Below, one piece after another: positions 1 to 64,000 of a DNA stretch of 64,000 nucleotides. This DNA comes from Myxococcota bacterium (GTDB taxonomy: Bacteria; Myxococcota_A; Polyangia; Nannocystales; Nannocystaceae): the NCBI GenBank assembly GCA_039028615.1, contig JBCCHT010000002.1, forward strand, positions 128,001 through 192,000, written 5' to 3'. The translations under genes and the position numbers were made by a program. The notes below the pieces were generated by a model that ran no database searches, had not been told where the DNA came from, and saw nothing but the letters and a program-made list of their open reading frames with translations. Within the stretch, counting starts at the first letter, position 1, and each line of letters opens with the position of its first letter.

Positions 1-2
1 CC

Positions 3-1070
3 ATGGAGATCACGCTGCCGAGCATCGGCACCGGGGTCGCGCTCAAGGACATGGTGGTGTTCACCCGCACCTTCTCCACCATGATCGACGCGGGCCTTCC
101 CATCGTGTCGGGCTTGGACATGCTGTCGACCCAGGCGGAAAACCCCCGCTTCGGTCGCGTGCTGGCCAGCATCAAGGCCGAGGTCGAGACGGGCAAGTCG
201 CTGTCCGAGGCCATGGGTAGTCACCCCCGCATCTTCGACGACCTGTTCCGCAACCTGGTCGCCGCGGGTGAGGCGGGCGGTATCCTCGACGTCATCTTCC
301 GTCGCTTGGCCACCTACCTCGAAAAGGCGGCCAAGCTGCGTCGCCAGGTGCGGGGCGCCCTGGTCTATCCGTCGGTCATCGCCGCGGTCGGTGTCTTGGT
401 CGTCTTCGTCATGATGACCAAGGTCCTGCCCGTGTTCGAGAAGATGTTCGTCGACCTCGGCGCGGGCTCCCTGCCCGCCCCCACCCGCATGGTGCTCGCG
501 ATCAGCCACGCGATCACCGACAACATCTTCATCTTCCTCATCAGCGTGACCGCGCTGAGCGTGGGCTTCGGTGCCATGCTGCGCAGCCCCCGGGGGCGCT
601 ACATCTTCGACGCGGTCATCTTGCGGGCGCCCGTCATCGGGCCCGTCATGCGCAAGATCGCGGTGGCTCGCTTCACCCGAACCCTGGGCACCTTGCTCAG
701 CTCCGGTGTGCCCATCCTCGACGCGCTGGACATCGTGGCCAAGTCATCCGGCAACCTGGTGGTCGGCCGCGGCATCACCCACGCGCGGGGCAAGATCGCC
801 GAGGGTACGGACATCGCCTCGCCTCTGCTCGAGACGGGCGTGTTCCCGCCCATGGTCGTGCAGATGATCGGCGTCGGTGAGCAGACCGGTGCGATGGACG
901 ACATGCTCCAGAAAATCGCCGACTTCTACGAAGACGAAGTCGACGCGGGGGTCGCCGCCATGACCGCCCTGCTCGAGCCGATCATGCTGGTCGTGCTCGG
1001 TGGTGTGGTCGGTGGCCTGCTGATCGCGATGTACCTGCCGATCTTCGAGGTCGCCGGCAACATTCAGTAG
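3..1070 (+). CDS. pilC: Type IV pilus inner-membrane platform protein PilC (T2SS F family); probably 5'-truncated by the window edge
   Basis: Two GspF repeats: FTRTFSTMIDAGLPI...AGEAGGILD...RLA and RFTRTLGTLLSSGVPIL...VGEQTGAMDDML.KIADFYEDEVD; ends AMYLPIF. Confidence 0.93.
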   Translation: MEITLPSIGTGVALKDMVVFTRTFSTMIDAGLPIVSGLDMLSTQAENPRFGRVLASIKAEVETGKSLSEAMGSHPRIFDDLFRNLVAAGEAGGILDVIFRRLATYLEKAAKLRRQVRGALVYPSVIAAVGVLVVFVMMTKVLPVFEKMFVDLGAGSLPAPTRMVLAISHAITDNIFIFLISVTALSVGFGAMLRSPRGRYIFDAVILRAPVIGPVMRKIAVARFTRTLGTLLSSGVPILDALDIVAKSSGNLVVGRGITHARGKIAEGTDIASPLLETGVFPPMVVQMIGVGEQTGAMDDMLQKIADFYEDEVDAGVAAMTALLEPIMLVVLGGVVGGLLIAMYLPIFEVAGNIQ

Positions 1071-1072
1071 CC

Positions 1073-2779
1073 GTGGCTTCTCCCCCCGACGGACAGGTCC
1101 CCCACGCCTCTCAGTCGCTGGCCGACGCGGCGCGGCCTCCCACCGGGCGCGCCCGCTCGACCCGGCTCGACCCGCGTCGCCGACGGATCGGCTACTTCAT
1201 GCTGGTCCGGCTGGTGGTGCTGTCGCTGTTCACCGTGGTCGCCGCCCTGCTCGCCTGGCAGACCAACCGCGAGTTCAGCTCCTTCTATCACGCGTTCGTG
1301 TGGGGCACGCTCGTCGTCGGCTACGCGCTGACCATCCTCTTCGCGCGCCTGTTGCCCCGGGTTCGAGACCTCGACGCCTTCGCCTGGGTCCAGACCTCCA
1401 CCGACATCGTCATCGCGGCCATCGTGGTTCAGGTCAGCGGCGGCACCGACTCGGGCTTCGTCTCGCTGTACCTCATCGCGGTGCTGGGTGCGGCCACCAT
1501 GGGCGGTGGTCGGCAGACCTGGGCCGCCGCGGGGGCCTGCTCGCTCATCTACGGCACGACCAGCTCACTCGAGGTGCTCGGCGTGCTCGAGCCGAGCTCG
1601 CTGGGGCAGCCCGTGCCTCCCCTGCCCCCTGGCGAGGCGGTGGCCGTCGTCACCCGCACCCTCGTCGGCCTGCTGGGCGTCACCATCCTGTCCTCGTTCC
1701 TCAACCGCCAGCTCCAGTCCTCCACCATCCAGGTCGGCGACCTGCGGGCGATGAACGAGAACATCCTGCGCTCGCTGACCTCGGGGCTCATCGGCGTCGA
1801 CAACCGCGCCCGCGTCATCTACTTCAACCCCGCCGCTGCGTCGATCCTGGGGCTGGACGACGACGCCATCGGGGTTCGTGCCTCGCGGCTGCTGCCCGGC
1901 GTCGACGACCTGCTCCACCCGCTGTCGTCCGCCTCGGTGGACGCCAGGCGCTCGCCCGAGCCGCAGGAGCTGCGGGTCCGCAACGCTCGGGGCGACCGCC
2001 TGCATGTGCGGCTTTCGTGCTCACGGCTGCGCGACGGCCAGGCGCGGCGCCTGGGCCAGCTCATCGAGTTCCAAGACGTCACCCGCGTGCACGAGCTGGC
2101 CGAGAAGGTCCGCCGCGGCGAACGCCTCGCCGCCGTCGGTGGCCTCGCCGCCTCCGTCGCTCACGAGATCCGCAACCCCCTGGCCGCCATCAGCGGCAGC
2201 GCCGAGCTGCTCGACACCGCCAGCCTCCAGGACGAGGACGAGCGCCTGCTGTCGATCATCCGCCGCGAGTCGACCCGCCTGAGCGAGCTCATCACCGACA
2301 TGCTGGCGTTCACCCGACCTCGCGTGCCGCAGCCGGTCGCGGTGTCGCTGGCCCGGGTCACCACGCAGGCGGTCGAGCACTTCCGGGCCGACCCCAGCAA
2401 CACCGATGTCGAGACCACCCTGCACGTGGCCGAGATCCCGGACGTCGAGCTCGACCCCAACCAGCTCAGCCAGGTGCTGTGGAACCTGCTGCGCAACGCC
2501 GCCGAGGCCATGGACGGCAGCGGTCGCATCCAAGTTCGCGTGCAGCGGCGCGCCGACTCGAACGAAGCCGAGCTGGTGATCGCCGACGAAGGACCGGGCA
2601 TCGAGCCCGAACGCATCGAGCGGATCTTCGATCCCTTCTTCACCACCAAGGAGCGCGGGACCGGCTTCGGCCTCGCCACCGTGCACCGCATCGTGCAAGA
2701 CAACGGCGGGAGCATCGAGCTGACCTCGGAGCTGGGCAAGGGCACGACGTTCCGGCTGCGTTTCGACCTCGGCACGTAG
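1073..2779 (+). CDS. pilS: PilS-type membrane sensor histidine kinase (multi-TM, PAS, HisKA, HATPase)
   Basis: N-terminal TM helices, AHEIRNPL H-box, NLLRNA N-box, DEGPGI, FDPFFTTK, GTGFGL; begins 2 nt after pilC, as in myxobacterial pil loci. Confidence 0.85.
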   Translation: MASPPDGQVPHASQSLADAARPPTGRARSTRLDPRRRRIGYFMLVRLVVLSLFTVVAALLAWQTNREFSSFYHAFVWGTLVVGYALTILFARLLPRVRDLDAFAWVQTSTDIVIAAIVVQVSGGTDSGFVSLYLIAVLGAATMGGGRQTWAAAGACSLIYGTTSSLEVLGVLEPSSLGQPVPPLPPGEAVAVVTRTLVGLLGVTILSSFLNRQLQSSTIQVGDLRAMNENILRSLTSGLIGVDNRARVIYFNPAAASILGLDDDAIGVRASRLLPGVDDLLHPLSSASVDARRSPEPQELRVRNARGDRLHVRLSCSRLRDGQARRLGQLIEFQDVTRVHELAEKVRRGERLAAVGGLAASVAHEIRNPLAAISGSAELLDTASLQDEDERLLSIIRRESTRLSELITDMLAFTRPRVPQPVAVSLARVTTQAVEHFRADPSNTDVETTLHVAEIPDVELDPNQLSQVLWNLLRNAAEAMDGSGRIQVRVQRRADSNEAELVIADEGPGIEPERIERIFDPFFTTKERGTGFGLATVHRIVQDNGGSIELTSELGKGTTFRLRFDLGT

Positions 2780-2928
2780 CGCGACCGTCGGCCCTCGATC
2801 GCGCGGCTCGTTCGGTCAAAGCCCTACATTTCGTCGAGGTTTCGAAATCGACCGACAGCACCGGCCTCGCAGCCGCGCTCGGTTTCTCTTTACACGCCGC
2901 GCCCCTTCCTTCAGCCTGAAAACCGAAA

Positions 2929-5757
2929 GTGTCAGGCAGCCTCACCGGAGACACGACGCAGGGGACGCTGGTCGACGACCAGCTCGATCCCGACCGCGAA
3001 GAGGGCCGCGCCGAAGGACCCAAGGTCATCGGTCGCTACCAGGTCCTCAGCACGCTGGGCACGGGAGGCATGGGCACCGTGTTCGCGGCGCACGACCCCG
3101 AGCTCGATCGACGCGTGGCCCTCAAGCTGCTGCACGCCAGCGAGACCTCGGGCGGCCGCGCCGACCGGGCCCGCTCGCGACTGCAACGCGAAGCCCGGGC
3201 CATCGCCCAGGTCAAACACGAAAACGTCATCCAGGTCTACGACGTGGGGCTGGTCGATCTGCGGGGCCGCGGCCGCGACCAGGTATTCGTCGCCATGGAG
3301 CTGGTCGAGGGACACAGCTTTCGTCAGTGGCTGCATCGCCTACACGCCACCCCCGAGTGGAGCCGGGGGCAGGCCACCGAGTCCATCGTGGAGGTCATGG
3401 CCCAGGCCGCCCGGGGCCTGGCCGCCGCGCATGATTCCGGGCTCGTCCACCGCGACTTCAAGCCCGACAACGCGCTGCTCGGCAACGACGGAGTGGTCCG
3501 CGTGGTCGACTTCGGCCTGGCCCGCCGCGCCGACCAAGGCGACTCGAGCACCGGGCCCGTCCTCGCCGAACCCAGCGTCGAATCCGAGACCAGCCACAGC
3601 GGCTCGCTCGACGAGCGCATCACCAAGACGGGCGCCATGCTGGGCACGCCCGCCTATATGGCCCCGGAGCAGTTTCGCCGGCAGCCCATGGATGGCCGCA
3701 CCGACCAGTTCGCGTTCTGCTTGGTCCTGCACGAGGCGCTCTACGGCACGCGGGCCTTCCCCATGGGCGCGGCGGCTCGAGCCGCGGCCGTGGTGGCGGG
3801 AGACCGCTGCGAGCTGCCCGACGAACCGCCCGTGCCCGCCTATCTACGGGCGGTGATCGATCGCGGCCTGCAGGTCGACCCCGAGGCTCGATTCCCCTCG
3901 ATGAACGCGCTCGTCGAGGCCATGCTCGACAACCCGATCGTCCGCCGACGCAAGCGCATTCGCTGGAGCCTGGGCGGCGTGCTCGCGCTGGGAGCCGCCG
4001 GGGCGCTCGTCTCCGCCCGTCCCGAGGCCGCCGCTCCCCAGGACGCCTGCGGCCACGGGCGCGACCGCATGGAGACGGTGTGGAACGCCGAGCGTCGCCA
4101 TGCCGTCGAGGCGGCGCTACAGGTGGAGAGCCTGCCCTACTCGACCCACGTCGCAAGAGCGACCAACGTGGTCCTCGATCGCTACGCCGAGCGCTGGGAA
4201 GCGGCCCACCGCGAGGCCTGCGAGGCGACCCACGTGCACCACGAACAGACCGGGGCCCTGCTCGACCGCCGCAATGCCTGCCTCGAGCGTCGCCTCTCCG
4301 CCCTCGGGGCGTCCATCGATCTGCTGACCACCGTGCAGCCCGACCAGGTCGAGCACGCGCTCACCGTGGCCAACGGCTTGCCCGCGATCGATGCCTGCAC
4401 CAGCCGTAGCGCCCTCGAGTTCAGCGGGCCCCCGGCTCCCGACGAGAGCACGGCCGACGCGGTGGCCGAGGTCGAGGCCCAGATGGAGCGCGCCTCCGCC
4501 CGCCAGCTGCTCCACCGCGAAGACGAAGCGCTGCAGATGCTCGAGGCCCTCGCCCCCCGCGTCAAAGCCATCGGCCACGCGCCGCTGCAGGCCGACTACC
4601 TCTACGAGCAGGGCATCGCGCTGGCCGAGACGGGCAAGTTCGAGCAAGGCGTCGAGGTCCTGCGTAGCGCCATGCTCGAGGCCCAGACGCTGAGCATGGA
4701 CCCGCTGTTTCGGGACGCGACCTCGAAGATGGCGATGTACATCGGGCACGACCTCGCCAAGCCGGAGCAAGCCCTGCCCTGGGCCGACCTGGCCGAGGCC
4801 ACCGACGAGCGCATCGGCTCCACCGACGCGACCAAGGCCCGGCTGCTGAGCAACCGCACCTGGCTGCTCGCCGCGTGGGACATGAAGCCCGAGGCCACTG
4901 AAGTGGCCGAACAGGCCCTCGCCGCCGCCGAGCGAGCCCACGACGAGGATGCGTACGAGCTGATCAACGTGCACGCCAACCTCGCGTCGGCGTTCGGGCG
5001 GTTGCGGGCGGTCGACCGCGCCAAGCCGCATTTCGAACGGGCGCTGGAGCTGACCAAGCAGCACTTCGGCCCCGACCACCCCAAGCTCATCGGTCACTAC
5101 ATCAACCTGGGCAACGTGCTCACCGCCATGGGTGAGCTGGAGGCGGGCGCTCGCCACCTGCACAACGCCGCGCGGCTCACCCGGAACCTACCCAAGGTCA
5201 ACCCGCGCGAGCGGGCCCTGGTCGCCTCGGCGCTGGGCAACCATGCGCTACGAAGCCGCGACTTCGAGGCGGCGCTCGAGCACCATCGGCTCGCCCTGCG
5301 GCTACGCGAGGAGCTCTACGGTCCCGAGCACCCCATGGTGGCCCGCACGCTCAACAGCCTGGCCGGGGCCGCGCGCCGCCTCGAACGCAACGACGAAGCG
5401 ATCGGCTACTACGAGCGTTCGCTGGCCATCCGCGAGAAAGCGATGGGCCCCGAGCACCCCGATCTGTTGCTCGTGCTCGATAACCTCGGCGTGTTCATGC
5501 TCGAGCTGGGACGCTCTGCCGATGCCCTGCCGTACCTTCACCGATCCCATGCCCTGGTGCTCGAGCACGGCGATATTCCTCCTCGCGAAGCCGAGCACTG
5601 GTTCTGGTACGGCCGCGCTCTCGTCGAGTCGGGGCGCGACGCCGAGACGGGCATGGACGCGGTGCGAGAGGCCTTGAGCCGCTACGAGAAGCTCGACCTG
5701 CCCAACAAGGCCAAGCAGGCCAACGAGTGGCTGGCCGAGCGTGGGCTCGAGCTGTGA
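2929..5757 (+). CDS. Ser/Thr protein kinase - TM - TPR receptor
   Basis: LGTGGMG, VALK, HRDFKPDN, DFG, GTPAYMAPE; RRRKR followed by a TM helix; Cys-containing linker; GP(D/E)HP-type TPRs. Confidence 0.92.
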   Translation: MSGSLTGDTTQGTLVDDQLDPDREEGRAEGPKVIGRYQVLSTLGTGGMGTVFAAHDPELDRRVALKLLHASETSGGRADRARSRLQREARAIAQVKHENVIQVYDVGLVDLRGRGRDQVFVAMELVEGHSFRQWLHRLHATPEWSRGQATESIVEVMAQAARGLAAAHDSGLVHRDFKPDNALLGNDGVVRVVDFGLARRADQGDSSTGPVLAEPSVESETSHSGSLDERITKTGAMLGTPAYMAPEQFRRQPMDGRTDQFAFCLVLHEALYGTRAFPMGAAARAAAVVAGDRCELPDEPPVPAYLRAVIDRGLQVDPEARFPSMNALVEAMLDNPIVRRRKRIRWSLGGVLALGAAGALVSARPEAAAPQDACGHGRDRMETVWNAERRHAVEAALQVESLPYSTHVARATNVVLDRYAERWEAAHREACEATHVHHEQTGALLDRRNACLERRLSALGASIDLLTTVQPDQVEHALTVANGLPAIDACTSRSALEFSGPPAPDESTADAVAEVEAQMERASARQLLHREDEALQMLEALAPRVKAIGHAPLQADYLYEQGIALAETGKFEQGVEVLRSAMLEAQTLSMDPLFRDATSKMAMYIGHDLAKPEQALPWADLAEATDERIGSTDATKARLLSNRTWLLAAWDMKPEATEVAEQALAAAERAHDEDAYELINVHANLASAFGRLRAVDRAKPHFERALELTKQHFGPDHPKLIGHYINLGNVLTAMGELEAGARHLHNAARLTRNLPKVNPRERALVASALGNHALRSRDFEAALEHHRLALRLREELYGPEHPMVARTLNSLAGAARRLERNDEAIGYYERSLAIREKAMGPEHPDLLLVLDNLGVFMLELGRSADALPYLHRSHALVLEHGDIPPREAEHWFWYGRALVESGRDAETGMDAVREALSRYEKLDLPNKAKQANEWLAERGLEL

Positions 5758-5763
5758 AGCGCG

Positions 5764-6315
5764 TCAACGCGGATCGGATGTGCTGCGGGCCGGTCCCACC
5801 AGCGTGAAACCATCGCGCTCGGTCATGCCGCGCGGGGCCATCGTGCGAGGCACCGAGACCTTCGCCTCGAGCTTCGCCGTGCCGAACACGAAATCCCAGA
5901 GCGGCGAGGTGAAGCCGTAGTTGACGCTCGGATCGACGAAGTGGTGCACGTAGTGATAGCGGGCCATGAAGCGCGCCCAGGGGCCCCGCGGAGGTACGTG
6001 GTGCATGCGGTTGTGAAACCACTCCGAGTATAGATAGCCGGACAGCAGCCCCGCGCTGAGCCAGCTTCCCGCCCAGGCTCCCAGCAGGGCCAAGGCCGGC
6101 ACGGCCAAGACCACGAGCACGCCGAGCACCAACGGCGCCCGATAGCGCAGCTTGTCGACATAGGTCGCGCCGCCGTCGAGCGGATCGGCGTGGTGGTCAC
6201 GGTGGCTGCTCAGCACCCGCGGACCCATCTTGCGCAGGTGCCCCCCGTGCCGATGATGCACATACTCGATGAAGGTGAAGCCCAGGACACCCAACGCCCA
6301 CCAGCCAGCGATCAT
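5764..6315 (-). CDS. Sterol desaturase / fatty acid hydroxylase family membrane protein
   Basis: His boxes HHRHGGH, HRDHH, HNRMHH, HYVHH; NYGFTSPLWDFVFGT. Confidence 0.88.
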   Translation of the reverse strand: MIAGWWALGVLGFTFIEYVHHRHGGHLRKMGPRVLSSHRDHHADPLDGGATYVDKLRYRAPLVLGVLVVLAVPALALLGAWAGSWLSAGLLSGYLYSEWFHNRMHHVPPRGPWARFMARYHYVHHFVDPSVNYGFTSPLWDFVFGTAKLEAKVSVPRTMAPRGMTERDGFTLVGPARSTSDPR

Positions 6316-6535
6316 GCTCGAGGCCTAGCAGGTCGATGCGCGCGTCGGACGAGCGCGCAACGAAAGCTGGACCCGGGGACGCAGAGCACCGTTTCGCGAT
6401 CCGAGGCCATGGCGTGTCGCAGCACGCGCTACGCAAGACGACGGCTACGAGCCCGGTGCGCCCAGGGTCTCGATCGGCAGCCTTCGCCGTGCCCGCAGAC
6501 TCGGCACGGCACAAAGCGCAGCGCGACGCCCCAGC

Positions 6536-8383
6536 CTAGAAGGTGATGACGGGACCGACGTTGATGTCGATGAGCAGCGTGCCGATGCTGGGGAACCAGC
6601 CGCCGACGTCGACCTCGCCGTAGATCGCGAAGTTCTTGTGCAGCTGATAGTGAGCGCCCAGCAACACGCCCGCGAACCCGGGGCCGATGACCACGGTGTC
6701 GACCCGGCTCTCGTTGGCGGGTGCGCTCGCCTGCACCGTCTGGGCGAGCGTGCGCTCGAACATCCCCGTCTCGGTGTTGGCGCAGCCGTTGTTGTACGGC
6801 CATACCGGCGTGCACTGATCGACCGGCACTTCGTTGTTCTCGTCGGCCAGCCCGGAAAGCGCGGTCTCGGCCCGGTCGGGCACGCTGTTGCCGTTGCGGT
6901 CGTTGGAAAAGCCCATGTCGACGCGCAGACGAGTCTGACCGTAGCCACCGAAGGCGCCGATCATGCTCTGGAACTTGCCGCCCCGCTTGCCGATCATCGC
7001 CTTGAACTTGGCGCCCGCGGCCCAGGTGAACCCGTGCTTGCGCTGGAAGCCGGGCGGGTTCGACGACAGGACCTCCTGGCCAAACGAGACCTCGGGGGCC
7101 AGCGTGGGATTTTCGGTGAAGACCCTGGAGCCGGTCACCACCTGCAAGCGAGCGAAGGCGCCGAGCACCAGGGCGACCGTTCGGTTGTTGCCGATGTCGC
7201 GGTCGAGCACCCGCACGCCGACCTCGGGTGCGATGTGGAAGGGGGCGCTCGCGAAGCCGGTGGTCACCGGGTGTCGCTGGCCGCACTGGTCCGGGTTGTA
7301 GGCGAAGATCAGCGCATCGGCGTCACCGCCCGGCAGCACGGCGGGGTTGAGCGCGGCGACGTGCTGCGCAAACTCGGCCTGGGTGCTCGCCAGCGGCAGC
7401 TGCCCCGCGTACCAGCGCTCGATGGCGCAGGCTTGCTCCGCCGCGCCGTAGGGCGAACCGAAGGGGCCGGGCGTGAACTGCTGATAGGTCTGCTCGGCCG
7501 CCCCACGAGCGATGCCGAAGCCGGTGCCGACCCCGAGGTTGATGAACGCGCGCGGCCACGGGTGTGAGCTGCCCTTGGACTCGCCTTTGTCCTCGTCCTC
7601 GTCCTTGTTCTTCTTGCCCGCGGCCGGGTCCGCCCCCTCGCCGCTGCCTCCCGCCGGGGCGGCGAGCAGCAAGGGGTTGTCCTTGTCGCCGAGGTTCGCC
7701 AGCGTCTGCTGGTTGCCGTCGTAGACGTAGAAGAAGTACTCGATGCCCGCGTCGCCATGGTCGGCGGCAGGAATGGCCACCGTACCGAGGTTGCCGAACA
7801 AGTCGAGGTAGACCGCGGTGTGCTGGGCCTCCGAGCCGACCTGCCGCCAGTACAGGACCATCGTGATCCCCTCGTCGAGCGGCACCGACGACAACGCATC
7901 GATGACGAGGTCTTCGCCCGCCGCGCTCGTCGGCGCAGTGTGGGCGATGGGCCCGCTGCTCGGCTGCGGCACCTTGGCCCGCGCCTCGTCGAGCAACGCC
8001 TGCAGCTCGTCGTAACGAAGCTCGATGGGCAGCGCGATGTTGTAGTCGACCGCCACCGCTTGCCCGAAGGCGGCCAGCGTGCGCTCGCGGTCTTGGGTAT
8101 TGGAGTAGATGATGCCGCCGCGCAGCACGTGCAGGGGTGCGAGCGCGGGGTCGTTGCCCATGCCCAGGCCCTGTGCCCGAGCGACCGCTCCCTCGAGCGT
8201 CGCCACGGCCGTGTCGAGCTCGAGGTTGTTGTACTGCGCCTTGGCCTGCTCCAGCGCCGCGCGCATGTCCTCGCGCGGACCGGCATGCGCGACCCCGTGC
8301 GCCGTCAGGATCCCCAGCGCGAGTGCGAGGGCGGCGGCCCAGCTCCCGTGGCGGAGGCCACGCCTACGTCGGACACGTTGCAT
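6536..8383 (-). CDS. Exported hypothetical protein (helical N-terminus, beta-rich middle, possible beta-barrel C-terminus)
   Basis: Signal-peptide-like RRRRGLRHGSWAAALALALGILTAHGVAHA from ATG 8383; alternating beta-strand pattern ending in VITF; GC3-rich codons. Confidence 0.7.
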   Translation of the reverse strand: MQRVRRRRGLRHGSWAAALALALGILTAHGVAHAGPREDMRAALEQAKAQYNNLELDTAVATLEGAVARAQGLGMGNDPALAPLHVLRGGIIYSNTQDRERTLAAFGQAVAVDYNIALPIELRYDELQALLDEARAKVPQPSSGPIAHTAPTSAAGEDLVIDALSSVPLDEGITMVLYWRQVGSEAQHTAVYLDLFGNLGTVAIPAADHGDAGIEYFFYVYDGNQQTLANLGDKDNPLLLAAPAGGSGEGADPAAGKKNKDEDEDKGESKGSSHPWPRAFINLGVGTGFGIARGAAEQTYQQFTPGPFGSPYGAAEQACAIERWYAGQLPLASTQAEFAQHVAALNPAVLPGGDADALIFAYNPDQCGQRHPVTTGFASAPFHIAPEVGVRVLDRDIGNNRTVALVLGAFARLQVVTGSRVFTENPTLAPEVSFGQEVLSSNPPGFQRKHGFTWAAGAKFKAMIGKRGGKFQSMIGAFGGYGQTRLRVDMGFSNDRNGNSVPDRAETALSGLADENNEVPVDQCTPVWPYNNGCANTETGMFERTLAQTVQASAPANESRVDTVVIGPGFAGVLLGAHYQLHKNFAIYGEVDVGGWFPSIGTLLIDINVGPVITF

Positions 8384-8409
8384 GTGTCCCCAGTGTAGCC
8401 GCTGCTCGC

Positions 8410-9609
8410 TCAAGGAGTCGTCTTGCAATCGGCGTTGTTGACGTTGAACTCCACGCGCCGGTTGTTGGCCCGGCCCGCCGCCGTGCGGTTGGAGTCAATC
8501 GGGCGCTCTTCACCCCAGCCGATGCCTTGGAGTCGCTCTGGAGCCACGCCGCGGCCGATCAGGTATTCCCGCACACTGTTCACGCGTCGGTTGGACAGAC
8601 GCTTGTTGGAGCGGTTGGAGCCCTTCGAGTCGGTATGCCCCTCGATGTTGAAGTGCAGCTCCTCGGGCACGGTCTTCATGACGGTGGCGACGTCGTTGAG
8701 CAGCTCGAAGCTGCGCGGCGCGATGTCCCACTTGCCGAACTTGAAGAAGACCTTGTCGCTGATCTTGACCGAGCAGCCGTCGAACTCGGCCTTGAGGTCG
8801 GGGCAGCCGTCTTCGTCGTCGACCCCGTCGAAGTCCTCGGGCTTGTCCGGGCACTGGTCGGTGCTGGAGCACTGCTCGGCGTACTTGTCCGAGAGCCCGT
8901 CGGCTTGGACCCAGGGATCGCACAGCTTGTCGCCGTCGTTGTCCGGGTCGGGGCAGCCGTTGTCGTCGGTGTTGTTGTCGATGTCCTCGGGCTCGTTCGG
9001 ACATTCGTCCGGCTCGTCGAGGATGCCATCGTTGTCGTTGTCGGGATCGGGACAGCCGTCCTCGTCCTCGAATCCATCGACGTCCTCGGGCTCGTTACGA
9101 CAGTCGAGCTCGCCCTTCTTGTCGTTGTTGACCCACTGACCATCGACCCACTGGGCCGCGTCCAACACTCCGTCGCCGTCATTGTCGGCGTCGGGGCAGC
9201 CGTCATCGTCTTCGAAGCTGTCGAAGTCCTCGGCCTCTTCGGGGCAGGTATCCGCCTCGTCGTCGTAGCCGTCGCCGTCCTTGTCGCCGACCGTGGCCAC
9301 CGCCTTGTCGCGGCAGCGATCGGGGCTCGTCAGCTCGCGCGCCCGCTTCGTGTAGTACGCGGCGGTCTCGGCGTGCTGCTTGCCGCGGTAGTACTCGCCG
9401 ATGCCCAGGGCGTCTTGGGCGAACTTGATGTTCGCCTCCGCGATCGCGGTCTCCTTGGGCGCACAGTTGATCGACTTCGACCCATCGCGAATCGCGCGTT
9501 GGAGCAAGGTCTGCGTGCCTTCCACCTCACCGAGCAGCTTCTGCCCGATGCAGCCCGGAACCAAGGCCACGCCCAGGAGCAACACCACGGGGGAAATCCG
9601 ACGGCTCAC
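8410..9609 (-). CDS. OmpA-family lipoprotein with thrombospondin type-3 (DxDxDG) repeats
   Basis: Lipobox LVPGC; repeated PED.D.FED.DGCPD.DNDxDG; OmpA domain IEGHTD..GS...N..LS..R, GWGE..P, NRRVEF. Confidence 0.9.
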   Translation of the reverse strand: MSRRISPVVLLLGVALVPGCIGQKLLGEVEGTQTLLQRAIRDGSKSINCAPKETAIAEANIKFAQDALGIGEYYRGKQHAETAAYYTKRARELTSPDRCRDKAVATVGDKDGDGYDDEADTCPEEAEDFDSFEDDDGCPDADNDGDGVLDAAQWVDGQWVNNDKKGELDCRNEPEDVDGFEDEDGCPDPDNDNDGILDEPDECPNEPEDIDNNTDDNGCPDPDNDGDKLCDPWVQADGLSDKYAEQCSSTDQCPDKPEDFDGVDDEDGCPDLKAEFDGCSVKISDKVFFKFGKWDIAPRSFELLNDVATVMKTVPEELHFNIEGHTDSKGSNRSNKRLSNRRVNSVREYLIGRGVAPERLQGIGWGEERPIDSNRTAAGRANNRRVEFNVNNADCKTTP

Positions 9610-10064
9610 CGCCCACCTCCGATGCTGCCGCCCACTTTGACCTCGCCCTTGGCCTCACCGCCACCGGCCGAGCCGCTGGCTTTGGCGTCGCCCGAGGCGT
9701 CGGCAGCCGGGGCCGCGTCACCGCCGTCTTCGCCTTCGCCCATGGTCTCTTTCATCTTGCCCGCCTCGCGGCGCTCGGCCTTGAGCTTGGCCTCTTCGGC
9801 GAGCTGCTTGGCCCGCGTGCCGTAGTCGAACGAGCGCTCGTACTCGCTGTAGGCCATGAGGATCTTGGCCTGCTCGAGGTACGACACCGCGCCCCAGTAC
9901 TCGTAGGGGGCGTAGGTCTCGGCTTCGACCGCTTCGGCGTCGGCGACGGCTCGGCTGGCGTCCTTGGCAACCTTCTTGAGGTATCCAAAGGGGCCGCAAC
10001 CGACCCCTACGGCCAGCGTGGCGACCGACAAGAGCTGGAGGAGTCGACGAGAAGACGTGGGCAC
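9606..10064 (-). CDS. DUF4398-like lipoprotein
   Basis: Lipobox VGVGC; AETYAPYEY..A..YL..A helical motif; 4-nt overlap with the OmpA gene. Confidence 0.75.
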   Translation of the reverse strand: MPTSSRRLLQLLSVATLAVGVGCGPFGYLKKVAKDASRAVADAEAVEAETYAPYEYWGAVSYLEQAKILMAYSEYERSFDYGTRAKQLAEEAKLKAERREAGKMKETMGEGEDGGDAAPAADASGDAKASGSAGGGEAKGEVKVGGSIGGGR

Positions 10065-10353
10065 CGGGAGCTCCGTCGTTGGGTGAGGGGTCGAAATGCC
10101 AAGGTCCGGCTGAAGGGTTTCTAGGCGGGGCTTTTCCGCCTAGGAGCCGAGCATCCTTGGTGAATTTCGGCCGGGACGATACCAGGGGCGCGCCTTGCGG
10201 GTCAACAAGTTGGCCGACTCGCGCAAAACCGTCCCACAACCGCCGCTATCCTGCCCTTCAGCCGGCTTCGGCGCCGCTGTAGCCCCTCGTTCGCATGGCG
10301 TAGTCCCCGCACCGTGGAGCCCGAGGGCGAAAGCCAGCTACGCTGCCCCAGAG

Positions 10354-11265
10354 GTGATCCACGGCCGCGCGACCTTGATGCTGCTCCTGGTCTGGGGCGC
10401 GGCCTGTACCCGGGTTTCCGACCGATCTCGTTTCGAGGCCGTCTCCGACGAGCTCGAGATTCTCGCCAGCGCTCCCCGCCCGGGCGCGCTCGGGGTCGAC
10501 CCCGAGGTCCGCGTCGACCTGTGCTTGTCCGGTCGGATCGACCCCCGCTCCGTCACCGAAATCGACGCGACCATTACCTCGGGCAGCTCCGTCACCGACA
10601 CGGAGCTGTCGGTCCAGCTGCTGCCCTGGCTCGAGCCCGGCACCGATCTCCCGCCCGAAGATACCAGCACCCCGTGGTGTAACGGCAGCGTGCTGTCCAT
10701 CGCCCCCAAGATCACCCTGGCCGCGGGTGCGCAGTACCGCTTGCGGCTGCGCCCCAGTCCCGTGGGTTGGGAGGGCGAGACCTTGTCGACCGAAGGTCCC
10801 CTGTGGACCACCGCCGACGACGGCAGCGACCCGCGCTACATCCTCGAGTTCACCATCGACTCCGATCCCTTCACCGAGCCGCCCTTGCCCGGTGAAGAGG
10901 AAGACCCGCCGACCCCGGCCCTCACGCTCACCAACCTGTTCGCGCCCGGAGGCCCCTTCGACCCCGAGCGCGCGCTGTGCAGCTGTCATCTCGATTCCGA
11001 GTCGTTGGCCTTCGAGCGCCTCGACTTGACCGACCCGACCGTCGCCTACGCGGACCTGCTCGGCTCGGCCGAGCTGCGCGATACCGGATTCCCCATGGTC
11101 GCGCCGCGCGATCCTTCGCAGAGTTTTCTGCTGCAGAAGCTGATGCACGAAGATGACGATGCGCTGCTCGGGGTGCTCGGCGACCCGATGCCGCCCGATG
11201 ATCCGCTGGCGTACTTGGACCTGCTGCGCATCGTGCAGTGGATCAGCGACGGCGCCGAACCGTAG
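10354..11265 (+). CDS. Lipoprotein with Ig-like (Big_5-like) domain and C-terminal cytochrome-c-like domain
   Basis: Lipobox GAAC; P.PGA.GV...V...S..IDP.SV pattern; C-terminal CSCH...AY..L...VAP.DP..SFLL.KL...MPP...I..WI..GA; start may be 10354 or 10378. Confidence 0.65.
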   Translation: MIHGRATLMLLLVWGAACTRVSDRSRFEAVSDELEILASAPRPGALGVDPEVRVDLCLSGRIDPRSVTEIDATITSGSSVTDTELSVQLLPWLEPGTDLPPEDTSTPWCNGSVLSIAPKITLAAGAQYRLRLRPSPVGWEGETLSTEGPLWTTADDGSDPRYILEFTIDSDPFTEPPLPGEEEDPPTPALTLTNLFAPGGPFDPERALCSCHLDSESLAFERLDLTDPTVAYADLLGSAELRDTGFPMVAPRDPSQSFLLQKLMHEDDDALLGVLGDPMPPDDPLAYLDLLRIVQWISDGAEP

Positions 11266-11393
11266 CCACGCCGTCATCCAACTTCCCCTGACGGGTTCGT
11301 CGGGCGACGTCACTACCCCTCGGGACGACATCACCGGAGCGCGAGCACGGTGCTCGTGGTTCGCCGACGTCGTTGTCTCGCCGAGGACTCACG

Positions 11394-12491
11394 ATGGCAG
11401 AGCAGGAAAACACGACCGACGACTCAACCGGAGGCGAAGGCCTTCCCGCTGGCGATGGCTCAGGCACGAACACCGGATCCGGGTCGGACGACGGCCCGAC
11501 CGAGGGTAATGGCCCAGTTGCGGACGACGGCTCGACACGGAGCAACGGCCCAGCTACGGGCGACGACTCGGCAACAGACAGAGGCTCTGCTTCTGGCAAT
11601 GGCTGGGCCGCAGGTAGCCCCCCTCCATTGCCCGGAACACCGCCCCCGCTCCCGAACATCGAGCCACCCCCAAAGCCGCCGCGTTGGGGGCACTTTCACA
11701 ACTTCACATCGCTGATGCTCATCGCGGCGCTCGTCGTGGCGGGTCTACGTGCTCCCGTGGCCCAAGCCTGGATTCTGGGGATGGTGTTCCTGCTTGCTTT
11801 CTGCGCGATTGCAGGGCACGGGGTGACCAACAACGTGTTCGGCGTTCTGATCGATCGCCGCAACAAGATGACTCTATCCCGACTGCAGATGCTGCTTTGG
11901 ACGGTGGTCGTCCTTTCCGCGTACGTCATGCTGGTCATCGCTAGAATCCTCTACGCCCCCGAAGGCGCCGCTCCGATCGCAGACCCGTTGGCGATCGAGG
12001 TTCCAGCGGAGCTTTGGGAACTCATGGGAATCGGAGTGGCATCTCTGGTCGGATCTCCGCTCATTCTCGGTTCCAAGGCCAACAAGGAGCCGAAGAACGG
12101 CACTCTGGAGAAGAACCTCAGCGCCTATGCGGCGCAGCTGGGCATGAAACGGTCCGATGCCGAGAGCCAAAAACACACCCACGATGGGCTCATCGACACG
12201 AACGAGAACCCCTCCGAGGCACGCTTCGCCGATATGTTCAGGGGAGACGAGGTCGGCAACTTCGCCTACTTGGACCTCGGCAAGGTCCAGATGCTCTTTT
12301 TCACCTTGATCCTACTCATCGCGTACTGCGCTCAGCTCTGGGTCTACTTCGCCAATCCCGACACCAGCGAGCTCATGAAACCCGAGGCTCGGTTGCCAGT
12401 GCTCTCGGAGAGCATGCTCGCTCTGCTCGCCATCAGCCACGCCGGGTACCTCGGGGCCAAGGCCACCACTCACACCCCGGTCAAGACCTAG
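11394..12491 (+). CDS. Hypothetical multi-pass membrane protein with Gly/Asp/Pro-rich N-terminus
   Basis: GAGGA before ATG 11394; TM helices with repeated LSRLQMLLWT / LGKVQMLFFT and ISHAGYLG motifs; more A/T-ending codons than neighbours. Confidence 0.75.
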   Translation: MAEQENTTDDSTGGEGLPAGDGSGTNTGSGSDDGPTEGNGPVADDGSTRSNGPATGDDSATDRGSASGNGWAAGSPPPLPGTPPPLPNIEPPPKPPRWGHFHNFTSLMLIAALVVAGLRAPVAQAWILGMVFLLAFCAIAGHGVTNNVFGVLIDRRNKMTLSRLQMLLWTVVVLSAYVMLVIARILYAPEGAAPIADPLAIEVPAELWELMGIGVASLVGSPLILGSKANKEPKNGTLEKNLSAYAAQLGMKRSDAESQKHTHDGLIDTNENPSEARFADMFRGDEVGNFAYLDLGKVQMLFFTLILLIAYCAQLWVYFANPDTSELMKPEARLPVLSESMLALLAISHAGYLGAKATTHTPVKT

Positions 12492-13436
12492 CCTGCCCGT
12501 ATCCGCCGCGGTCGCGCGCCCTCTGGGCCGCGCGACCGTGGCCAGCAACGACCGCGCTGGACCTTCGTCGATCCCCATCTCGTCCGGCCCCTGCCGATCG
12601 TTCGGATGATGGAACGTCCCGAACAAGCGGTCCCAGATCACCAGCCCGTTCGAGAAGTTCGCGTCGCCCCCGTCCTTCAGATCCAGCGCATGGTGCCAGC
12701 GATGAATCCGGCACGTGGCGAAGATCGTATTCAGCACGCCGAAGCGCAGCCGGACGTTGTAGTGCGAGGGGATCCCGATCGCATGCTGCATCACGTGCGA
12801 CAGCACGATGGCCTCCTCCGACAAGCCGAGCAGCACGGGAAGCCCGAAGGTCAGGACGTTGCGCAGCGCGTAGTCCAGAGGGTGCGAAAACTGGATGTTG
12901 AAGGTCCGCATCTTCTGCACGCCGTGGTGAACCTTGTGAAAGGCCCACAGCGCGGGGATGCGGTGCTGCGCGCGATGAATGAAGTACCGGCTCAGGTCCA
13001 TGAGCAGATAGGCCACGATCGCCTGCATCCACCACGGCCCGAACCACTCCGCGGGCATGAGGCCTGACTGCCCGGTGAGGGCGACGGCGAGCCGCATCGC
13101 ACCGAGCGTGACCAGCGGACCGAACAGCCGCGAGTTCGCGACCACGTTGATCACCGAGTTGACGACCTCGATCGCACTGCTGGGCTTGGTGTCCCGCTCG
13201 CGGCTGTAGGGCAGCACCCACTCCAGCAGCAAGCCGGAGACGATCATGAACGAGAACGACGCCAGCAGCACGCGCGCCTTGGGTACCTCGGCGTGCACCA
13301 GCAACGCACCACCACCGATCGCGACGGTGAGCAGCACGGGATAGGCCGCGACGGCGAAGGCACGAGTCAGCGGCCCGTCGCCGCTCCCGACGGGCTGCGC
13401 TTCTTTCGTCGACGCCGGAGATCGTTCGCTGGACAT
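12312..13436 (-). CDS. Sterol desaturase family protein (copy 1; C-terminally extended by stop loss)
   Basis: HRAQH, HKVHH, HRWHH His boxes; NF...LVIWDRLFGTF; overlaps the convergent gene by 180 nt. Confidence 0.85.
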   Translation of the reverse strand: MSSERSPASTKEAQPVGSGDGPLTRAFAVAAYPVLLTVAIGGGALLVHAEVPKARVLLASFSFMIVSGLLLEWVLPYSRERDTKPSSAIEVVNSVINVVANSRLFGPLVTLGAMRLAVALTGQSGLMPAEWFGPWWMQAIVAYLLMDLSRYFIHRAQHRIPALWAFHKVHHGVQKMRTFNIQFSHPLDYALRNVLTFGLPVLLGLSEEAIVLSHVMQHAIGIPSHYNVRLRFGVLNTIFATCRIHRWHHALDLKDGGDANFSNGLVIWDRLFGTFHHPNDRQGPDEMGIDEGPARSLLATVARPRGRATAADTGRLGLDRGVSGGLGPEVPGVADGEQSEHALREHWQPSLGFHELAGVGIGEVDPELSAVRDE

Positions 13437-13546
13437 CGTGCTCGGTCAGAGACGAGCCGGGCGCCTCCAAAACGAGGAGTACCCCAAGATGCCCAGCCCA
13501 TTCAGCTCTCGAGCGAATGCGGGCGTGGGCGGGGCCCTAACGCCGC

Positions 13547-14482
13547 TCACGGCCGAAGCAGCGTCGACATCAGCGAGCGGGGCGGCCCCTCTTCGATCCC
13601 CTGGGCGGGCGGACCCTCACGGTCGACGGGATGATGGAAGGAACCGAAGAGTCGGTCCCAGATGACCAGCCCCGCCCCGAAGTTGGAGTCACCGCCGTCC
13701 TCGAGGTCGACCGCGTGGTGCCAGCGATGGATGCGAGCGGTCACGAAGATGGAGTTCAACAGGCCGAAGCGCAGCCTCGCGTTGTAGTGCGAGGGCACCC
13801 CGGTCGCGTGCTGCAGCACGACGGCGAGCACGATCCCTTCCTCCGAGAACCCGAGCAACACGGGGATGTAGAAGGTCACGACGTTGCGGACCAGGTAGTC
13901 GAGGGGATGCGAAAACTGGAGGTTGAAGGTCCGCACCTTCTCCACGCTGTGGTGAACCTTGTGAAACTTCCATAGTGCGGGAATGCGGTGCTGCGCACGA
14001 TGGATGAAGTAGCGGCACGAGTCGGTGACGAGGAAGGCCAGGATCGCCTGCATCCACAGCGGCCCGAACCACTCGGAAGGCATCAGGCCGGACCGACCGG
14101 TCAACGCGACGGAGAGCTTCAACGCACCGAGTGCCATCAGCGGACCGAAGAGACGCGAGTTGGCGATGACGTTCGCCAGCGAGTTGATGATCTCGATCGC
14201 ACCGGTCGGCTTCGTGCCTCTGCGTTGGTTGTAGGGGAGCAGCCACTCCAGCAACAACCCTGAGCCAACGGTGAACGCGAAGGAAAAGAGCGTGATGAGC
14301 GGGCTCGCCACATCGGCCAGCACGAACATCACGCCGCCGAGGACCGCCCCCACGAGGACCACGGGATAGGCGACGACGGAGAGAAGCTTCGCCGCGCGCC
14401 CGTCCCCCCATGGGGCGCGATCGCTCGCAGCGGCAGGAATTACAGCAGTACTCGCAGGACCAGGGCCAACGACTCGTTCCAA
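13547..14482 (-). CDS. Sterol desaturase family protein (copy 2, tandem paralog)
   Basis: Same His boxes, highly similar to copy 1; TTG start at 14482 chosen because GGAGG lies 6 nt upstream (ATG 14536 is an alternative). Confidence 0.85.
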   Translation of the reverse strand: MERVVGPGPASTAVIPAAASDRAPWGDGRAAKLLSVVAYPVVLVGAVLGGVMFVLADVASPLITLFSFAFTVGSGLLLEWLLPYNQRRGTKPTGAIEIINSLANVIANSRLFGPLMALGALKLSVALTGRSGLMPSEWFGPLWMQAILAFLVTDSCRYFIHRAQHRIPALWKFHKVHHSVEKVRTFNLQFSHPLDYLVRNVVTFYIPVLLGFSEEGIVLAVVLQHATGVPSHYNARLRFGLLNSIFVTARIHRWHHAVDLEDGGDSNFGAGLVIWDRLFGSFHHPVDREGPPAQGIEEGPPRSLMSTLLRP

Positions 14483-15414
14483 ACTCGACCTCCCAGCAAG
14501 GGGTAATGACCGAGCCCGGTTTTGTTCACCACGCATGAAAAAAGTTCGGCGGTCCCTGCGGGGCGGTCGGGCGCGAGGAGCATCCCTTCGCTCCGTACGG
14601 TCGCGCCCATGTGATCGCGTCATGACTTCGAGTCCGCGAACCCACCGTGCGGCCGAAACGCACTCCAGCTCGCGATAGGCCTGTCATTCCCGTCATTCGA
14701 CGAACGCTCCCAGAGCCAATCCGGCGGTCGACCTTCGCGACGCCAACCGCCGCAACCCGAGCAACACACCGCGCGACCGCTCGGCAGAAATTGCGGGATG
14801 CGGAAGATCCTGCATCGCCGTGATCATGGATCGAGAAGATATTGCCGAATCAGACACTGGCACTTGTACACATTCTGCGAATCGTGCAGTGAATCGCCAG
14901 CGGCGCACGGTGGCAACAACACTTGTCGGGACTCGATCCACCCACATCCATACGCACGCGTCCACCGGGATCGAACCGCAGCAAAACACTCAGTTTCAGC
15001 CACCAAAAGGCACGTGACACACGTTTCTCTTCGACCCCCGGCCCGAGCGTTCGCATTGAGACTCTCACGGTAGTGGCAATCCCAACGACAGAAGTCATGG
15101 TCGGACTGTCCCGATTGTAGCGACATGAACAGAACTGGCGCGACGAGGCAGGCGGTCACCCACTTACCGCGAGAGGTTCTTTGATTACACACCTGCGACG
15201 CGCCGTCGCGTCTCGCAAACTCTCGACACGGCTCGGTTGGACGGGCTCGACGCCATCGGACAGCTTTGGGATCGGGCCGCGCTCGTTGGGACCGAGCGAG
15301 CGCGCCTTCGTTCGTCAGCTCGATGCGCGCCCGGTTTGAGGAAGGACCGAGCCGCATCGAACCGACATGCGAGGGCTCGTGCACCCGCCACGAGCCCACC
15401 CCAGGAGGAATGCC

Positions 15415-16830
15415 ATGAAGACCGACCGTTTGTACGCACTCGCGACTTTGATAGCCCCCCTAGCCCTGTTCACGCTGGCCTGCGACGGGCCAGGAGATGC
15501 CGATGGCGACCGCCGAGGCCCTCCGGGGGGAGGACCCGGCGGAGGCCCTGGTGGTGGACCAGGTGGTGGTGGCCGAGGCGTCGCCGAGGTTCGCGACCAC
15601 ATCGACAACCACGACGTCGATCCCATCCCCCCTGCCCCCGCGGTGAGCGACGAGATGTTCGCCTTGGGTCAGGCGCTGGCCTTCGACAAGGAGCTCAGCG
15701 GCAACCGAGACATCTCGTGCCTCACTTGCCATCACCCGAGCCTGGGCAGCGACGACGACCGAGCGCTGCCCAACGGCGTGGGTGGCACGGGGCTCGGGGC
15801 CGAGCGCAGCGGCGGCGACGTGATCCCGCGCAACGCTCCGGCCCTGTTCAACCTGCACGCGTTCGACACCATGTTCTGGGACAGCCGGGTCGAGCGACTG
15901 CCCGACGGCACGCTCCGGAGCCCGGCGGGCGATCAGCTCACGCCGGAGATGCTCGCCGTGTTCGACCACGGCCTGGTCTCCGCGCAGGCCATGTTCCCCG
16001 TGACCTCGCGCGAGGAGATGCGAGGCCACTCCGGCGACAACGAGCTCGCCGACATCCCCGACGGTGACTTCACTGCGATCTGGGCCGCGCTGATGAGCCG
16101 GCTGGGTGCGATCCCGACCTACGTCGACATGTTCGAGGCCGCCTACCCCGGCACCGACTTCGGCGACATGACCTTCGCCCATGCGGCCAACGCCATCGCG
16201 GCGTTCGAGGTGTCGGGCTTCGAGAGCCGGGACAGCGACTGGGAGCGCTTCATCGCGGGCGACGACGATGCCTTGAACCGCGAGGAGATCGATGGTGCAC
16301 GCTGGTTTTTCGATGGCGGCTGCGCCGAGTGCCACAACGGCCCCGGCCTGTCCGACTATCGGCACCACAACACCGGTCTGGCGCAGTTCGGCCCCGGCAA
16401 GGGCGATGGCCCCGGGGGCAACGACGACTTCGGCCGCGAGCAGGTCACGGGTGATCCGGACGACCGCTATGCGTTTCGGACCTCGCCGCTGTTCAACATC
16501 GAGCTGACCGGGCCCTACGGGCACGCGGGGCAGTTCGCCGACCTGCGCGACCACATCGTTCACTACCTCGATCCCCGAGACAACCTGCGGGACTACGAGA
16601 TCGAGGAGCACGTGGACGACGAGTCGCTGTGGCCCACGATCCTCGACAACGTCGAGCAGATCCTCGACACCCTCAGCCCGCGCACTCGATCGAACCTGGG
16701 CGGCGGCAACACGCCGCGCCGCGTCGCCGAGACCGAGGCGTTCTTGCGGGCGATGACCGGAGACGACGCGCGGGACCTCGACCACCTCGTCCCGGATAAC
16801 GTGCCCAGCGGGCTCCCCGTCGCCGACTGA
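15415..16830 (+). CDS. Diheme cytochrome c peroxidase / MauG superfamily lipoprotein
   Basis: AGGAGG RBS; lipobox TLAC; LSGNRDISCLTCH, FWDSR, CAECH, FRTSPL.N.ELTGPYGHAG. Confidence 0.9.
   Translation: MKTDRLYALATLIAPLALFTLACDGPGDADGDRRGPPGGGPGGGPGGGPGGGGRGVAEVRDHIDNHDVDPIPPAPAVSDEMFALGQALAFDKELSGNRDISCLTCHHPSLGSDDDRALPNGVGGTGLGAERSGGDVIPRNAPALFNLHAFDTMFWDSRVERLPDGTLRSPAGDQLTPEMLAVFDHGLVSAQAMFPVTSREEMRGHSGDNELADIPDGDFTAIWAALMSRLGAIPTYVDMFEAAYPGTDFGDMTFAHAANAIAAFEVSGFESRDSDWERFIAGDDDALNREEIDGARWFFDGGCAECHNGPGLSDYRHHNTGLAQFGPGKGDGPGGNDDFGREQVTGDPDDRYAFRTSPLFNIELTGPYGHAGQFADLRDHIVHYLDPRDNLRDYEIEEHVDDESLWPTILDNVEQILDTLSPRTRSNLGGGNTPRRVAETEAFLRAMTGDDARDLDHLVPDNVPSGLPVAD
15517..15573 (+). repeat. 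In-frame 12-nt tandem repeat encoding a (GGGP)n linker
   Basis: GPPGGGPGGGPGGGPGGGG encoded by degenerate 12-nt units. Confidence 0.6.
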
Positions 16831-17024
16831 GGGGTCACAGGTGGGTGCGACCCCGACAAAGGGCGTGCCCACCTGCAAATGTGGCATGCGATTTCGGCGG
16901 ACTCCGATTCCTTTCGGCATGGAGCGTCGTCGGTCGTCAGTGAAGTCACGGGATTTTGTCTCAACGCAGACCAACTTTTCCTCATCGAAAAATCCGCGAA
17001 GCGCCACTTGTCTGGGTGAACCCC

Positions 17025-17717
17025 ATGGCAGTGATGGACACCCGACTCTGCGACACCGCGTCGCTCGCCCACACGATGGCCGCCGCGCTGTTGGGGCTGA
17101 GCATCGTGTTGCTGCTGGGCTCGGGATGCCGCACCACCCAGGGGGATTGCTCCGGCGGTACATGCGTGTGCGAGCCGGGGGCGAGCTGCGATCTCGAGTG
17201 CGAAGCGCCTCCCTGCACCGTCGAGTGCGCGGGCGACAACCCCGAGTGCGTAGCCGCCTGCGGCAACGGCGAGTGCCACTGCGGCCAGGGCAGCAACTGC
17301 GACTTCGAATGCCAGTCGCCGCCCTGCCACGTGGACTGCCAAGCCGAGACCGAGTGTCGAGGCGCATGTGCGAATGGGGAATGCACGTGCACTCGAGGAT
17401 CGCAGTGCGATTTTTCGTGCGATGCCGGGCCTTGTCATGTGACCTGCGAGGGGGAACACGCCGGTTGCAATGGAGTGTGTGCCAACGGCACCTGCTCTTG
17501 TGGGCCCAACAGTCGCTGCGACTTCGAATGCCTCGATGCCAACTGCTCGGTCCTTTGCGAAGAGGGGTCGGTCTGCACCTTGCGCTGTCCGGGAGGGGAG
17601 CCCGGCGAGCAAGGTTGCAGGTTCGACGTCTGTCACGGAGCAGAACCAGTCTCGTGCGGAGAAGAGGACGCACGAGTCCTGGTGTGCGGCTCGACCTGCG
17701 AAGAGGTCGCCGCCTAG
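17025..17717 (+). CDS. Cys-rich repeat lipoprotein
   Basis: Lipobox GSGC; about four repeats of C.C..G..CD..C...PC.V.C......C...C.NG; start uncertain (17025/17034/17076). Confidence 0.8.
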   Translation: MAVMDTRLCDTASLAHTMAAALLGLSIVLLLGSGCRTTQGDCSGGTCVCEPGASCDLECEAPPCTVECAGDNPECVAACGNGECHCGQGSNCDFECQSPPCHVDCQAETECRGACANGECTCTRGSQCDFSCDAGPCHVTCEGEHAGCNGVCANGTCSCGPNSRCDFECLDANCSVLCEEGSVCTLRCPGGEPGEQGCRFDVCHGAEPVSCGEEDARVLVCGSTCEEVAA

Positions 17718-17845
17718 CGCGTCTGTCGGGTCGGGGGCACGCTCGTCATGAGCCCCGCCCCCGGCTCGACGCGCCTTTTTGACCCGGCTGGCTCGTTCAA
17801 TCTGCGTGGTCATGCCGGACGTCGGTCGGGCCTGCGCTACCATCG

Positions 17846-19297
17846 ATGGCCATGGCCGCCTCCCCCTCGCTCGGCCGCGCCCTGCTGGTATCCGCCTTCG
17901 CCCTGAGCTCGGTGCGTTGCTTCGGTGACGACGGCGGGGGTTCTCGGTCGAAGCCTGGCCACGCCGAGCCCTCGTCGCCCACGAGTACGCCCGGCTCGTC
18001 TCCGGCACCGAAAATCGAGGAGCCCCCACCCGAGCCCATCGTCCGTGGCACCGTGCCCACGAGCATCGACGCCGCCGCGCCGTGGCTGAGCCACCGGAAC
18101 CTGCGAACCCCGGCGCCCAGTCAGGAGCAATGCATGGAGCGCCATGGGCTGTCGCCGCAGGAGGCGGGCCCGGTCCGAGATGCGCTGATGGTGTGCCGAG
18201 TCACCGTCCCCACCACGCGTACCTACGATGGAGGCAAGCGCCTGGGCTTCGCCAACAACGCCCCCGATCTCGACGTCGTCGTCGCGATCGCGGACGAGCC
18301 GCCCGCGCTGTTTCGTGGTGAGCACAACGAGTACTCCGCGTGCGTGGCTGTTCCCTTGGTCGACCTCGACGAGGGAGACGAGGTCCGCATGCGCCTGTGG
18401 GACCGCAATCCAACCAAAGACCAACCCCTGGGCTCCATTCAGGGCAGCTTTTCGGGGGCATTCCCGCTCGTCGTCGACAACGACGACGGCATCGAAGCTC
18501 GCTGTAACTTCGTGGCTCCGCCCGTGCTCGACGCGCACGTCACCGCCGAGACGTTACCCACCATCGACGAGCGGCTCACGGAATACCAAGAGGCCCTCGA
18601 CGAAAAGCGGCTCGGCATGCCCGCGTTGCTCGAAGACCGTCGACGGATGAAGTGGGCCCTCGAGGTCGGGGCCAGCGACGTCGGCTGGACCGACTCTCGC
18701 ATCGAGCGACGACGCAAGGCCCTGGGTGAGCTCACCAAGAAGGCGGCCCAGTCCGTCAGTACACCACGAGCCAAGGATCCGAAGTTTTCCTTCGGGATGG
18801 GCACCCTGCACGGCACCCTCGAGCGGATCGAGTGTGGGGTCGAGAACACCGAGGAGCTGTTTCCCCGGCTGAAAGCCCCCATGGCCTGGCCCGCGCTGGG
18901 GTCGGGCTGCCGCCTCGTCGGTACGCTGACCGCCGTGGGCAACCGGGCGGGCGACGTGCACAGCGGAGGCAACGGCGACCTGCTCACGGCGTACCTGATC
19001 ACGATGACCGGCGAGATGATCGAGCTGGGCGCCCACGTCGAGTACGGGGGCTTCTTCGGCGACGATCTCAGCAGCCACCTCGTCGAGCAACGCATGCCTC
19101 GGGGCAAGGCGCTCCCGCTGCGCCTGGAGCCCAAGATCCGTCCCGTCGACTTTCGCACGGCACGCTACGGTGGAGCGTGGGGCCTGTGGCTGAAGCCTCG
19201 CGACCCGAGCTTCGACGATCAAAAACGCTTCTGGACCGGCGTGTTGCTGCCGGTCGATGCTCTGGCGGCGCCCCAGGCTGAGGCCAAGACCGAGTAG
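17846..19297 (+). CDS. Exported/lipoprotein hypothetical protein with a possible C2-like domain
   Basis: Hydrophobic signal ending SVRC; Pro-rich linker; APDLDVVV and VRMRLWDRNPTKDQPLGSI segments. Confidence 0.65.
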   Translation: MAMAASPSLGRALLVSAFALSSVRCFGDDGGGSRSKPGHAEPSSPTSTPGSSPAPKIEEPPPEPIVRGTVPTSIDAAAPWLSHRNLRTPAPSQEQCMERHGLSPQEAGPVRDALMVCRVTVPTTRTYDGGKRLGFANNAPDLDVVVAIADEPPALFRGEHNEYSACVAVPLVDLDEGDEVRMRLWDRNPTKDQPLGSIQGSFSGAFPLVVDNDDGIEARCNFVAPPVLDAHVTAETLPTIDERLTEYQEALDEKRLGMPALLEDRRRMKWALEVGASDVGWTDSRIERRRKALGELTKKAAQSVSTPRAKDPKFSFGMGTLHGTLERIECGVENTEELFPRLKAPMAWPALGSGCRLVGTLTAVGNRAGDVHSGGNGDLLTAYLITMTGEMIELGAHVEYGGFFGDDLSSHLVEQRMPRGKALPLRLEPKIRPVDFRTARYGGAWGLWLKPRDPSFDDQKRFWTGVLLPVDALAAPQAEAKTE

Positions 19298-19334
19298 CTT
19301 CGCTCGCGCACGGCCGTGATAGCCTCGCCACCGC

Positions 19335-20189
19335 ATGAGCCTGGTGTCACGCGGCGGCGTCCTCAACCTTCCGAGACTGCTGGCCGTGGCGGGACTGCTG
19401 ACGCAGACCACCGCTTGTACCTCGGACGAGTGGCCGCCGATCTCCGAGGACGAAGAAGGCTCCACCACCGCGGAAGAGGACGACGAGGCCTACGAGTTCG
19501 CCGAGCTCGAGATCGTCCAGCCCGATCCCGCCTCCATCCACCCCATCGGCGCTCGGATCCCGCTGCTCGCCCAGGTGCTCCAGCCCGATGGCAGCGAGTT
19601 GACCGTGGACGATGTCGAGTGGGTCTCGGACGACTCCGACCTGCCGCTGCTCGACACCCTGCAAGGCGACGTCGAGCTGCCGCCCGGCGTCTACGACCTG
19701 AGTGCCATCGCCCGGCTGCCCAACGGTGATCGGCTTCAGACCACGGTGGGAGACATCCGGGTGCAGGCCCCCTGGACCGGCGAATACTCGGGAGACGTGG
19801 TGCTCGTGATCTCGGTCGAGTTCCAGGGTCTGCCGCTGTCGCCCCGCTGCCAGGGGCCGCTCGAGCTCCGCGTGGGGCTCGACGGTCGCACCTTCGACGC
19901 CGCGGATGGCCAGTGCACCATCGACGTCGCCATCGTCAGCCTCGACGCGACCTACTCGCTCGAGGCCGAGATCGACGACGCCGGCATCGTGACCGGCACC
20001 ATCGACTTCGAGTTTCAGGCGCCCACCGGGCCCTTCGAGATTCCGCTCGAGTGGACGGGGGCGTTTACCGACCGCGCCTTCGGAGCCGCGCTGGAGGGCA
20101 CGGTCACGGTGCCGCTCATCGGCTCGGCCGACGTCTCCGGCTACCTGCAGGCGCCGCTGGTCGACCCGTACATCGACCCCGAGGACTGA
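19335..20189 (+). CDS. Acidic hypothetical lipoprotein
   Basis: Lipobox TTAC; beta-rich acidic body; GC3-rich codons. Confidence 0.75.
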   Translation: MSLVSRGGVLNLPRLLAVAGLLTQTTACTSDEWPPISEDEEGSTTAEEDDEAYEFAELEIVQPDPASIHPIGARIPLLAQVLQPDGSELTVDDVEWVSDDSDLPLLDTLQGDVELPPGVYDLSAIARLPNGDRLQTTVGDIRVQAPWTGEYSGDVVLVISVEFQGLPLSPRCQGPLELRVGLDGRTFDAADGQCTIDVAIVSLDATYSLEAEIDDAGIVTGTIDFEFQAPTGPFEIPLEWTGAFTDRAFGAALEGTVTVPLIGSADVSGYLQAPLVDPYIDPED

Positions 20190-20202
20190 ACCCCTCGCGG
20201 CG

Positions 20203-21192
20203 TCAGCCCCCAGGCGGATCCGGCGTGGCCTCGCGCTCGGGACACTGCCCATCGACCAGCGGCTCGTCACACGCGGGCTCGGGCTCCGGCGGCAAGCAAC
20301 CGTCGCTCGTGGGCCCGGCGACATCGGGGCACAGGTCGTAGGGCTCGACGATGCCGTCGCCGTCCGCGTCCTTCGGCAGACAGCCGTCACGATTCGTCCC
20401 CGCCTCGTTCGGGCACAGATCATGCGAGTCGAGGATCCCGTCGCCATCGCTGTCGGCCGGGACACAGCCGTCGGCGCCCGCCCCAGGCACCTGCGGACAG
20501 CGGTCGCGCACATCCGTGACGCCGTCGTAGTCGGTGTCGATCGCCGTGCCCGGAACGGGCTCTGGCTCAGGCTTGGCCTGTGCCTGCGTCTGGCGGGCCC
20601 GCCCCAGCGTGAACGAAAGCCCCAGCGTCACCGAGCCGTGGTGCGTGACCGTGCGGCGGCGCGCCGCCGCGGCCGACATCATGTGGCGACCATCGATGCG
20701 GACCGCGATCCAGGGCGTGAGCAGCACCTTGGCCCCGACCCCGTAGTGCCCCACCGGGTCGACGTCGTTGCCCACCGCGTCCCGGCTCGAGCGTACGCCC
20801 ATGATCCCGTAGCCACCGAAGACGAAGGGGACGATGCGATAAAGCGGAAGCTGAAGGATCGCGTGCCCTCGCGCTCCCCAGGCAAAGACCGGCTCGGAGC
20901 CGTCGGAAAGCTCCGTCCACACCCCGTCGAACTCGGCCTCCGCTCCCACGAAGGACAGCGGGAAGTAGGCCCCCCGAAAGCCCGCCAAGGGCCCGACGCG
21001 TCGGAGCCGCTGCTGCGGCGCGGTGCGGGTGTCGTACAGGTCGTGGTCCTCGGCGAGCACGAACGCGCCCCCGTGAACACCCAGCTCCCAGGTATCGCGG
21101 GCCGGCTGAACCCGCTCGATCCACGGCTTCGGCTCTTCCACGAGGAGCAGCGAGACCAGCGAGACCACGGCGGTTCCGATCACGGCTCGCAT
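20203..21192 (-). CDS. Outer-membrane beta-barrel protein with TSP3 repeats, lacking an OmpA C-terminal domain
   Basis: WELGVHGG, G.R..YFPLSF.G.E.E, PFVFGG.G, HYG.G.K, RIDGR strands; three DxDxDG..D..D.CP repeats; ends in a Pro-rich tail. Confidence 0.75.
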   Translation of the reverse strand: MRAVIGTAVVSLVSLLLVEEPKPWIERVQPARDTWELGVHGGAFVLAEDHDLYDTRTAPQQRLRRVGPLAGFRGAYFPLSFVGAEAEFDGVWTELSDGSEPVFAWGARGHAILQLPLYRIVPFVFGGYGIMGVRSSRDAVGNDVDPVGHYGVGAKVLLTPWIAVRIDGRHMMSAAAARRRTVTHHGSVTLGLSFTLGRARQTQAQAKPEPEPVPGTAIDTDYDGVTDVRDRCPQVPGAGADGCVPADSDGDGILDSHDLCPNEAGTNRDGCLPKDADGDGIVEPYDLCPDVAGPTSDGCLPPEPEPACDEPLVDGQCPEREATPDPPGG

Positions 21193-21258
21193 CGTACACC
21201 ACGCAAACGAGGGCCGCAGGGCACTTTGGCCCTGCGACCCTTCCCGCCAACCCTCGGG

Positions 21259-22752
21259 CTAGCGCATGTCGAGGTAGAACATCTGCGAAGGCGTGCTGTC
21301 GCCATCACACATGCGGAAGTTCGCGATCTCGTTGAGTCCGTTTGAGGTCGACGTGTAGGGGCAGCTCAGGATCTGCTTGCCGTACACGCTCGTGCCGAAC
21401 ATGAAGTCCTGCGGGTCACCGCCCGTCCAGGTGTTGTTCTTGAACGCCCACCGCTGGTCGGTGTCACTGGTGTTGCAGTTGACCGTCGACAGCGAGCTGT
21501 TGGCGCTACTCAGGCACTTGTTGGTGTTGGCCCGCGAGCGAATCAGGTACCAGCCGCCGCCCTGCGCCTCCAGGCTGAATTTCAGGTTCTGGCTGCTGCT
21601 GCACGAGGACAAACCGCCGTACTGGTTGATGCACCGGTTGTTGAGTCGGCTGCGGATCGTCCAGTCGATGCCCGCACCACCTGCGTCCCACTCCAGCGCG
21701 ATGCCGCGAGCATCGTCGTTGAAGTCGTAGTCGCTCAGGTTGACCGTCTCGGTGGCACCGAAGCCGAAGATGTTCTGGAAGGTGCGGAACGAACCGGTGT
21801 TGTTGGAGCCCGTCCACAGCGTCACCGCGGCGCCGTCGGGGACCCTCACGCTCGAGGCCGCGCTGCTCATCACGCCGTTGTAGGCGTCGTTGCCCGTGCC
21901 GTGGAAGTCCTCGAGCACGTAGTCCTCGGTGTTGTCCTCGATCCAGCCGGGGAGGCAAAACGACATGCCCTGGTCGGTCTCGTTCGAGCCCTTCCATACG
22001 TCGATGCACTGGTCGTCGACATACTCCGCGTACACCAGCAGCAGGTGCTCCAGCGGATCGTTGATCCCCTCGAACTCGCCCGAGGTGGACGAGAGCACGC
22101 CGATGACCTCGTAGCCGCCCTCACCATCGGGCTGAAGCAGCGGCCCGCCCGAATCACCATGATCGTAGTCGCTCGAGTGGGTGGTGAACACGTTGTTGGT
22201 GGAATACAGCCCGCTGGTATGTTCGCTGGGGTCATACCGCTTGACCCCGTCGGTCCCGAAGCCCACGAAGGTCAGCGCGGGGATGTCGTCGCCTTCCATC
22301 GGGGTATGAACCGCCTCGTAGTACTCGCTGAAGGTGCCGTCGGCGAACTTCAGCAGCGCGAAGTCGGCATTGGGAAACGAGTCGGGGTCGTTCCAGTCGT
22401 GGCGCTGGACGATCGTGGCACTCGAGCGTTTGTTGACCGCGCCCGAGTTGGCGCCGTGCGCCGTGCTGACCTTGGCCCAGCTCGCCCACTGACTGGATCC
22501 ATTCCCCAGGCAGTGCAGCGCCGTGGCGACCAGATCGTCGGAAATCGCGACCGCCGAGCAAGAGTAGCCATAGGAGTTTTGGATCCGAATGACGGGCGCG
22601 AAACCGGTCGTCGCCTCGCCGTCGATGCGCCACTCGGCCTGGTCGAGTTCTTCGTCCATGGCAGAGATTTCATCGTCGACGGTACACCCGATAGCACCGA
22701 GTGCAGCGAGCACTGCGAGATTGCGAATGATGGATAGGTTGTTGGTCTTCAT
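21259..22752 (-). CDS. Lipoprotein: trypsin-like serine protease + beta/gamma-crystallin-like + ricin-B-like domains
   Basis: GAGGAA RBS, lipobox AIGC; TALHC, DFALL, GDSGGP triad; ASSVRVP.G..VTLW...N.TG and FNDDARGI; C......DQRW. Confidence 0.82.
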   Translation of the reverse strand: MKTNNLSIIRNLAVLAALGAIGCTVDDEISAMDEELDQAEWRIDGEATTGFAPVIRIQNSYGYSCSAVAISDDLVATALHCLGNGSSQWASWAKVSTAHGANSGAVNKRSSATIVQRHDWNDPDSFPNADFALLKFADGTFSEYYEAVHTPMEGDDIPALTFVGFGTDGVKRYDPSEHTSGLYSTNNVFTTHSSDYDHGDSGGPLLQPDGEGGYEVIGVLSSTSGEFEGINDPLEHLLLVYAEYVDDQCIDVWKGSNETDQGMSFCLPGWIEDNTEDYVLEDFHGTGNDAYNGVMSSAASSVRVPDGAAVTLWTGSNNTGSFRTFQNIFGFGATETVNLSDYDFNDDARGIALEWDAGGAGIDWTIRSRLNNRCINQYGGLSSCSSSQNLKFSLEAQGGGWYLIRSRANTNKCLSSANSSLSTVNCNTSDTDQRWAFKNNTWTGGDPQDFMFGTSVYGKQILSCPYTSTSNGLNEIANFRMCDGDSTPSQMFYLDMR

Positions 22753-23003
22753 TGATACATTCCTCGTTGGAACAATGACGACACCGGACCGTTCGGGCCT
22801 CCCGGGGTTTCGCCCCAATCGGCTGCGTTCAATGTTCCGGCGGCGTCAACGAGGCAGTACCGTCCGTCGGGGAACCATTTCATCGATTCGAAAGAATTCG
22901 CATTCCCCATCATTCTCTGCATTTCGAAATACGGTGAAACCAGCCCATTTGCACCGTCGCTCAATCGATGGCTGGCACGATGGCCAGCCCCCCTCGATGG
23001 CCT

Positions 23004-24035
23004 TCAGCGAGCGGGGCAGCCAATCGCCGCCGTCGCCACGATCACGTCGTCGATGTGATGATCGATCACCGCAGGCGCATTCCAAAACGACGCGAAGCGA
23101 GCGGTGTTGATCCCCGCGCCGTCCCACGCGTCCACGAACTCGATGCCCGCGAGCGAGACCTCGAGCTGCCCGTCGACAGACACCTCGAACATCCCGTTCG
23201 CCATTCCCGGGTCGTCCAGGCGCACGTGAATCTCGTGGCACTGCCACTGCCCGGCTGCCGCTTCGCCGTACAGGGCAGAGGTCCCCAAGCCCGACTCGCG
23301 AACCTCGAGGTTGGGGTTGCTCCAATCGCCTTGCCCGCTGCACAAAAGCTCCGAGTCGTGCACGCAGCTCCACGCCAGCGCCTGCGCCTCGGCCTGCGTC
23401 GGAGAGTAAATCGTCGCGTCCACGGCGATGGCTCGGTTGCCTCCGATGACCGACATCACCTCGACCGCCTCGGCAATGCCCGCGTCCGGCCAGGCCTGGT
23501 CCGTGCGCAAGTAGAAGCGGACCCAGACCTCTCGGAAGTCACCCGTAGGGTCGTGGATCATGCCGCCATCGGGCCCGGCCCCGAAGCGGATGTCCGCCAT
23601 TCCGCTGCCGAATACCGCCGGGTCGTGACCGATTCGCAGCGCACGAGAACCCGACCACGCGTCGGTCTGTTCGACGTCGATGAGCCCGGCCGGGTTGGAC
23701 ACGTGACCGAAATAGCCGAACAGATCGCCAGGGACGTCGAAGTCCTCGCAGAGGATCCAGGAGCCGGGAAGCACATCGGGGCATCCCGGCTCGACGGGCA
23801 CGTCGCCCGACTCACTCGAACCGTCCGAAACACCGCCCGTGGAATCGGCGTCCGTCGAGCCACCCGTGGTGGTCGTCGCCTCAGGCGTCGACGTGGCCGT
23901 CGACTCTTCGTCGGCCGTGGTGGCTGCGCCCCCTTCGGTGGAGCCACCGCTTCCCTCGCCAGCCATCCCTGGCTCCGTAGACGAGCAGCCGATCAGGAAC
24001 GCGAAGGAACCCAGCACGCCGAGCGGTCGGACCAC
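23004..24035 (-). CDS. Lipoprotein with Ser/Thr/Gly linker and jelly-roll (Cip1/polysaccharide-lyase-like) domain
   Basis: Lipobox LIGC; LCEDFD, AWSGSRAL, EVWVRFY, GQWQCHE, G.FEVSVDG, HIDDVIVA...IGC. Confidence 0.7.
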   Translation of the reverse strand: MVRPLGVLGSFAFLIGCSSTEPGMAGEGSGGSTEGGAATTADEESTATSTPEATTTTGGSTDADSTGGVSDGSSESGDVPVEPGCPDVLPGSWILCEDFDVPGDLFGYFGHVSNPAGLIDVEQTDAWSGSRALRIGHDPAVFGSGMADIRFGAGPDGGMIHDPTGDFREVWVRFYLRTDQAWPDAGIAEAVEVMSVIGGNRAIAVDATIYSPTQAEAQALAWSCVHDSELLCSGQGDWSNPNLEVRESGLGTSALYGEAAAGQWQCHEIHVRLDDPGMANGMFEVSVDGQLEVSLAGIEFVDAWDGAGINTARFASFWNAPAVIDHHIDDVIVATAAIGCPAR

Positions 24036-24078
24036 GCCGGCACCCTAGCATGCCCTCTGCGACGCAACGCGTCGGAGT

Positions 24079-24489
24079 TCAGAGGCTTCCGGTCGCGACC
24101 GACTTGTACACCCGGATGATGGGATCACTGTAAAGCGAGGAGTTGCTGCCGTTCTTCGTCGCCACGATGCGCCAGTGCTCTTGGGTCGCATTCGCGTTCG
24201 TCTCGCCGCCCGAGAATTGATTGCCGTCAGTCCACGAGTCGTTGGCGGTTTTCCGGTGCTGCATCTTGTAGCTGTACCCGGACGTGGACTTGGTGGTGTT
24301 GATGCCGATCGTACACACCCCGCCCGAGCAACCGTCGGTGATCTTATCGCTCGCCCCGAGGTCCACGTCCGAGACGTCCTTGCCGGTACTGTCGTTGCGA
24401 ATCGTACTCGTGCAGGTAATCGTGAGCGTGCTGGAGCCCACCGTACACTTGACTTCGAGATCCGAAAGACTGGTGCTGTAGTCCGTCAC
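24079..24489 (-). CDS. Small Ser/Thr-rich beta-strand hypothetical protein
   Basis: 136-aa ORF with non-shadow composition and GC3 bias; no signal peptide; C-terminal DPIIRV. Confidence 0.65.
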   Translation of the reverse strand: MTDYSTSLSDLEVKCTVGSSTLTITCTSTIRNDSTGKDVSDVDLGASDKITDGCSGGVCTIGINTTKSTSGYSYKMQHRKTANDSWTDGNQFSGGETNANATQEHWRIVATKNGSNSSLYSDPIIRVYKSVATGSL

Positions 24490-24662
24490 GTTTTCAACCT
24501 AACAGAGCGCCAGAAGCCTTGCCGTGAACGCGATGGGCCCAGTACGGGTCGAACTCGCGGGGTAAACATTACACCGTCAACTCCGAACATCGATTGATTC
24601 GAGAGGAACATCGCCCGCTCGTCAATGTCCCATCGACGAACCATCCCCGATACGATGGGCGC

Positions 24663-27608
24663 GTGCACTCTCCCGAAGTCGAGCGTTTCGGCCGCTACGA
24701 GGTCATCGGTCCGCTCGGTGAAGGAGGCATGGGTCAGGTCTTCGAAGCCTTCGATCCGAGCCTCGACCGCAAGGTCGCGGTGAAGGTGCTGCACGCCGAC
24801 CTCGCCCGGGAGCACACCCAGCGTCTCGTTCGCGAGGCCCAGGCCCTCGCCCGGCTGTCGCATCCCAACGTCGTTCAGGTCTACGAGGTCGGGGTGGTCG
24901 ACGATCGAGCCTTCGTCGCGATGGAGCTGGTCGTCGGCCAGACGCTGCGAACGTGGTCCAAACGCGATCCACGGCCGAGCTGGCGGGAGTGTGTGGAGCT
25001 GTACCTCCAAGCCGGCAACGGGCTCGCCGCAGCCCACGCCGAGGGTCTCGTGCATCGGGACTTCAAGCCCGGCAACGTCATCGTCGACGACGCAGGGCGA
25101 GTGCGGGTGCTGGACTTCGGCCTCGCTCGAAGCACCGAACTCGAAGGACGGCCTGCGCACCGCACCGCGTCGGAGCTGCTGTCCACCCTCGCGCCGTTCG
25201 ACGAGCCCTTCGATGAGCCCACGAGCGACAACGCGCAGACCTTGACCCGGACCGGGACCATCCTCGGGACCCTGGCCTATATGCCGCTCGAGCAGATGCT
25301 GGGTCGTGAAGTCGATGCGCGCGGGGATCAGTTCTGCTTTTGTGTCTCGCTGTACGAAGCGATCTTCGGTGAGCGACCCTTCGACGGACAGTCGCCCCAC
25401 GCCCGCATGCTCGAGCTTCGGGACGGGCAGGTGAGCTTCCCGCGAGACATCGCGATCCCGACGCGGCTTCGTCACGCGCTATCCCGGGGTCTGGCCTGCG
25501 AAGCCCAACAGCGATGGCCCACCATGGAGGCGCTGCTGCGGGAGCTTCGGCTGGTGGTCGCCCCCCGTCGGCGGGGTTGGGTGGGCCTGGCATTGGCGGG
25601 CGGCCTGGCGGCGTTGGGCATCGGCATTGGTACCCGTGGTTCGGCGGGCCCCGACTGCTCCCGCGGGCTCGAGCAGCTGGATGGCATCTGGGACGAGACA
25701 CGCCAGCAGCAGGTCACCACCGCGATCGTGGAGACCGGCTTGCCGCACGCCGCCGACACCGAGCAACGCGTACGCGAGACGCTCGATGCCTATGTGCAGC
25801 GATGGAGCGAGGTCCACACCGAGATCTGCGAGGCCGCCCAGCGGGACGAGCTGCGCACGGAGACCACCGTCGATCTGCAGACCGGATGCCTGACCAGCGC
25901 ACGCCTCGAGCTACGCGCGGCGGTCGACGTGTTGTCGAGCGCGGACCCGGCCCGAGTCACCAACGCCATCCCGCTCGTGACCCGCTTGCCCGCGCCCGAT
26001 CGATGCGACGACATCGCGATGCTGCAGGCCCGCCTGTCCCCGCCGCAGGACCCCGCGGTGGCCGAGGGAGTAGAGCTGCAGCGAGCCGCCCTGATGGAGG
26101 TGCGCGCGCTTCGGGTCGCGGGCGAACACGACGGCAGCATGACCCTCGCCCGTACGATCGTCGAAGAGGCCGAGGCCCAGGACTACCCTCCCCTGCTCGC
26201 CGAGGCCCTGCTCGAGCGAGGCATCGTGCACCGCGATCAGGGCCAGTACGTCGAGGCCGAGCGGGACCTGCAGCGCTCCTATCTCTTGGCGATCGAGCAC
26301 CAGCACGAACAGGTCGAGCTCACCGCCGCGGTGGAGCTCATTTTCGTGGTGGGCTACCGACAGGCCAAGCATGACCGTGGCACCGAGTGGGGCTCGGTCG
26401 CGCGAGCGCTGTCGGGTCGACCGCACGGGGCGGCTCGCGACCGAGGGCGCGCGCTGAGCAACACCGCGGTAGTGCTCGTGGAGCAGGGCAAGCTCGACGA
26501 GGCCCTCGGACTCCACGTGCAGGCCAAGGCGCTCCTCGAAGACGCACTCGGCCCTCGTCACCTATACGTGGCCATGGCGTGGGGCAACGCCGGGCTGGTG
26601 CTCGAAGCCCAGGGCAAGCTCGACGAGGCCCTCGCGCACTACCAGACGGCGTTGGACATCCGCTCGGAGGTCCTCGGTCCGCGGCACCCCGACGTCGCCA
26701 AGATGCTGACCAACCTCGGCAACGTGCTGCGAGCGCAGGGCCGCTCTGCCGAGGCCCTCGAGCACCATCAGCGGGCACTCACCATCGAGTCGGAGGCGCT
26801 CGGCCCCGACCACATCGATCTGGCTGCGACGCTCGGCAACGTCGGCGCGCTGCTCGACGAGCAAGGGCACGCCGAGCAGGCGCTCGAGCACCATCAGCGA
26901 GCGCTCACCATTCGCACGCAGCGGCTCGGCCCCGACCATCCCGACCTCGCCCTGTCGATGAACAACATCGCGGCCCTGCTCCAGGGCCAGGGACGCAACG
27001 GCGAGGCCATCGAGTACTTCGAGCGCGGGCTCGACATTCAACGACGAGCCTTGGGCGAAAGGCACCCCGACATCGCCATCTCGCTGAGCAACCTCGGCTA
27101 CATGCTGGCCGTCGAAGGTCGCACCGAGGAAGCGCTGGCCCACCACCGTCGCGCGCTCGACATCGCCAAAGAAGCGCTGGGTGCCGAGCATCCCATGGTC
27201 GCGTTGTTGCTGGTCAATGTGGGCGATGCCCTGGGCACCGAGGACGGCTCCGAGCTCGCTCGCGAACGCTACGAACAGGCCCTGACCATCGCCACCGCCG
27301 CCCTGGGAGCCGAGCACCCCGATGTCGCGTACCCGCTGGTGGGGCTGGCCCGGATCGCCCTCGCCCGCAACGAGCACGCCGCCGCCCGCGAGCACGCCGA
27401 GCGGGCGTACGAGCTCCGGGAAGCCGCCGACGCGCCGCCGGCCGAAGTCGCCGAAGCCCGCTTCCTGCTCGCGCGCTGCCTATGGGCGGATCTGGAGCAG
27501 CGCTCCCGGGCGCGCACCTTGGCCGAGCAGGCTCGTGAAGACTACGGCGCGCTCGGCCAACCGGACGAGCACGCGAAGGTCACCGCCTGGCTCGAGCAGA
27601 CGGGCTAG
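24663..27608 (+). CDS. Ser/Thr protein kinase - TM - TPR receptor
   Basis: LGEGGMG, VAVK, HRDFKPGN, DFG, GTLAYMPLE; TM; multiple LG..HP TPRs; GTG 24663 is the likely start. Confidence 0.92.
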   Translation: MHSPEVERFGRYEVIGPLGEGGMGQVFEAFDPSLDRKVAVKVLHADLAREHTQRLVREAQALARLSHPNVVQVYEVGVVDDRAFVAMELVVGQTLRTWSKRDPRPSWRECVELYLQAGNGLAAAHAEGLVHRDFKPGNVIVDDAGRVRVLDFGLARSTELEGRPAHRTASELLSTLAPFDEPFDEPTSDNAQTLTRTGTILGTLAYMPLEQMLGREVDARGDQFCFCVSLYEAIFGERPFDGQSPHARMLELRDGQVSFPRDIAIPTRLRHALSRGLACEAQQRWPTMEALLRELRLVVAPRRRGWVGLALAGGLAALGIGIGTRGSAGPDCSRGLEQLDGIWDETRQQQVTTAIVETGLPHAADTEQRVRETLDAYVQRWSEVHTEICEAAQRDELRTETTVDLQTGCLTSARLELRAAVDVLSSADPARVTNAIPLVTRLPAPDRCDDIAMLQARLSPPQDPAVAEGVELQRAALMEVRALRVAGEHDGSMTLARTIVEEAEAQDYPPLLAEALLERGIVHRDQGQYVEAERDLQRSYLLAIEHQHEQVELTAAVELIFVVGYRQAKHDRGTEWGSVARALSGRPHGAARDRGRALSNTAVVLVEQGKLDEALGLHVQAKALLEDALGPRHLYVAMAWGNAGLVLEAQGKLDEALAHYQTALDIRSEVLGPRHPDVAKMLTNLGNVLRAQGRSAEALEHHQRALTIESEALGPDHIDLAATLGNVGALLDEQGHAEQALEHHQRALTIRTQRLGPDHPDLALSMNNIAALLQGQGRNGEAIEYFERGLDIQRRALGERHPDIAISLSNLGYMLAVEGRTEEALAHHRRALDIAKEALGAEHPMVALLLVNVGDALGTEDGSELARERYEQALTIATAALGAEHPDVAYPLVGLARIALARNEHAAAREHAERAYELREAADAPPAEVAEARFLLARCLWADLEQRSRARTLAEQAREDYGALGQPDEHAKVTAWLEQTG

Positions 27609-28447
27609 TTCGGCAGATCCAAGTCGCAGACGGCGGGGCCCGGCTCGACGCAGCGCCCGAAGCTGCACTCGTAGTCGTCGGCGCAGCTCCCCGAGATTTC
27701 GCAGGACTCGCCGACGACGGGCAGCGGAGCACAAAAACCATTGGGGCAGTAGCCACTGGCGCACTCGCGAAAGCCCATGCACGGCTGTCCGTTGGCGGTC
27801 AGGGCCATGCAGCGGGCCCGGCCATCGGTCGTGCCCGGCTCGAGCACACACTCCATCCCGTCCTCGCACACGTGCCCCGTGCACTCCTCACCGAGGCCGA
27901 CGACTCGCAGGCAGCGTCGATCGGCGCCGCACTCCAGTCCCTGTTCGCACTCGTGCTCCGAGCAGGACTCGGCTTCGCCGGCCGTGACGGGGCTTCCCTC
28001 GCGCACACACTCGAACGACGCATTGCACACCAAACCGATGCCGCACTCGCTGGACCACCGTGTGTTCTTCATGCACGGGTCCCCCTCGGATTGCGGCCCG
28101 TTGTTCAGGTCGCACGCCCGGAGCCCGTCGCGTAGGGGCTCGCAGCCGAGTTCGTCGAGCTGCGCCACGAAGCTGCCCATGCACGCGGCGTCGAAGGTGC
28201 CGAGCGTCATTCGGTCGATCCACTGGGTCACGTCGGCCCGGCAGTCCGTCATCGATTGATAGGGGGTGCCAACGCCACACCGGCACTCCTCCACGATGCG
28301 CTCGCACCACGCGATTTCGAGGGTGTCAGACACGTCGTCGAGTTCGACGGGCGGCGGCGCCTCTTCCGTCTCGCTCACACCGACCGGATCACACCCGGCG
28401 AACAATGCCACTGCGACCGCAATTGCGGATCCATATATCCAAGTCAT
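27605..28447 (-). CDS. Cys-rich lipoprotein (C..GL.C repeats)
   Basis: AGGAG RBS before ATG 28447; lipobox FAGC; repeated GE.C....C..G..C units. Confidence 0.8.
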   Translation of the reverse strand: MTWIYGSAIAVAVALFAGCDPVGVSETEEAPPPVELDDVSDTLEIAWCERIVEECRCGVGTPYQSMTDCRADVTQWIDRMTLGTFDAACMGSFVAQLDELGCEPLRDGLRACDLNNGPQSEGDPCMKNTRWSSECGIGLVCNASFECVREGSPVTAGEAESCSEHECEQGLECGADRRCLRVVGLGEECTGHVCEDGMECVLEPGTTDGRARCMALTANGQPCMGFRECASGYCPNGFCAPLPVVGESCEISGSCADDYECSFGRCVEPGPAVCDLDLPN

Positions 28448-28566
28448 GCTCAAACTCCTACTGACAAGCTAAGCGGCCCCGCCCACAACATGCGGGAACG
28501 GCATGAGCGTACCACATGCAGTGCAAAATTCAGGCGGGCGTCGAACGAGGTCCTAAGATGTGCCCC

Positions 28567-30048
28567 ATGTCGGTACGCGCGAAGGTGTTGGCGGCGGCGG
28601 TCCTCGCCGGCTGTGGGAGCGACCCCGCGCCGAGCACCGATGACGCGGGCTCGTCGTCGGCCGGCACCACCGATGCGTCCGACGGCCCATCGGCGTCCAC
28701 GAGCACCACGAGTGTGACGGACTCTTCGTCGTCCTCGTCCTCGGGTGCCGACGACGAATCGACCACCGCCGACAATCCGACCCTCGACGAAATCCTGCAG
28801 GCGCTGCTCGACCGACAAGACCCGCCCGTCGTGCCGCTCGTCGCTCCCGAGCCCGCCGAGCCCGCCCTCGTCGCGCTGGGTGAGGCCCTGTTCTTCGATC
28901 CGATCCTCTCGGGCAACCAGGACATCGCGTGTGCGACCTGCCATCACCCCGACTACGGGCTCAGCGATGGCCTGTCTCTCACCCTCGGGACCGGAGCCAC
29001 CGGGGTCGGGCCGGCCCGCGCCGAGGGGCCGCATCCCCCCTTCGTACCGCGGCACTCGATGTCGCTGTTCAACATCGGCCACGAGGAGTTCACGCATCTG
29101 TTCTGGGACTCGCGGGTCGAGACGGGTCCGGGTGGAATGCTGGCGACTCCGGCCGGGCCACAGCTGCTCGCCGAACTGGCGGGCCCGCTCGCAGCCCAGG
29201 CGATGTTCCCCGTGCTCGATCGACGAGAGATGCGCGGGCAGCCGGGCGACATGACTCTGGGCGACGAACCGAACGAGCTCGCGGCACTGCCCGACGACGA
29301 CCCGCAAGCGATCTGGGCCGCGCTCATGGCCCGACTCGGAGCCATCCCCGCGTACGATCCGTTGTTCGCCGCCGCATTTCCTTCACGGACCTTTGCCGAG
29401 CTGACCTTCGCCGACGCGGCCAATGCCATCGCCGCCTACGAGAGCACCGCGTTCTCCTTCCCGAGCGCCCCCTGGGACGACTACCTGGGCGGCGAGCTGA
29501 CGGCCATCACCGACGCAGCGAAACTCGGTGCCATCTTGTTCTACGGCTCGGCCGGCTGCGCCAACTGTCACGCCGGCCCGCTGCTCACCGACCACGAGCT
29601 CCACAGCACGGGCGTCCCCCAGCTCGGTCCGGGCACGGCGAGCGCGGCTCCCTTCGACTACGGGCGCGAGCACGTCACGGGCGACCCCGGCGACCGCTTC
29701 CAGTTTCGCACCCCGCCCCTGCGCAACGTCGAGGTCTCCGCCCCGTACATGCACGACGGCGCCCACCTCGACTTCGAGGACCTCCTGCGTCACTACGGCG
29801 ACGTCACCAACGGCATCGCCGACTACGACCCCAGCGATCTGCTGCCCGAGCTCATTCCCACGGTGCAGCAGGGCGCCGCGCACATCGACGAGATGAACGC
29901 CACCTTGTCCGACGAGCTGGTCCTCGAAGCGCAGCTGGCTGGTCTTTCGAATATCCGCGAGTTCCTGCTCACCCTCACCGATCCCGCCGTCTTCGACCTG
30001 CCGCAGCTGCGCCCGAGGTCGGTCCCCAGCGGTCTCGACGTCCCCTGA
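28567..30048 (+). CDS. Diheme cytochrome c peroxidase / MauG superfamily lipoprotein (paralog of 15415)
   Basis: Lipobox LAGC; LSGNQDIACATCH, FWDSR, CANCH, FRTPPLRNV...APYMHDG. Confidence 0.9.
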   Translation: MSVRAKVLAAAVLAGCGSDPAPSTDDAGSSSAGTTDASDGPSASTSTTSVTDSSSSSSSGADDESTTADNPTLDEILQALLDRQDPPVVPLVAPEPAEPALVALGEALFFDPILSGNQDIACATCHHPDYGLSDGLSLTLGTGATGVGPARAEGPHPPFVPRHSMSLFNIGHEEFTHLFWDSRVETGPGGMLATPAGPQLLAELAGPLAAQAMFPVLDRREMRGQPGDMTLGDEPNELAALPDDDPQAIWAALMARLGAIPAYDPLFAAAFPSRTFAELTFADAANAIAAYESTAFSFPSAPWDDYLGGELTAITDAAKLGAILFYGSAGCANCHAGPLLTDHELHSTGVPQLGPGTASAAPFDYGREHVTGDPGDRFQFRTPPLRNVEVSAPYMHDGAHLDFEDLLRHYGDVTNGIADYDPSDLLPELIPTVQQGAAHIDEMNATLSDELVLEAQLAGLSNIREFLLTLTDPAVFDLPQLRPRSVPSGLDVP

Positions 30049-30148
30049 CGCGCCCTCGCGAGTTTGATTTCCGCAATGATCCCGAGGGCTGTGCGGCGTT
30101 CGGCCCGGTCACTGTGACGGCGCTCGCCGGGGTGAGAAACTGACGTCG

Positions 30149-33100
30149 ATGAGTTCGGACTCCGGGTCGAGCGGCGTGCCAGACAGCACGACCTCCGCTC
30201 GAAAGGACGAAGAATCGCTCATTACGGCCCGCTACGACGAAGAGCCCATCGACTCGGCGGCCCCCTTCGCGACCCGGGCCAAGCTCGGGCGACGCACCAG
30301 CGACGCTCTCGCCCCTCGCCGAATCGGGCGCTACATCCTGCTGGAACCGCTCGGCCGGGGTCGCATGAGCACGGTGTACGCGGGCTACGACGAGCAGCTC
30401 GATCGAAAGCTCGCGATCAAGCTGCTGCGGGACGACGGGTGGCCCAACGAAGACGCCCAGCAACGACTCCAGCAGCAAGCCCAAACCATGGCCAAGCTGT
30501 CGCACCCCAACGTGCTCACCGTGCACGAGGTGGGCCGCGACGAAGAGGTCATGTTCCTCGCCATGGAATTCGTTCGCGGCGAGACGCTGGTGCAGTGGCT
30601 ACAGACCCCACGCGCCTGGACCGACGTCGTCGACGTCTTCGTGCAGGCCGGGCGCGGGCTCCAGGCGGCCCATGAAGCGGGCATCGTGCACCACGACCTG
30701 ACGCCGCGGAACATCATGCTGCGCGAGGACGGGGTCGCCAAGGTGCTCGACTTTCGCCTTCCGGGCGCCACGAACGAAGCCGAGGGCGAGCAGATGGGGC
30801 CGGCCCCTGCGGCCTCCGGCCCGAAGCTCACCGCCTCGTCCACCCTGGTGGAGACGGGCATCGATCCGCCGAGCCATCGCGCCCCGGAGCAGCTCGAAGG
30901 CCGCGTGGGCGACGCCCGCAGCGACCAGTTCAGCTTCTGTGTCGCCCTGTACGAGGCGCTCTACGGCGAGCACCCGCACGAGGGAGACTCGATCGAAGCG
31001 CGCCTGGCCTCCGCCAATCGCAACGACATCCGCCGACCAACCCCGGGCAACACGGTGCCGGCCGCCGTGCACCGGGTCGTGCTGCGGGGGCTCCAGTTCG
31101 ACCCCGAGCAACGCTGGCCTTCGATGAAGGCCCTGCTCGAGCCTCTGTCTCGCCAGCTCACTCCCCGCCGTCGTCGATGGCTCGGCCCGGCGGCGGTCTT
31201 CGGCGCCGTCGGGGTGTTCGCGGCGGTGCGCTGGAGCAGCCGGGCGCTGTGGGACCCGACCTGCACCGGATCGCGAGACCGGGTGCAGGAAGCGTGGGAC
31301 GAGGCCCGGGCGCAACGAGTTCGCGACGCCATGTTGGCCACCGACCTGCCCTACGCCGCGGAGACCTGGGCTCGGGTGGAGCCACGACTGGACGCCTACG
31401 CCGAGGCGTGGATCCAGACCCACCGCGACGCGTGCGAGGCCACGGCCGTGCGCCGCGAGCAGAGCGAGCACCAACGAGACCTACGCATGGCGTGTCTGTC
31501 CAGCCGCCACCGACACCTGCGTACGATCGTCGACGAACTACAGAACGCCGATGCCCCCCTGGTGGAACAGGCGGTCGCCGCGGTGGCACAGCTGCCGAGA
31601 ATCTCTCGGTGCAGCGACCTGCCCGCCCTGGAGGCCGAGGTGCCGCCCCCCGACGACCCGGCGCAAGCGCAGCAGGTCACCGCCCTTCGCGAGCGGCTGG
31701 TGGAGTCGCGAGCCAAGTACAGCGCGGGCAAGTTCGACGCCGCCCGGACCATCACCGAGGAAGTCGTGCAGCAGGCCGACGATTTGGGCTACGAACCGCT
31801 GATCGCCCGCGCCCTCGCCCAGCGGGCCCAGCACTCCACCAACGCCGCGGAGTTCGAGATCGCCGTGGGCCAGTCCCGCCAGGCCTATGACCTGGCCGCC
31901 CAAAACGGTCTCGCCGACATTGCCGCGAGCACAGCTTCACTGCTCGTGCGAATCTACTCCTTCGGGCTCAACGAAGACGACGAAGCCGCGGCCTGGCTGT
32001 CCCAGGCGGACCCCTGGTCCCGCGCGGCCGACAACGACGACATCCGCACGCTGTACCTGCGCCGCAAGGGCTACATGTCCGTTCGCCAGGCCGAGTACGC
32101 AAACGCCGACGAAGCCTACGCGAGCGCGCTGGCCCTCCAGGAGCGCACTCGGGGCCCCGACCACCCGTCCACCGCCCAGATCCTCAACGAGCGGGCTCGC
32201 GTGCAGTCCCACCTGGGCAGGCCCGACGACGCCCAGCAGAGCCTCGAGCGCGCCCTCGAGATCATCAAGAAAGCCTACGGACCCGACCATCCCGAAGTGG
32301 CGGGGGCCCTGCACGAGATGGCGATGATCGCTCGTAGGCACCGCAAGCTGGACGAGGCCCGGCGACGGGCCGAGCAGGCGGTGGCCATTCACCAGCGCGC
32401 CTACGGGGCCGAGCACCCGGACACCGCGACGATGCTCAAGACCCTGGGCACCATCCTCGAGTTCCAGGGCGAGCTCGATGCCGCCCGCGACGCCTACGAG
32501 CGAGCCCTCGCCGTATTCGTCGCCAACAAGGCCGGCGACGATCCGAGCATCGCAGGGACCCTGACCGATCTGGGAATCCTGTCGAACACGCAGGGGCGCT
32601 ACGAGGAGGCCCGCAGATTCCTCGAGGAAGCCCGCGACATCCACATCGGCGCGTTCGGGCCCGACCACCCCGAGGTCGCCAACGTGCTCAACGTGCTGGG
32701 CAACGTGGCCGACTACCAGGGGCGCTTCGACGACGCACGCGAGCTGTTCGAGCGCTCACTGCAGATCCTCGAGGACAAGCTCGGCCCCGACCACGTCGAC
32801 CTCATCATTCCGTTGAACAACCTCGGCATCGCGCTGCATGCCCAAGGAGAGCTGACCCAGGGCCGAGAGATCCTCGAGCGGGTGCTGGAGCTCCAGCTCG
32901 CGCACGAGGCCCCCGACCACCCGCGCGTGGGGGCGACGACGGTCAACCTCGCCGCGATCGCGTTCGACCAGGGCGACTTGGCACAGTCGAGAACCTGGGC
33001 CGAGCGCTCGCTGGCGGTGAAGGAGAAGGCGTGGGGGCCCGACCACCCCGCCCTGGGCTCGACCCTCGACCTGCTCGGCCGACTCGAGCTGCGGGAGCAA

Positions 33101-33490
33101 CGGCCCGAACGAGCGCGGGCGTTGCTCACCCGTGCCCTCGCGATCCGGGACGACAAGCTCGGAGCCGAACACCCCGAGCAATTCGACACGCTGCTGCTCC
33201 TCGGCCAGACCCACCTGGCCGAGCGCAAGCCGGCCGCCGCCCTCGTCCCCCTCCGACGCGCCCGAGCGCTGGCCTCCACCATCACCACCATGAAGGCGGG
33301 ACCCCGCGGCGAGCTCCGCTTCGCGCTCGCCCAGGCGCTATGGGCCGCCCCGGAGGCGTCGGGGCGCGACCGCCCCCGCGCCCAGTCCCTCGCCCGGCAG
33401 GCTCGTGAAGACCTCGCATCGGCCACGCACGTGGGCATCGTGCAGACCCAGGTCGCGCAGGTCGACGACTGGCTCCTTCGCCACCGCTGA
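30149..33490 (+). CDS. Ser/Thr pseudokinase - TM - TPR receptor
   Basis: Kinase fold with degenerate motifs (GRGRMS, HHDLTPRN, DFR, DPPSHRAPE); TM; long GP(D/E)HP TPR array. Confidence 0.88.
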   Translation: MSSDSGSSGVPDSTTSARKDEESLITARYDEEPIDSAAPFATRAKLGRRTSDALAPRRIGRYILLEPLGRGRMSTVYAGYDEQLDRKLAIKLLRDDGWPNEDAQQRLQQQAQTMAKLSHPNVLTVHEVGRDEEVMFLAMEFVRGETLVQWLQTPRAWTDVVDVFVQAGRGLQAAHEAGIVHHDLTPRNIMLREDGVAKVLDFRLPGATNEAEGEQMGPAPAASGPKLTASSTLVETGIDPPSHRAPEQLEGRVGDARSDQFSFCVALYEALYGEHPHEGDSIEARLASANRNDIRRPTPGNTVPAAVHRVVLRGLQFDPEQRWPSMKALLEPLSRQLTPRRRRWLGPAAVFGAVGVFAAVRWSSRALWDPTCTGSRDRVQEAWDEARAQRVRDAMLATDLPYAAETWARVEPRLDAYAEAWIQTHRDACEATAVRREQSEHQRDLRMACLSSRHRHLRTIVDELQNADAPLVEQAVAAVAQLPRISRCSDLPALEAEVPPPDDPAQAQQVTALRERLVESRAKYSAGKFDAARTITEEVVQQADDLGYEPLIARALAQRAQHSTNAAEFEIAVGQSRQAYDLAAQNGLADIAASTASLLVRIYSFGLNEDDEAAAWLSQADPWSRAADNDDIRTLYLRRKGYMSVRQAEYANADEAYASALALQERTRGPDHPSTAQILNERARVQSHLGRPDDAQQSLERALEIIKKAYGPDHPEVAGALHEMAMIARRHRKLDEARRRAEQAVAIHQRAYGAEHPDTATMLKTLGTILEFQGELDAARDAYERALAVFVANKAGDDPSIAGTLTDLGILSNTQGRYEEARRFLEEARDIHIGAFGPDHPEVANVLNVLGNVADYQGRFDDARELFERSLQILEDKLGPDHVDLIIPLNNLGIALHAQGELTQGREILERVLELQLAHEAPDHPRVGATTVNLAAIAFDQGDLAQSRTWAERSLAVKEKAWGPDHPALGSTLDLLGRLELREQRPERARALLTRALAIRDDKLGAEHPEQFDTLLLLGQTHLAERKPAAALVPLRRARALASTITTMKAGPRGELRFALAQALWAAPEASGRDRPRAQSLARQAREDLASATHVGIVQTQVAQVDDWLLRHR

Positions 33491-33502
33491 CGCCCGCGGG
33501 CC

Positions 33503-34879
33503 TCAGCAGGCGGGCTGCCCCACGCACTGCGGCGTGGGGTCAGTCCAGACCGAGAAGGTCACGTCGCAGGTCGAGCAGTTGTTCTGTGCCTCTTGGAAGT
33601 CGTTGTTGGCCTCCGTGCTGCCGTCGTCGTAGTTGGGCCAGAGGTTGGCGTCGCTGAGGTTGTTGTGGAACACGATGCCCGCCCGCAGATAGTTGCGGAA
33701 GATCATGTCTTCGACGTTGCCGGCCACCGTTCCCTGATCGAAGTGCACGCCGATCTGCCACGCCTCGACGAGACCGTCCTTGACCGTGGTGTGGTGCGCG
33801 CGCGGGAACATGTCGTGGGTCGGCGTATCGCAGCCCGGCACCGCGTGGTCGCACCAGTTGTCCCACTCGGAGTTCACCCCGATGCGCGTCTGCGGACCCA
33901 CGCAGAAGTCCTGGATGGTGGTGTGGCGAGTGGTGTTGTCGAGGTAGACGCCCACGGCGCCCGTGGTCGATCCGATCCCGACCCGGTCGACATCGACGGA
34001 GGTCACCTGCGACCCCATCGCCTCGCCGTTGACCACGATGCCTGCCCAGCGAACGTCGCGAACCCGAGCGCGGTTGAGCACCACCGACTCGCTGAAGCGC
34101 AGGCCCACGCCATGCTTGGGGTTCAGGGGGCTGGAGACGTCGTCGACACGGATGTCTTGGGCAAAGACCGGAGTGTTGACCGGCCCCGCGCCTTCGACGA
34201 GCGTGCCGTATCGGCGCAGGCCGTCGATCTCCAGCCGCTCCAGCTGGAGGTCGCTGGGAGACGCGACGTAGATGCCGGTATCGACGAGGCCATTGCCGTG
34301 GAACTCGGTGTCGTCGATGCGAAGGTGCGTGGCGTCGCCCCACGCGGAGATGATGGTGGTGCCCGAGGCGAGCTGGTCGGGGACGTGGGTCGCATCGTCG
34401 ATGTCGAAGACCAGCCCTCGCAGGCGCGAGCCCGCGTGCTGGATTCCGTTGCCGCCCGCCTCGATGCCGAACTCGAGGATCGCTCCGCCCACGTGCTCGG
34501 CCCACAGCTCCTGCCCATCGATCGACAGGAAGTCACCGTCGAGGTCATTGGCCGTGTACACACCGTCGCGCAGGACGATGACCTCGGTCCCGTCGTCCAC
34601 CTCGCCCTGGAGGGTCGCCGGGGTCACACAGATCACCGTGGCATCGTTGCAGTCGGGCGCCTCGGTGAGCGAGTAGGCCGACGGCGGCTCGGGTCCGAAC
34701 ACCCCCAGGGCCCCGGCCTCACGCGCGCCGTTGCAGGGACGCTCTGCCCGTCGCTCGACGATGTCGGGCGTGGCTTCGTCGAGCTCGGCGACGGGCTCCA
34801 CTTGGTCGCCGAGGCAACCGCCCAGCGACGTGGCAATGAGGGAAATGGCAACGAGGGAGGACGGTGCGGACGGTTTCAT
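33503..34879 (-). CDS. Lipoprotein with right-handed beta-helix (pectin-lyase-like) repeats
   Basis: Lipobox LGGC; VIVLRDGVY, repeated GI.V/GV.. parallel beta-helix pattern. Confidence 0.65.
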   Translation of the reverse strand: MKPSAPSSLVAISLIATSLGGCLGDQVEPVAELDEATPDIVERRAERPCNGAREAGALGVFGPEPPSAYSLTEAPDCNDATVICVTPATLQGEVDDGTEVIVLRDGVYTANDLDGDFLSIDGQELWAEHVGGAILEFGIEAGGNGIQHAGSRLRGLVFDIDDATHVPDQLASGTTIISAWGDATHLRIDDTEFHGNGLVDTGIYVASPSDLQLERLEIDGLRRYGTLVEGAGPVNTPVFAQDIRVDDVSSPLNPKHGVGLRFSESVVLNRARVRDVRWAGIVVNGEAMGSQVTSVDVDRVGIGSTTGAVGVYLDNTTRHTTIQDFCVGPQTRIGVNSEWDNWCDHAVPGCDTPTHDMFPRAHHTTVKDGLVEAWQIGVHFDQGTVAGNVEDMIFRNYLRAGIVFHNNLSDANLWPNYDDGSTEANNDFQEAQNNCSTCDVTFSVWTDPTPQCVGQPAC

Positions 34880-35033
34880 GGCTCGGGGGGCGCTTGCTCG
34901 CCACCTGAACCGTTCCCGGCCCGGCTTCACCGGATCACGAACCGACGAGATTGCCTACACGGAGGCCTCCCGAGCCCGAAGTTCGCTCCCAGGCGGCGCC
35001 TGCCCACGGCAAACGCCACCCGAGACGCCCGGC

Positions 35034-36728
35034 CTACCCCGAGGTCCGCAGCCGCGTGACGAACAAGGGCGAACCCGCCAGCGTGGCCATGACGTCGATG
35101 AGGGCGAGATCGTCGTCCATCATGCCGTCGGCCAGCCCCGCGGGCACACACGCGTTGCCTTCTCTGTTGCCGTAGGCATATGCGGCGAGCATGCCGGACA
35201 CGCACTCGGCCACCTGAGGCGACTCGGCCAGCTCACCCGACAGCTCGTTGACGCCGTCGATCATCACCGTCTCGCCGTCGAGACGAATCGACCCCTTGGC
35301 GTCGACCTCGAAGCCGTTCTCCTCGCTGCGGTATCGCCCCTTCGCGTCGAAATTTTCGAAGGCGAAGCCGGTCGGGTCGAACGCGAGGTGGCAGCCCGAG
35401 CACTGCTCGTTGCCCAGGTGCAGCGTCTCCCACCGGGCGCGGGTGGTGCTGGCATCGCCCGGATCTTCGACCTCTCCCAGCGGCGGCACCTGGTCGGGCG
35501 CCGAGGGGCGAGGTGTGCAGGTGATGTGATCGAGCACCGCCAGACCGCGCTGGGTCGGCGACGAAGTGTCGGGGCGAGCCCGGGCGGCGAGGAAGGCCCC
35601 CTGCGCCAGCAAGCCCCGACCCCATTGCTCGGGCTTGCTCACCGGCTCGAATGCATCTCCCCCCGCGCTGCCATAGCCGTAGTAGCTCGCGAGCGCGCCG
35701 TTGAGCATCGTCGTCTCGCTCAGCATGAGGTCGCGGAGCGAGCCCCCGTCCTCGAACACCACCCGGTCGAGGAACTGGGCGGTCTCTTCGGCCATGTCGT
35801 CGCGAACCGCCGCGAACGACTCGTCGAGCTCACTGCTGCCATCTTGCAAGCGATCGGCCCCGAGCACTCGCCCGTACCCGGTCCACTCGACGAAGAACTG
35901 CTGCACCAGCTGGCGGCCTTCGGGTGAGTTCAGCATGAGGCGGGCCTGCTCGACTCGCGCCTCGGGCTCGTACAGCGCCCCCGACTCGGCCAGCCCGAGC
36001 AGCTCGTCCGAGGGTGGCTGCCCGCTGAACGCATACGCCAGCGCGCTGGCGACCTCGTGGGGCTCGAGCACGACCTCGTCGCCCTGCGCCGTGCCGTAGT
36101 CGCCGAGCTCCGAGCGATACACGGTATGCGGCGACTGCAACATCGCGATGATCATCCAGCGAAGGCCGGTCGGGAAATCGGAGCTCGATGCGACCTGGTC
36201 GTACAGCGCCACGTAGTCGCCGACCTCCGACTCGGTCAGATCGCGACGATGAAGCTGCGGCCCGTAGGTCTCCACGAAGGTCTGGGCGCACGCCGAGTCC
36301 CCCGCGCCCGCGCAGGGCAGCACCGACTCGAGGGTCCCGGGCGCGGTCAGTAGATCGGCCGCATCGCGGGCGCTCTCGAAGATCTGGCGGCCCACCTGGG
36401 TGGCCACGACCAGCGAAGAGCCATCGTTGGTGAACTGGGTGACGCTGGCCAGCGGCGCGCCGCCCATCTCGGTCCCCGCCCAGTCCGACGCGATGGCGGG
36501 AAAGACGGAGCGGATCGTCGCCTCGTACTCGTTGCCCGTCATACGCCGCAGCGTGGGCGTGACCACCGAGGTCTCGAGGCACTGCTCTTCGACGGCGTCC
36601 TCGTCGAAGCCGAGGGTGTCGATGCCGGTCAGGCCATCGTCACCGTCGCCTTCCTCGTCGCTGCCCCGGCATGCGACCGCGGCCAACGCTACGACCAGTA
36701 CAGACAGATGGAGTCGTGAAGCGTTCAT
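35034..36728 (-). CDS. DUF1592/DUF1588/DUF1595 (PSD/PSCyt) domain lipoprotein with CxxCH
   Basis: Lipobox AVAC; LRRMT..EY..T, LQSP...YR.E, GLL.QG.FL, SSPT.RG, CSGCH..FDP.GFAFENFD..GRYR; ATGA-coupled to the upstream gene. Confidence 0.88.
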   Translation of the reverse strand: MNASRLHLSVLVVALAAVACRGSDEEGDGDDGLTGIDTLGFDEDAVEEQCLETSVVTPTLRRMTGNEYEATIRSVFPAIASDWAGTEMGGAPLASVTQFTNDGSSLVVATQVGRQIFESARDAADLLTAPGTLESVLPCAGAGDSACAQTFVETYGPQLHRRDLTESEVGDYVALYDQVASSSDFPTGLRWMIIAMLQSPHTVYRSELGDYGTAQGDEVVLEPHEVASALAYAFSGQPPSDELLGLAESGALYEPEARVEQARLMLNSPEGRQLVQQFFVEWTGYGRVLGADRLQDGSSELDESFAAVRDDMAEETAQFLDRVVFEDGGSLRDLMLSETTMLNGALASYYGYGSAGGDAFEPVSKPEQWGRGLLAQGAFLAARARPDTSSPTQRGLAVLDHITCTPRPSAPDQVPPLGEVEDPGDASTTRARWETLHLGNEQCSGCHLAFDPTGFAFENFDAKGRYRSEENGFEVDAKGSIRLDGETVMIDGVNELSGELAESPQVAECVSGMLAAYAYGNREGNACVPAGLADGMMDDDLALIDVMATLAGSPLFVTRLRTSG

Positions 36729-38122
36729 GCCAGCAGCTCCTCGATGACACTGACGGCGCGCCCGTTGAACTCGTCGATGGGCGTGGCCATCACGTGGGCC
36801 AGGGTCGCGAACATGTCCGTATTGAAGCGGGTGACGTCGACGACGCGGCCGGTCTGAAGCACGCCTCCGCCTCCGCCGATGAGCAGCGACGGCAAGTAGC
36901 CCTGGTGGCCCATCCCGATGTCCGTCACCCAGACCTGCCGGGTTTCCTTGTTGTGCTCGAAGCCATCGCCCACCTCGCTGCAGATGTGAATGATGGAGTT
37001 GTCCAGTACGGTGTTGGCAGGATCGGTATCCGCGGGGTCCGGGATGAGCAGTCGATCGATCAAGTGCTCGGCGAGCTGCTGGTAGAACCAGCGCTGCACT
37101 CGGCCGAACTCTTCGCGCTGGGCGCTGTTCTGCGAGTGCGAGATGGGGTCGTGGTAGGGCAGCGCCACCCCGGGGCCTCCGGGGTAGTTCATCAGGACCT
37201 GCGCGTTGGTCCACAGGTTCTGGATGGTGATGACCGGCGCCGTGTTGCAGATCATCGCCGCGGCGGCCGCCTCGAGGTGGCCGTGGAGCATCGCGGTCAA
37301 GTTGTTGATGTCGAGCTCGTCCAGGCCCGCGGTGGCATCGACCAGCGGCAGATCCGGGCGGGCGTCGCAGCTGATCGGAATGCCGCCGCCGTCCCCCGTG
37401 GCCTTGAGCTCACGTACGGCATCGAGGTGCTTGTTGAGCTTGTCCTCTTCCGTGGACAGCCCCTGCACTCGACTCTGCAGCCCTTCCAGCTGGCGCTCGG
37501 TCAATTCCATCGCCGCGTTGCGGAACGCAGCCTCGTCGCCGACCATACCGCCGTCGCCATCCCCCGGCGCCGGGCTGCCGAGGTTCTCGAAGAGTCGGTC
37601 CGCCGCCGTCGTGGGCGCCGCGGTGGGCACGACCCAGTCGCCGTCGTGGGACAAGAACGAGTCATTGCCAAAACCGTGCTGTCCATTCCATGGAACGACA
37701 CCCAGCACGTGGGGCTTGGTCCCGAGCCCCGCCGCGATGGTTGTATCGATGGAGTCGACGCTCACACTCGGATCCGACTCACCGCGCAACACCGCGGGCA
37801 ACGCCTCGTGCGTCTCCGCCATGCTGTCGATGTTCAGGCCCCGAATGACCGTCGTGCGCTCCTGAATTCCCGCCGCCGCGAACGGAGCGAAGACACTCGA
37901 CAGTCCGAGGAAGTCGGGTCCCTTGCCCAGCGGCTCTACGTATTCGTAGGGCACTCCATGGGGAAGGAAGAACGTGAGCAGTCGAACCGGGCGATCGCCG
38001 GGAGCCGCCGCCGCCAGTCGGGCCATTCGGCTCGCCAGGGGGAGGGTCAGCCCGGCTCCCATGGCCATCAAGAAGGTTCTGCGGCGTAGTCGTTGTCGGC
38101 TCAGATCAAGTTTCTTTTTCAC
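36725..38122 (-). CDS. DUF1552 (HXXSHH) Tat-exported protein
   Basis: RRRTFL Tat motif; RLLTFFLPHG, SID, HLDAVRE, HDPISH, LDNS.....SE.G.G..H. Confidence 0.88.
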   Translation of the reverse strand: MKKKLDLSRQRLRRRTFLMAMGAGLTLPLASRMARLAAAAPGDRPVRLLTFFLPHGVPYEYVEPLGKGPDFLGLSSVFAPFAAAGIQERTTVIRGLNIDSMAETHEALPAVLRGESDPSVSVDSIDTTIAAGLGTKPHVLGVVPWNGQHGFGNDSFLSHDGDWVVPTAAPTTAADRLFENLGSPAPGDGDGGMVGDEAAFRNAAMELTERQLEGLQSRVQGLSTEEDKLNKHLDAVRELKATGDGGGIPISCDARPDLPLVDATAGLDELDINNLTAMLHGHLEAAAAAMICNTAPVITIQNLWTNAQVLMNYPGGPGVALPYHDPISHSQNSAQREEFGRVQRWFYQQLAEHLIDRLLIPDPADTDPANTVLDNSIIHICSEVGDGFEHNKETRQVWVTDIGMGHQGYLPSLLIGGGGGVLQTGRVVDVTRFNTDMFATLAHVMATPIDEFNGRAVSVIEELLA

Positions 38123-38288
38123 TCGCACCCCACCGCCACACACGGAGGCACGCCGCGGCCAAAATCGATGAGAAAATCTGATCGGCGTCCTGGATGCGGG
38201 CGCTACACGTAGGTGAGCGGATCGAGGAATTCCAACGAATTTCCGGCCGCAATGCCGGTTTGGCGACAGTGTGGGTGTGCGTGCGCAA

Positions 38289-38310
38289 CCAATGAGACTC
38301 CGCTCATTGG
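38289..38310. promoter_or_regulatory. Perfect 8-bp inverted repeat, candidate operator upstream of the DUF1552 operon
   Basis: CCAATGAG-actccg-CTCATTGG in the intergenic region. Confidence 0.35.
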
Positions 38311-38320
38311 ATCGGTGGTG

Positions 38321-40156
38321 TCACTCCCACACGGAGCGGGATCGCAGCGACTCGGGCCACGGTTCGCCGCGGTTGCCCGGGATGTCGGCGCCCCCCTCGT
38401 CGCGCACGAAGTTGTCGACCGCACTGAATGCTCTCTCACGGTTGCTGCGACCGCCCTGGAGCCGCAGTGGAGCCAATACGCCGTCTTCGGCGACGGTGAC
38501 CACCTCGTGCGGTGCCGCTCGAAGGTCGACCAGCGCGCCCTTGCGCTTTTCGTTGAGCAACTGCTCTTCGTTGCCGATCGGGTCGGCGATGGTCTTGGCC
38601 TTGAACGTCCACACCAGCAGCGCCGTGGGGTCGCGCGGGGCGAACTCCGGGTTCTCTGCCAGTAGATCGGTCATGCCGTAGTAGGTCTTGCCGATGTCGT
38701 CTTGGTTGATCGGCCCCGCCATCATGCACACGCCTGCGAGCAGGTCGCAGTCGTCGGGGAGGTCCACGACCCCCATGAGCTCGGCGTAGAGGCTGCCGCG
38801 ACTGGCGGCCGACCCCACCGCCCGCACCGCGAGCTCCCAGTCGAGCTTGGCCGCCTTCACCTCGGGGCGCGAGAGCCCAGCGATGTAGATGCGCTGGCCC
38901 GCGAGCGCGAAGGCCTTGCGCCCGCGCGCGGCGTTGCGGGACAGCGCCCGGTTGAGCGCCAGGTCGGCCCACAGCGGAATGCGCTCGACGATCCGCTCGG
39001 TGATCGCCCCGAGCTTGTCCCGCAGATCTCGCAGTCGCTGCTTGCCCCCCGGCGTCAGCACGTCGACCCGGTCGAGCATCAGCAAGTGCTTGGCGTGATC
39101 GCGGTCGGCCCCCGTCCAGCGCTCGAAGGCGTTGTAGGCGGCACGCCCGGCCTGCGCCGTGAACTCGTCCGAGACGTCCATGTCCTGGCGCTCTTGGTAC
39201 TGGGCCGGAGCCTTGTCCTCTTGGTTGACCCCCGGCTGGATGCGCTCGCTACGAAACGCCAGCAGGTTGGCGCCGAGCTTGGGCCACAGGGCGTCGGCCT
39301 CCTGTTCGCTCAGCCCCTCGAACTCGACGCGCTCCTCGGGCAGGGCGCGGCCCACCTGCACCACCATCGCCACGCGCCAGCCCTTGCGGTGGTCGGCCGC
39401 GCTGAGCATGCACATGCGTTCGAGCGCTGCGATGGGCTCCCGATTGCGGGAGCGGTTGCCCCCGCAGAAGGGAGCCTGGAAGATCTGCGCGCGACGACGG
39501 CCGCGGGAGCCGATCACCACCGCCCGCTCCATCGCATCGGCCAGGATGCCCAGGTGCAGGTCTTGGAGATAGCCGATGGTCGGGATGTCGTGGATGTGCT
39601 GCGTGGCCTTGCGGATCGCCCGAACGGGGACCGTCACCAGGCTCTTGAAGGGCTCGTGACCGATGAAGGTCAGCAGCATCGTGAACGGCGTCCGGTAGGG
39701 TCGCGAGAGCACCACGTGCGTGTAGCTGGCGCCGTCGAGCACCGCCCCCGCCCCGCCCTCGTCGATGCCCTTGCACTTGCGGAGCAGCGCGGCGATTTCC
39801 GTGCTGTCGTCGGGACCGAAGCTCACCTGACGGTGGCCGCGATAGTTGGTCGACTGCCGCGAGCTGAGGATGCCGAGCGAGGACTCCTCGAACAGCTCCT
39901 CTTCGCGCACGGGCTGGATCGGACCGAACCCCGTGGGCGCCTGCAGCGACAGCAGCGCGAGCGCGGCCTGGCCCTCGGCCTGCGACAGCGGAACCCGCGT
40001 GCGGTACCCGACCGGCGATCCGGACTCGAGCGCGTTCGGCAGCGAGTACCGGGTTCGCTTCTGTCCCTCGTCGGCGAAGCGAGCACCCCGACGGACCCGC
40101 TGCTCGGGCGGCGGCGGGTCCACGGTCACCAGCTCCAACGACTTCGGTGCGGGCAT
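38321..40156 (-). CDS. Large cytoplasmic hypothetical protein (~610 aa)
   Basis: ATG 40156; strong GC3 bias, globular composition; family not recognised. Confidence 0.75.
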   Translation of the reverse strand: MPAPKSLELVTVDPPPPEQRVRRGARFADEGQKRTRYSLPNALESGSPVGYRTRVPLSQAEGQAALALLSLQAPTGFGPIQPVREEELFEESSLGILSSRQSTNYRGHRQVSFGPDDSTEIAALLRKCKGIDEGGAGAVLDGASYTHVVLSRPYRTPFTMLLTFIGHEPFKSLVTVPVRAIRKATQHIHDIPTIGYLQDLHLGILADAMERAVVIGSRGRRRAQIFQAPFCGGNRSRNREPIAALERMCMLSAADHRKGWRVAMVVQVGRALPEERVEFEGLSEQEADALWPKLGANLLAFRSERIQPGVNQEDKAPAQYQERQDMDVSDEFTAQAGRAAYNAFERWTGADRDHAKHLLMLDRVDVLTPGGKQRLRDLRDKLGAITERIVERIPLWADLALNRALSRNAARGRKAFALAGQRIYIAGLSRPEVKAAKLDWELAVRAVGSAASRGSLYAELMGVVDLPDDCDLLAGVCMMAGPINQDDIGKTYYGMTDLLAENPEFAPRDPTALLVWTFKAKTIADPIGNEEQLLNEKRKGALVDLRAAPHEVVTVAEDGVLAPLRLQGGRSNRERAFSAVDNFVRDEGGADIPGNRGEPWPESLRSRSVWE

Positions 40157-40244
40157 CGACGGAACCCTACTGCGGCCGAACCGTGGAGGCGAGTCCAGGG
40201 CGTCCGACCGATGTGCGCCCGCTCTCGCCGGTCGAGAGACGGGC

Positions 40245-41165
40245 TCAGTCGGTCGCCAACCCGAGCCCCTCGACCGCCCGGGCGAATCGAGCCGCCCGCA
40301 CGCGCCCGGCCACGCCGAGCACCCCTCGATCGCGGGCCCAGCGGGCGCGCACCGGTTCTTCCAGCGCCTCCCAGTGGCCATTGCAGCGGTCCAGCCAGCG
40401 GTCGAAGGTGGTCAGCACGCCACCTAACGCGAGGTGTGTCGCGGGGTCCAGTGGGGGTCGCTCCGACAGATCCGACAGCGCACCAAGGACGACGAGCCCC
40501 TCCGCGAGCGCGGCGGCGGGCCAGCCCGCATGGCGACCCACCCCCACCACGTGGGCCGCGGCGGCCGCGACGACGTGGATGTCCTCGACGGTGCGAAACG
40601 GCTTGATCCACCGGCCGTAGCCGTCGCCCTCCAGGACCGCCTCGGCGGGCACGCTCACCTCCTCGAGGGTGAGACGAAAATGAGGGATCTCGGGGATGAA
40701 GGGCGTGGGCGGCATCGCGTGGAGGGTCAGCCCCTTCGCATCGACCGGCACCCGCACCATCTTCAAACGATTGCGACCCTCCCGTTCGCCGATGGACGCC
40801 GCCACGAGCAGGCTCTGGGCGCGCCCGGCCAGGGTCGACCACTGCTTGGTCCCGGTCACCACGACCGTGTCGCCCTTCGCCGTCAGTCGGGTGCGGATCG
40901 CTCGGGGGTGCCCGCCCCCTTCCTCGGTGATGCAGACCGCCGCGTGCCCCGACTCGCCCGTGAGGCTCAGCAGCGCCGAGCGATAGCCAGTGGCAAAGGC
41001 CAAGCCCAGTCGATCCGCCGCGAGCCCGCCGAGCACCGCCCGCTCGAAGCTCCGACCCGACAGCGCATCCCAGTACTCGAGCATCGCGTCGAGCTCGGTC
41101 TGGACGGGAGCGGAACGAGGGCCCGTCAGTGCGGCGAGCCAGTCGGTCTCGGTCGGCGGATTCAC
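40245..41165 (-). CDS. Acyl-CoA dehydrogenase-like protein (short form)
   Basis: AVCITEEGG, VTGTKQWST, LEGDGY...IKPFRTVED. Confidence 0.8.
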   Translation of the reverse strand: MNPPTETDWLAALTGPRSAPVQTELDAMLEYWDALSGRSFERAVLGGLAADRLGLAFATGYRSALLSLTGESGHAAVCITEEGGGHPRAIRTRLTAKGDTVVVTGTKQWSTLAGRAQSLLVAASIGEREGRNRLKMVRVPVDAKGLTLHAMPPTPFIPEIPHFRLTLEEVSVPAEAVLEGDGYGRWIKPFRTVEDIHVVAAAAAHVVGVGRHAGWPAAALAEGLVVLGALSDLSERPPLDPATHLALGGVLTTFDRWLDRCNGHWEALEEPVRARWARDRGVLGVAGRVRAARFARAVEGLGLATD

Positions 41166-41199
41166 CCGCCCAGTGTAAACGATGGCCCTGGCGCGACGC

Positions 41200-42051
41200 T
41201 CAAGCGGGTGCGGCGTCCGAGCCTCGCTCGATGAAGAACCCCGCAGCGATCCATCGCCCGCGCACCTCGTCGTGCCACGACCGCTCGACCTCGGCCAGCG
41301 AGCGCTGCTGCTCCTGGGCCACCCACTGCAGCGCCTCGCCCACCGTCCCGTGGTCTCGCAGCGTGGACAAGAACACGTGGTGGACGCGATTGAGGGGCAC
41401 GGTCGAGGTCATGAAGTCCTTGCGGACGATGGCCACATGCGAGGTCCGGGCGGAGGGAAACGAAGGGTCCTGCTCGGCGCGAACCTGGTGGTAGTACCAG
41501 GCCACCGGGTAGCGAAAGGTCTCGAGGACGAATGCGGGCTGGAGTACGAGCCGCTCGTCGGGGGTGTCCACGGTCGGCCATGGCTTGCCCTCGTGACCGG
41601 GCGCGTCGAAGAGCCGGAACTGCTCGAACTCGTAGCGCGCCAGGTCGACCATGAAGTCGATCCAGTCCTCGCGCTGGGCGGGCGGCAAGTCACGGTCGGG
41701 GCGCGCGTGGTCGAGGTACCCGGAAAAGCGCCGACCCAGCTCGTGCAAGGTGTAGCTGCTGGGCGGGTGGGCCCACAGGTACTCGCGGGCGAAGTCGTGG
41801 AAGAGCTCTTCGCCCAGGGCATGGCACAGCGCGGGAAACTGCTCGGCCAGGCACTTGCACAGCCGCAGGATGTACGCGCGCTGGTAGATGCCGAGCCGAG
41901 CCCGGGCATCGAGCTTCGGCGACGCCAGCAGCCGCCGCTCGACCTGCTCGTCATCGACCCGGCCCGGAAACACGAGCGACTCGAAGAGCCAGCGCTGCGT
42001 CCCCGCGAGGCCGTCGTCGCGCTCGGGAGCGGGTGAAGCCGAGCTCATCAT
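41200..42051 (-). CDS. DUF2063-type MNIO partner protein (BufC/HvfC-like)
   Basis: RLGIYQRAY..RL..CL..QFP.L...LG...F..F...Y....PP.S..L..LG..F, DLARYE; ATGA-coupled to the DUF692 gene. Confidence 0.88.
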   Translation of the reverse strand: MMSSASPAPERDDGLAGTQRWLFESLVFPGRVDDEQVERRLLASPKLDARARLGIYQRAYILRLCKCLAEQFPALCHALGEELFHDFAREYLWAHPPSSYTLHELGRRFSGYLDHARPDRDLPPAQREDWIDFMVDLARYEFEQFRLFDAPGHEGKPWPTVDTPDERLVLQPAFVLETFRYPVAWYYHQVRAEQDPSFPSARTSHVAIVRKDFMTSTVPLNRVHHVFLSTLRDHGTVGEALQWVAQEQQRSLAEVERSWHDEVRGRWIAAGFFIERGSDAAPA

Positions 42052-43013
42052 ACGCCCTCGAGCCGGGTTCGTGACATCACCTGCGGCACCATGAAGTCGA
42101 CGGGGGTGGAGATGCACGAGCTGGCGTCGAGCTCGGCGCCGCGCAGATGCTCGCACTCGAGTCCGCCGTGCATGAAGTCGCGCGCCCGCAGCACCTCTTG
42201 GTGGACGCGATCGAACGCGGGCACGTCACCGTCCCACTCGAGCAGGGTCGACGCCCCGCCCGTTCGTTGCCACGCCACGCGAAACAGCTCCCAGACCGCG
42301 TCACAGACCGGCTGATCGTGGGTATCGACGAGGTGGTCTCCGCAGTTTTGGTGCCCGGCCAAGTGCAGCTGCACGACCCGCTCGAACGGAAAGGCCTCGA
42401 GGTACGCCAACGGGTCGGCGCCCGCATTGAAGCAGGTGACGTAGACGTTGTTGACGTCGAGCAGGAGCCCGCAGCCCGTGCGCTCGGCCAGCGCCCGCAG
42501 GAAGTCGGGCTCTTCCATGGTGGTGTCGGCGAAGCCGATGTATGTGCTCGGGTTCTCGAGCACCAGCGGTCGGCGCAGCGCCTCTTGCACCAAGGCCACC
42601 CGCCGAGCCACGTGGTCGAGGGTCTCTTCGTTGAGCGGCAGGGGCAGCAAGTCGTGGCTATTGGCGCCCTGCACCCCGGTCCAGCACAGGTGGTCGCTGA
42701 CCCACACGGCACGGATGTCGTCGGCGAGCACCTTGACCTTGCGCAGGTACTCGGGGTCGAGCGGATCGGTGCTGCCGATCGACATCGAGACCCCGTGGAG
42801 CACGACGGGGTAGCGCTCGGCGACCTGCCGAATCACGTGCCCCGGGCGGCCCCCGGAATCCATGAAGTTCTCCGTGATGGCCTCGAACCAATCCACGGCC
42901 GGCCACTTCGACACGATGTGGCCGAAGTGGGTGCTCCGAAGGCCGATGCCCAGCCCCAGCCGCGGCAGCGTGGAGATGGCCGGTGCACCGGGCGACTGTC
43001 CGCCGTCGTTCAG
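42048..43013 (-). CDS. DUF692 multinuclear non-heme iron oxidase (MNIO)
   Basis: GIGLR, WFE..ENF, HGVSMSIG, SDHLCW, HDLLPLP, LENPS.Y, LLLDVNN, QLHLAGH, VDTH, LLEWD; start placed at CTG 43013 (see findings). Confidence 0.93.
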   Translation of the reverse strand: MNDGGQSPGAPAISTLPRLGLGIGLRSTHFGHIVSKWPAVDWFEAITENFMDSGGRPGHVIRQVAERYPVVLHGVSMSIGSTDPLDPEYLRKVKVLADDIRAVWVSDHLCWTGVQGANSHDLLPLPLNEETLDHVARRVALVQEALRRPLVLENPSTYIGFADTTMEEPDFLRALAERTGCGLLLDVNNVYVTCFNAGADPLAYLEAFPFERVVQLHLAGHQNCGDHLVDTHDQPVCDAVWELFRVAWQRTGGASTLLEWDGDVPAFDRVHQEVLRARDFMHGGLECEHLRGAELDASSCISTPVDFMVPQVMSRTRLEGV

Positions 43014-45058
43014 GCGCAGCTCCCCGCCCCGCTGAGGCCGCTCGAGCCACAGGCGGTCATGCCTCCCCCTTCGTTCTGGATCCACTCGATGGTGGGCCCG
43101 TCCTTGAACAGATCGGGGTCGTTGGTGGAGCCGGGGATGTTCGGCGGCTCGGCGGGGAGCTTGGGGTCTCGCGCCTTGTGCTTGGCCCAGAACACCTTGC
43201 GAGCCCGGTGCCACACGCTCTTGCCCTGGTTGCCGCCATCGGTGCTGAAGCGCTCGGCGTTGATGGGCGTGGCGCACGAGCCCAGGGAGCGACAATCGTT
43301 GTCCCCCGGGGAGTCTTGCTCTTCGGCCGTGCCGTAGAGGCCACAGCCGCCCTGCCCCCGGCAATCGTTGCGCACGTGGCACTGATGGTCGGTGACGGAG
43401 GGGTTGCCGGCATCGGCCGGGTTCCACTGCAGCGCGGTGGAGCAGTAGCCCATGCCCGCGCAGTCGTTGCTCAGCGTCCGCCCCTGGTTCTTGCAGTCGT
43501 TGAGCCCCATGCACGCGTGACGGCTCGCGCCGCCGGGAATGGTGGCGGGCGGCTGCCGCGGGAACACGGGGGCCCCCGCGAACTTGTCGTCGTCCTTCCA
43601 GTAGTCGCTCACGTCGGGGAGCTGCTTGATCATCGGGATCAGCCAGCTGATGTCGCTGTACCAGGGCTCGTTGCCACACGCGGTCGCGACCGCGTCGGCC
43701 AGCTCGGAGAGGCTCTGGAACGCCCGATCCCGGCTGCCCAGCGACAGGTTCTCGAAGGTCGGCGCCAACGCGACCACCGTCCCCTTCGACGTGGTCTCGA
43801 TGCCGCGCATCGCCTGCAGGAACTTGTCGAGGATCCAGATCATCGACATGTGCAGCGCCCGATTGAAGTAGACTTTCTGGTCTGCCGACGGCACCTTGAA
43901 GATGGTCTCGGTCAGGATCAGCATGTACTGGTACAGGCCGCTGGAGAGGTCGACTACCGACTTGTAGGGCGCCGCGAGATCGGCGGACACCGGGTTGGTG
44001 GGGTACGGCACCACGAACTCGGCGAGCTGTGCGGGCGTGAAGGGGTGCTCGGGGGGCTTGGGCGGCTGGGGCCGCAACGGCAGCGGCTCGCCCTTGCCGT
44101 TCTTCATGCCTTTGGCGTGCCACTCGTAGCCCTCGAGCTCGGACTGCAGCGTCAGGAACTTGTAGTAGTGCGACAGCTCCTGCTTGGAGGGGTCGTCGAC
44201 CTTGGTGTTGTTGAAGCCCTCGCCCTGAAAGTCGATGGTGGCGATGGCCTCGAGCGCCTCTTCGCAGGAGGTGATGGTGGTCAGCTGGAAGCGCCCGGTG
44301 TGGCTGTCCTCGCGACTGGCAAAGTCGGTGACCTGCGCCGCCGAGCCCGGAGCGGAGGCGGGGACCGGCGTCGTCTTGTCGAAGGACGCCGTCGGGTACG
44401 CGGTGTCGATGTTGTTGGGCGAGTAGTTGCCCGGCTGAATCTGCTGATTCTTGGCCCCTTGGAGGAAGTCGGAGTCCTCGATCCACTGGGAGTAGATGAT
44501 GCAGCGAATGTACGAGTAGACCTGGCCGATGGTCTCCCAGTTGGAGCCCTCGGGCGGCGCATCGGCGTTGGCCGGATACTCGATCTCGAGGAAGTTCCAC
44601 AGCTGCTGCTCGGAGAAGGGCGCCAGCGGCAGCGCGAGCGTCTTCGCGTCTGGGCCCAGCTTGGCGTGCCCCGGTAAATTCGTCGGGTAGGGCCCCGGAG
44701 ACAGCAAATAGAGCCGTGGTTGCTGCCCCAGCGAGAACGAGATGTTCGACGACAGGGACATGTGCAGCATCTCTTCGACAGCCACGCTCATGATGAGCGC
44801 TCCCGCCTTGTCGGCGAAGCGAGCGACCGGGCTCTGCGGGAAGCCGGCGTTGGCGGGAGAGCCCGTGATCGTGCGGTTGATCGAGTAGTACGTGTACAGA
44901 TAGATGGGGATGGTCGCGAGCTCGATCTCGACGGCCACCTGCAGGTGTGCCTTCAGCTCCGACAGTGCCCGCTCACGGGTCCACGTGTCGTTGATCGTAT
45001 CGATGAGCTTCTGCTCGGAACGCGAGGGTTTCGGTACACCGTACGGGGTCTTGGCCAT
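43010..45058 (-). CDS. Ferritin-like domain protein (PF12902, VioB/RebD-related) fused to a Cys-rich bufferin-precursor-like C-terminal domain
   Basis: GGAGG RBS; LQ.A..IELATIP.YL...YSI, EEMLH....N, FL.IE.P, TIGQ.Y, QGEG, SHYYKF; C-terminal NDCKNQG/NDCAGMG/NDCRGQG/NDCRSLG repeats. Confidence 0.85.
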   Translation of the reverse strand: MAKTPYGVPKPSRSEQKLIDTINDTWTRERALSELKAHLQVAVEIELATIPIYLYTYYSINRTITGSPANAGFPQSPVARFADKAGALIMSVAVEEMLHMSLSSNISFSLGQQPRLYLLSPGPYPTNLPGHAKLGPDAKTLALPLAPFSEQQLWNFLEIEYPANADAPPEGSNWETIGQVYSYIRCIIYSQWIEDSDFLQGAKNQQIQPGNYSPNNIDTAYPTASFDKTTPVPASAPGSAAQVTDFASREDSHTGRFQLTTITSCEEALEAIATIDFQGEGFNNTKVDDPSKQELSHYYKFLTLQSELEGYEWHAKGMKNGKGEPLPLRPQPPKPPEHPFTPAQLAEFVVPYPTNPVSADLAAPYKSVVDLSSGLYQYMLILTETIFKVPSADQKVYFNRALHMSMIWILDKFLQAMRGIETTSKGTVVALAPTFENLSLGSRDRAFQSLSELADAVATACGNEPWYSDISWLIPMIKQLPDVSDYWKDDDKFAGAPVFPRQPPATIPGGASRHACMGLNDCKNQGRTLSNDCAGMGYCSTALQWNPADAGNPSVTDHQCHVRNDCRGQGGCGLYGTAEEQDSPGDNDCRSLGSCATPINAERFSTDGGNQGKSVWHRARKVFWAKHKARDPKLPAEPPNIPGSTNDPDLFKDGPTIEWIQNEGGGMTACGSSGLSGAGSCA

Positions 45059-45229
45059 GATCATCCTCCCACCGGGCAAACGGGCCCGGGCAACCATCGT
45101 CCACGGTACACGATCACCCGCAGCAAACCCGAGCCCGCATCATGATCCGAATGACGTTAGTCAGGACCGATGCGGGCCGGCGATGAAATCGAGTGACATC
45201 GCGGTTTCGAACCGCGGCCGCTCCCAGTC

Positions 45230-45595
45230 TTACTCGCGCTCCATCTTGCGGATCTGGGTCACCATCGCCTCGAGCCGCTCGACTCGCTCCTTCGCCCGCG
45301 CGTGCACCTTCTTGAAGTCGACGTCGTCGAGGCCGAGCTTGGCCGCTTCGTCGTACTTGGCCAGCGCCTGCTCGGTACGCGACAGGCAGGTCGCGACCTT
45401 GCCCCCGGAGATGGCCGCGGCGTCTTGGCCCTCGGCGTAGTGCAGCTTGCAGGGCCCGCGCTCCGCGTCGCCTTCGATCTGCAGCCCCTCCATGTACAGG
45501 TCGTTCTTGTTCGGACCGCGTTCACAGCCCCCCACCATCACGAGCGCAGCGAGCCACAAGGAGGGACGACGAACGATGGAGCGAGTGCGAGCCAT
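45230..45595 (-). CDS. Small helical lipoprotein
   Basis: MARTRSIVRRPSLWLAALVMVGGC lipobox; 121 aa; the real gene at the tail of a longer shadow ORF. Confidence 0.75.
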   Translation of the reverse strand: MARTRSIVRRPSLWLAALVMVGGCERGPNKNDLYMEGLQIEGDAERGPCKLHYAEGQDAAAISGGKVATCLSRTEQALAKYDEAAKLGLDDVDFKKVHARAKERVERLEAMVTQIRKMERE

Positions 45596-45736
45596 GGCGA
45601 CCCCTTCATCATGCACCACCTGTGCCCCCGCCGCATCGGGGCGCCCGAGCCTACCGACCGCAGCGCCGCGCAGCGCCCCTGGCACGAGGGGGTTTTTGTC
45701 CCCGCGGCGGGCGCTAGGCTGCGCGGTGGAGGTCCG

Positions 45737-46369
45737 ATGCCGAGAACCCTGAGTACCCGCGCGCTGCTGGTGGTGCACACCCAGCGCATCTTCGAAGGCA
45801 TGCAAGAGATTGCGACGCCCGTGAACGAGGCGGTCGCCCAAGCCAAGGCGGACGGTCGTCAGATCGTGTATCTCGCGGATACCTCGGGCAACGGAGGCGC
45901 GCAGTGGGTGCTCGATCACGAGCCCGACCCCAAAGACGTCGAAGAGGCCGGGGCCGGGATCCACGATTTCCGCGTGCTCACCAAGGACGTGATGCTCGTC
46001 GGAGGCTGGTGGCTGGCGTGCACGGGCAACGCCATCATCGGCGCGATGTTCGGCCACTTCTCTCCCCAGCCTCCCGAGCCCGGGCCGCTGCTCCTTCGGA
46101 TTCCGATGCGCGCGACCTCGTGCCAGGGCGAGACGCTCTATCAGCGCTTCGATGAGACGTCGGACTTCTTCGGGGGCATTCGAACGGACGTGGGCAAGAT
46201 GAAGCAGATGGCCGAACTCCTGGGTCCGCTGGGCAACACTCTGCCCTGGGACGAGTTCACCATCGACGGCCAGGTATTCCGGGTCCGCGACCAGCGGGTG
46301 CTGACCACCGTGCAGCTCCAGGCCGGCACGGGGCCGCGGCGCCCGGTGTTCCTGCGCTTCGAGGTCTAG
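45737..46369 (+). CDS. Hypothetical protein, divergent isochorismatase/cysteine-hydrolase-like
   Basis: GGAGG RBS before ATG 45737; ALLVVHTQRIF...AKADGRQIVY...VMLVGG...AC. Confidence 0.55.
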   Translation: MPRTLSTRALLVVHTQRIFEGMQEIATPVNEAVAQAKADGRQIVYLADTSGNGGAQWVLDHEPDPKDVEEAGAGIHDFRVLTKDVMLVGGWWLACTGNAIIGAMFGHFSPQPPEPGPLLLRIPMRATSCQGETLYQRFDETSDFFGGIRTDVGKMKQMAELLGPLGNTLPWDEFTIDGQVFRVRDQRVLTTVQLQAGTGPRRPVFLRFEV

Positions 46370-47316
46370 GCCCCGACCAACGCGACGCTGCGATCCCACA
46401 GCCCGTCGGTCAGGTCGTCGTCGTGGGCGACCGGATTGGGGCTGCGCAGCGGCCAGCCCCCAGTGTTGCAGGACTTGTCGCGATAGACCCCCGTCTGGCT
46501 GTAGTACGCCCCCGCGTGGCCGGACACGTCGTCGGCGAGCAGGGCGTACAGCGAGGTCTGAGCGCCAGCCCACGGCTCGATCATTCCCGCGAGCTTGAGG
46601 AAGGGCCGGGCAATGTAGTTTTGCACGAACAGCGGCATGCTGTGACGGCTGAGGTCGGTCCGCACCCAGCCCGGATGCACGCTCACCGCCACCACCCCGG
46701 TGCCATCGAGACGCCGGGCGAGCCCGCGGGCGTGCAACAAGTTGGCGAGCTTGGACTGCGCGTAGGCCTCCCAGCCATCGTAGGAGCGGCGCTCGTAGTG
46801 GAGGTCGTCGAGGTCGATCTTGCCCTCGCGCCCCATCGCCCGATCGTGGAAGCAGCTCGAGACGTTGACGATCCGCGAGGGCGCGCCCTTGACCAGCGCC
46901 GGACGCAGCAGCTCGGTGAGCAGGAAGTGCCCGAGGTGGTTGACGCCGATCTGCGTCTCGAAGCCGTCTTTGGTCGTGCCCTGCGGGGTGTTCATGACCC
47001 CCGCGTTGTTGAGCAGGCCGTGCAGCGTGTCGTGGTCGGCGAGCAGCTCGGCGGCGAAGCTCCGCACCGAGCTCAGGTCGCCGAGATCGAGGTGCCGGGC
47101 CTCGACCGTGGCCTGCGGGTGCTCCTTTTTGATCTCTTCGACCCGTACCTGCCCCTGATCGAGGCGGCGACACGCGAGGATGACCGTGGCGCCCTGGGCC
47201 GCCAGTTGCCGACTGCTCACGAAGCCGATGCCTCCGTTGCCGCCGGTCACCACGATGCGGCGGCCGGTCAGATCACGTTGGAGGAGCTCCGGGGGACACA
47301 TGAGGGCTTTGGCCAT
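46366..47316 (-). CDS. Short-chain dehydrogenase/reductase (retinol-DH/WWOX-like)
   Basis: TGGNGGIG, NNAG, NHLGHFLLT, NVSS, YAQSK, HPG.V.T. Confidence 0.93.
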   Translation of the reverse strand: MAKALMCPPELLQRDLTGRRIVVTGGNGGIGFVSSRQLAAQGATVILACRRLDQGQVRVEEIKKEHPQATVEARHLDLGDLSSVRSFAAELLADHDTLHGLLNNAGVMNTPQGTTKDGFETQIGVNHLGHFLLTELLRPALVKGAPSRIVNVSSCFHDRAMGREGKIDLDDLHYERRSYDGWEAYAQSKLANLLHARGLARRLDGTGVVAVSVHPGWVRTDLSRHSMPLFVQNYIARPFLKLAGMIEPWAGAQTSLYALLADDVSGHAGAYYSQTGVYRDKSCNTGGWPLRSPNPVAHDDDLTDGLWDRSVALVGA

Positions 47317-47411
47317 GGGTGCCCGTCACTATGGCACCGTCCGGCCGTCGTGCACCCCGAACGTTGGTGGGGCGTGGTCCGTGGCGCCTCGGCAGCGGCG
47401 AGCCGCGTCGC

Positions 47412-49424
47412 TCAGCGCAAGGCGTCGGCCTGAGCCTGGGCCTGCTGCGCCCCCTCGGCGTCACCGACCGCCGCCCGCACCGACGCCAAGCGAAGCCAAC
47501 CGTCGGCCCGCCAGGGGCGAAGGTCGACCGCCTGCTCGGCCAGGGCCAGCGCCTCCGCGTGCCCCTGGGGCTGCCGAGACAGATACAGCGCGAGATTGGT
47601 GAGCGCGGCGTGGCGGCCCGGCTCGAACTCGAGGGCGCGACGGGTCAAGGCGATCGCACGCGGGGTATCCCCCATGCGGTCGTACAGCGCAGCCAGGGTC
47701 ACCATGGCGCTGGTGTGTCGCTCGTCCACGCGCTGCAGCGACAGGCCCAGCGTGGCGGCAGCGAGCTGCACCGCCCCGTCCACGCCGACCCGAGCCCGCG
47801 CCCAGTTGGCCAGCGCCAGCGCCAGGCGATGACGATCCTCGGGCGCAGGCAGCCGCGGCAGCCAGGCGTCGACTTCCTGCGGAGGCAGCCGCGCGGGCGG
47901 CAACGACTCGAGCACGGGTTTCGTGCCCCCTACGGCGAGCGGCAGCCGGCCATGCGGCGACCACCACGGCACGGCGGCGAAGACCCCCGTCCGCGGCAGC
48001 TCCACCGCGACCGGTCCGGGGTGCGCCTCGATGGCGGCCACGATCCGCGCCGCCTCGGTATCCTGCTCGTGCGCGGCCTCCCAAAGCCGAGTGCGGCGGG
48101 GATCGGCGCGCGCCACATCGGGCGTGGATCGGTACAAGTGCTGTGCGGGAATGGAGATGATGTCGGGCCGAGCCCCATCCACGAGCCGAGCGCTCACCGT
48201 GCCCGCGGCCAGGTCGTCGGACTGCGTCAGCAGCAGAGTCCCGGGGGGCAGCTGCGCCAACGCGGCGCGGGTCCAGGCGTGCGGCGCCCACGAGCGCGTG
48301 ACCGCCATGTCCGACGCACTCACCAAGAGCGGCGGCACGACCAGCACCACCCCGGCCAGCGGCAGCACGGCCAAGCGCAAGCGACCACGATCGACCAACC
48401 AACGCCGCGAGACCTCGCCGACCACCAACGCGGCCAGGGGCGCGAGCACGAGCCCTGTCTGACGATCGGCGCCCCCCATGGGGTTGATGCCCGCCGCGTA
48501 GAACAGCTCGACGGCGATGATCCAGGTCAGCCCGGCCGCCACCGCACGGGCCCGCACAGGCTCGGTCGGTGGAGGCGTGCGCCACACCAGCACCAGGCAG
48601 AACGCCGCCACCACCAACCCCGGGCCGCCGAGGTCCTCGGCGAGGCGTTCGAACACGGCCGCGGTGTTGAGCCGCCACAAGGAGGCCGACGCGGGGAGAA
48701 TCTCGTTGGCGTAGGCGTCTCGGATCGACTGCCCCGCGAGGTGATCGAGCCATGCCCCCACCGTCTGCGGATCACCCCAGTCGACGACGGGGCCTCCGAC
48801 CGACGCGAGCGGTAGCGCCAGGATCACCAGGCTGGCCGTGAGCGAGACCAACGGCGCCCATCGGGCCCACGGCGCTCGCTGTCGCCACGCGTGGATCCAC
48901 GCCACCAGCAACACGGGGCCCAACGCCAAGCGCAGGTCACCGAAACACCACGCGCCCCAGGTCGACGCCGCGACGGCGAGCAGCCGGCGCCCGGTCCGAC
49001 GTTCGTCATCGACGGCCGGGTCGAGCCCCCACAGCGTCACCATCAGCAGCATGGCCGCGAGGGCATAGATTTCGACCACCCGCCCCTGACGGACGAAGGT
49101 CAGCCCCACCAGGACCCACAACCCGGCGATCGACGCCAACGCGGGCCCGGCCCCGCGTCGCTGCAGCACGGCCACGACCAGCCCCACCGCGGCGGCGGCC
49201 ATCGCACTGCTCACCAGCGCCATGCGAAACCCCAGGCTCCCCAGCGGAATCATCCCGGCCAGTCGCAGCACCAGCAACAGCCCGGGCGCCCCGGGCGGGT
49301 GAGCGACCCCGAGATCGAAGCCGGCCGCCCCTATCTCGCCCGAGTCGAGCCAGAAATGCGCTGGCGATGCGCCCCACGCCAGGAAGACGAAGGCGAGCCA
49401 GGCGACGAGCCAGGGGGCACGCAC
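47412..49424 (-). CDS. DUF2723 / TMEM260-like GT-C membrane glycosyltransferase with C-terminal TPR
   Basis: DSGE......LGVAHPPG, VEIY, multiple TMs, DWGDP, SDD, C-terminal TPRs. Confidence 0.8.
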   Translation of the reverse strand: MRAPWLVAWLAFVFLAWGASPAHFWLDSGEIGAAGFDLGVAHPPGAPGLLLVLRLAGMIPLGSLGFRMALVSSAMAAAAVGLVVAVLQRRGAGPALASIAGLWVLVGLTFVRQGRVVEIYALAAMLLMVTLWGLDPAVDDERRTGRRLLAVAASTWGAWCFGDLRLALGPVLLVAWIHAWRQRAPWARWAPLVSLTASLVILALPLASVGGPVVDWGDPQTVGAWLDHLAGQSIRDAYANEILPASASLWRLNTAAVFERLAEDLGGPGLVVAAFCLVLVWRTPPPTEPVRARAVAAGLTWIIAVELFYAAGINPMGGADRQTGLVLAPLAALVVGEVSRRWLVDRGRLRLAVLPLAGVVLVVPPLLVSASDMAVTRSWAPHAWTRAALAQLPPGTLLLTQSDDLAAGTVSARLVDGARPDIISIPAQHLYRSTPDVARADPRRTRLWEAAHEQDTEAARIVAAIEAHPGPVAVELPRTGVFAAVPWWSPHGRLPLAVGGTKPVLESLPPARLPPQEVDAWLPRLPAPEDRHRLALALANWARARVGVDGAVQLAAATLGLSLQRVDERHTSAMVTLAALYDRMGDTPRAIALTRRALEFEPGRHAALTNLALYLSRQPQGHAEALALAEQAVDLRPWRADGWLRLASVRAAVGDAEGAQQAQAQADALR

Positions 49425-49524
49425 GCCGGGATGGTTTCATCGGCGACCGATTGCGGCAAGTCGGGCCGCTACGAGGGGATGAAACCGGCTTCCGTATCGG
49501 TCATCCCGCGGTAGAATTCGAGAC

Positions 49525-50421
49525 GTGGTGCTCTCGCCCCTCGTATCCGCGCTCGCGTTGCTCGTGGCGGCCCCTGCCCCGCGGCTCAGTCTCGACCCCC
49601 GTGTGGGGCTCCAGACCACCGAACCCGATGCGGTCCCCGTACAGCGGCCGGACACGATCGCTCCGAACCAAGACTCGCCGACCGCGGAAGAACCGGACGC
49701 CCCCGTCGAGCCGGATGTGCCCGCTGAGGCCGAGCCCGAGGCTCCGGTCACGCCCGCGACGGAACCGGCTCCGCCCCCCGCCTCCGAGACCGCCCCTGCC
49801 CCGCCGCCCGTCGCCACGGCGAACGTGCACGCGACCGGCACCATCGAAGGCGTGCTGACCGACGCGGAGATCGAGGGCGTCCCGCTGTCCGGGGTCATGG
49901 TCACGATCCAGTGCTCGTGCCTCGACGAGACGCTCGTGGAGGTCACCGACAGCAAGGGACACTTCATCGCGGAGGACCTGCCCCCCGGGGTGCACACGAT
50001 CACCGCCGACCGAGGCGGGCCTCCCACCCAGCGGGTGGCTGCGCTCTCGCCCGGCGAGGCCGTGCAGGTCGACTTCGAGGTCGCCCCGCCCACGACCACC
50101 GAGACCCTCGATCGTCGGCGTGAAGAAGAGCAGTCCGCACGCACCCTGCTCGCCGCGGGCGGGCTCTTGGCCATCGGCGGCGCGCTGCTGCTCATCGCCA
50201 CCGGGGTCGAGAACGCCAAGCGGGAGTGCCTGTTCGATCAAGACGACTGCGCGGCCGCGCCCCGCCCCGGGCTCACGCGGGGGCTCGGGGTGACCGGCGG
50301 CCTGCTCATGGCCGGCGGCGCCGCGATGGTGACCGTGGGCATCGTCCGCAAACGGCGGCTGAAGGCGCGGATCGCCATCGAGGATCAGGCCGCGTCGCTG
50401 GTGCTCAGCGGGCGTTTTTGA
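49525..50421 (+). CDS. Exported protein with Pro-rich linker, carboxypeptidase-regulatory-like domain and C-terminal hydrophobic segments
   Basis: GTIEG..TD.....PL.GV.V.I, TDSKG.F...DLPPG.H.I. Confidence 0.75.
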   Translation: MVLSPLVSALALLVAAPAPRLSLDPRVGLQTTEPDAVPVQRPDTIAPNQDSPTAEEPDAPVEPDVPAEAEPEAPVTPATEPAPPPASETAPAPPPVATANVHATGTIEGVLTDAEIEGVPLSGVMVTIQCSCLDETLVEVTDSKGHFIAEDLPPGVHTITADRGGPPTQRVAALSPGEAVQVDFEVAPPTTTETLDRRREEEQSARTLLAAGGLLAIGGALLLIATGVENAKRECLFDQDDCAAAPRPGLTRGLGVTGGLLMAGGAAMVTVGIVRKRRLKARIAIEDQAASLVLSGRF

Positions 50422-50487
50422 GGCCCGGCGCTCCGCGCTCTTCAATGATCTCTGGCACTTGCGACACAACAACTGAGTGTTGTTAGG

Positions 50488-51513
50488 GTGCGCGCCAGCG
50501 ACCTCATGGCCCGTCTCGTCGAGCAGCGAGACCCGTCCGCACTACCGGCCGGCACCGCGGTGTGCCTGGGCGCGTTCGATGGCCTGCACCTGGGGCACCA
50601 GGCGCTGCTGGACGAGGCTCGATCGCGAGGCGAGCGCATCGGTCTGGTGACCTTCGATCCGCATCCGCAGCAGGTCTTGGCCCCCGCCCGCGCGCCCAAG
50701 CTGCTGCACTCGCCATCGCAACGGCGTCGGGTCTGCGCGACCTTGGGTGTCGAGCACCTGGTGCTGCTGCCCTTCGACAAGGAGATGGCGCAGATGCAGG
50801 CCGAGACCTTCGCCCGCACGATGATCGTCGAAGGGCTGCGGCCCGCCGCGATCGTGGTGGGCGAGGACTTCCGCTTCGGCCGAGGCCGCGAAGGCGACGG
50901 GGAGATGCTCGCCGCCCTGGTGAAGCCGGCCGGGATCGAGGTCGTGCGCGTCACCGCCGTCCCCGTGCCCGACAGCGCCCGGGGCACCCACCACGATCCC
51001 AGCTTCAAGCTCGGGGCCACTGCCATCCGCCGTGCGATCGAGCTCGGCCACGTCGCCCAAGCCGGCGCGATGCTGGGCCGCTGGCACGGCGTCGAAGGCA
51101 CCGTGGTGCACGGCGCTCACCGGGGCCACGCCATCGGCTTTCCCACGGCGAACATCCGTACATCGGCCGACCTCGTCCCCCCGCCGGGCGTCTACGCCAC
51201 GATGCTCGCGGTCACGAGCCCCGAGGGCCCCCATGCCGGCAAGGTGTGGCCCGCCGCGACGAATCTCGGACGCAACCCGACCTTCACCGATTCCGGTGAG
51301 ATGAGCCTCGAGGCTCACGTCATCGACCAAGAGCTCGGCGATACCCTCTACGACCTCGACGTCGAGCTGTCGTTCGTCGCCCGGCTGCGCGACGAACAAC
51401 GCTTCGACGGCCCCACTGCCCTGGTCGCACAGCTCCAGCAGGACGTGCAGGCGGCCTCGGCCCGACTCGACTCCGACGCGCTCGCCCGCGTCGTGCCCCC
51501 CATCGAACCGTGA
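50488..51513 (+). CDS. ribF: Bifunctional riboflavin kinase / FAD synthetase
   Basis: GAFDGLHLGHQ, TFDPHP, VGEDFRFG, G..IGFPTAN, GVY, G.NPTF, EAH, LRDEQRF. Confidence 0.95.
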   Translation: MRASDLMARLVEQRDPSALPAGTAVCLGAFDGLHLGHQALLDEARSRGERIGLVTFDPHPQQVLAPARAPKLLHSPSQRRRVCATLGVEHLVLLPFDKEMAQMQAETFARTMIVEGLRPAAIVVGEDFRFGRGREGDGEMLAALVKPAGIEVVRVTAVPVPDSARGTHHDPSFKLGATAIRRAIELGHVAQAGAMLGRWHGVEGTVVHGAHRGHAIGFPTANIRTSADLVPPPGVYATMLAVTSPEGPHAGKVWPAATNLGRNPTFTDSGEMSLEAHVIDQELGDTLYDLDVELSFVARLRDEQRFDGPTALVAQLQQDVQAASARLDSDALARVVPPIEP

Positions 51514-51941
51514 CGGATCCGGATCCCATCGCCAGCGCCACCTTGGCGCGCCTGTACCTGACCCAAGGCCATGGCTCTCGGGCTCGGGCGATCCTGCAGG
51601 AAGTCCTCGGGCGCACACCGTTCGACGGTGATGCCCTCGCCCTGAGCGCCCGCCTCGCGTCGCCGCGACCGCGGCTGAGCGCGACCACGGCCGGCGACGA
51701 GCTCAGCCTGCGATGGCAAGGGGTCAGCGACCCCGGTCGCTACTTCCTGGTGATCTCCATGTGGGGCGGAGACGATCCCATTCCCGGGCAGTGGGTGACC
51801 TCGCGGCCGTGTACGAGCGCTTTTGGTCGGCACCGCTTGGCCCGCCCCTGGGCGCGCGGTGTGCTCGTCGCCACACTCGGACGGGTCGAACAAAACGGCT
51901 TCGTACCGCAAGTCGTATCCGAGCCCCTCGGGTGGGGCTGA
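51510..51941 (+). CDS. Hypothetical protein with a TPR-like N-terminus
   Basis: TLARLYLTQGH...A..IL; GTGA overlap with ribF. Confidence 0.65.
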   Translation: MTDPDPIASATLARLYLTQGHGSRARAILQEVLGRTPFDGDALALSARLASPRPRLSATTAGDELSLRWQGVSDPGRYFLVISMWGGDDPIPGQWVTSRPCTSAFGRHRLARPWARGVLVATLGRVEQNGFVPQVVSEPLGWG

Positions 51942-52029
51942 GCGATCGATCAACACCCCTGCGCGCCCCCGTGCGAGTTCCATCCCGGACTGCTAAGGTC
52001 GCGGCCGCGCATCTGCGAGGAGGACCCGG

Positions 52030-52908
52030 TTGAAGATCAAAGGCGCACTCACGGCCCTGGCCACCCCACTCAAGGACGACAAAGTCGACGTCGAAGCCCT
52101 CGAGGCCCTCGTCGAAAAGCAGATCGCGGGTGGCATCCACGGCCTGGTCCCCTGCGGTACGACGGGCGAGTCGTCCACCCTCTCGCCGACTGAGCACATG
52201 CTCGTCGTCGAGACCACCATCAAGGCAGCGAAGGGCCGCGTGCCCGTCGTGGCGGGCGCGGGCTCCAACAGCACGCACGAGGCGATCGAGCTGGCGCAGG
52301 CCTGCGAGAAGCTCGGCGCCGACGCGACGCTCCAGATCACGCCCTACTACAACAAGCCCACGCAGCAGGGGCTCATCGCTCACTTCGGCGCCGTCGATGC
52401 CGCCTGCGGGCTGCCGATGGTCGTCTACAACGTGCCGTCGCGGACCCAGTGCGACCTGCTGCCCGAGACCCTGGCTCGCCTCACCGAGTCCATGAAAATC
52501 GCGGGCGTGAAGGAGGCCACGGGCAACATGATCCGGGCCGCTCGTATCCGCGAGCTGTGCGGCGAGGAGCTTTCGCTGCTGAGCGGCGACGACTTCACCG
52601 TGATGCCATTCTTGGCGGTGGGCGGCGACGGGGTCATCTCGGTCGGCAGCAACGTCGCGCCGAAGCTCTTCTCCGACCTGTGCACGGCCGCCGCCGAGGG
52701 CCGCTGGGACGAGGCGCGGACCCTGCACTACCGCCAGCTCCCGCTGTCGCGGGCCCTGTTCTCCTCGGCCAACCCCGAGCCGCTCAAGGCGGCCATGGCC
52801 ATGCTCGGCCTGATCGGCCCCGAGATTCGCCTGCCTCTGCAAGTCCTTGCCGAGGATCACCCCGCCCGCGCCGAGCTTCGGCGTGTCCTCGAAACCCTGG
52901 AGCTATAG
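52030..52908 (+). CDS. dapA: 4-hydroxy-tetrahydrodipicolinate synthase
   Basis: GTTGES, AGAGSNST, TPYYNKP.Q.GL, YNVPSRT, GVKEA, SGDD. Confidence 0.97.
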   Translation: MKIKGALTALATPLKDDKVDVEALEALVEKQIAGGIHGLVPCGTTGESSTLSPTEHMLVVETTIKAAKGRVPVVAGAGSNSTHEAIELAQACEKLGADATLQITPYYNKPTQQGLIAHFGAVDAACGLPMVVYNVPSRTQCDLLPETLARLTESMKIAGVKEATGNMIRAARIRELCGEELSLLSGDDFTVMPFLAVGGDGVISVGSNVAPKLFSDLCTAAAEGRWDEARTLHYRQLPLSRALFSSANPEPLKAAMAMLGLIGPEIRLPLQVLAEDHPARAELRRVLETLEL

Positions 52909-52910
52909 CC

Positions 52911-53726
52911 GTGACCGATCAACTCACCTCCGTCGTCATCGTCGGCGCCCGCGGGCGCATGGGTAAGACACTGCTGCGTACCGTCATGGAGAGCGAGAAC
53001 ATGACGCTGGTGGGCGCGGTGGACCGCACCGGGGGCCCGGGTCTCGAGATGGACGCGGGACGCCTGTGCGGCATGCCGGACTGTGGCGTCACCGTCTGGG
53101 ACCGCATGGATCCGCCGCGCGGCGCCGTGATCGTCGACTTCTCGCTGCCGGGGGCGACCGAGCGCAACATCCGTCGCTGCCTCGAGATCCGCGCGCCGCT
53201 GGTGCTGGGCACCACGGGCATCGACGCCGACACCCGCGCCCTGCTCAAGGAGGCCGCCAAAGAGCTGCCCATCGTCAGCGCGGCCAACTTCAGCGTGGGC
53301 GTCACCCTGCTCAACCAGCTCTCCGCGCTCGCGGCCAAGTCGCTCGGCCCCGACTGGGATGCCGAGCTGGTCGAGCTCCACCACCGCCACAAGCGGGACG
53401 CCCCTTCGGGGACCGCCATCCGCATCGGCAAATCGGTCGCCGCCGCCCACGGGCGTCGCTTCGACGAGGTCGCCGTGATGTCGCGGGAGAAGGCCGATCG
53501 CGCCCGCTCCAACGAAGAGATCGGCGTGCTCTCCATGCGCGGCGGAGACTCGGTCGGCGAGCACACCCTGATGTTCTTCGGCGAGGGCGAGCGCATCGAG
53601 CTGACCCACCGCGCCATGGACCGGGGCATCTTCGCCAACGGTGCCCTGCGAGCCGCCCGCTGGCTCCGCAACCGCGAGCCCGGCCTCTACGACATGGTCG
53701 ACGTGCTCGAGCTCGGCCACATCTGA
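52911..53726 (+). CDS. dapB: 4-hydroxy-tetrahydrodipicolinate reductase
   Basis: GARGRMG, DFS.P, GTTG, NFSVG, ELHHRHKRDAPSGTA, RGG..VGEH; GTG start at 52911. Confidence 0.97.
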   Translation: MTDQLTSVVIVGARGRMGKTLLRTVMESENMTLVGAVDRTGGPGLEMDAGRLCGMPDCGVTVWDRMDPPRGAVIVDFSLPGATERNIRRCLEIRAPLVLGTTGIDADTRALLKEAAKELPIVSAANFSVGVTLLNQLSALAAKSLGPDWDAELVELHHRHKRDAPSGTAIRIGKSVAAAHGRRFDEVAVMSREKADRARSNEEIGVLSMRGGDSVGEHTLMFFGEGERIELTHRAMDRGIFANGALRAARWLRNREPGLYDMVDVLELGHI

Positions 53727-53744
53727 GGCAAGGCCGAACGCGCG

Positions 53745-53783
53745 ACACGGCGGGCACCGGTTTCGGGCCCGCCGTGTTCATTT
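53745..53783 (+). terminator. Probable intrinsic terminator of ribF-dapAB
   Basis: ACACGGCGGGC...GCCCGCCGTGT 11-bp stem followed by TCATTT. Confidence 0.6.
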
Positions 53784-53796
53784 CGAAGGGACGACG

Positions 53797-53837
53797 AAAA
53801 AATGGAGGGCGGCTGAGCCAGAGCCCAGCCGCCCTCC
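53797..53837 (-). terminator. Intrinsic terminator of the Spy-like gene
   Basis: GGAGGGCGGCTG...CAGCCGCCCTCC 12-bp stem followed on the minus strand by ATTTTTT. Confidence 0.75.
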
Positions 53838-53856
53838 CGTGGTGGGGTGGTGATGC

Positions 53857-54456
53857 CTACCGTCCGCGCTTGGACGCCGCCCCCTTTCGCTTGCCCTTGC
53901 CGCGCCTGCCGTCGAGGACGTTGCCCTTGCCCTCGGGGCCGCCCCGCTTGCGGTTGGCCTTGTCCTTGGCCCCGCGCCGATCCTCGCTGCGCTTGGCCTT
54001 CTTGCCCCTCTTGCGGTCCTTCTTCTTGGCCTTCTTCTTCGCCTTGCGCTTGGCTCTCATCTCGGCCAGCTTCTCGCGCTGCTCGGGGTCGAGCACGGCG
54101 TCCATCTCGGCTCGCTTGCCCTCGCGGGCCTCTCGGAGTTCTTCCTTCAGCGCCTTGCGCTTGGCCTTGAGCTTCGCGACGTTCTCGGCGTTCGGCTCTT
54201 CGGAGGCTCGCTCCGCCTTCAAGGCGGACTTGATTTCCTTCATCTCCGCTCGCTCGTCGGCGACATCGCGTTTGTGGGCATCGCGGATGGAGGAGAGCTT
54301 CTCGCGCTGGGCGTCGGTGCACTCGAGGGCCTTGCAGACTCGCTCGACTCGGTCGCGCTGGTGTTTACCCTTTCGGTCGGTGCTGGCTTCGTCGGCGCTG
54401 GGCGAGGCGAAGGCGGAGGTCAGGGCGAGGATGGAAGAGAACATCAGGTTGTTCAT
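53857..54456 (-). CDS. Spy/CpxP-family periplasmic protein with Lys/Arg-rich tail
   Basis: AGGAG RBS, signal peptide; L..TDAQREKL and VLDPEQREKL LTxxQ-type motifs. Confidence 0.8.
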   Translation of the reverse strand: MNNLMFSSILALTSAFASPSADEASTDRKGKHQRDRVERVCKALECTDAQREKLSSIRDAHKRDVADERAEMKEIKSALKAERASEEPNAENVAKLKAKRKALKEELREAREGKRAEMDAVLDPEQREKLAEMRAKRKAKKKAKKKDRKRGKKAKRSEDRRGAKDKANRKRGGPEGKGNVLDGRRGKGKRKGAASKRGR

Positions 54457-54653
54457 TTGTTCGTGGCTCCTGCACTCTTCGACGAACGACCCGGCGCGAA
54501 AATCGTGAGTCCCGCGCAAAGCGAGACCGCGTTCGTGTAAACCGAACGTCAACGGAGCCTCGGCGCTGGGGCAGCCTGCCCCGGCTTCGCCGAATTCCGT
54601 CTCGTACCCGCCCCTAGGGGAGGTTCAGAGCACTATCGGGATCGCGGTCCCGA

Positions 54654-55970
54654 TCAGCCGAGGGCCCGCAACGCGGCTTCGACCCGGGTCAGCGCGCCCT
54701 CGATCTGATCGAGGCTCACCGCCCCCACGCTCAGTCGGAACCAACCGTCGTCCGCCGCGACCCCGAATGCACCGAAGGGCACCACCGCCACGCCCGCCTC
54801 GTCGAGCAGGAACTGACGGACGTGCTCGTTGGTGGTCAAGCGCTGCCCCTTGGCCGTCGCTCGACCGAAGGGATGAATGCGAACGGTGAGATAGATGGCG
54901 CCCATCGGAGCAATGACCTCCACGGGCAAGCCGCCCTCGGCCATCGCGCGGAGGCCCTCGTGCAGGCGACCGAGCCGCGCCCCGATGCCTTTGCGCATCG
55001 AGTCGAGGTGCTCGTCGAGCGCGGCGTCGTCGTCGAGCAAGGCCGCGGTGGCGTGTTGCTCGGGTCGCGGCGCCCAAGCGCCCACGTGGCCGAGGATCGC
55101 CCCCATGCGCTCGATGATGTCGCTCGGTCCCGCCGCCCAACCCACGCGCAACCCGGTCGCGGCCAGGGCCTTGCTGATCCCGTCCACGAAGATGGTGGTG
55201 TCGGCCATGCGCGGGTCCACGCCCGGCGGCGTCGCGTGCTCGACCCCGGGCATGCGCAGCATCCAGTAGATCTGGTCGTAGAGCAGGTACAGCGGTCGCT
55301 GCCCGGCCGAGGCCCGCACGGCATTCTCCGCCACGATGGCCTCGCAGATTTCCGCCAGCACCGCGGGCTCGATCGCCGTGCCCGAAGGGTTGAGCGGCGA
55401 GCAGATGCAGACCAGACGCGCCCCGGGCAACACCCGCTCGAGGTCGCGGCGGGTGGGCAGAAACCGCGACTGCGGGCTGCACACCACCGGCACCGCGTCG
55501 GCCCCCAACATGTGCGCGTAGTGGTTGTTGTTCCAGCTCGGAACCGGAAACACCACGCGGTCTCCCGGATCGACCAGCGCCCGATAGGCCGCGTAAATGA
55601 GCGGCCTCGCTCCGCCCGCCACCAGCACCGAGCTCGGCGGGTAGTGCAGCGACAGCCGTCGCGCGAACAGCTGCGAGACCGCCTGGCGCAGCTCGGGAAT
55701 CCCAGCCGAAGGGGGATAGTGCGTGCGCCCCTGCTCGAGCGCGTCGACGATGCCCTGCCGCAGCGCTTCGGGCACCGGGAACTGGCTCGGCGAGAAATCT
55801 CCCACCGTCAGGTTGCAGACCTCCGCCCCCGCCGCAACGCGCTCGCGAATCTGGGCTGCGATGGCGAGGATTTCCGAGCCGACGAGGCCGCTGGCCATGG
55901 CGCTGACCCGCGACGCAGGCGAAGGTCGAGGCACGGGGTCGGGACGCGTCGGAGGCACCGTGGGCGGCAT
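54654..55970 (-). CDS. PLP-dependent class I/II aminotransferase (aspartate aminotransferase-like)
   Basis: NLTVGDF, YPP..G..ELR, SP.NPSG, DQIY, GISK..A.TGLRVGW, FRLS; start may be ATG 55898. Confidence 0.9.
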   Translation of the reverse strand: MPPTVPPTRPDPVPRPSPASRVSAMASGLVGSEILAIAAQIRERVAAGAEVCNLTVGDFSPSQFPVPEALRQGIVDALEQGRTHYPPSAGIPELRQAVSQLFARRLSLHYPPSSVLVAGGARPLIYAAYRALVDPGDRVVFPVPSWNNNHYAHMLGADAVPVVCSPQSRFLPTRRDLERVLPGARLVCICSPLNPSGTAIEPAVLAEICEAIVAENAVRASAGQRPLYLLYDQIYWMLRMPGVEHATPPGVDPRMADTTIFVDGISKALAATGLRVGWAAGPSDIIERMGAILGHVGAWAPRPEQHATAALLDDDAALDEHLDSMRKGIGARLGRLHEGLRAMAEGGLPVEVIAPMGAIYLTVRIHPFGRATAKGQRLTTNEHVRQFLLDEAGVAVVPFGAFGVAADDGWFRLSVGAVSLDQIEGALTRVEAALRALG

Positions 55971-56003
55971 GATCGCTACAAACTATGCCACACTGCGCGC
56001 GCC

Positions 56004-57194
56004 ATGACGCTCGCCCGCCAGCCTCGCTTGACCGCCCGCCTCCAGGGTTTCGGCACGACGATCTTCGCCGAGATGACCGCCCTCGCCATCGAGCACGAGG
56101 CGGTGAACCTCGGACAAGGCTTCCCCGACTTCGAAGGCCCGGTAGAGATCCGCAACGCGGTGGTCGAGGCGATCGAGGGCGGATTCAACCAGTACTCGCG
56201 CAGCTTCGGGCTGCCCGTGCTCAACGAAGCGATCTGCGCCCACCAGCGGCGCCACTACGGCCTGAGCTACGACCCCCAGACCGAGATCACCGTCACCAAC
56301 GGCGCGACCGAGGCAATTGCGAGCACCTTGGCCGCCCTGGTCGACGTGGGGGACGAGGTCGTCATGTTCGAGCCCGTGTACGACTCGTACCTGGCCACGG
56401 TGGCCATGGCGGGCGCGGTGCCCAAGGTCGTGACCCTGCACAGCCCCGACTTCAGCTACGAGCCCAGCGCTCTCGAGGCCGCCATCACCCCCAAGACGCG
56501 GGTGCTGCTGCTCAACACGCCGCATAACCCCACGGGCAAGGTGTTCTCGCGCGCCGAGCTGGAGCACATCGCGAAGCTGTGCCGCGAGCACGACCTCATC
56601 GCGGTGACCGACGAGGTCTACGAGCACCTGGTGTTCGACGGCGAGCACATTCCTCTCGCCGGCCTGCCGGGGATGCGCGAGCGCACCGTCATCATCTCGT
56701 CGGCGGGCAAGACCTTCTCGTTCACGGGCTGGAAGATCGGCTGGACCTGCGCCCCGCCCGACCTGTCGCGCGCCATTCGGACCGCGCATCAGTTCATCAC
56801 CTTCTGCAACGGCACCCCCTTCCAGCCGGCCATCGCCAAGGCGCTCGCGCTCGGCGACGACTACTACACGCAGTTCACCGCCGACTATCGGGCGCGACGC
56901 GACCGCCTATGCACCGGGCTAGCCGAGGTCGGCTTCGAGGTGCTGAAGCCGGCCGGGACCTACTTCGTGTGCGTCGACATCCGCCCGCTGGGCTTCGAGG
57001 ACGACATGGCGCTGTGCAAGGCACTGCCCGGGGCCGTCGGCGTGGCTGCGATCCCGAACTCGGCGTTCTACGTGAACAAGGAACACGGGCGACACTTGGT
57101 GCGCTTTGCGTTCTGCAAGAGCGACCCCGTGCTCGAAGAAGGCATCCGACGGCTGCGGGCGAACATCGGGCAGCTGAAGAGCAAGAGCGGCTGA
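56004..57194 (+). CDS. PLP-dependent aminotransferase, YbdL/actinobacterial DapC-like
   Basis: TIF.EM, VNLGQGFPD, NTPHNPTGKVF, DEVYEHL, SAGKTFS.TGWKIGW, VRFAFCK. Confidence 0.92.
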   Translation: MTLARQPRLTARLQGFGTTIFAEMTALAIEHEAVNLGQGFPDFEGPVEIRNAVVEAIEGGFNQYSRSFGLPVLNEAICAHQRRHYGLSYDPQTEITVTNGATEAIASTLAALVDVGDEVVMFEPVYDSYLATVAMAGAVPKVVTLHSPDFSYEPSALEAAITPKTRVLLLNTPHNPTGKVFSRAELEHIAKLCREHDLIAVTDEVYEHLVFDGEHIPLAGLPGMRERTVIISSAGKTFSFTGWKIGWTCAPPDLSRAIRTAHQFITFCNGTPFQPAIAKALALGDDYYTQFTADYRARRDRLCTGLAEVGFEVLKPAGTYFVCVDIRPLGFEDDMALCKALPGAVGVAAIPNSAFYVNKEHGRHLVRFAFCKSDPVLEEGIRRLRANIGQLKSKSG

Positions 57195-57196
57195 GC

Positions 57197-57760
57197 TCAG
57201 GCCGAGTCTTCGGAAGGCAGGGCCGGCGCCACGACACGGGTGAGGCGTTCGATCGCCGCCGCGTCGAAACGCTCGCAGACGGCCACGAGCGCCACGACGG
57301 CACCATCGAGCGCCGAGTCATCGATGGTCGCGGTCCGCAGGCCAGCGAGGTGCTCCACCAAATACGGCATGCCGCGACGGTAGTCGTGTCGAGCCAGCAG
57401 CCGCACCGAGACCCACGCGCCGACGGCCCGCTCGGCCAGCCCGAGGCCCTCCGCGCCGCCTTTGGGCTCGCTGTTCTTCGGCACCAGCTCGGCCACCAAC
57501 GCCCATGCGTCGGCATCGGTGTGCTCCAAGCGCCAGCGTAGGTACTCCATCACCCCGGCTCGCATCGCATCGATGCGACGGGCGAGGTCTTCGTCGTTGC
57601 CGACCTCCTGGTCCTCGCGAACATCCAAGATGACGTCGACCAGCGGCAGCGACAGCTCCGTCTCGGCTCGATAGCCCCGCAGGAGCATCACCGTGTCGGG
57701 GCTGTAGACGCGAAGGTCTGCGATCATCCGCTCGATACGACGGCGCCGCCGAGGCGTCAT
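57197..57760 (-). CDS. Helical hypothetical protein, candidate immunity/chaperone
   Basis: ATG 57760 overlaps the stop of the DUF4157 gene (ATGA). Confidence 0.6.
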   Translation of the reverse strand: MTPRRRRRIERMIADLRVYSPDTVMLLRGYRAETELSLPLVDVILDVREDQEVGNDEDLARRIDAMRAGVMEYLRWRLEHTDADAWALVAELVPKNSEPKGGAEGLGLAERAVGAWVSVRLLARHDYRRGMPYLVEHLAGLRTATIDDSALDGAVVALVAVCERFDAAAIERLTRVVAPALPSEDSA

Positions 57761-59445
57761 GGCCTCGCCTCGGTCGCCTCGGTGCCGAACTGCCGCTCGA
57801 GCAGGAGCACCATGCGGCAGTAGTCGTTCAACGCCGCCTGCGGCCGGCCATGATCGATCGAAGCCACGCATCCGTCGATCACCCCGTGCAGCCACGCGTA
57901 GATGGAGTCCCGGTCCTCGCTATGCTCGATGTGCGCCACGATCCGCGGCGCGGTTTCGTAGTAGCGAGCGATGAGACGCGGGCCGTGGGGTAGCGAGGCC
58001 ATGTACCCGTCCCGGAACGCACGCAAGACGGTCAGTGGCCGACAGTCGTCGGGCAAGCCCGCGTGACGCATGCAGGCCGTCGTCAGGTAGCACTTGAAGC
58101 CCTTGCGTGACTCGTGCAGCCGAAGGACCTGCTGCGCGCGGCCATGCATGGGGTGGTCCTCGGGAAGGCCCCGTGCGACCTCCACCAGGTCCTTGAACCC
58201 CTGCTTGATGCCCTTGTCGACGTTCTTGAGCGATTTTTTCTTCGTGGTGAGGGTTCCGGCTGCAACCGGAATGCCGGAGGCCTGCCCCGCGCGCAGCCCG
58301 AAATTCCTCGCGATGCCATCGGTGCGGTGGCCATCGAGGAGACTGCGTAGCGTACCGATGGGCCGATCCACCTGATGGTCCGGGTGCGACTCGTTGTCGA
58401 TCGCATGCACCGAGCCATCGTCCCTCACCATGAGGTTGCCTGGGTTTTGATTGACGAGCAGGCGGTCGCCGATGCCCAGGAACGCGTCTGCGACCGCGTG
58501 CTTGCCGATTGACTGCATCACATCGTCGTTGCCCAAGTGATGGAGCAGGTCCCGTCCTCGCAGCTGACGAAACGAGGTCGCGTCCACGCTGTCCATGATG
58601 GAAAAGTGCGTGGCATCGGCCATGTTGGCCACGTACTCTTTTTGTTTGTCCTCCGGGAGGTGCTCGAGGATCTTCTTGTGGATCGCTTGCCCCTCGGCCG
58701 AGTCCGTCGCCACCGAGCGTACCCGAGGTGCGTTGAGGCCCATGCGATGGAGGATGTCGTGGTTGCGCTCGATCTCTACCGCCTGCGACGTCGGCTTCAC
58801 CACCAGCCGTGCGTCGGGGTGATTCATGAAATAGACCCCCGACGCGCCGACCCCCGAGCGAGCCACGCCATCGACCTGGTCCCACTCGGGGTCGTCGAGC
58901 CCCGCACACTGCATGACCGGCTGCGGCGCAGCGGTACTCACGGGCTGGGGCTGCAGCATGGGCACCGCGTTCATCGAGCCCTGTGCCTTCGCCCCCATCA
59001 CGTCGGCTTCGCGTTCGAGACCGGGTTCGTTGTTGATCGGCACGCCTTGGCGCTGCAGCGTGGGCCGAACCCGCCCCTGTCGCTGCTGCACGACGTGCCA
59101 GGCTTCGTGCGCAAGGTGCCGCTCCTGCCCCGGACCGAGGTGAATCTCGTTGCCGAAGGCATGGGCTCGCGTACGCCTCCGGGCCGGCTCGCCCGACCCG
59201 TAGTGCACCTGCACGTCGCTGACATCGACCCCGGAGAGCCGCTGGATGCCTTGCTGGAGCGGTATCGGCAGGTTGCCCGCGCCCGAGCGCGACGAGACTC
59301 CGAAGGTCCGAAGATCGAGTCCGTGCGATGGGTCCTCCGGTTGCGCCGATGCGCCCTCGGGCGACGGACCCGTGCGCGACGCAGCCACCTGGGCCTGCTC
59401 GTTGCCGAGGAGGTCTCGCGGAGGCCGTAGAGCGAGGGTCTTCAT
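57757..59445 (-). CDS. DUF4157 domain protein with PI3/4-kinase-like (actin-fragmin-kinase-like) domain and CFI-box-CTERM-like tail
   Basis: SG.D.SDV.VH, A.A.G.EIHL.PG.E.HL.HEAWHVVQQRQGRV, LEREAD; GDR.....NPGNLM....V.AIDN; CYLTTAC...L..LR.FRD......G..LI..YY..AP. Confidence 0.85.
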   Translation of the reverse strand: MKTLALRPPRDLLGNEQAQVAASRTGPSPEGASAQPEDPSHGLDLRTFGVSSRSGAGNLPIPLQQGIQRLSGVDVSDVQVHYGSGEPARRRTRAHAFGNEIHLGPGQERHLAHEAWHVVQQRQGRVRPTLQRQGVPINNEPGLEREADVMGAKAQGSMNAVPMLQPQPVSTAAPQPVMQCAGLDDPEWDQVDGVARSGVGASGVYFMNHPDARLVVKPTSQAVEIERNHDILHRMGLNAPRVRSVATDSAEGQAIHKKILEHLPEDKQKEYVANMADATHFSIMDSVDATSFRQLRGRDLLHHLGNDDVMQSIGKHAVADAFLGIGDRLLVNQNPGNLMVRDDGSVHAIDNESHPDHQVDRPIGTLRSLLDGHRTDGIARNFGLRAGQASGIPVAAGTLTTKKKSLKNVDKGIKQGFKDLVEVARGLPEDHPMHGRAQQVLRLHESRKGFKCYLTTACMRHAGLPDDCRPLTVLRAFRDGYMASLPHGPRLIARYYETAPRIVAHIEHSEDRDSIYAWLHGVIDGCVASIDHGRPQAALNDYCRMVLLLERQFGTEATEARP

Positions 59446-60509
59446 CGAGCCACGTGAGTGAGCAAGCGGGGGTTGTCCTTCAACGCGTCGCTCACCGCCG
59501 AGCCGAAGTCGGGCGCATCGATCGTCACGGGGATGTTGCGTTGACCGTCGCCGGGCTTGAAGTGCACATCGGTGCTCTTGTTGCCCACGAAGCGAATCGG
59601 CACCTTGTGCGGGTTGTGCAGCAGGTGGGCGTGATCGCGGATCGACTCGGGCACCACCAAGGAGTGCAGCGATCCCGGCCGAATGCTCCCGCGAAGCTGC
59701 CGCTCCTCCGAGCGTGACTCGAGCGGCTTCTTTTTGAAGTCACCGATCTGTTCGCGCCGAGTCGCGCTCCGCCCCCCGCTCAGGCGACTCGGGGTCGTGA
59801 TCGCCAATACGCTTCGCTGCGCGCGACGACTCAGCTCGGCGGTGGCATTGGCGTTCGGCTGGGGCAGCGTATTGCTGAGCAACGCACGGCGCAACCCCGC
59901 GCGCATGCCTTCCGGCACGCCTTGCAGTTGTTCCTCTTCCTCGGCGGTGAGCGGCGGCTTCGCAAAGTCGGCCATCAACTCCTCGTCATTGGGGCGCTCG
60001 AGCGCCACGCTCAAGCTGCCGCGGTCGGCTGCGGTCACCGAGTCTTCGGCGACCTCATCGGCATCCTGCTCGTCAGTCGTTCGCAACAGGTTGACCGACA
60101 CGTCGTTTTGAAAGCTCTCGCCCTTGTCCACCGAGCCCGTGAACTTCACGCCCTTTTTGGCGAGGTCGCTACGGGTGAGCACCCCGTCGCGCAAGATGTT
60201 GTTGGCGTTGCGGATCGTCGCCGCGACCTCGGGGTGGAGTTCGTCGATCTCCGCCTCGCGATCCACGTGGGCGTGGAACTCGCCCAGCGACATCTTCGTC
60301 CCCCGAAATTTCTTCTTCTTGCGTCGGAGCTGAATCGGAGCCGAGGTGGAGAACGCGGGCGGCCGGGCTACCCCCGAGCCGACGTCACCGATGGTGATCC
60401 TGGACAAGCTGTGACGAATCGCCGCGGGTTCGCGACCGCTCGAGCTCACTTCGGAGTGCGCGGGTCGACTCGGCGGTGCATTCGACGGGGCCTTGGTGTG
60501 GGTGCGCAT
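59442..60509 (-). CDS. Hypothetical protein, candidate toxin/effector
   Basis: Disordered N-terminus with HSLSRI...PIQL; stop overlaps the DUF4157 start (ATGA). Confidence 0.65.
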   Translation of the reverse strand: MRTHTKAPSNAPPSRPAHSEVSSSGREPAAIRHSLSRITIGDVGSGVARPPAFSTSAPIQLRRKKKKFRGTKMSLGEFHAHVDREAEIDELHPEVAATIRNANNILRDGVLTRSDLAKKGVKFTGSVDKGESFQNDVSVNLLRTTDEQDADEVAEDSVTAADRGSLSVALERPNDEELMADFAKPPLTAEEEEQLQGVPEGMRAGLRRALLSNTLPQPNANATAELSRRAQRSVLAITTPSRLSGGRSATRREQIGDFKKKPLESRSEERQLRGSIRPGSLHSLVVPESIRDHAHLLHNPHKVPIRFVGNKSTDVHFKPGDGQRNIPVTIDAPDFGSAVSDALKDNPRLLTHVAR

Positions 60510-60556
60510 GGGGGCACCTCATCATCGCACGAATACGACCCCCCGAGCGCGCCTCG

Positions 60557-63439
60557 TCACGGTGGGGTGGTCGGTTCGATGGTCCCGGGGAGGGACACCG
60601 TCTCGGCTCGCCGTCGCGCAGCTCGGGCGGCCTGCACGATGGCGCTGGTCTGATCGAAGCGCTCCACCACGCGCAGAGCCTCGTCCGCGCGCCCGATCGC
60701 CTCGGCGCGCTTGCCCCGTCCCACCGCCGCCGCGGACAGGCCGAGCAGCGCATACGCTCGATCGAGAGGCTCGAGCGCATAGGCATCGACTTCGGTCGAA
60801 GCGAGCGTCGACAGCATCTGCCGCGCGCGCTCCCACTGACCTTGCTGCACCAAGATGCGGCCGAGGAGCAGCCGATACGCTCCCCGGTCCTGCTCGGGCA
60901 TGTCCGCTCGATCGACCAGAGGCTGGACGATCGCCGTAGCCGCGTCGGTCCGGCCTATCGCGAGCAGGGCTTCGACCCAGTCCTTGGCCGCCGCCTCCTG
61001 TCCCGCGGGCTCGATCGCGTTGAAGGAATCCGCCACCTCGTCGAGCACCCGCTCGGCTCCGGGCTCGCCGCGGGCGGCCGCGACTCGAACCTCGAGGCTC
61101 CCGAACTGGATCTCCCAAAACAGCTCCTTGCGGTGGACCTTCGCCTTGGCGCACCACCGCAGCACCGCATCGTAGTCCCCGCCCAGCATCGCGATGCGAG
61201 CCGCCTCGAGCAGATTGGTCGCGTCTGGATCCTCGATCCGCTGGAGCGTCCCTCCGATCACCGCCGCCGCCTCGGCGTAGGCCCCGACCTTGCGCAACAC
61301 GGTGGCCTGCAGGGCCTCGGCCGCTCGCAGCTGGGGGTGGTCGGACCCGAAGAGCCCCTCGAGCTCCGCCACCGCCCGTCTCGCGCTGCGCTCGGCGGGG
61401 TCGTGCAAGCCCATCGCCGCCTGGACCGGTCCCATGTTCACCAAGGTCACCGCCCGCTCGTAGACCCCTCCCTCGCCGCCGTCGTCGGGCACGAAGCCGA
61501 GCGCGGCCTCGTAGCTCTCGAGCGCCTCGACGAAGCGACCGCGGCGCTCGAACGCGATGGCGGTGTTGTTGGCCAAGGTCCAGCGGATCCGCCAGTCCGC
61601 GGCCCCCTTTCGATCGATCAATGACTCCGCCAACGCGACGGCCTCGGTGACATCGGCGCTCCGATCGACCAGCTCGACCTTCGCGAAGATGCGCTTGGCT
61701 GCCGCCTCGGCGGCGTCCTGACGCTGCTCGGAGGCAATCGCGCTCCATAGCGCGTCATCGAGCCGTTGGTAGGCCTCGGGGCGCGTGAGGTTCATGCCCG
61801 CGCTGCCCCAGCGGAGCATCGCCTCGGCCACTAGCGGCTCGTATTCGAGGAACTGGGCCTCTTCGAGCACGGCGAACGCCCGCTCCTCGGCCGGGCCGTA
61901 GGCGCCCACGGCTTCCTCGGCTCTGGCGCGCGCCAGCTCCTCCCGCATCTCGGTCACCCGAGCCGCCACCGACTCGTCGGCAGGCAGGGATTGCTGGGAC
62001 CGCAGGACCTCGATGTCCGCACAGCTCGAGACCGTCCGCAGCTGAGTGATGGCCTTGTTCGCGTTCGCCACCGCGAGCTCGTCCCCGTCGCTCAGGATAT
62101 CGACCAGCGTGCTGAACCCCGCCTGGCGGCGATCGAGACACGCGACCTGCAGTTCGAAGTGGCTCTCGGGCACCAAGCCGTCGCGGTGGGCTCGACAGAC
62201 CTCTCCTCGCTGCTCGGCGATGGCATCCGCGTGTCGCTCGAGACGAGGCCCCAGCAGTTCCCACGTCTGCTCGGCCGCATCACCTCCACCCGCCAAGACG
62301 CCTTGCTCGGTCCCATCGCGCAGCTCGGCATCCCAGATCGAGGGCGCATCACACGAGGCCTGCTGCGTTCGAAGCTCCGCCGCCACGACCCCCGCGGTCA
62401 GAGCCACCGCGAGCCCACCCGCGATGCCCAGCACCCGCCGCCGTCGCACGGCAGGATCGCGGGCCAGGTCCCGCAGCAACGCCCGCATCGTGGGATGGCG
62501 TTCGTCGGGCTTCTCGGCGAGACCGCGCTCGACCACCTTGCGCACCCACCCCGGTACGTCGTGGTCCCGGCTGGGCTCGACGCGCTCCATGGTGATGAGC
62601 CCCATGATCCCGCCCGCGGCATCCCGGGCGAAGGGCAGCTCGCCGTACAGCGCCTCCCACAGCGCGACGCAGAAACCGAACTGGTCGCTGCGGGCATCGG
62701 CCGGCACCCCATCGTATTGCTCGGGCGCCATATAGGCCGGCGTCCCCATGATCGTGCCCGGTCGCGTGAGCCGACTGTCGAGCTCCACGTCCTCCGCGTC
62801 CTGCTCGGCCGCTGCGTCGGTTTGGGTCGCAGCCTCGTCGTCGCCCAGGCCGATGCGAGCCAGCCCGAAGTCGAGCAGCTTGACCACCCCGTCTTCGCGA
62901 CGGATGGCATTGTGGGGCTTGAAGTCGCGATAGACCATGTCGGCCTCGTGCGCCGCGGCGAGCCCCTCCCCCGCCTGCGCATAGACCTCGAGCACCTCTC
63001 GCCAGGGCTTGGGGCCGCGCTGCCACTGCGCCAGGCTCTGCCCCTGCACGAACTCCATCGCCAGGTAGATTTCTCCGCCCTCCTCCCAGACCTCGTGGAT
63101 GGTCACGATGTTCTGGTGGGACAGCCGCGCCAGCGCCTTGGCCTCGCGCATGAGCCGGGCCTTGCGTTGGTCCTCGTTGTCCCGGGTCTGACGCAGGAGC
63201 TTGACCGCGACGCGTCGATCGAGCCGCGAGTCGTAGGCCGCGAACACCGTGCCCATCCCGCCCTCGCCCACGAACTCGAGCACGTCGTAGCGCCCCAGCT
63301 TGGGTCGGGTGACTCGCTTGGGGAACATCTGCGCGAGCAAGACCTCGCGCTTGAGCGCGACGTTTTCCTTGGCCGGCCGCCCGCCGACCAGGACCTCGGA
63401 GATCTGGGCTCCGCTGCGCCGGGTGTCCTCGTCGCTCAT
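60557..63439 (-). CDS. Ser/Thr protein kinase - TM - TPR receptor
   Basis: VGEGGMG, VAVK, YRDFKPHN, DFG, GTPAYMAPE; RRRR followed by TM; TPRs; ATG 63439 coupled to the upstream hydrolase. Confidence 0.9.
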   Translation of the reverse strand: MSDEDTRRSGAQISEVLVGGRPAKENVALKREVLLAQMFPKRVTRPKLGRYDVLEFVGEGGMGTVFAAYDSRLDRRVAVKLLRQTRDNEDQRKARLMREAKALARLSHQNIVTIHEVWEEGGEIYLAMEFVQGQSLAQWQRGPKPWREVLEVYAQAGEGLAAAHEADMVYRDFKPHNAIRREDGVVKLLDFGLARIGLGDDEAATQTDAAAEQDAEDVELDSRLTRPGTIMGTPAYMAPEQYDGVPADARSDQFGFCVALWEALYGELPFARDAAGGIMGLITMERVEPSRDHDVPGWVRKVVERGLAEKPDERHPTMRALLRDLARDPAVRRRRVLGIAGGLAVALTAGVVAAELRTQQASCDAPSIWDAELRDGTEQGVLAGGGDAAEQTWELLGPRLERHADAIAEQRGEVCRAHRDGLVPESHFELQVACLDRRQAGFSTLVDILSDGDELAVANANKAITQLRTVSSCADIEVLRSQQSLPADESVAARVTEMREELARARAEEAVGAYGPAEERAFAVLEEAQFLEYEPLVAEAMLRWGSAGMNLTRPEAYQRLDDALWSAIASEQRQDAAEAAAKRIFAKVELVDRSADVTEAVALAESLIDRKGAADWRIRWTLANNTAIAFERRGRFVEALESYEAALGFVPDDGGEGGVYERAVTLVNMGPVQAAMGLHDPAERSARRAVAELEGLFGSDHPQLRAAEALQATVLRKVGAYAEAAAVIGGTLQRIEDPDATNLLEAARIAMLGGDYDAVLRWCAKAKVHRKELFWEIQFGSLEVRVAAARGEPGAERVLDEVADSFNAIEPAGQEAAAKDWVEALLAIGRTDAATAIVQPLVDRADMPEQDRGAYRLLLGRILVQQGQWERARQMLSTLASTEVDAYALEPLDRAYALLGLSAAAVGRGKRAEAIGRADEALRVVERFDQTSAIVQAARAARRRAETVSLPGTIEPTTPP

Positions 63440-64000
63440 CGATCGGGCCGAGCCGACTGGGGTTGATGCGAGCGGAGCGGTGCCCGGAGGACTCGACCGA
63501 GCTCGGACGACACGATCCGAGCCACCCGCCCGGGCGCTTCGAGGGGCAGCAGGTGGCCGTAGCCGACCTCGTGGTGGCGCACGTGCTCGGGATGTCGCCG
63601 CCCCCACTTTTGCCACGTGCCGCGCGGCGTGAAGATCGAGGGGTCACCCGCGATCACGATGACGGGCACGGTCACGCGTCGCAGGTCCGCCCAGATCGAC
63701 GTGGGGCACATATAGTTGTGGGCCTCCCACGCCCGCGGATAGACCAGCTGCACGCCGCCGTCGGGGCTCGGGGCCACCGCGGCATCGGCAAAGGCCTGCA
63801 GCGCGGGCTCCTCGACGCGCCGAAACAACCCACGGCCACGGTAGCTGCCCAAGAACGCATCGCGGCTGGGCCAGCGCCCCGACTTGCGAAGCGTGCCCCG
63901 GGCGGGCTCCATGCGACGGCGAAGGGCAAAGGGCACGACCGGCTCGATGGCGGTCAGCCAGCGGGTGACGAAGGCGGGCTCGATGAGCACCAACGCCGAG
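63436..64000 (-). CDS. Alpha/beta hydrolase, C-terminal part (5' end outside the window)
   Basis: LVLIEP, VPVIVIAG..S, GYGHLLPLEAP. Confidence 0.8.
   Translation of the reverse strand, partial: SALVLIEPAFVTRWLTAIEPVVPFALRRRMEPARGTLRKSGRWPSRDAFLGSYRGRGLFRRVEEPALQAFADAAVAPSPDGGVQLVYPRAWEAHNYMCPTSIWADLRRVTVPVIVIAGDPSIFTPRGTWQKWGRRHPEHVRHHEVGYGHLLPLEAPGRVARIVSSELGRVLRAPLRSHQPQSARPDR

Follow-up and report, generated by a model that had tools for sequence, protein, structure and literature searches.

Gene organization of the locus

Three genes on the minus strand of the window (the whole stretch of 64,000 nucleotides that was analyzed) encode, in this order, a ferritin-like/Cys-rich fusion protein, an MNIO (DUF692), and a DUF2063 partner:

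43010..45058, minus strand: gene 1, fusion of ferritin-like and Cys-rich BufA2-like modules (682 aa; stop codon at 43010-43012, from the translation)
42048..43085, minus strand: gene 2, BufB-type MNIO (DUF692; start uncertain, with the conserved core beginning near 42962)
41200..42051, minus strand: gene 3, DUF2063 partner, PME-type 1 by its Pfam signature (283 aa)

An earlier note on this DNA had described the three genes as tightly overlapping. This holds for genes 2 and 3, where an ATGA at 42051-42048 joins the MNIO stop to the partner start, and is probable only for genes 1 and 2, given the uncertain MNIO start. More specifically, the nearest canonical start of the MNIO is a GTG at 43085, and because no ATG, GTG, or TTG lies between it and the conserved core, gene 2 must share 76 nt with gene 1 unless it uses a non-canonical start. 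All of the sequence features that the note had listed are present, and the HMM searches it had proposed assigned PF12902, PF05114, and PF09836 to genes 1, 2, and 3, respectively.

Anatomy of the gene 1 product

The gene 1 product divides into the following segments:

43589..45058, minus strand: ferritin-like module, aa 1-490 (from Pfam, AF2, and the relative 3hl1)
43520..43588, minus strand: linker, aa 491-513, in which a Pro-rich P-x-F-P motif is conserved (consensus of fused and stand-alone forms)
43268..43519, minus strand: Cys-rich core, aa 514-597, with nine invariant Cys in HAC-x-G-L-N-x-C plus four N-x-C units (fused and stand-alone forms)
43064..43267, minus strand: follower region, aa 598-665, PINAERF ... 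SVW-x-RAR helix ... GPTIEW (conserved in fused and split forms)
43013..43063, minus strand: C-terminal motif, aa 666-682, G-M-T-A-C-G-S-S-G-x-S-G-A-G-S-C-A, carrying the last two invariant Cys

The ferritin-like module passes the Pfam gathering score for PF12902 (aa 39-305, nt 44144-44944; E 2.8e-36; 125.9 bits versus a cut-off of 22.3), and its AF2 pLDDT is high across aa 1-489. In 24 sequences of divergent subfamilies, whose mean column identity is 21%, residues E46, E96, H99, E160, E280, and H297 are invariant, making these four Glu and two His candidate di-metal ligands. The sole solved relative of the module is 3hl1 (Foldseek E 6e-6, TM 0.60-0.70 on the target; hmmsearch E 2.2e-8), an uncharacterized structural-genomics PDB entry for CC_0557, and the motifs E-L-x-T-I-P-x-Y-L and E-M-L-H are common to such PF12902 proteins (CC_0557, 3hl1) and gene 1. 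The link to VioB, RebD, and StaD drawn earlier through PF12902 extends to the shared domain and no further. A VioB-type synthase identity for gene 1 was rejected: TIGR04492, an equivalog model of the full-length VioB-type enzyme (about 1000 aa), scored 20 bits versus a cut-off of 1250, with aa 32-186 aligning to model positions 603-754. We know of no VioB/StaD/RebD or CC_0557-type PF12902 protein with a Cys-rich tail or an MNIO neighbor.

The tail of gene 1 (aa 514-682; nt 43519-43013) holds 11 Cys, contains NDCKNQG, NDCAGMG, NDCRGQG, and NDCRSLG, and ends in GSCA, just as had been read from the translation. These Cys are not a product of chance, since all of them (11/11) are invariant in 22 aligned homologues; among the best 120 listed matches, full-length homologues of gene 1 share 49-63% identity over 89-100% of its length. 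The Cys-rich core, the proposed site of MNIO modification, falls largely within a stretch of low AF2 pLDDT (30-43 over aa 490-573), which may reflect disorder, although a shallow alignment can give the same values. For the follower, block-mean pLDDT reached 79-89 over aa 601-660 and 58 over aa 661-670 in the full-length model, and 49-88 when it was folded alone. The C-terminal motif is invariant in fused homologues, present in stand-alone forms, and missing from divergent subfamilies. The linker, in whose region the stop and restart codons of split genes are located, is a candidate leader-like recognition segment.

Conservation of the cassette in fused and split forms

By means of the tail motifs we found 80 related loci, with a cassette of three or four genes that also occurs in cultured strains. 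An MNIO lies downstream in 79 of the 80 loci and the partner in 78, loci L078 and L008 being cut by contig ends. The earlier note had held that fusions usually found without DUF692 would count against its reading; these counts instead support the tail as the MNIO substrate. Likewise, a query with the ferritin-like module alone returned tail and MNIO downstream in 9/9 strong matches, and an MNIO also comes after a 709-aa fusion whose alignment shows 25% identity. Across phyla, cassette MNIOs always travel with the tail, including in genomes where no other substrate was sought. A THAP4-like haem-binding gene lies upstream in 20/64 loci, an observation that we regard as a lead only.

The picture of a Cys-rich domain fused to a ferritin-like protein is accurate for the window, but the fusion is not obligatory. 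In 23/80 loci the tail is encoded separately, by a gene for about 150-220 aa that has an RBS and ATG of its own and no signal peptide, and the separate ferritin-like gene of split loci terminates right after an LPDVxxYW motif. The earlier observation that there is no separate small precursor gene stands for this operon, in which no BufA-type ORF was found. Parsimony on the MNIO tree gave 8 changes between fused and split forms, at least 2 of them forced by starred branches (quick tree). PF12902 is the dominant fusion partner of the tail (28/36 long representatives with the module). By its occurrence in these arrangements, the tail is a module in its own right.

A hydrophobic stretch resembling a signal is missing from both candidate N-termini of gene 1, and none of the stand-alone tail proteins has a signal peptide (both read by eye), in agreement with the claim of a fusion without a signal peptide. 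Clustering of neighboring ORFs revealed no exporter or protease family common to at least 6 of the 80 loci. Neither result points to export.

The tail is a distant relative of BufA2 precursors

No Pfam domain matched the tail, which is neither a BufA1 (DUF2282) nor an above-cut-off BufA2 precursor. Nevertheless, 47/54 tail family members matched the BufA2 model NF050166 weakly at E<=0.01 (best 4.6e-7), none of them reaching the curated cut-off. For the tail in the window, the outcome varied with the piece used: a 90-aa piece scored 18.5 bits versus a cut-off of 60, the 176-aa tail gave no match at E<=0.01, and a 169-aa piece reached only E 0.69. Aligning the tail family with the BufA2 proteins of the same genome by hhalign gave E 1.4e-4 and 8.2e-6. 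These comparisons indicate that the tail is distantly homologous to BufA2 bufferin precursors. The genome (96.7% complete) has 3 BufA2 matches, all on other contigs and each adjoining another MNIO, together with 8 PF05114 matches and 0 matches to DUF2282; its own BufA2 proteins have lipoprotein-type signals.

The earlier note had named the Cys-rich tail as the apparent MNIO substrate. Owing to its bufA position, its co-occurrence with the MNIO/partner pair at every locus with enough sequence to judge, and its distant BufA2 homology, the tail is the best candidate substrate of that pair.

The MNIO and its DUF2063 partner

Gene 2 matched PF05114 (E 6.6e-105) and exceeded the cut-off of the NCBIfam BufB model NF050167 (350.8 bits versus 310), and BufB was the best NCBIfam model for 67/67 cassette MNIOs. 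Directly after the invariant E-W-D Asp, 63/67 cassette MNIOs have Gly, compared with Asp or Glu in the BufA2-linked paralogues of the same genome; substrate recognition, and possibly outcome, may therefore differ between the two groups. Cassette MNIOs fall on one side of a branch that separates them from 5 same-genome paralogues (SH-aLRT 94, quick tree).

Gene 3 matched PF09836 (E 4.1e-19; 69.1 bits versus a cut-off of 27.2), NGO1945_C below the cut-off (E 0.0015), and the HvfC equivalog at 70 bits versus a cut-off of 142. DUF2063 was found in 61/61 cassette partners and NGO1945_C in 16/61 at E<=1e-3. Gene 3 thus follows the MNIO and has the composition of a PME-type 1 partner, namely DUF2063 plus an RRE-type C-terminal domain, the latter by a weak NGO1945_C match.

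Relation to a published precursor family

In PMC12452194, Antoine et al. (2025) defined in silico a putative MNIO precursor family, adjamnio-I (Cluster I), whose members are signal-less proteins of 122-293 aa with 8-21 Cys, encoded before the MNIO and accompanied by PME-type 2 partners (Table 2). The split protein MBE0620227.1 (P0133, from locus L028) is listed there under Cluster_I, adjamnio-I, and the tail in the window shares 62% identity with it across 94% of the query, which places the tail in that family by sequence. The window differs in that the module is part of a 682-aa protein instead of standing alone, and in that the partner is a DUF2063 (PME-type 1) protein instead of PME-type 2. 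According to section 19 of the same paper, PME-type 1 partners go with Sec-signal precursors. Since 61/61 cassette partners are DUF2063 proteins and no signal peptide was found, either the cassette breaks this rule or the published adjamnio-I family is mixed.

The word "ferritin" has 0 occurrences in the text of PMC12452194, 5/5 tested accessions of the fused form are absent from its readable supplements, and we found no mention in print of the ferritin-like link or fusion. The assertion that no characterized example is known accordingly survives for characterized cases and for the ferritin-like link, but not for the Cys-rich module, already flagged as adjamnio-I in PMC12452194. What is new here is the ferritin-like fusion or link together with its split forms; the split Cys-rich module had already been flagged in silico.

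Proposed function and alternative explanations

From the sequence evidence above, we regard it as rather probable that the cassette is an intracellular variant of the bufferin/captophorin systems, in which a modified tail is attached to a di-metal ferritin-like protein or accompanies it. The three genes would form a self-contained cassette making an intracellular, post-translationally modified metalloprotein, with the last 170 aa of gene 1, related to BufA2 but signal-less, as the substrate. The installation of 5-thiooxazoles is widespread among MNIO-PME1 clusters (PMC13097082, sections 7, 10, 13, and 14), and because of this reported chemistry we propose that the BufB-type MNIO and its DUF2063 partner would convert some of the invariant tail Cys into 5-thiooxazole-type heterocycles. 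The product would be neither exported nor cut out, and would stay tethered to the ~490-aa ferritin-like module with its candidate di-metal site; in split lineages, the modified protein would be a chain of its own that remains in association with that module. Copper or a different soft metal would then be coordinated by the thiooxazole ligands, either close to the di-metal site or on its behalf. A stronger version, possible but doubtful at present, is that the thiooxazoles serve to construct a metal-binding cofactor, located on an intracellular di-metal ferritin-like enzyme or supplied to it, in place of a metallophore that is secreted or periplasmic. The Cys-rich module would then be a dedicated metal center, forged post-translationally for copper or some other soft metal and working together with the Glu4His2 site.

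Precursors fused to their own modifying enzyme have a precedent in borosins (OphMA), which the fused and split forms of the cassette resemble. By that logic, the ferritin-like module would be a second tailoring enzyme, a di-metal oxidase acting together with the MNIO on its own C-terminal core, and the end product would be a peptide or small molecule released later. The module is indeed an elaborate one of considerable size, whose invariant ligand set resembles that of an enzyme, the THAP4-like haem-binding gene upstream in 20/64 loci (a lead only) hints at redox chemistry, and the invariant C-terminal C-G...S-C-A motif could be a site of release or modification. However, the whole 170-aa module with its helical follower shows the conservation expected of a domain that folds or docks, not that of a leader with a short core, and no protease, exporter, or immunity family is common to at least 6 of the 80 loci, so that we hold this explanation to be unlikely.

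We give even less credence to the Cys-rich module being an ordinary, unmodified Zn or Fe-S domain of a ferritin-like enzyme, with the substrate of the MNIO/partner pair lying elsewhere, e.g., among the BufA2 lipoproteins of the genome. Eleven invariant Cys and a tail below the curated BufA2 cut-off would suit such a domain, many precursor genes lie at a distance from MNIO genes (PMC12452194), and the genome offers 3 BufA2 and 8 PF05114 matches. Yet every BufA2 gene in the genome already adjoins its own MNIO, the cassette MNIOs branch apart from the 5 same-genome paralogues (SH-aLRT 94, quick tree) and accompany the tail across phyla, and the homology of the tail to BufA2 argues against a plain Zn or Fe-S domain. 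Its strict co-occurrence with the MNIO might also mark the ferritin-like/Cys-rich protein as an MNIO accessory, neither substrate nor product, that handles iron or oxidant or acts as a chaperone loading or protecting the cofactor; MNIOs need a multi-iron cofactor, and ferritin-like folds handle iron. This is highly improbable: thousands of MNIO-PME1 clusters function with no protein of this kind, BufB1 and BufC1 are enough by themselves in vitro (PMC11626156), and the cassette would be left without a substrate gene and the BufA2 homology of the tail without an explanation.

MNIO-PME1 clusters are among the commonest RiPP-type systems in bacteria and, in the current view, produce copper-binding peptides for export (bufferins, oxazolin, and fontiphorin). 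In the cassette, the same enzyme pair is coupled to a signal-less module with a history of repeated fusion to, and separation from, a large ferritin-like protein that carries a conserved candidate di-metal site. Should the predicted modification of the tail occur, thiooxazole chemistry would also work on an intracellular protein, the published rule pairing PME-type 1 partners with Sec-exported precursors would have an exception, and the PF12902 fold, shared with VioB/StaD/RebD, would gain a testable functional context. If the cofactor reading is true as well, it would provide the first functional clue for the uncharacterized PF12902 fold and the first RiPP-type MNIO chemistry producing a protein-derived cofactor.

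Comparison with known systems

Bufferin-type modules on larger metal-related proteins have precedents in bufferin-domain fusions (Buf1/cytochrome c/FGE-sulfatase, MerC/Buf1, MerC/Buf2, and Buf_EGKCG/EF-hand; PMC12452194). These are described there as extracytoplasmic or membrane-anchored and carry other partner domains, none being a PF12902 protein without an export signal. Relative to the Bufferin 2/captophorin clusters (BufA2-BufB2-BufC2; PMC11626156, PMC12452194, and PMC13097082), the cassette lacks a Sec or lipoprotein signal peptide and its tail falls below the BufA2 cut-off; its module has ~170 aa and 11 Cys and is fused to or beside a ~490-aa PF12902 protein; none of the families common to at least 6 loci is DoxX or sigma/anti-sigma; and Gly takes the place of the acidic residue after the E-W-D Asp. 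Nevertheless, the cassette has in common with these clusters a BufB-type MNIO above the cut-off, a DUF2063 partner, N-x-C-K/R/A-G motifs in the substrate module, and the same gene order, from precursor to MNIO to partner.

Organization of the cassette in the window

The minus strand of the window carries three genes arranged head to tail: a fusion of a ferritin-like module with a Cys-rich tail (gene 1), an MNIO of the DUF692 family (gene 2), and a DUF2063 partner protein (gene 3).

Features of the cassette and its downstream flank in the window
45058..43010, minus strand: gene 1, 682 aa (translation)
aa 39-305 of gene 1, minus strand: PF12902 'Ferritin-like' domain (Pfam, E 2.8e-36)
43519-43013, minus strand: Cys-rich tail, the last 169 aa of gene 1, with 11 Cys (translation)
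GTG at 43085 (nearest canonical start), minus strand: gene 2, DUF692/MNIO (PF05114, E 6.6e-105)
42051..41200, minus strand: gene 3, DUF2063 protein (E 4.1e-19); C-terminal domain of NGO1945_C type, weak
38321-40381 and 40245-41165, minus strand: two downstream ORFs, one acyl-CoA dehydrogenase-like and one of 686 aa (Pfam/NCBIfam scans)

The tail of gene 1 contains four N-D-C units and a terminal G-S-C-A, and the top NCBIfam model for gene 2 is that of the bufferin maturase BufB (350.8 bits versus a cut-off of 310). The stop of the MNIO gene and the start of the partner gene share an ATGA overlap. Because no ATG, GTG, or TTG occurs in the MNIO gene from the GTG at 43085 to the conserved core, its start either lies 76 nt inside gene 1 or is non-canonical. 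Scanning of positions 40000-46000 yielded no promoter-like site, no RNA family (Rfam), and four terminator-like sites versus 2.0 expected, all of them within coding sequence.

The features that an earlier note had described from the sequence alone (i.e., the ferritin-like fusion, the 11 Cys, the N-D-C units, the G-S-C-A terminus, DUF692, and DUF2063) were all recovered by translation and by Pfam and NCBIfam scans. That note had also reported neither a signal peptide nor a separate small precursor, and both statements hold in the window: judged by eye, a hydrophobic signal-like stretch is absent from both possible N-termini of gene 1, and an upstream lipoprotein-like ORF of 126 aa (45230-45610) was rejected as a precursor candidate, as it has no family match and no counterpart family in at least 6 of 80 related loci. 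The two ORFs downstream of the cassette overlap in different frames: one is acyl-CoA dehydrogenase-like, with a match to the middle domain only (E 6.9e-11), and the other, of 686 aa, is without a family match. Neither has a counterpart family in at least 6 of the 80 loci.

Conservation of gene 1 and its co-occurrence with the MNIO pair

When 5.8 billion proteins were searched with gene 1, 8000 candidates were scored and 673 of them matched at E<=1e-3; the best 120 matches are 624-857 aa long and 49-63% identical to the query over 89-100% of its length. In an alignment of 22 members, none of the 11 Cys of the tail varies, and the tail is conserved at least as well as the ferritin-like part. Scanning one genome per species, we found 153 stretches coding for a gene 1 relative, and the best 80 of these loci come from Pseudomonadota, Myxococcota, Acidobacteriota, Verrucomicrobiota, Bacteroidota, and Actinomycetota. 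Cultured organisms with the cassette include Tahibacter aquaticus, Kordiimonas lipolytica, and Paraburkholderia terricola. By tblastn, 79 of the 80 loci have an MNIO immediately downstream and 78 have a partner. The exceptions are L078, which stops at a contig end within gene 1, and L008, which stops just past the MNIO; these gaps are thus ends of DNA, and the full cassette is present in every locus with enough DNA.

As the 80 loci were found via tail motifs, which may bias this count, we ran a second search in which only the ferritin-like module (aa 1-489) served as query. Strong matches were obtained in 7 of 301 genomes of one order and in 2 of 40 relatives of the window's genome, and in all nine cases the tail was present with an MNIO downstream. 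By either count, homologous fusions are not usually found without DUF692, as the earlier note had allowed they might be. Five weak PF12902 paralogues (L096, L097, L098, L106, and L108) had neither tail nor MNIO within 1.5 kb. The sixth weak match (L107, extended as L109) encodes a 709-aa PF12902-like and Cys-rich fusion of 25% identity, directly followed by an MNIO; aligned to the window's gene 1 protein, this fusion lacks the C-terminal C-G-S-S...S-C-A motif.

Divergent fusion locus from the ferritin-only search
G197:C114:4500-8534 (locus L109): fusion ORF at 701-2830 and MNIO at 2843-3802

The patchy occurrence of the cassette among relatives of the window's genome (the 2 of 40), together with an MNIO tree that is out of step with taxonomy (quick method), suggests horizontal transfer of the cassette. 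In four loci, all from metagenome-assembled genomes, tblastn matches were split over two frames, within gene 1 (L001, L034, and L061) or the MNIO gene (L057); these breaks may be either assembly frameshifts or pseudogenes.

Clustering of all ORFs in the 80 loci revealed only one further gene family present in many of them, a gene of ~330-450 aa that lies ahead of the ferritin-like gene in 20 of 64 loci for which at least 1.5 kb of upstream DNA is available. It is missing from the window. In most loci, this gene lies immediately upstream on the same strand; it is antisense in L029, and a second copy is found downstream in L028. It has no Pfam match, and its nearest ESM Atlas neighbors are clusters of THAP4-like haem-binding beta-barrels (score 0.96), an assignment that we treat as a lead only. 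None of the families common to at least 6 of the 80 loci is an exporter, protease, DoxX, or sigma/anti-sigma family.

Loci with the upstream gene of ~330-450 aa
L002, L004, L018-L020, L022, L026, L028, L029, L038, L041-L043, L046, L047, L050, L054, L066, L073, L074

Relationship of the Cys-rich tail to BufA2

Pfam gave no match in the tail or the middle region of gene 1 up to E 10. The NCBIfam model of the bufferin precursor BufA2 matched a 90-aa piece of the tail weakly (E 0.0018; 18.5 bits versus a cut-off of 60), and it was matched at E<=0.01 by 47 of 54 tail family members (best E 4.6e-7). Profile comparison of the tail family with the BufA2 proteins of the window's own genome gave E values of 1.4e-4 and 8.2e-6, over an alignment spanning the H-x-C-x-G-x-N-x-C-K and N-x-C-x-G motifs. 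We read the tail as a signal-less and distant relative of BufA2.

The tail occurs only once in this genome (12.27 Mb, 94 contigs), which has eight matches to PF05114, six of them strong, and none to DUF2282. Among its loci L081-L091, canonical BufA2 proteins with lipoprotein-type signal peptides neighbor two further MNIOs, on contigs C25 and C22; one of these BufA2 proteins, 156 aa long, is a tandem form with 12 Cys.

Searching 1.84 billion cluster representatives with a profile of the Cys-rich module identified 338 proteins at E<=1e-3. When 36 long representatives were scanned, 28 contained PF12902, two DoxX, one a piece of an MNIO, and five nothing, making PF12902 the dominant fusion partner of the module well beyond the subfamily of the window. 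In the two DoxX proteins (P0398 and P0377), the module is fused behind the DoxX domain (PF07681), a membrane protein typical of bufferin clusters. Many more short fusions of PF12902 with the module (440-650 aa) were seen among the cluster representatives.

Fused and split forms

In 23 of the 80 loci, the Cys-rich module is encoded by a separate gene. The ferritin-like gene then stops a few codons past a conserved LPDVxxYW motif and is followed by a spacer of 2-117 nt, mostly with a purine-rich Shine-Dalgarno-like stretch, and by the ATG of a Cys-rich protein of ~150-220 aa, again without a signal peptide. Of the 22 split loci in which both genes are visible, 18 have them in one reading frame, with spacers of 18-117 nt that are multiples of three; the loci are phylogenetically non-independent, so we attach no probability to this count. 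Such an arrangement is consistent with genes splitting or fusing as a stop codon appears or disappears. Split systems are found in, for example, Sphingomonas trueperi and Chitinimonas viridis. In locus L028, the separate ferritin-like protein (MBE0620226.1, 655 aa; L028:2097-4064) has an N-terminal extension of ~130 aa that is missing from the window's protein.

A quick tree separated 67 cassette MNIOs from five paralogues of the window's own genome by a single branch (SH-aLRT 94). Parsimony by the same quick approach placed eight changes between fused and split forms on the MNIO tree, at least two of them forced by starred branches, indicating that the tail is a module in its own right, which has fused with and split from the ferritin-like protein on more than one occasion. 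Repeated fusion and splitting of this kind is classical evidence of a functional, probably physical, link between the two. At E<=1e-3, a search for stand-alone Cys-rich forms yielded 496 proteins (96-308 aa), and none contains a Pfam domain.

Ferritin-like module and structure predictions

AlphaFold2 (71 sequences) modeled the whole gene 1 chain with a pTM of 0.86, with a confident ferritin-like module (aa 1-489), a Cys core of pLDDT 30-43 (aa 490-573), and a conserved follower region with block means of 79-89 (aa 601-660). When the tail was folded alone (mean pLDDT 52), the follower was less confident (49-88). This difference is compatible with possible docking of the follower on the ferritin-like module.

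The only solved relative of this module is 3hl1 (CC_0557), an uncharacterised structural-genomics protein. A VioB-type function was considered and rejected (20 bits versus a VioB cut-off of 1250). When the window's protein was aligned with 23 other family members that share 23-52% identity with it (mean column identity 21%), E46, E96, H99, E160, E280, and H297 did not vary, and neither did six Cys. Four Glu and two His are the ligand count of di-iron carboxylate proteins, and these six residues constitute a candidate di-metal site.

Proposed function and alternatives

The finding is real, and there is more to it than could be seen in the window. As far as sequence comparison can tell, the cassette is widespread and comprises three or four genes, and its Cys module, BufA2-like and signal-less, has an obligatory link to a PF12902 protein in which a Glu4His2 set is conserved. 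We consider it quite likely that the tail serves as the substrate of the BufB-type MNIO and its DUF2063 partner. In the mechanism that we judge most likely, and favor with moderate confidence as a whole, the MNIO and partner would form thiooxazoles on the tethered Cys module, and the product would be an intracellular metal-binding protein acting together with the ferritin-like site.

There are three rival explanations. The module might be modified and its product then released from the scaffold, in a borosin-like manner; it might be an unmodified Zn or Fe-S domain; or the ferritin-like/Cys-rich protein might be an accessory to the MNIO. We favor thiooxazole formation on a module that stays tethered to the ferritin-like protein.

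Comparison with known MNIO systems

Among the open-access papers listed on bufferins and MNIOs, none was found to treat an MNIO together with a ferritin-like protein, and neither PF12902 nor iminophenyl-pyruvate dimer synthase was mentioned in those listed for these names with MNIO terms. Both DUF692 and ferritin-like appear as terms in two listed open-access papers, on methanobactin biosynthesis and on the response of Caulobacter to copper. Searches of the open-access literature yielded no description of a ferritin-like association or fusion.

According to PMC11626156, BufB1 and BufC1 are necessary and sufficient for 5-thiooxazole formation on BufA1, a reaction that does not require the signal peptide. 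Gadgil et al. 2026 (PMC13097082) state that MNIO-PME1 clusters broadly install 5-thiooxazoles, and that Cys-Lys MNIOs have an Asp after the catalytic Asp. In 63 of 67 cassette MNIOs, the invariant E-W-D, whose Asp would correspond to that catalytic residue, is followed by Gly, whereas the BufA2-linked MNIO paralogues of the window's genome have Asp or Glu at this position.

A related published group is adjamnio-I, a term found in the open-access literature only in its source paper (Antoine et al. 2025, PMC12452194), parts of which describe 100 proteins of 122-293 aa that have no signal peptide, contain 8-21 Cys, and are encoded ahead of MNIOs. The split tail protein of locus L028, MBE0620227.1, is in the Cluster_I list of that work, and its neighbors are MBE0620226 (ferritin-like), MBE0620228 (MNIO), and MBE0620229 (partner). 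Two cassette MNIOs, MBE0620228.1 and WP_006968953.1, appear once each in its supplementary sheet Fig7B. The word 'ferritin' is absent from the text of PMC12452194, and none of five fused-form accessions tested was present in the portion of its spreadsheet supplements covered. The Plesiocystis example of a PME-type 2 protein in that paper, WP_006975235 (276 aa), was considered as a cassette partner and rejected, the actual Plesiocystis partner being WP_157595057.1 (282 aa). In the sections of PMC12452194 on partners, adjamnio-I is assigned PME-type 2, and PME-type 1 is tied to precursors with Sec signals. In contrast to the published PME-type 2 assignment, 61 of 61 cassette partners carry the DUF2063 signature; either the cassette is an exception to the rule linking PME-type 1 with Sec signals, or the published adjamnio-I cluster is mixed.
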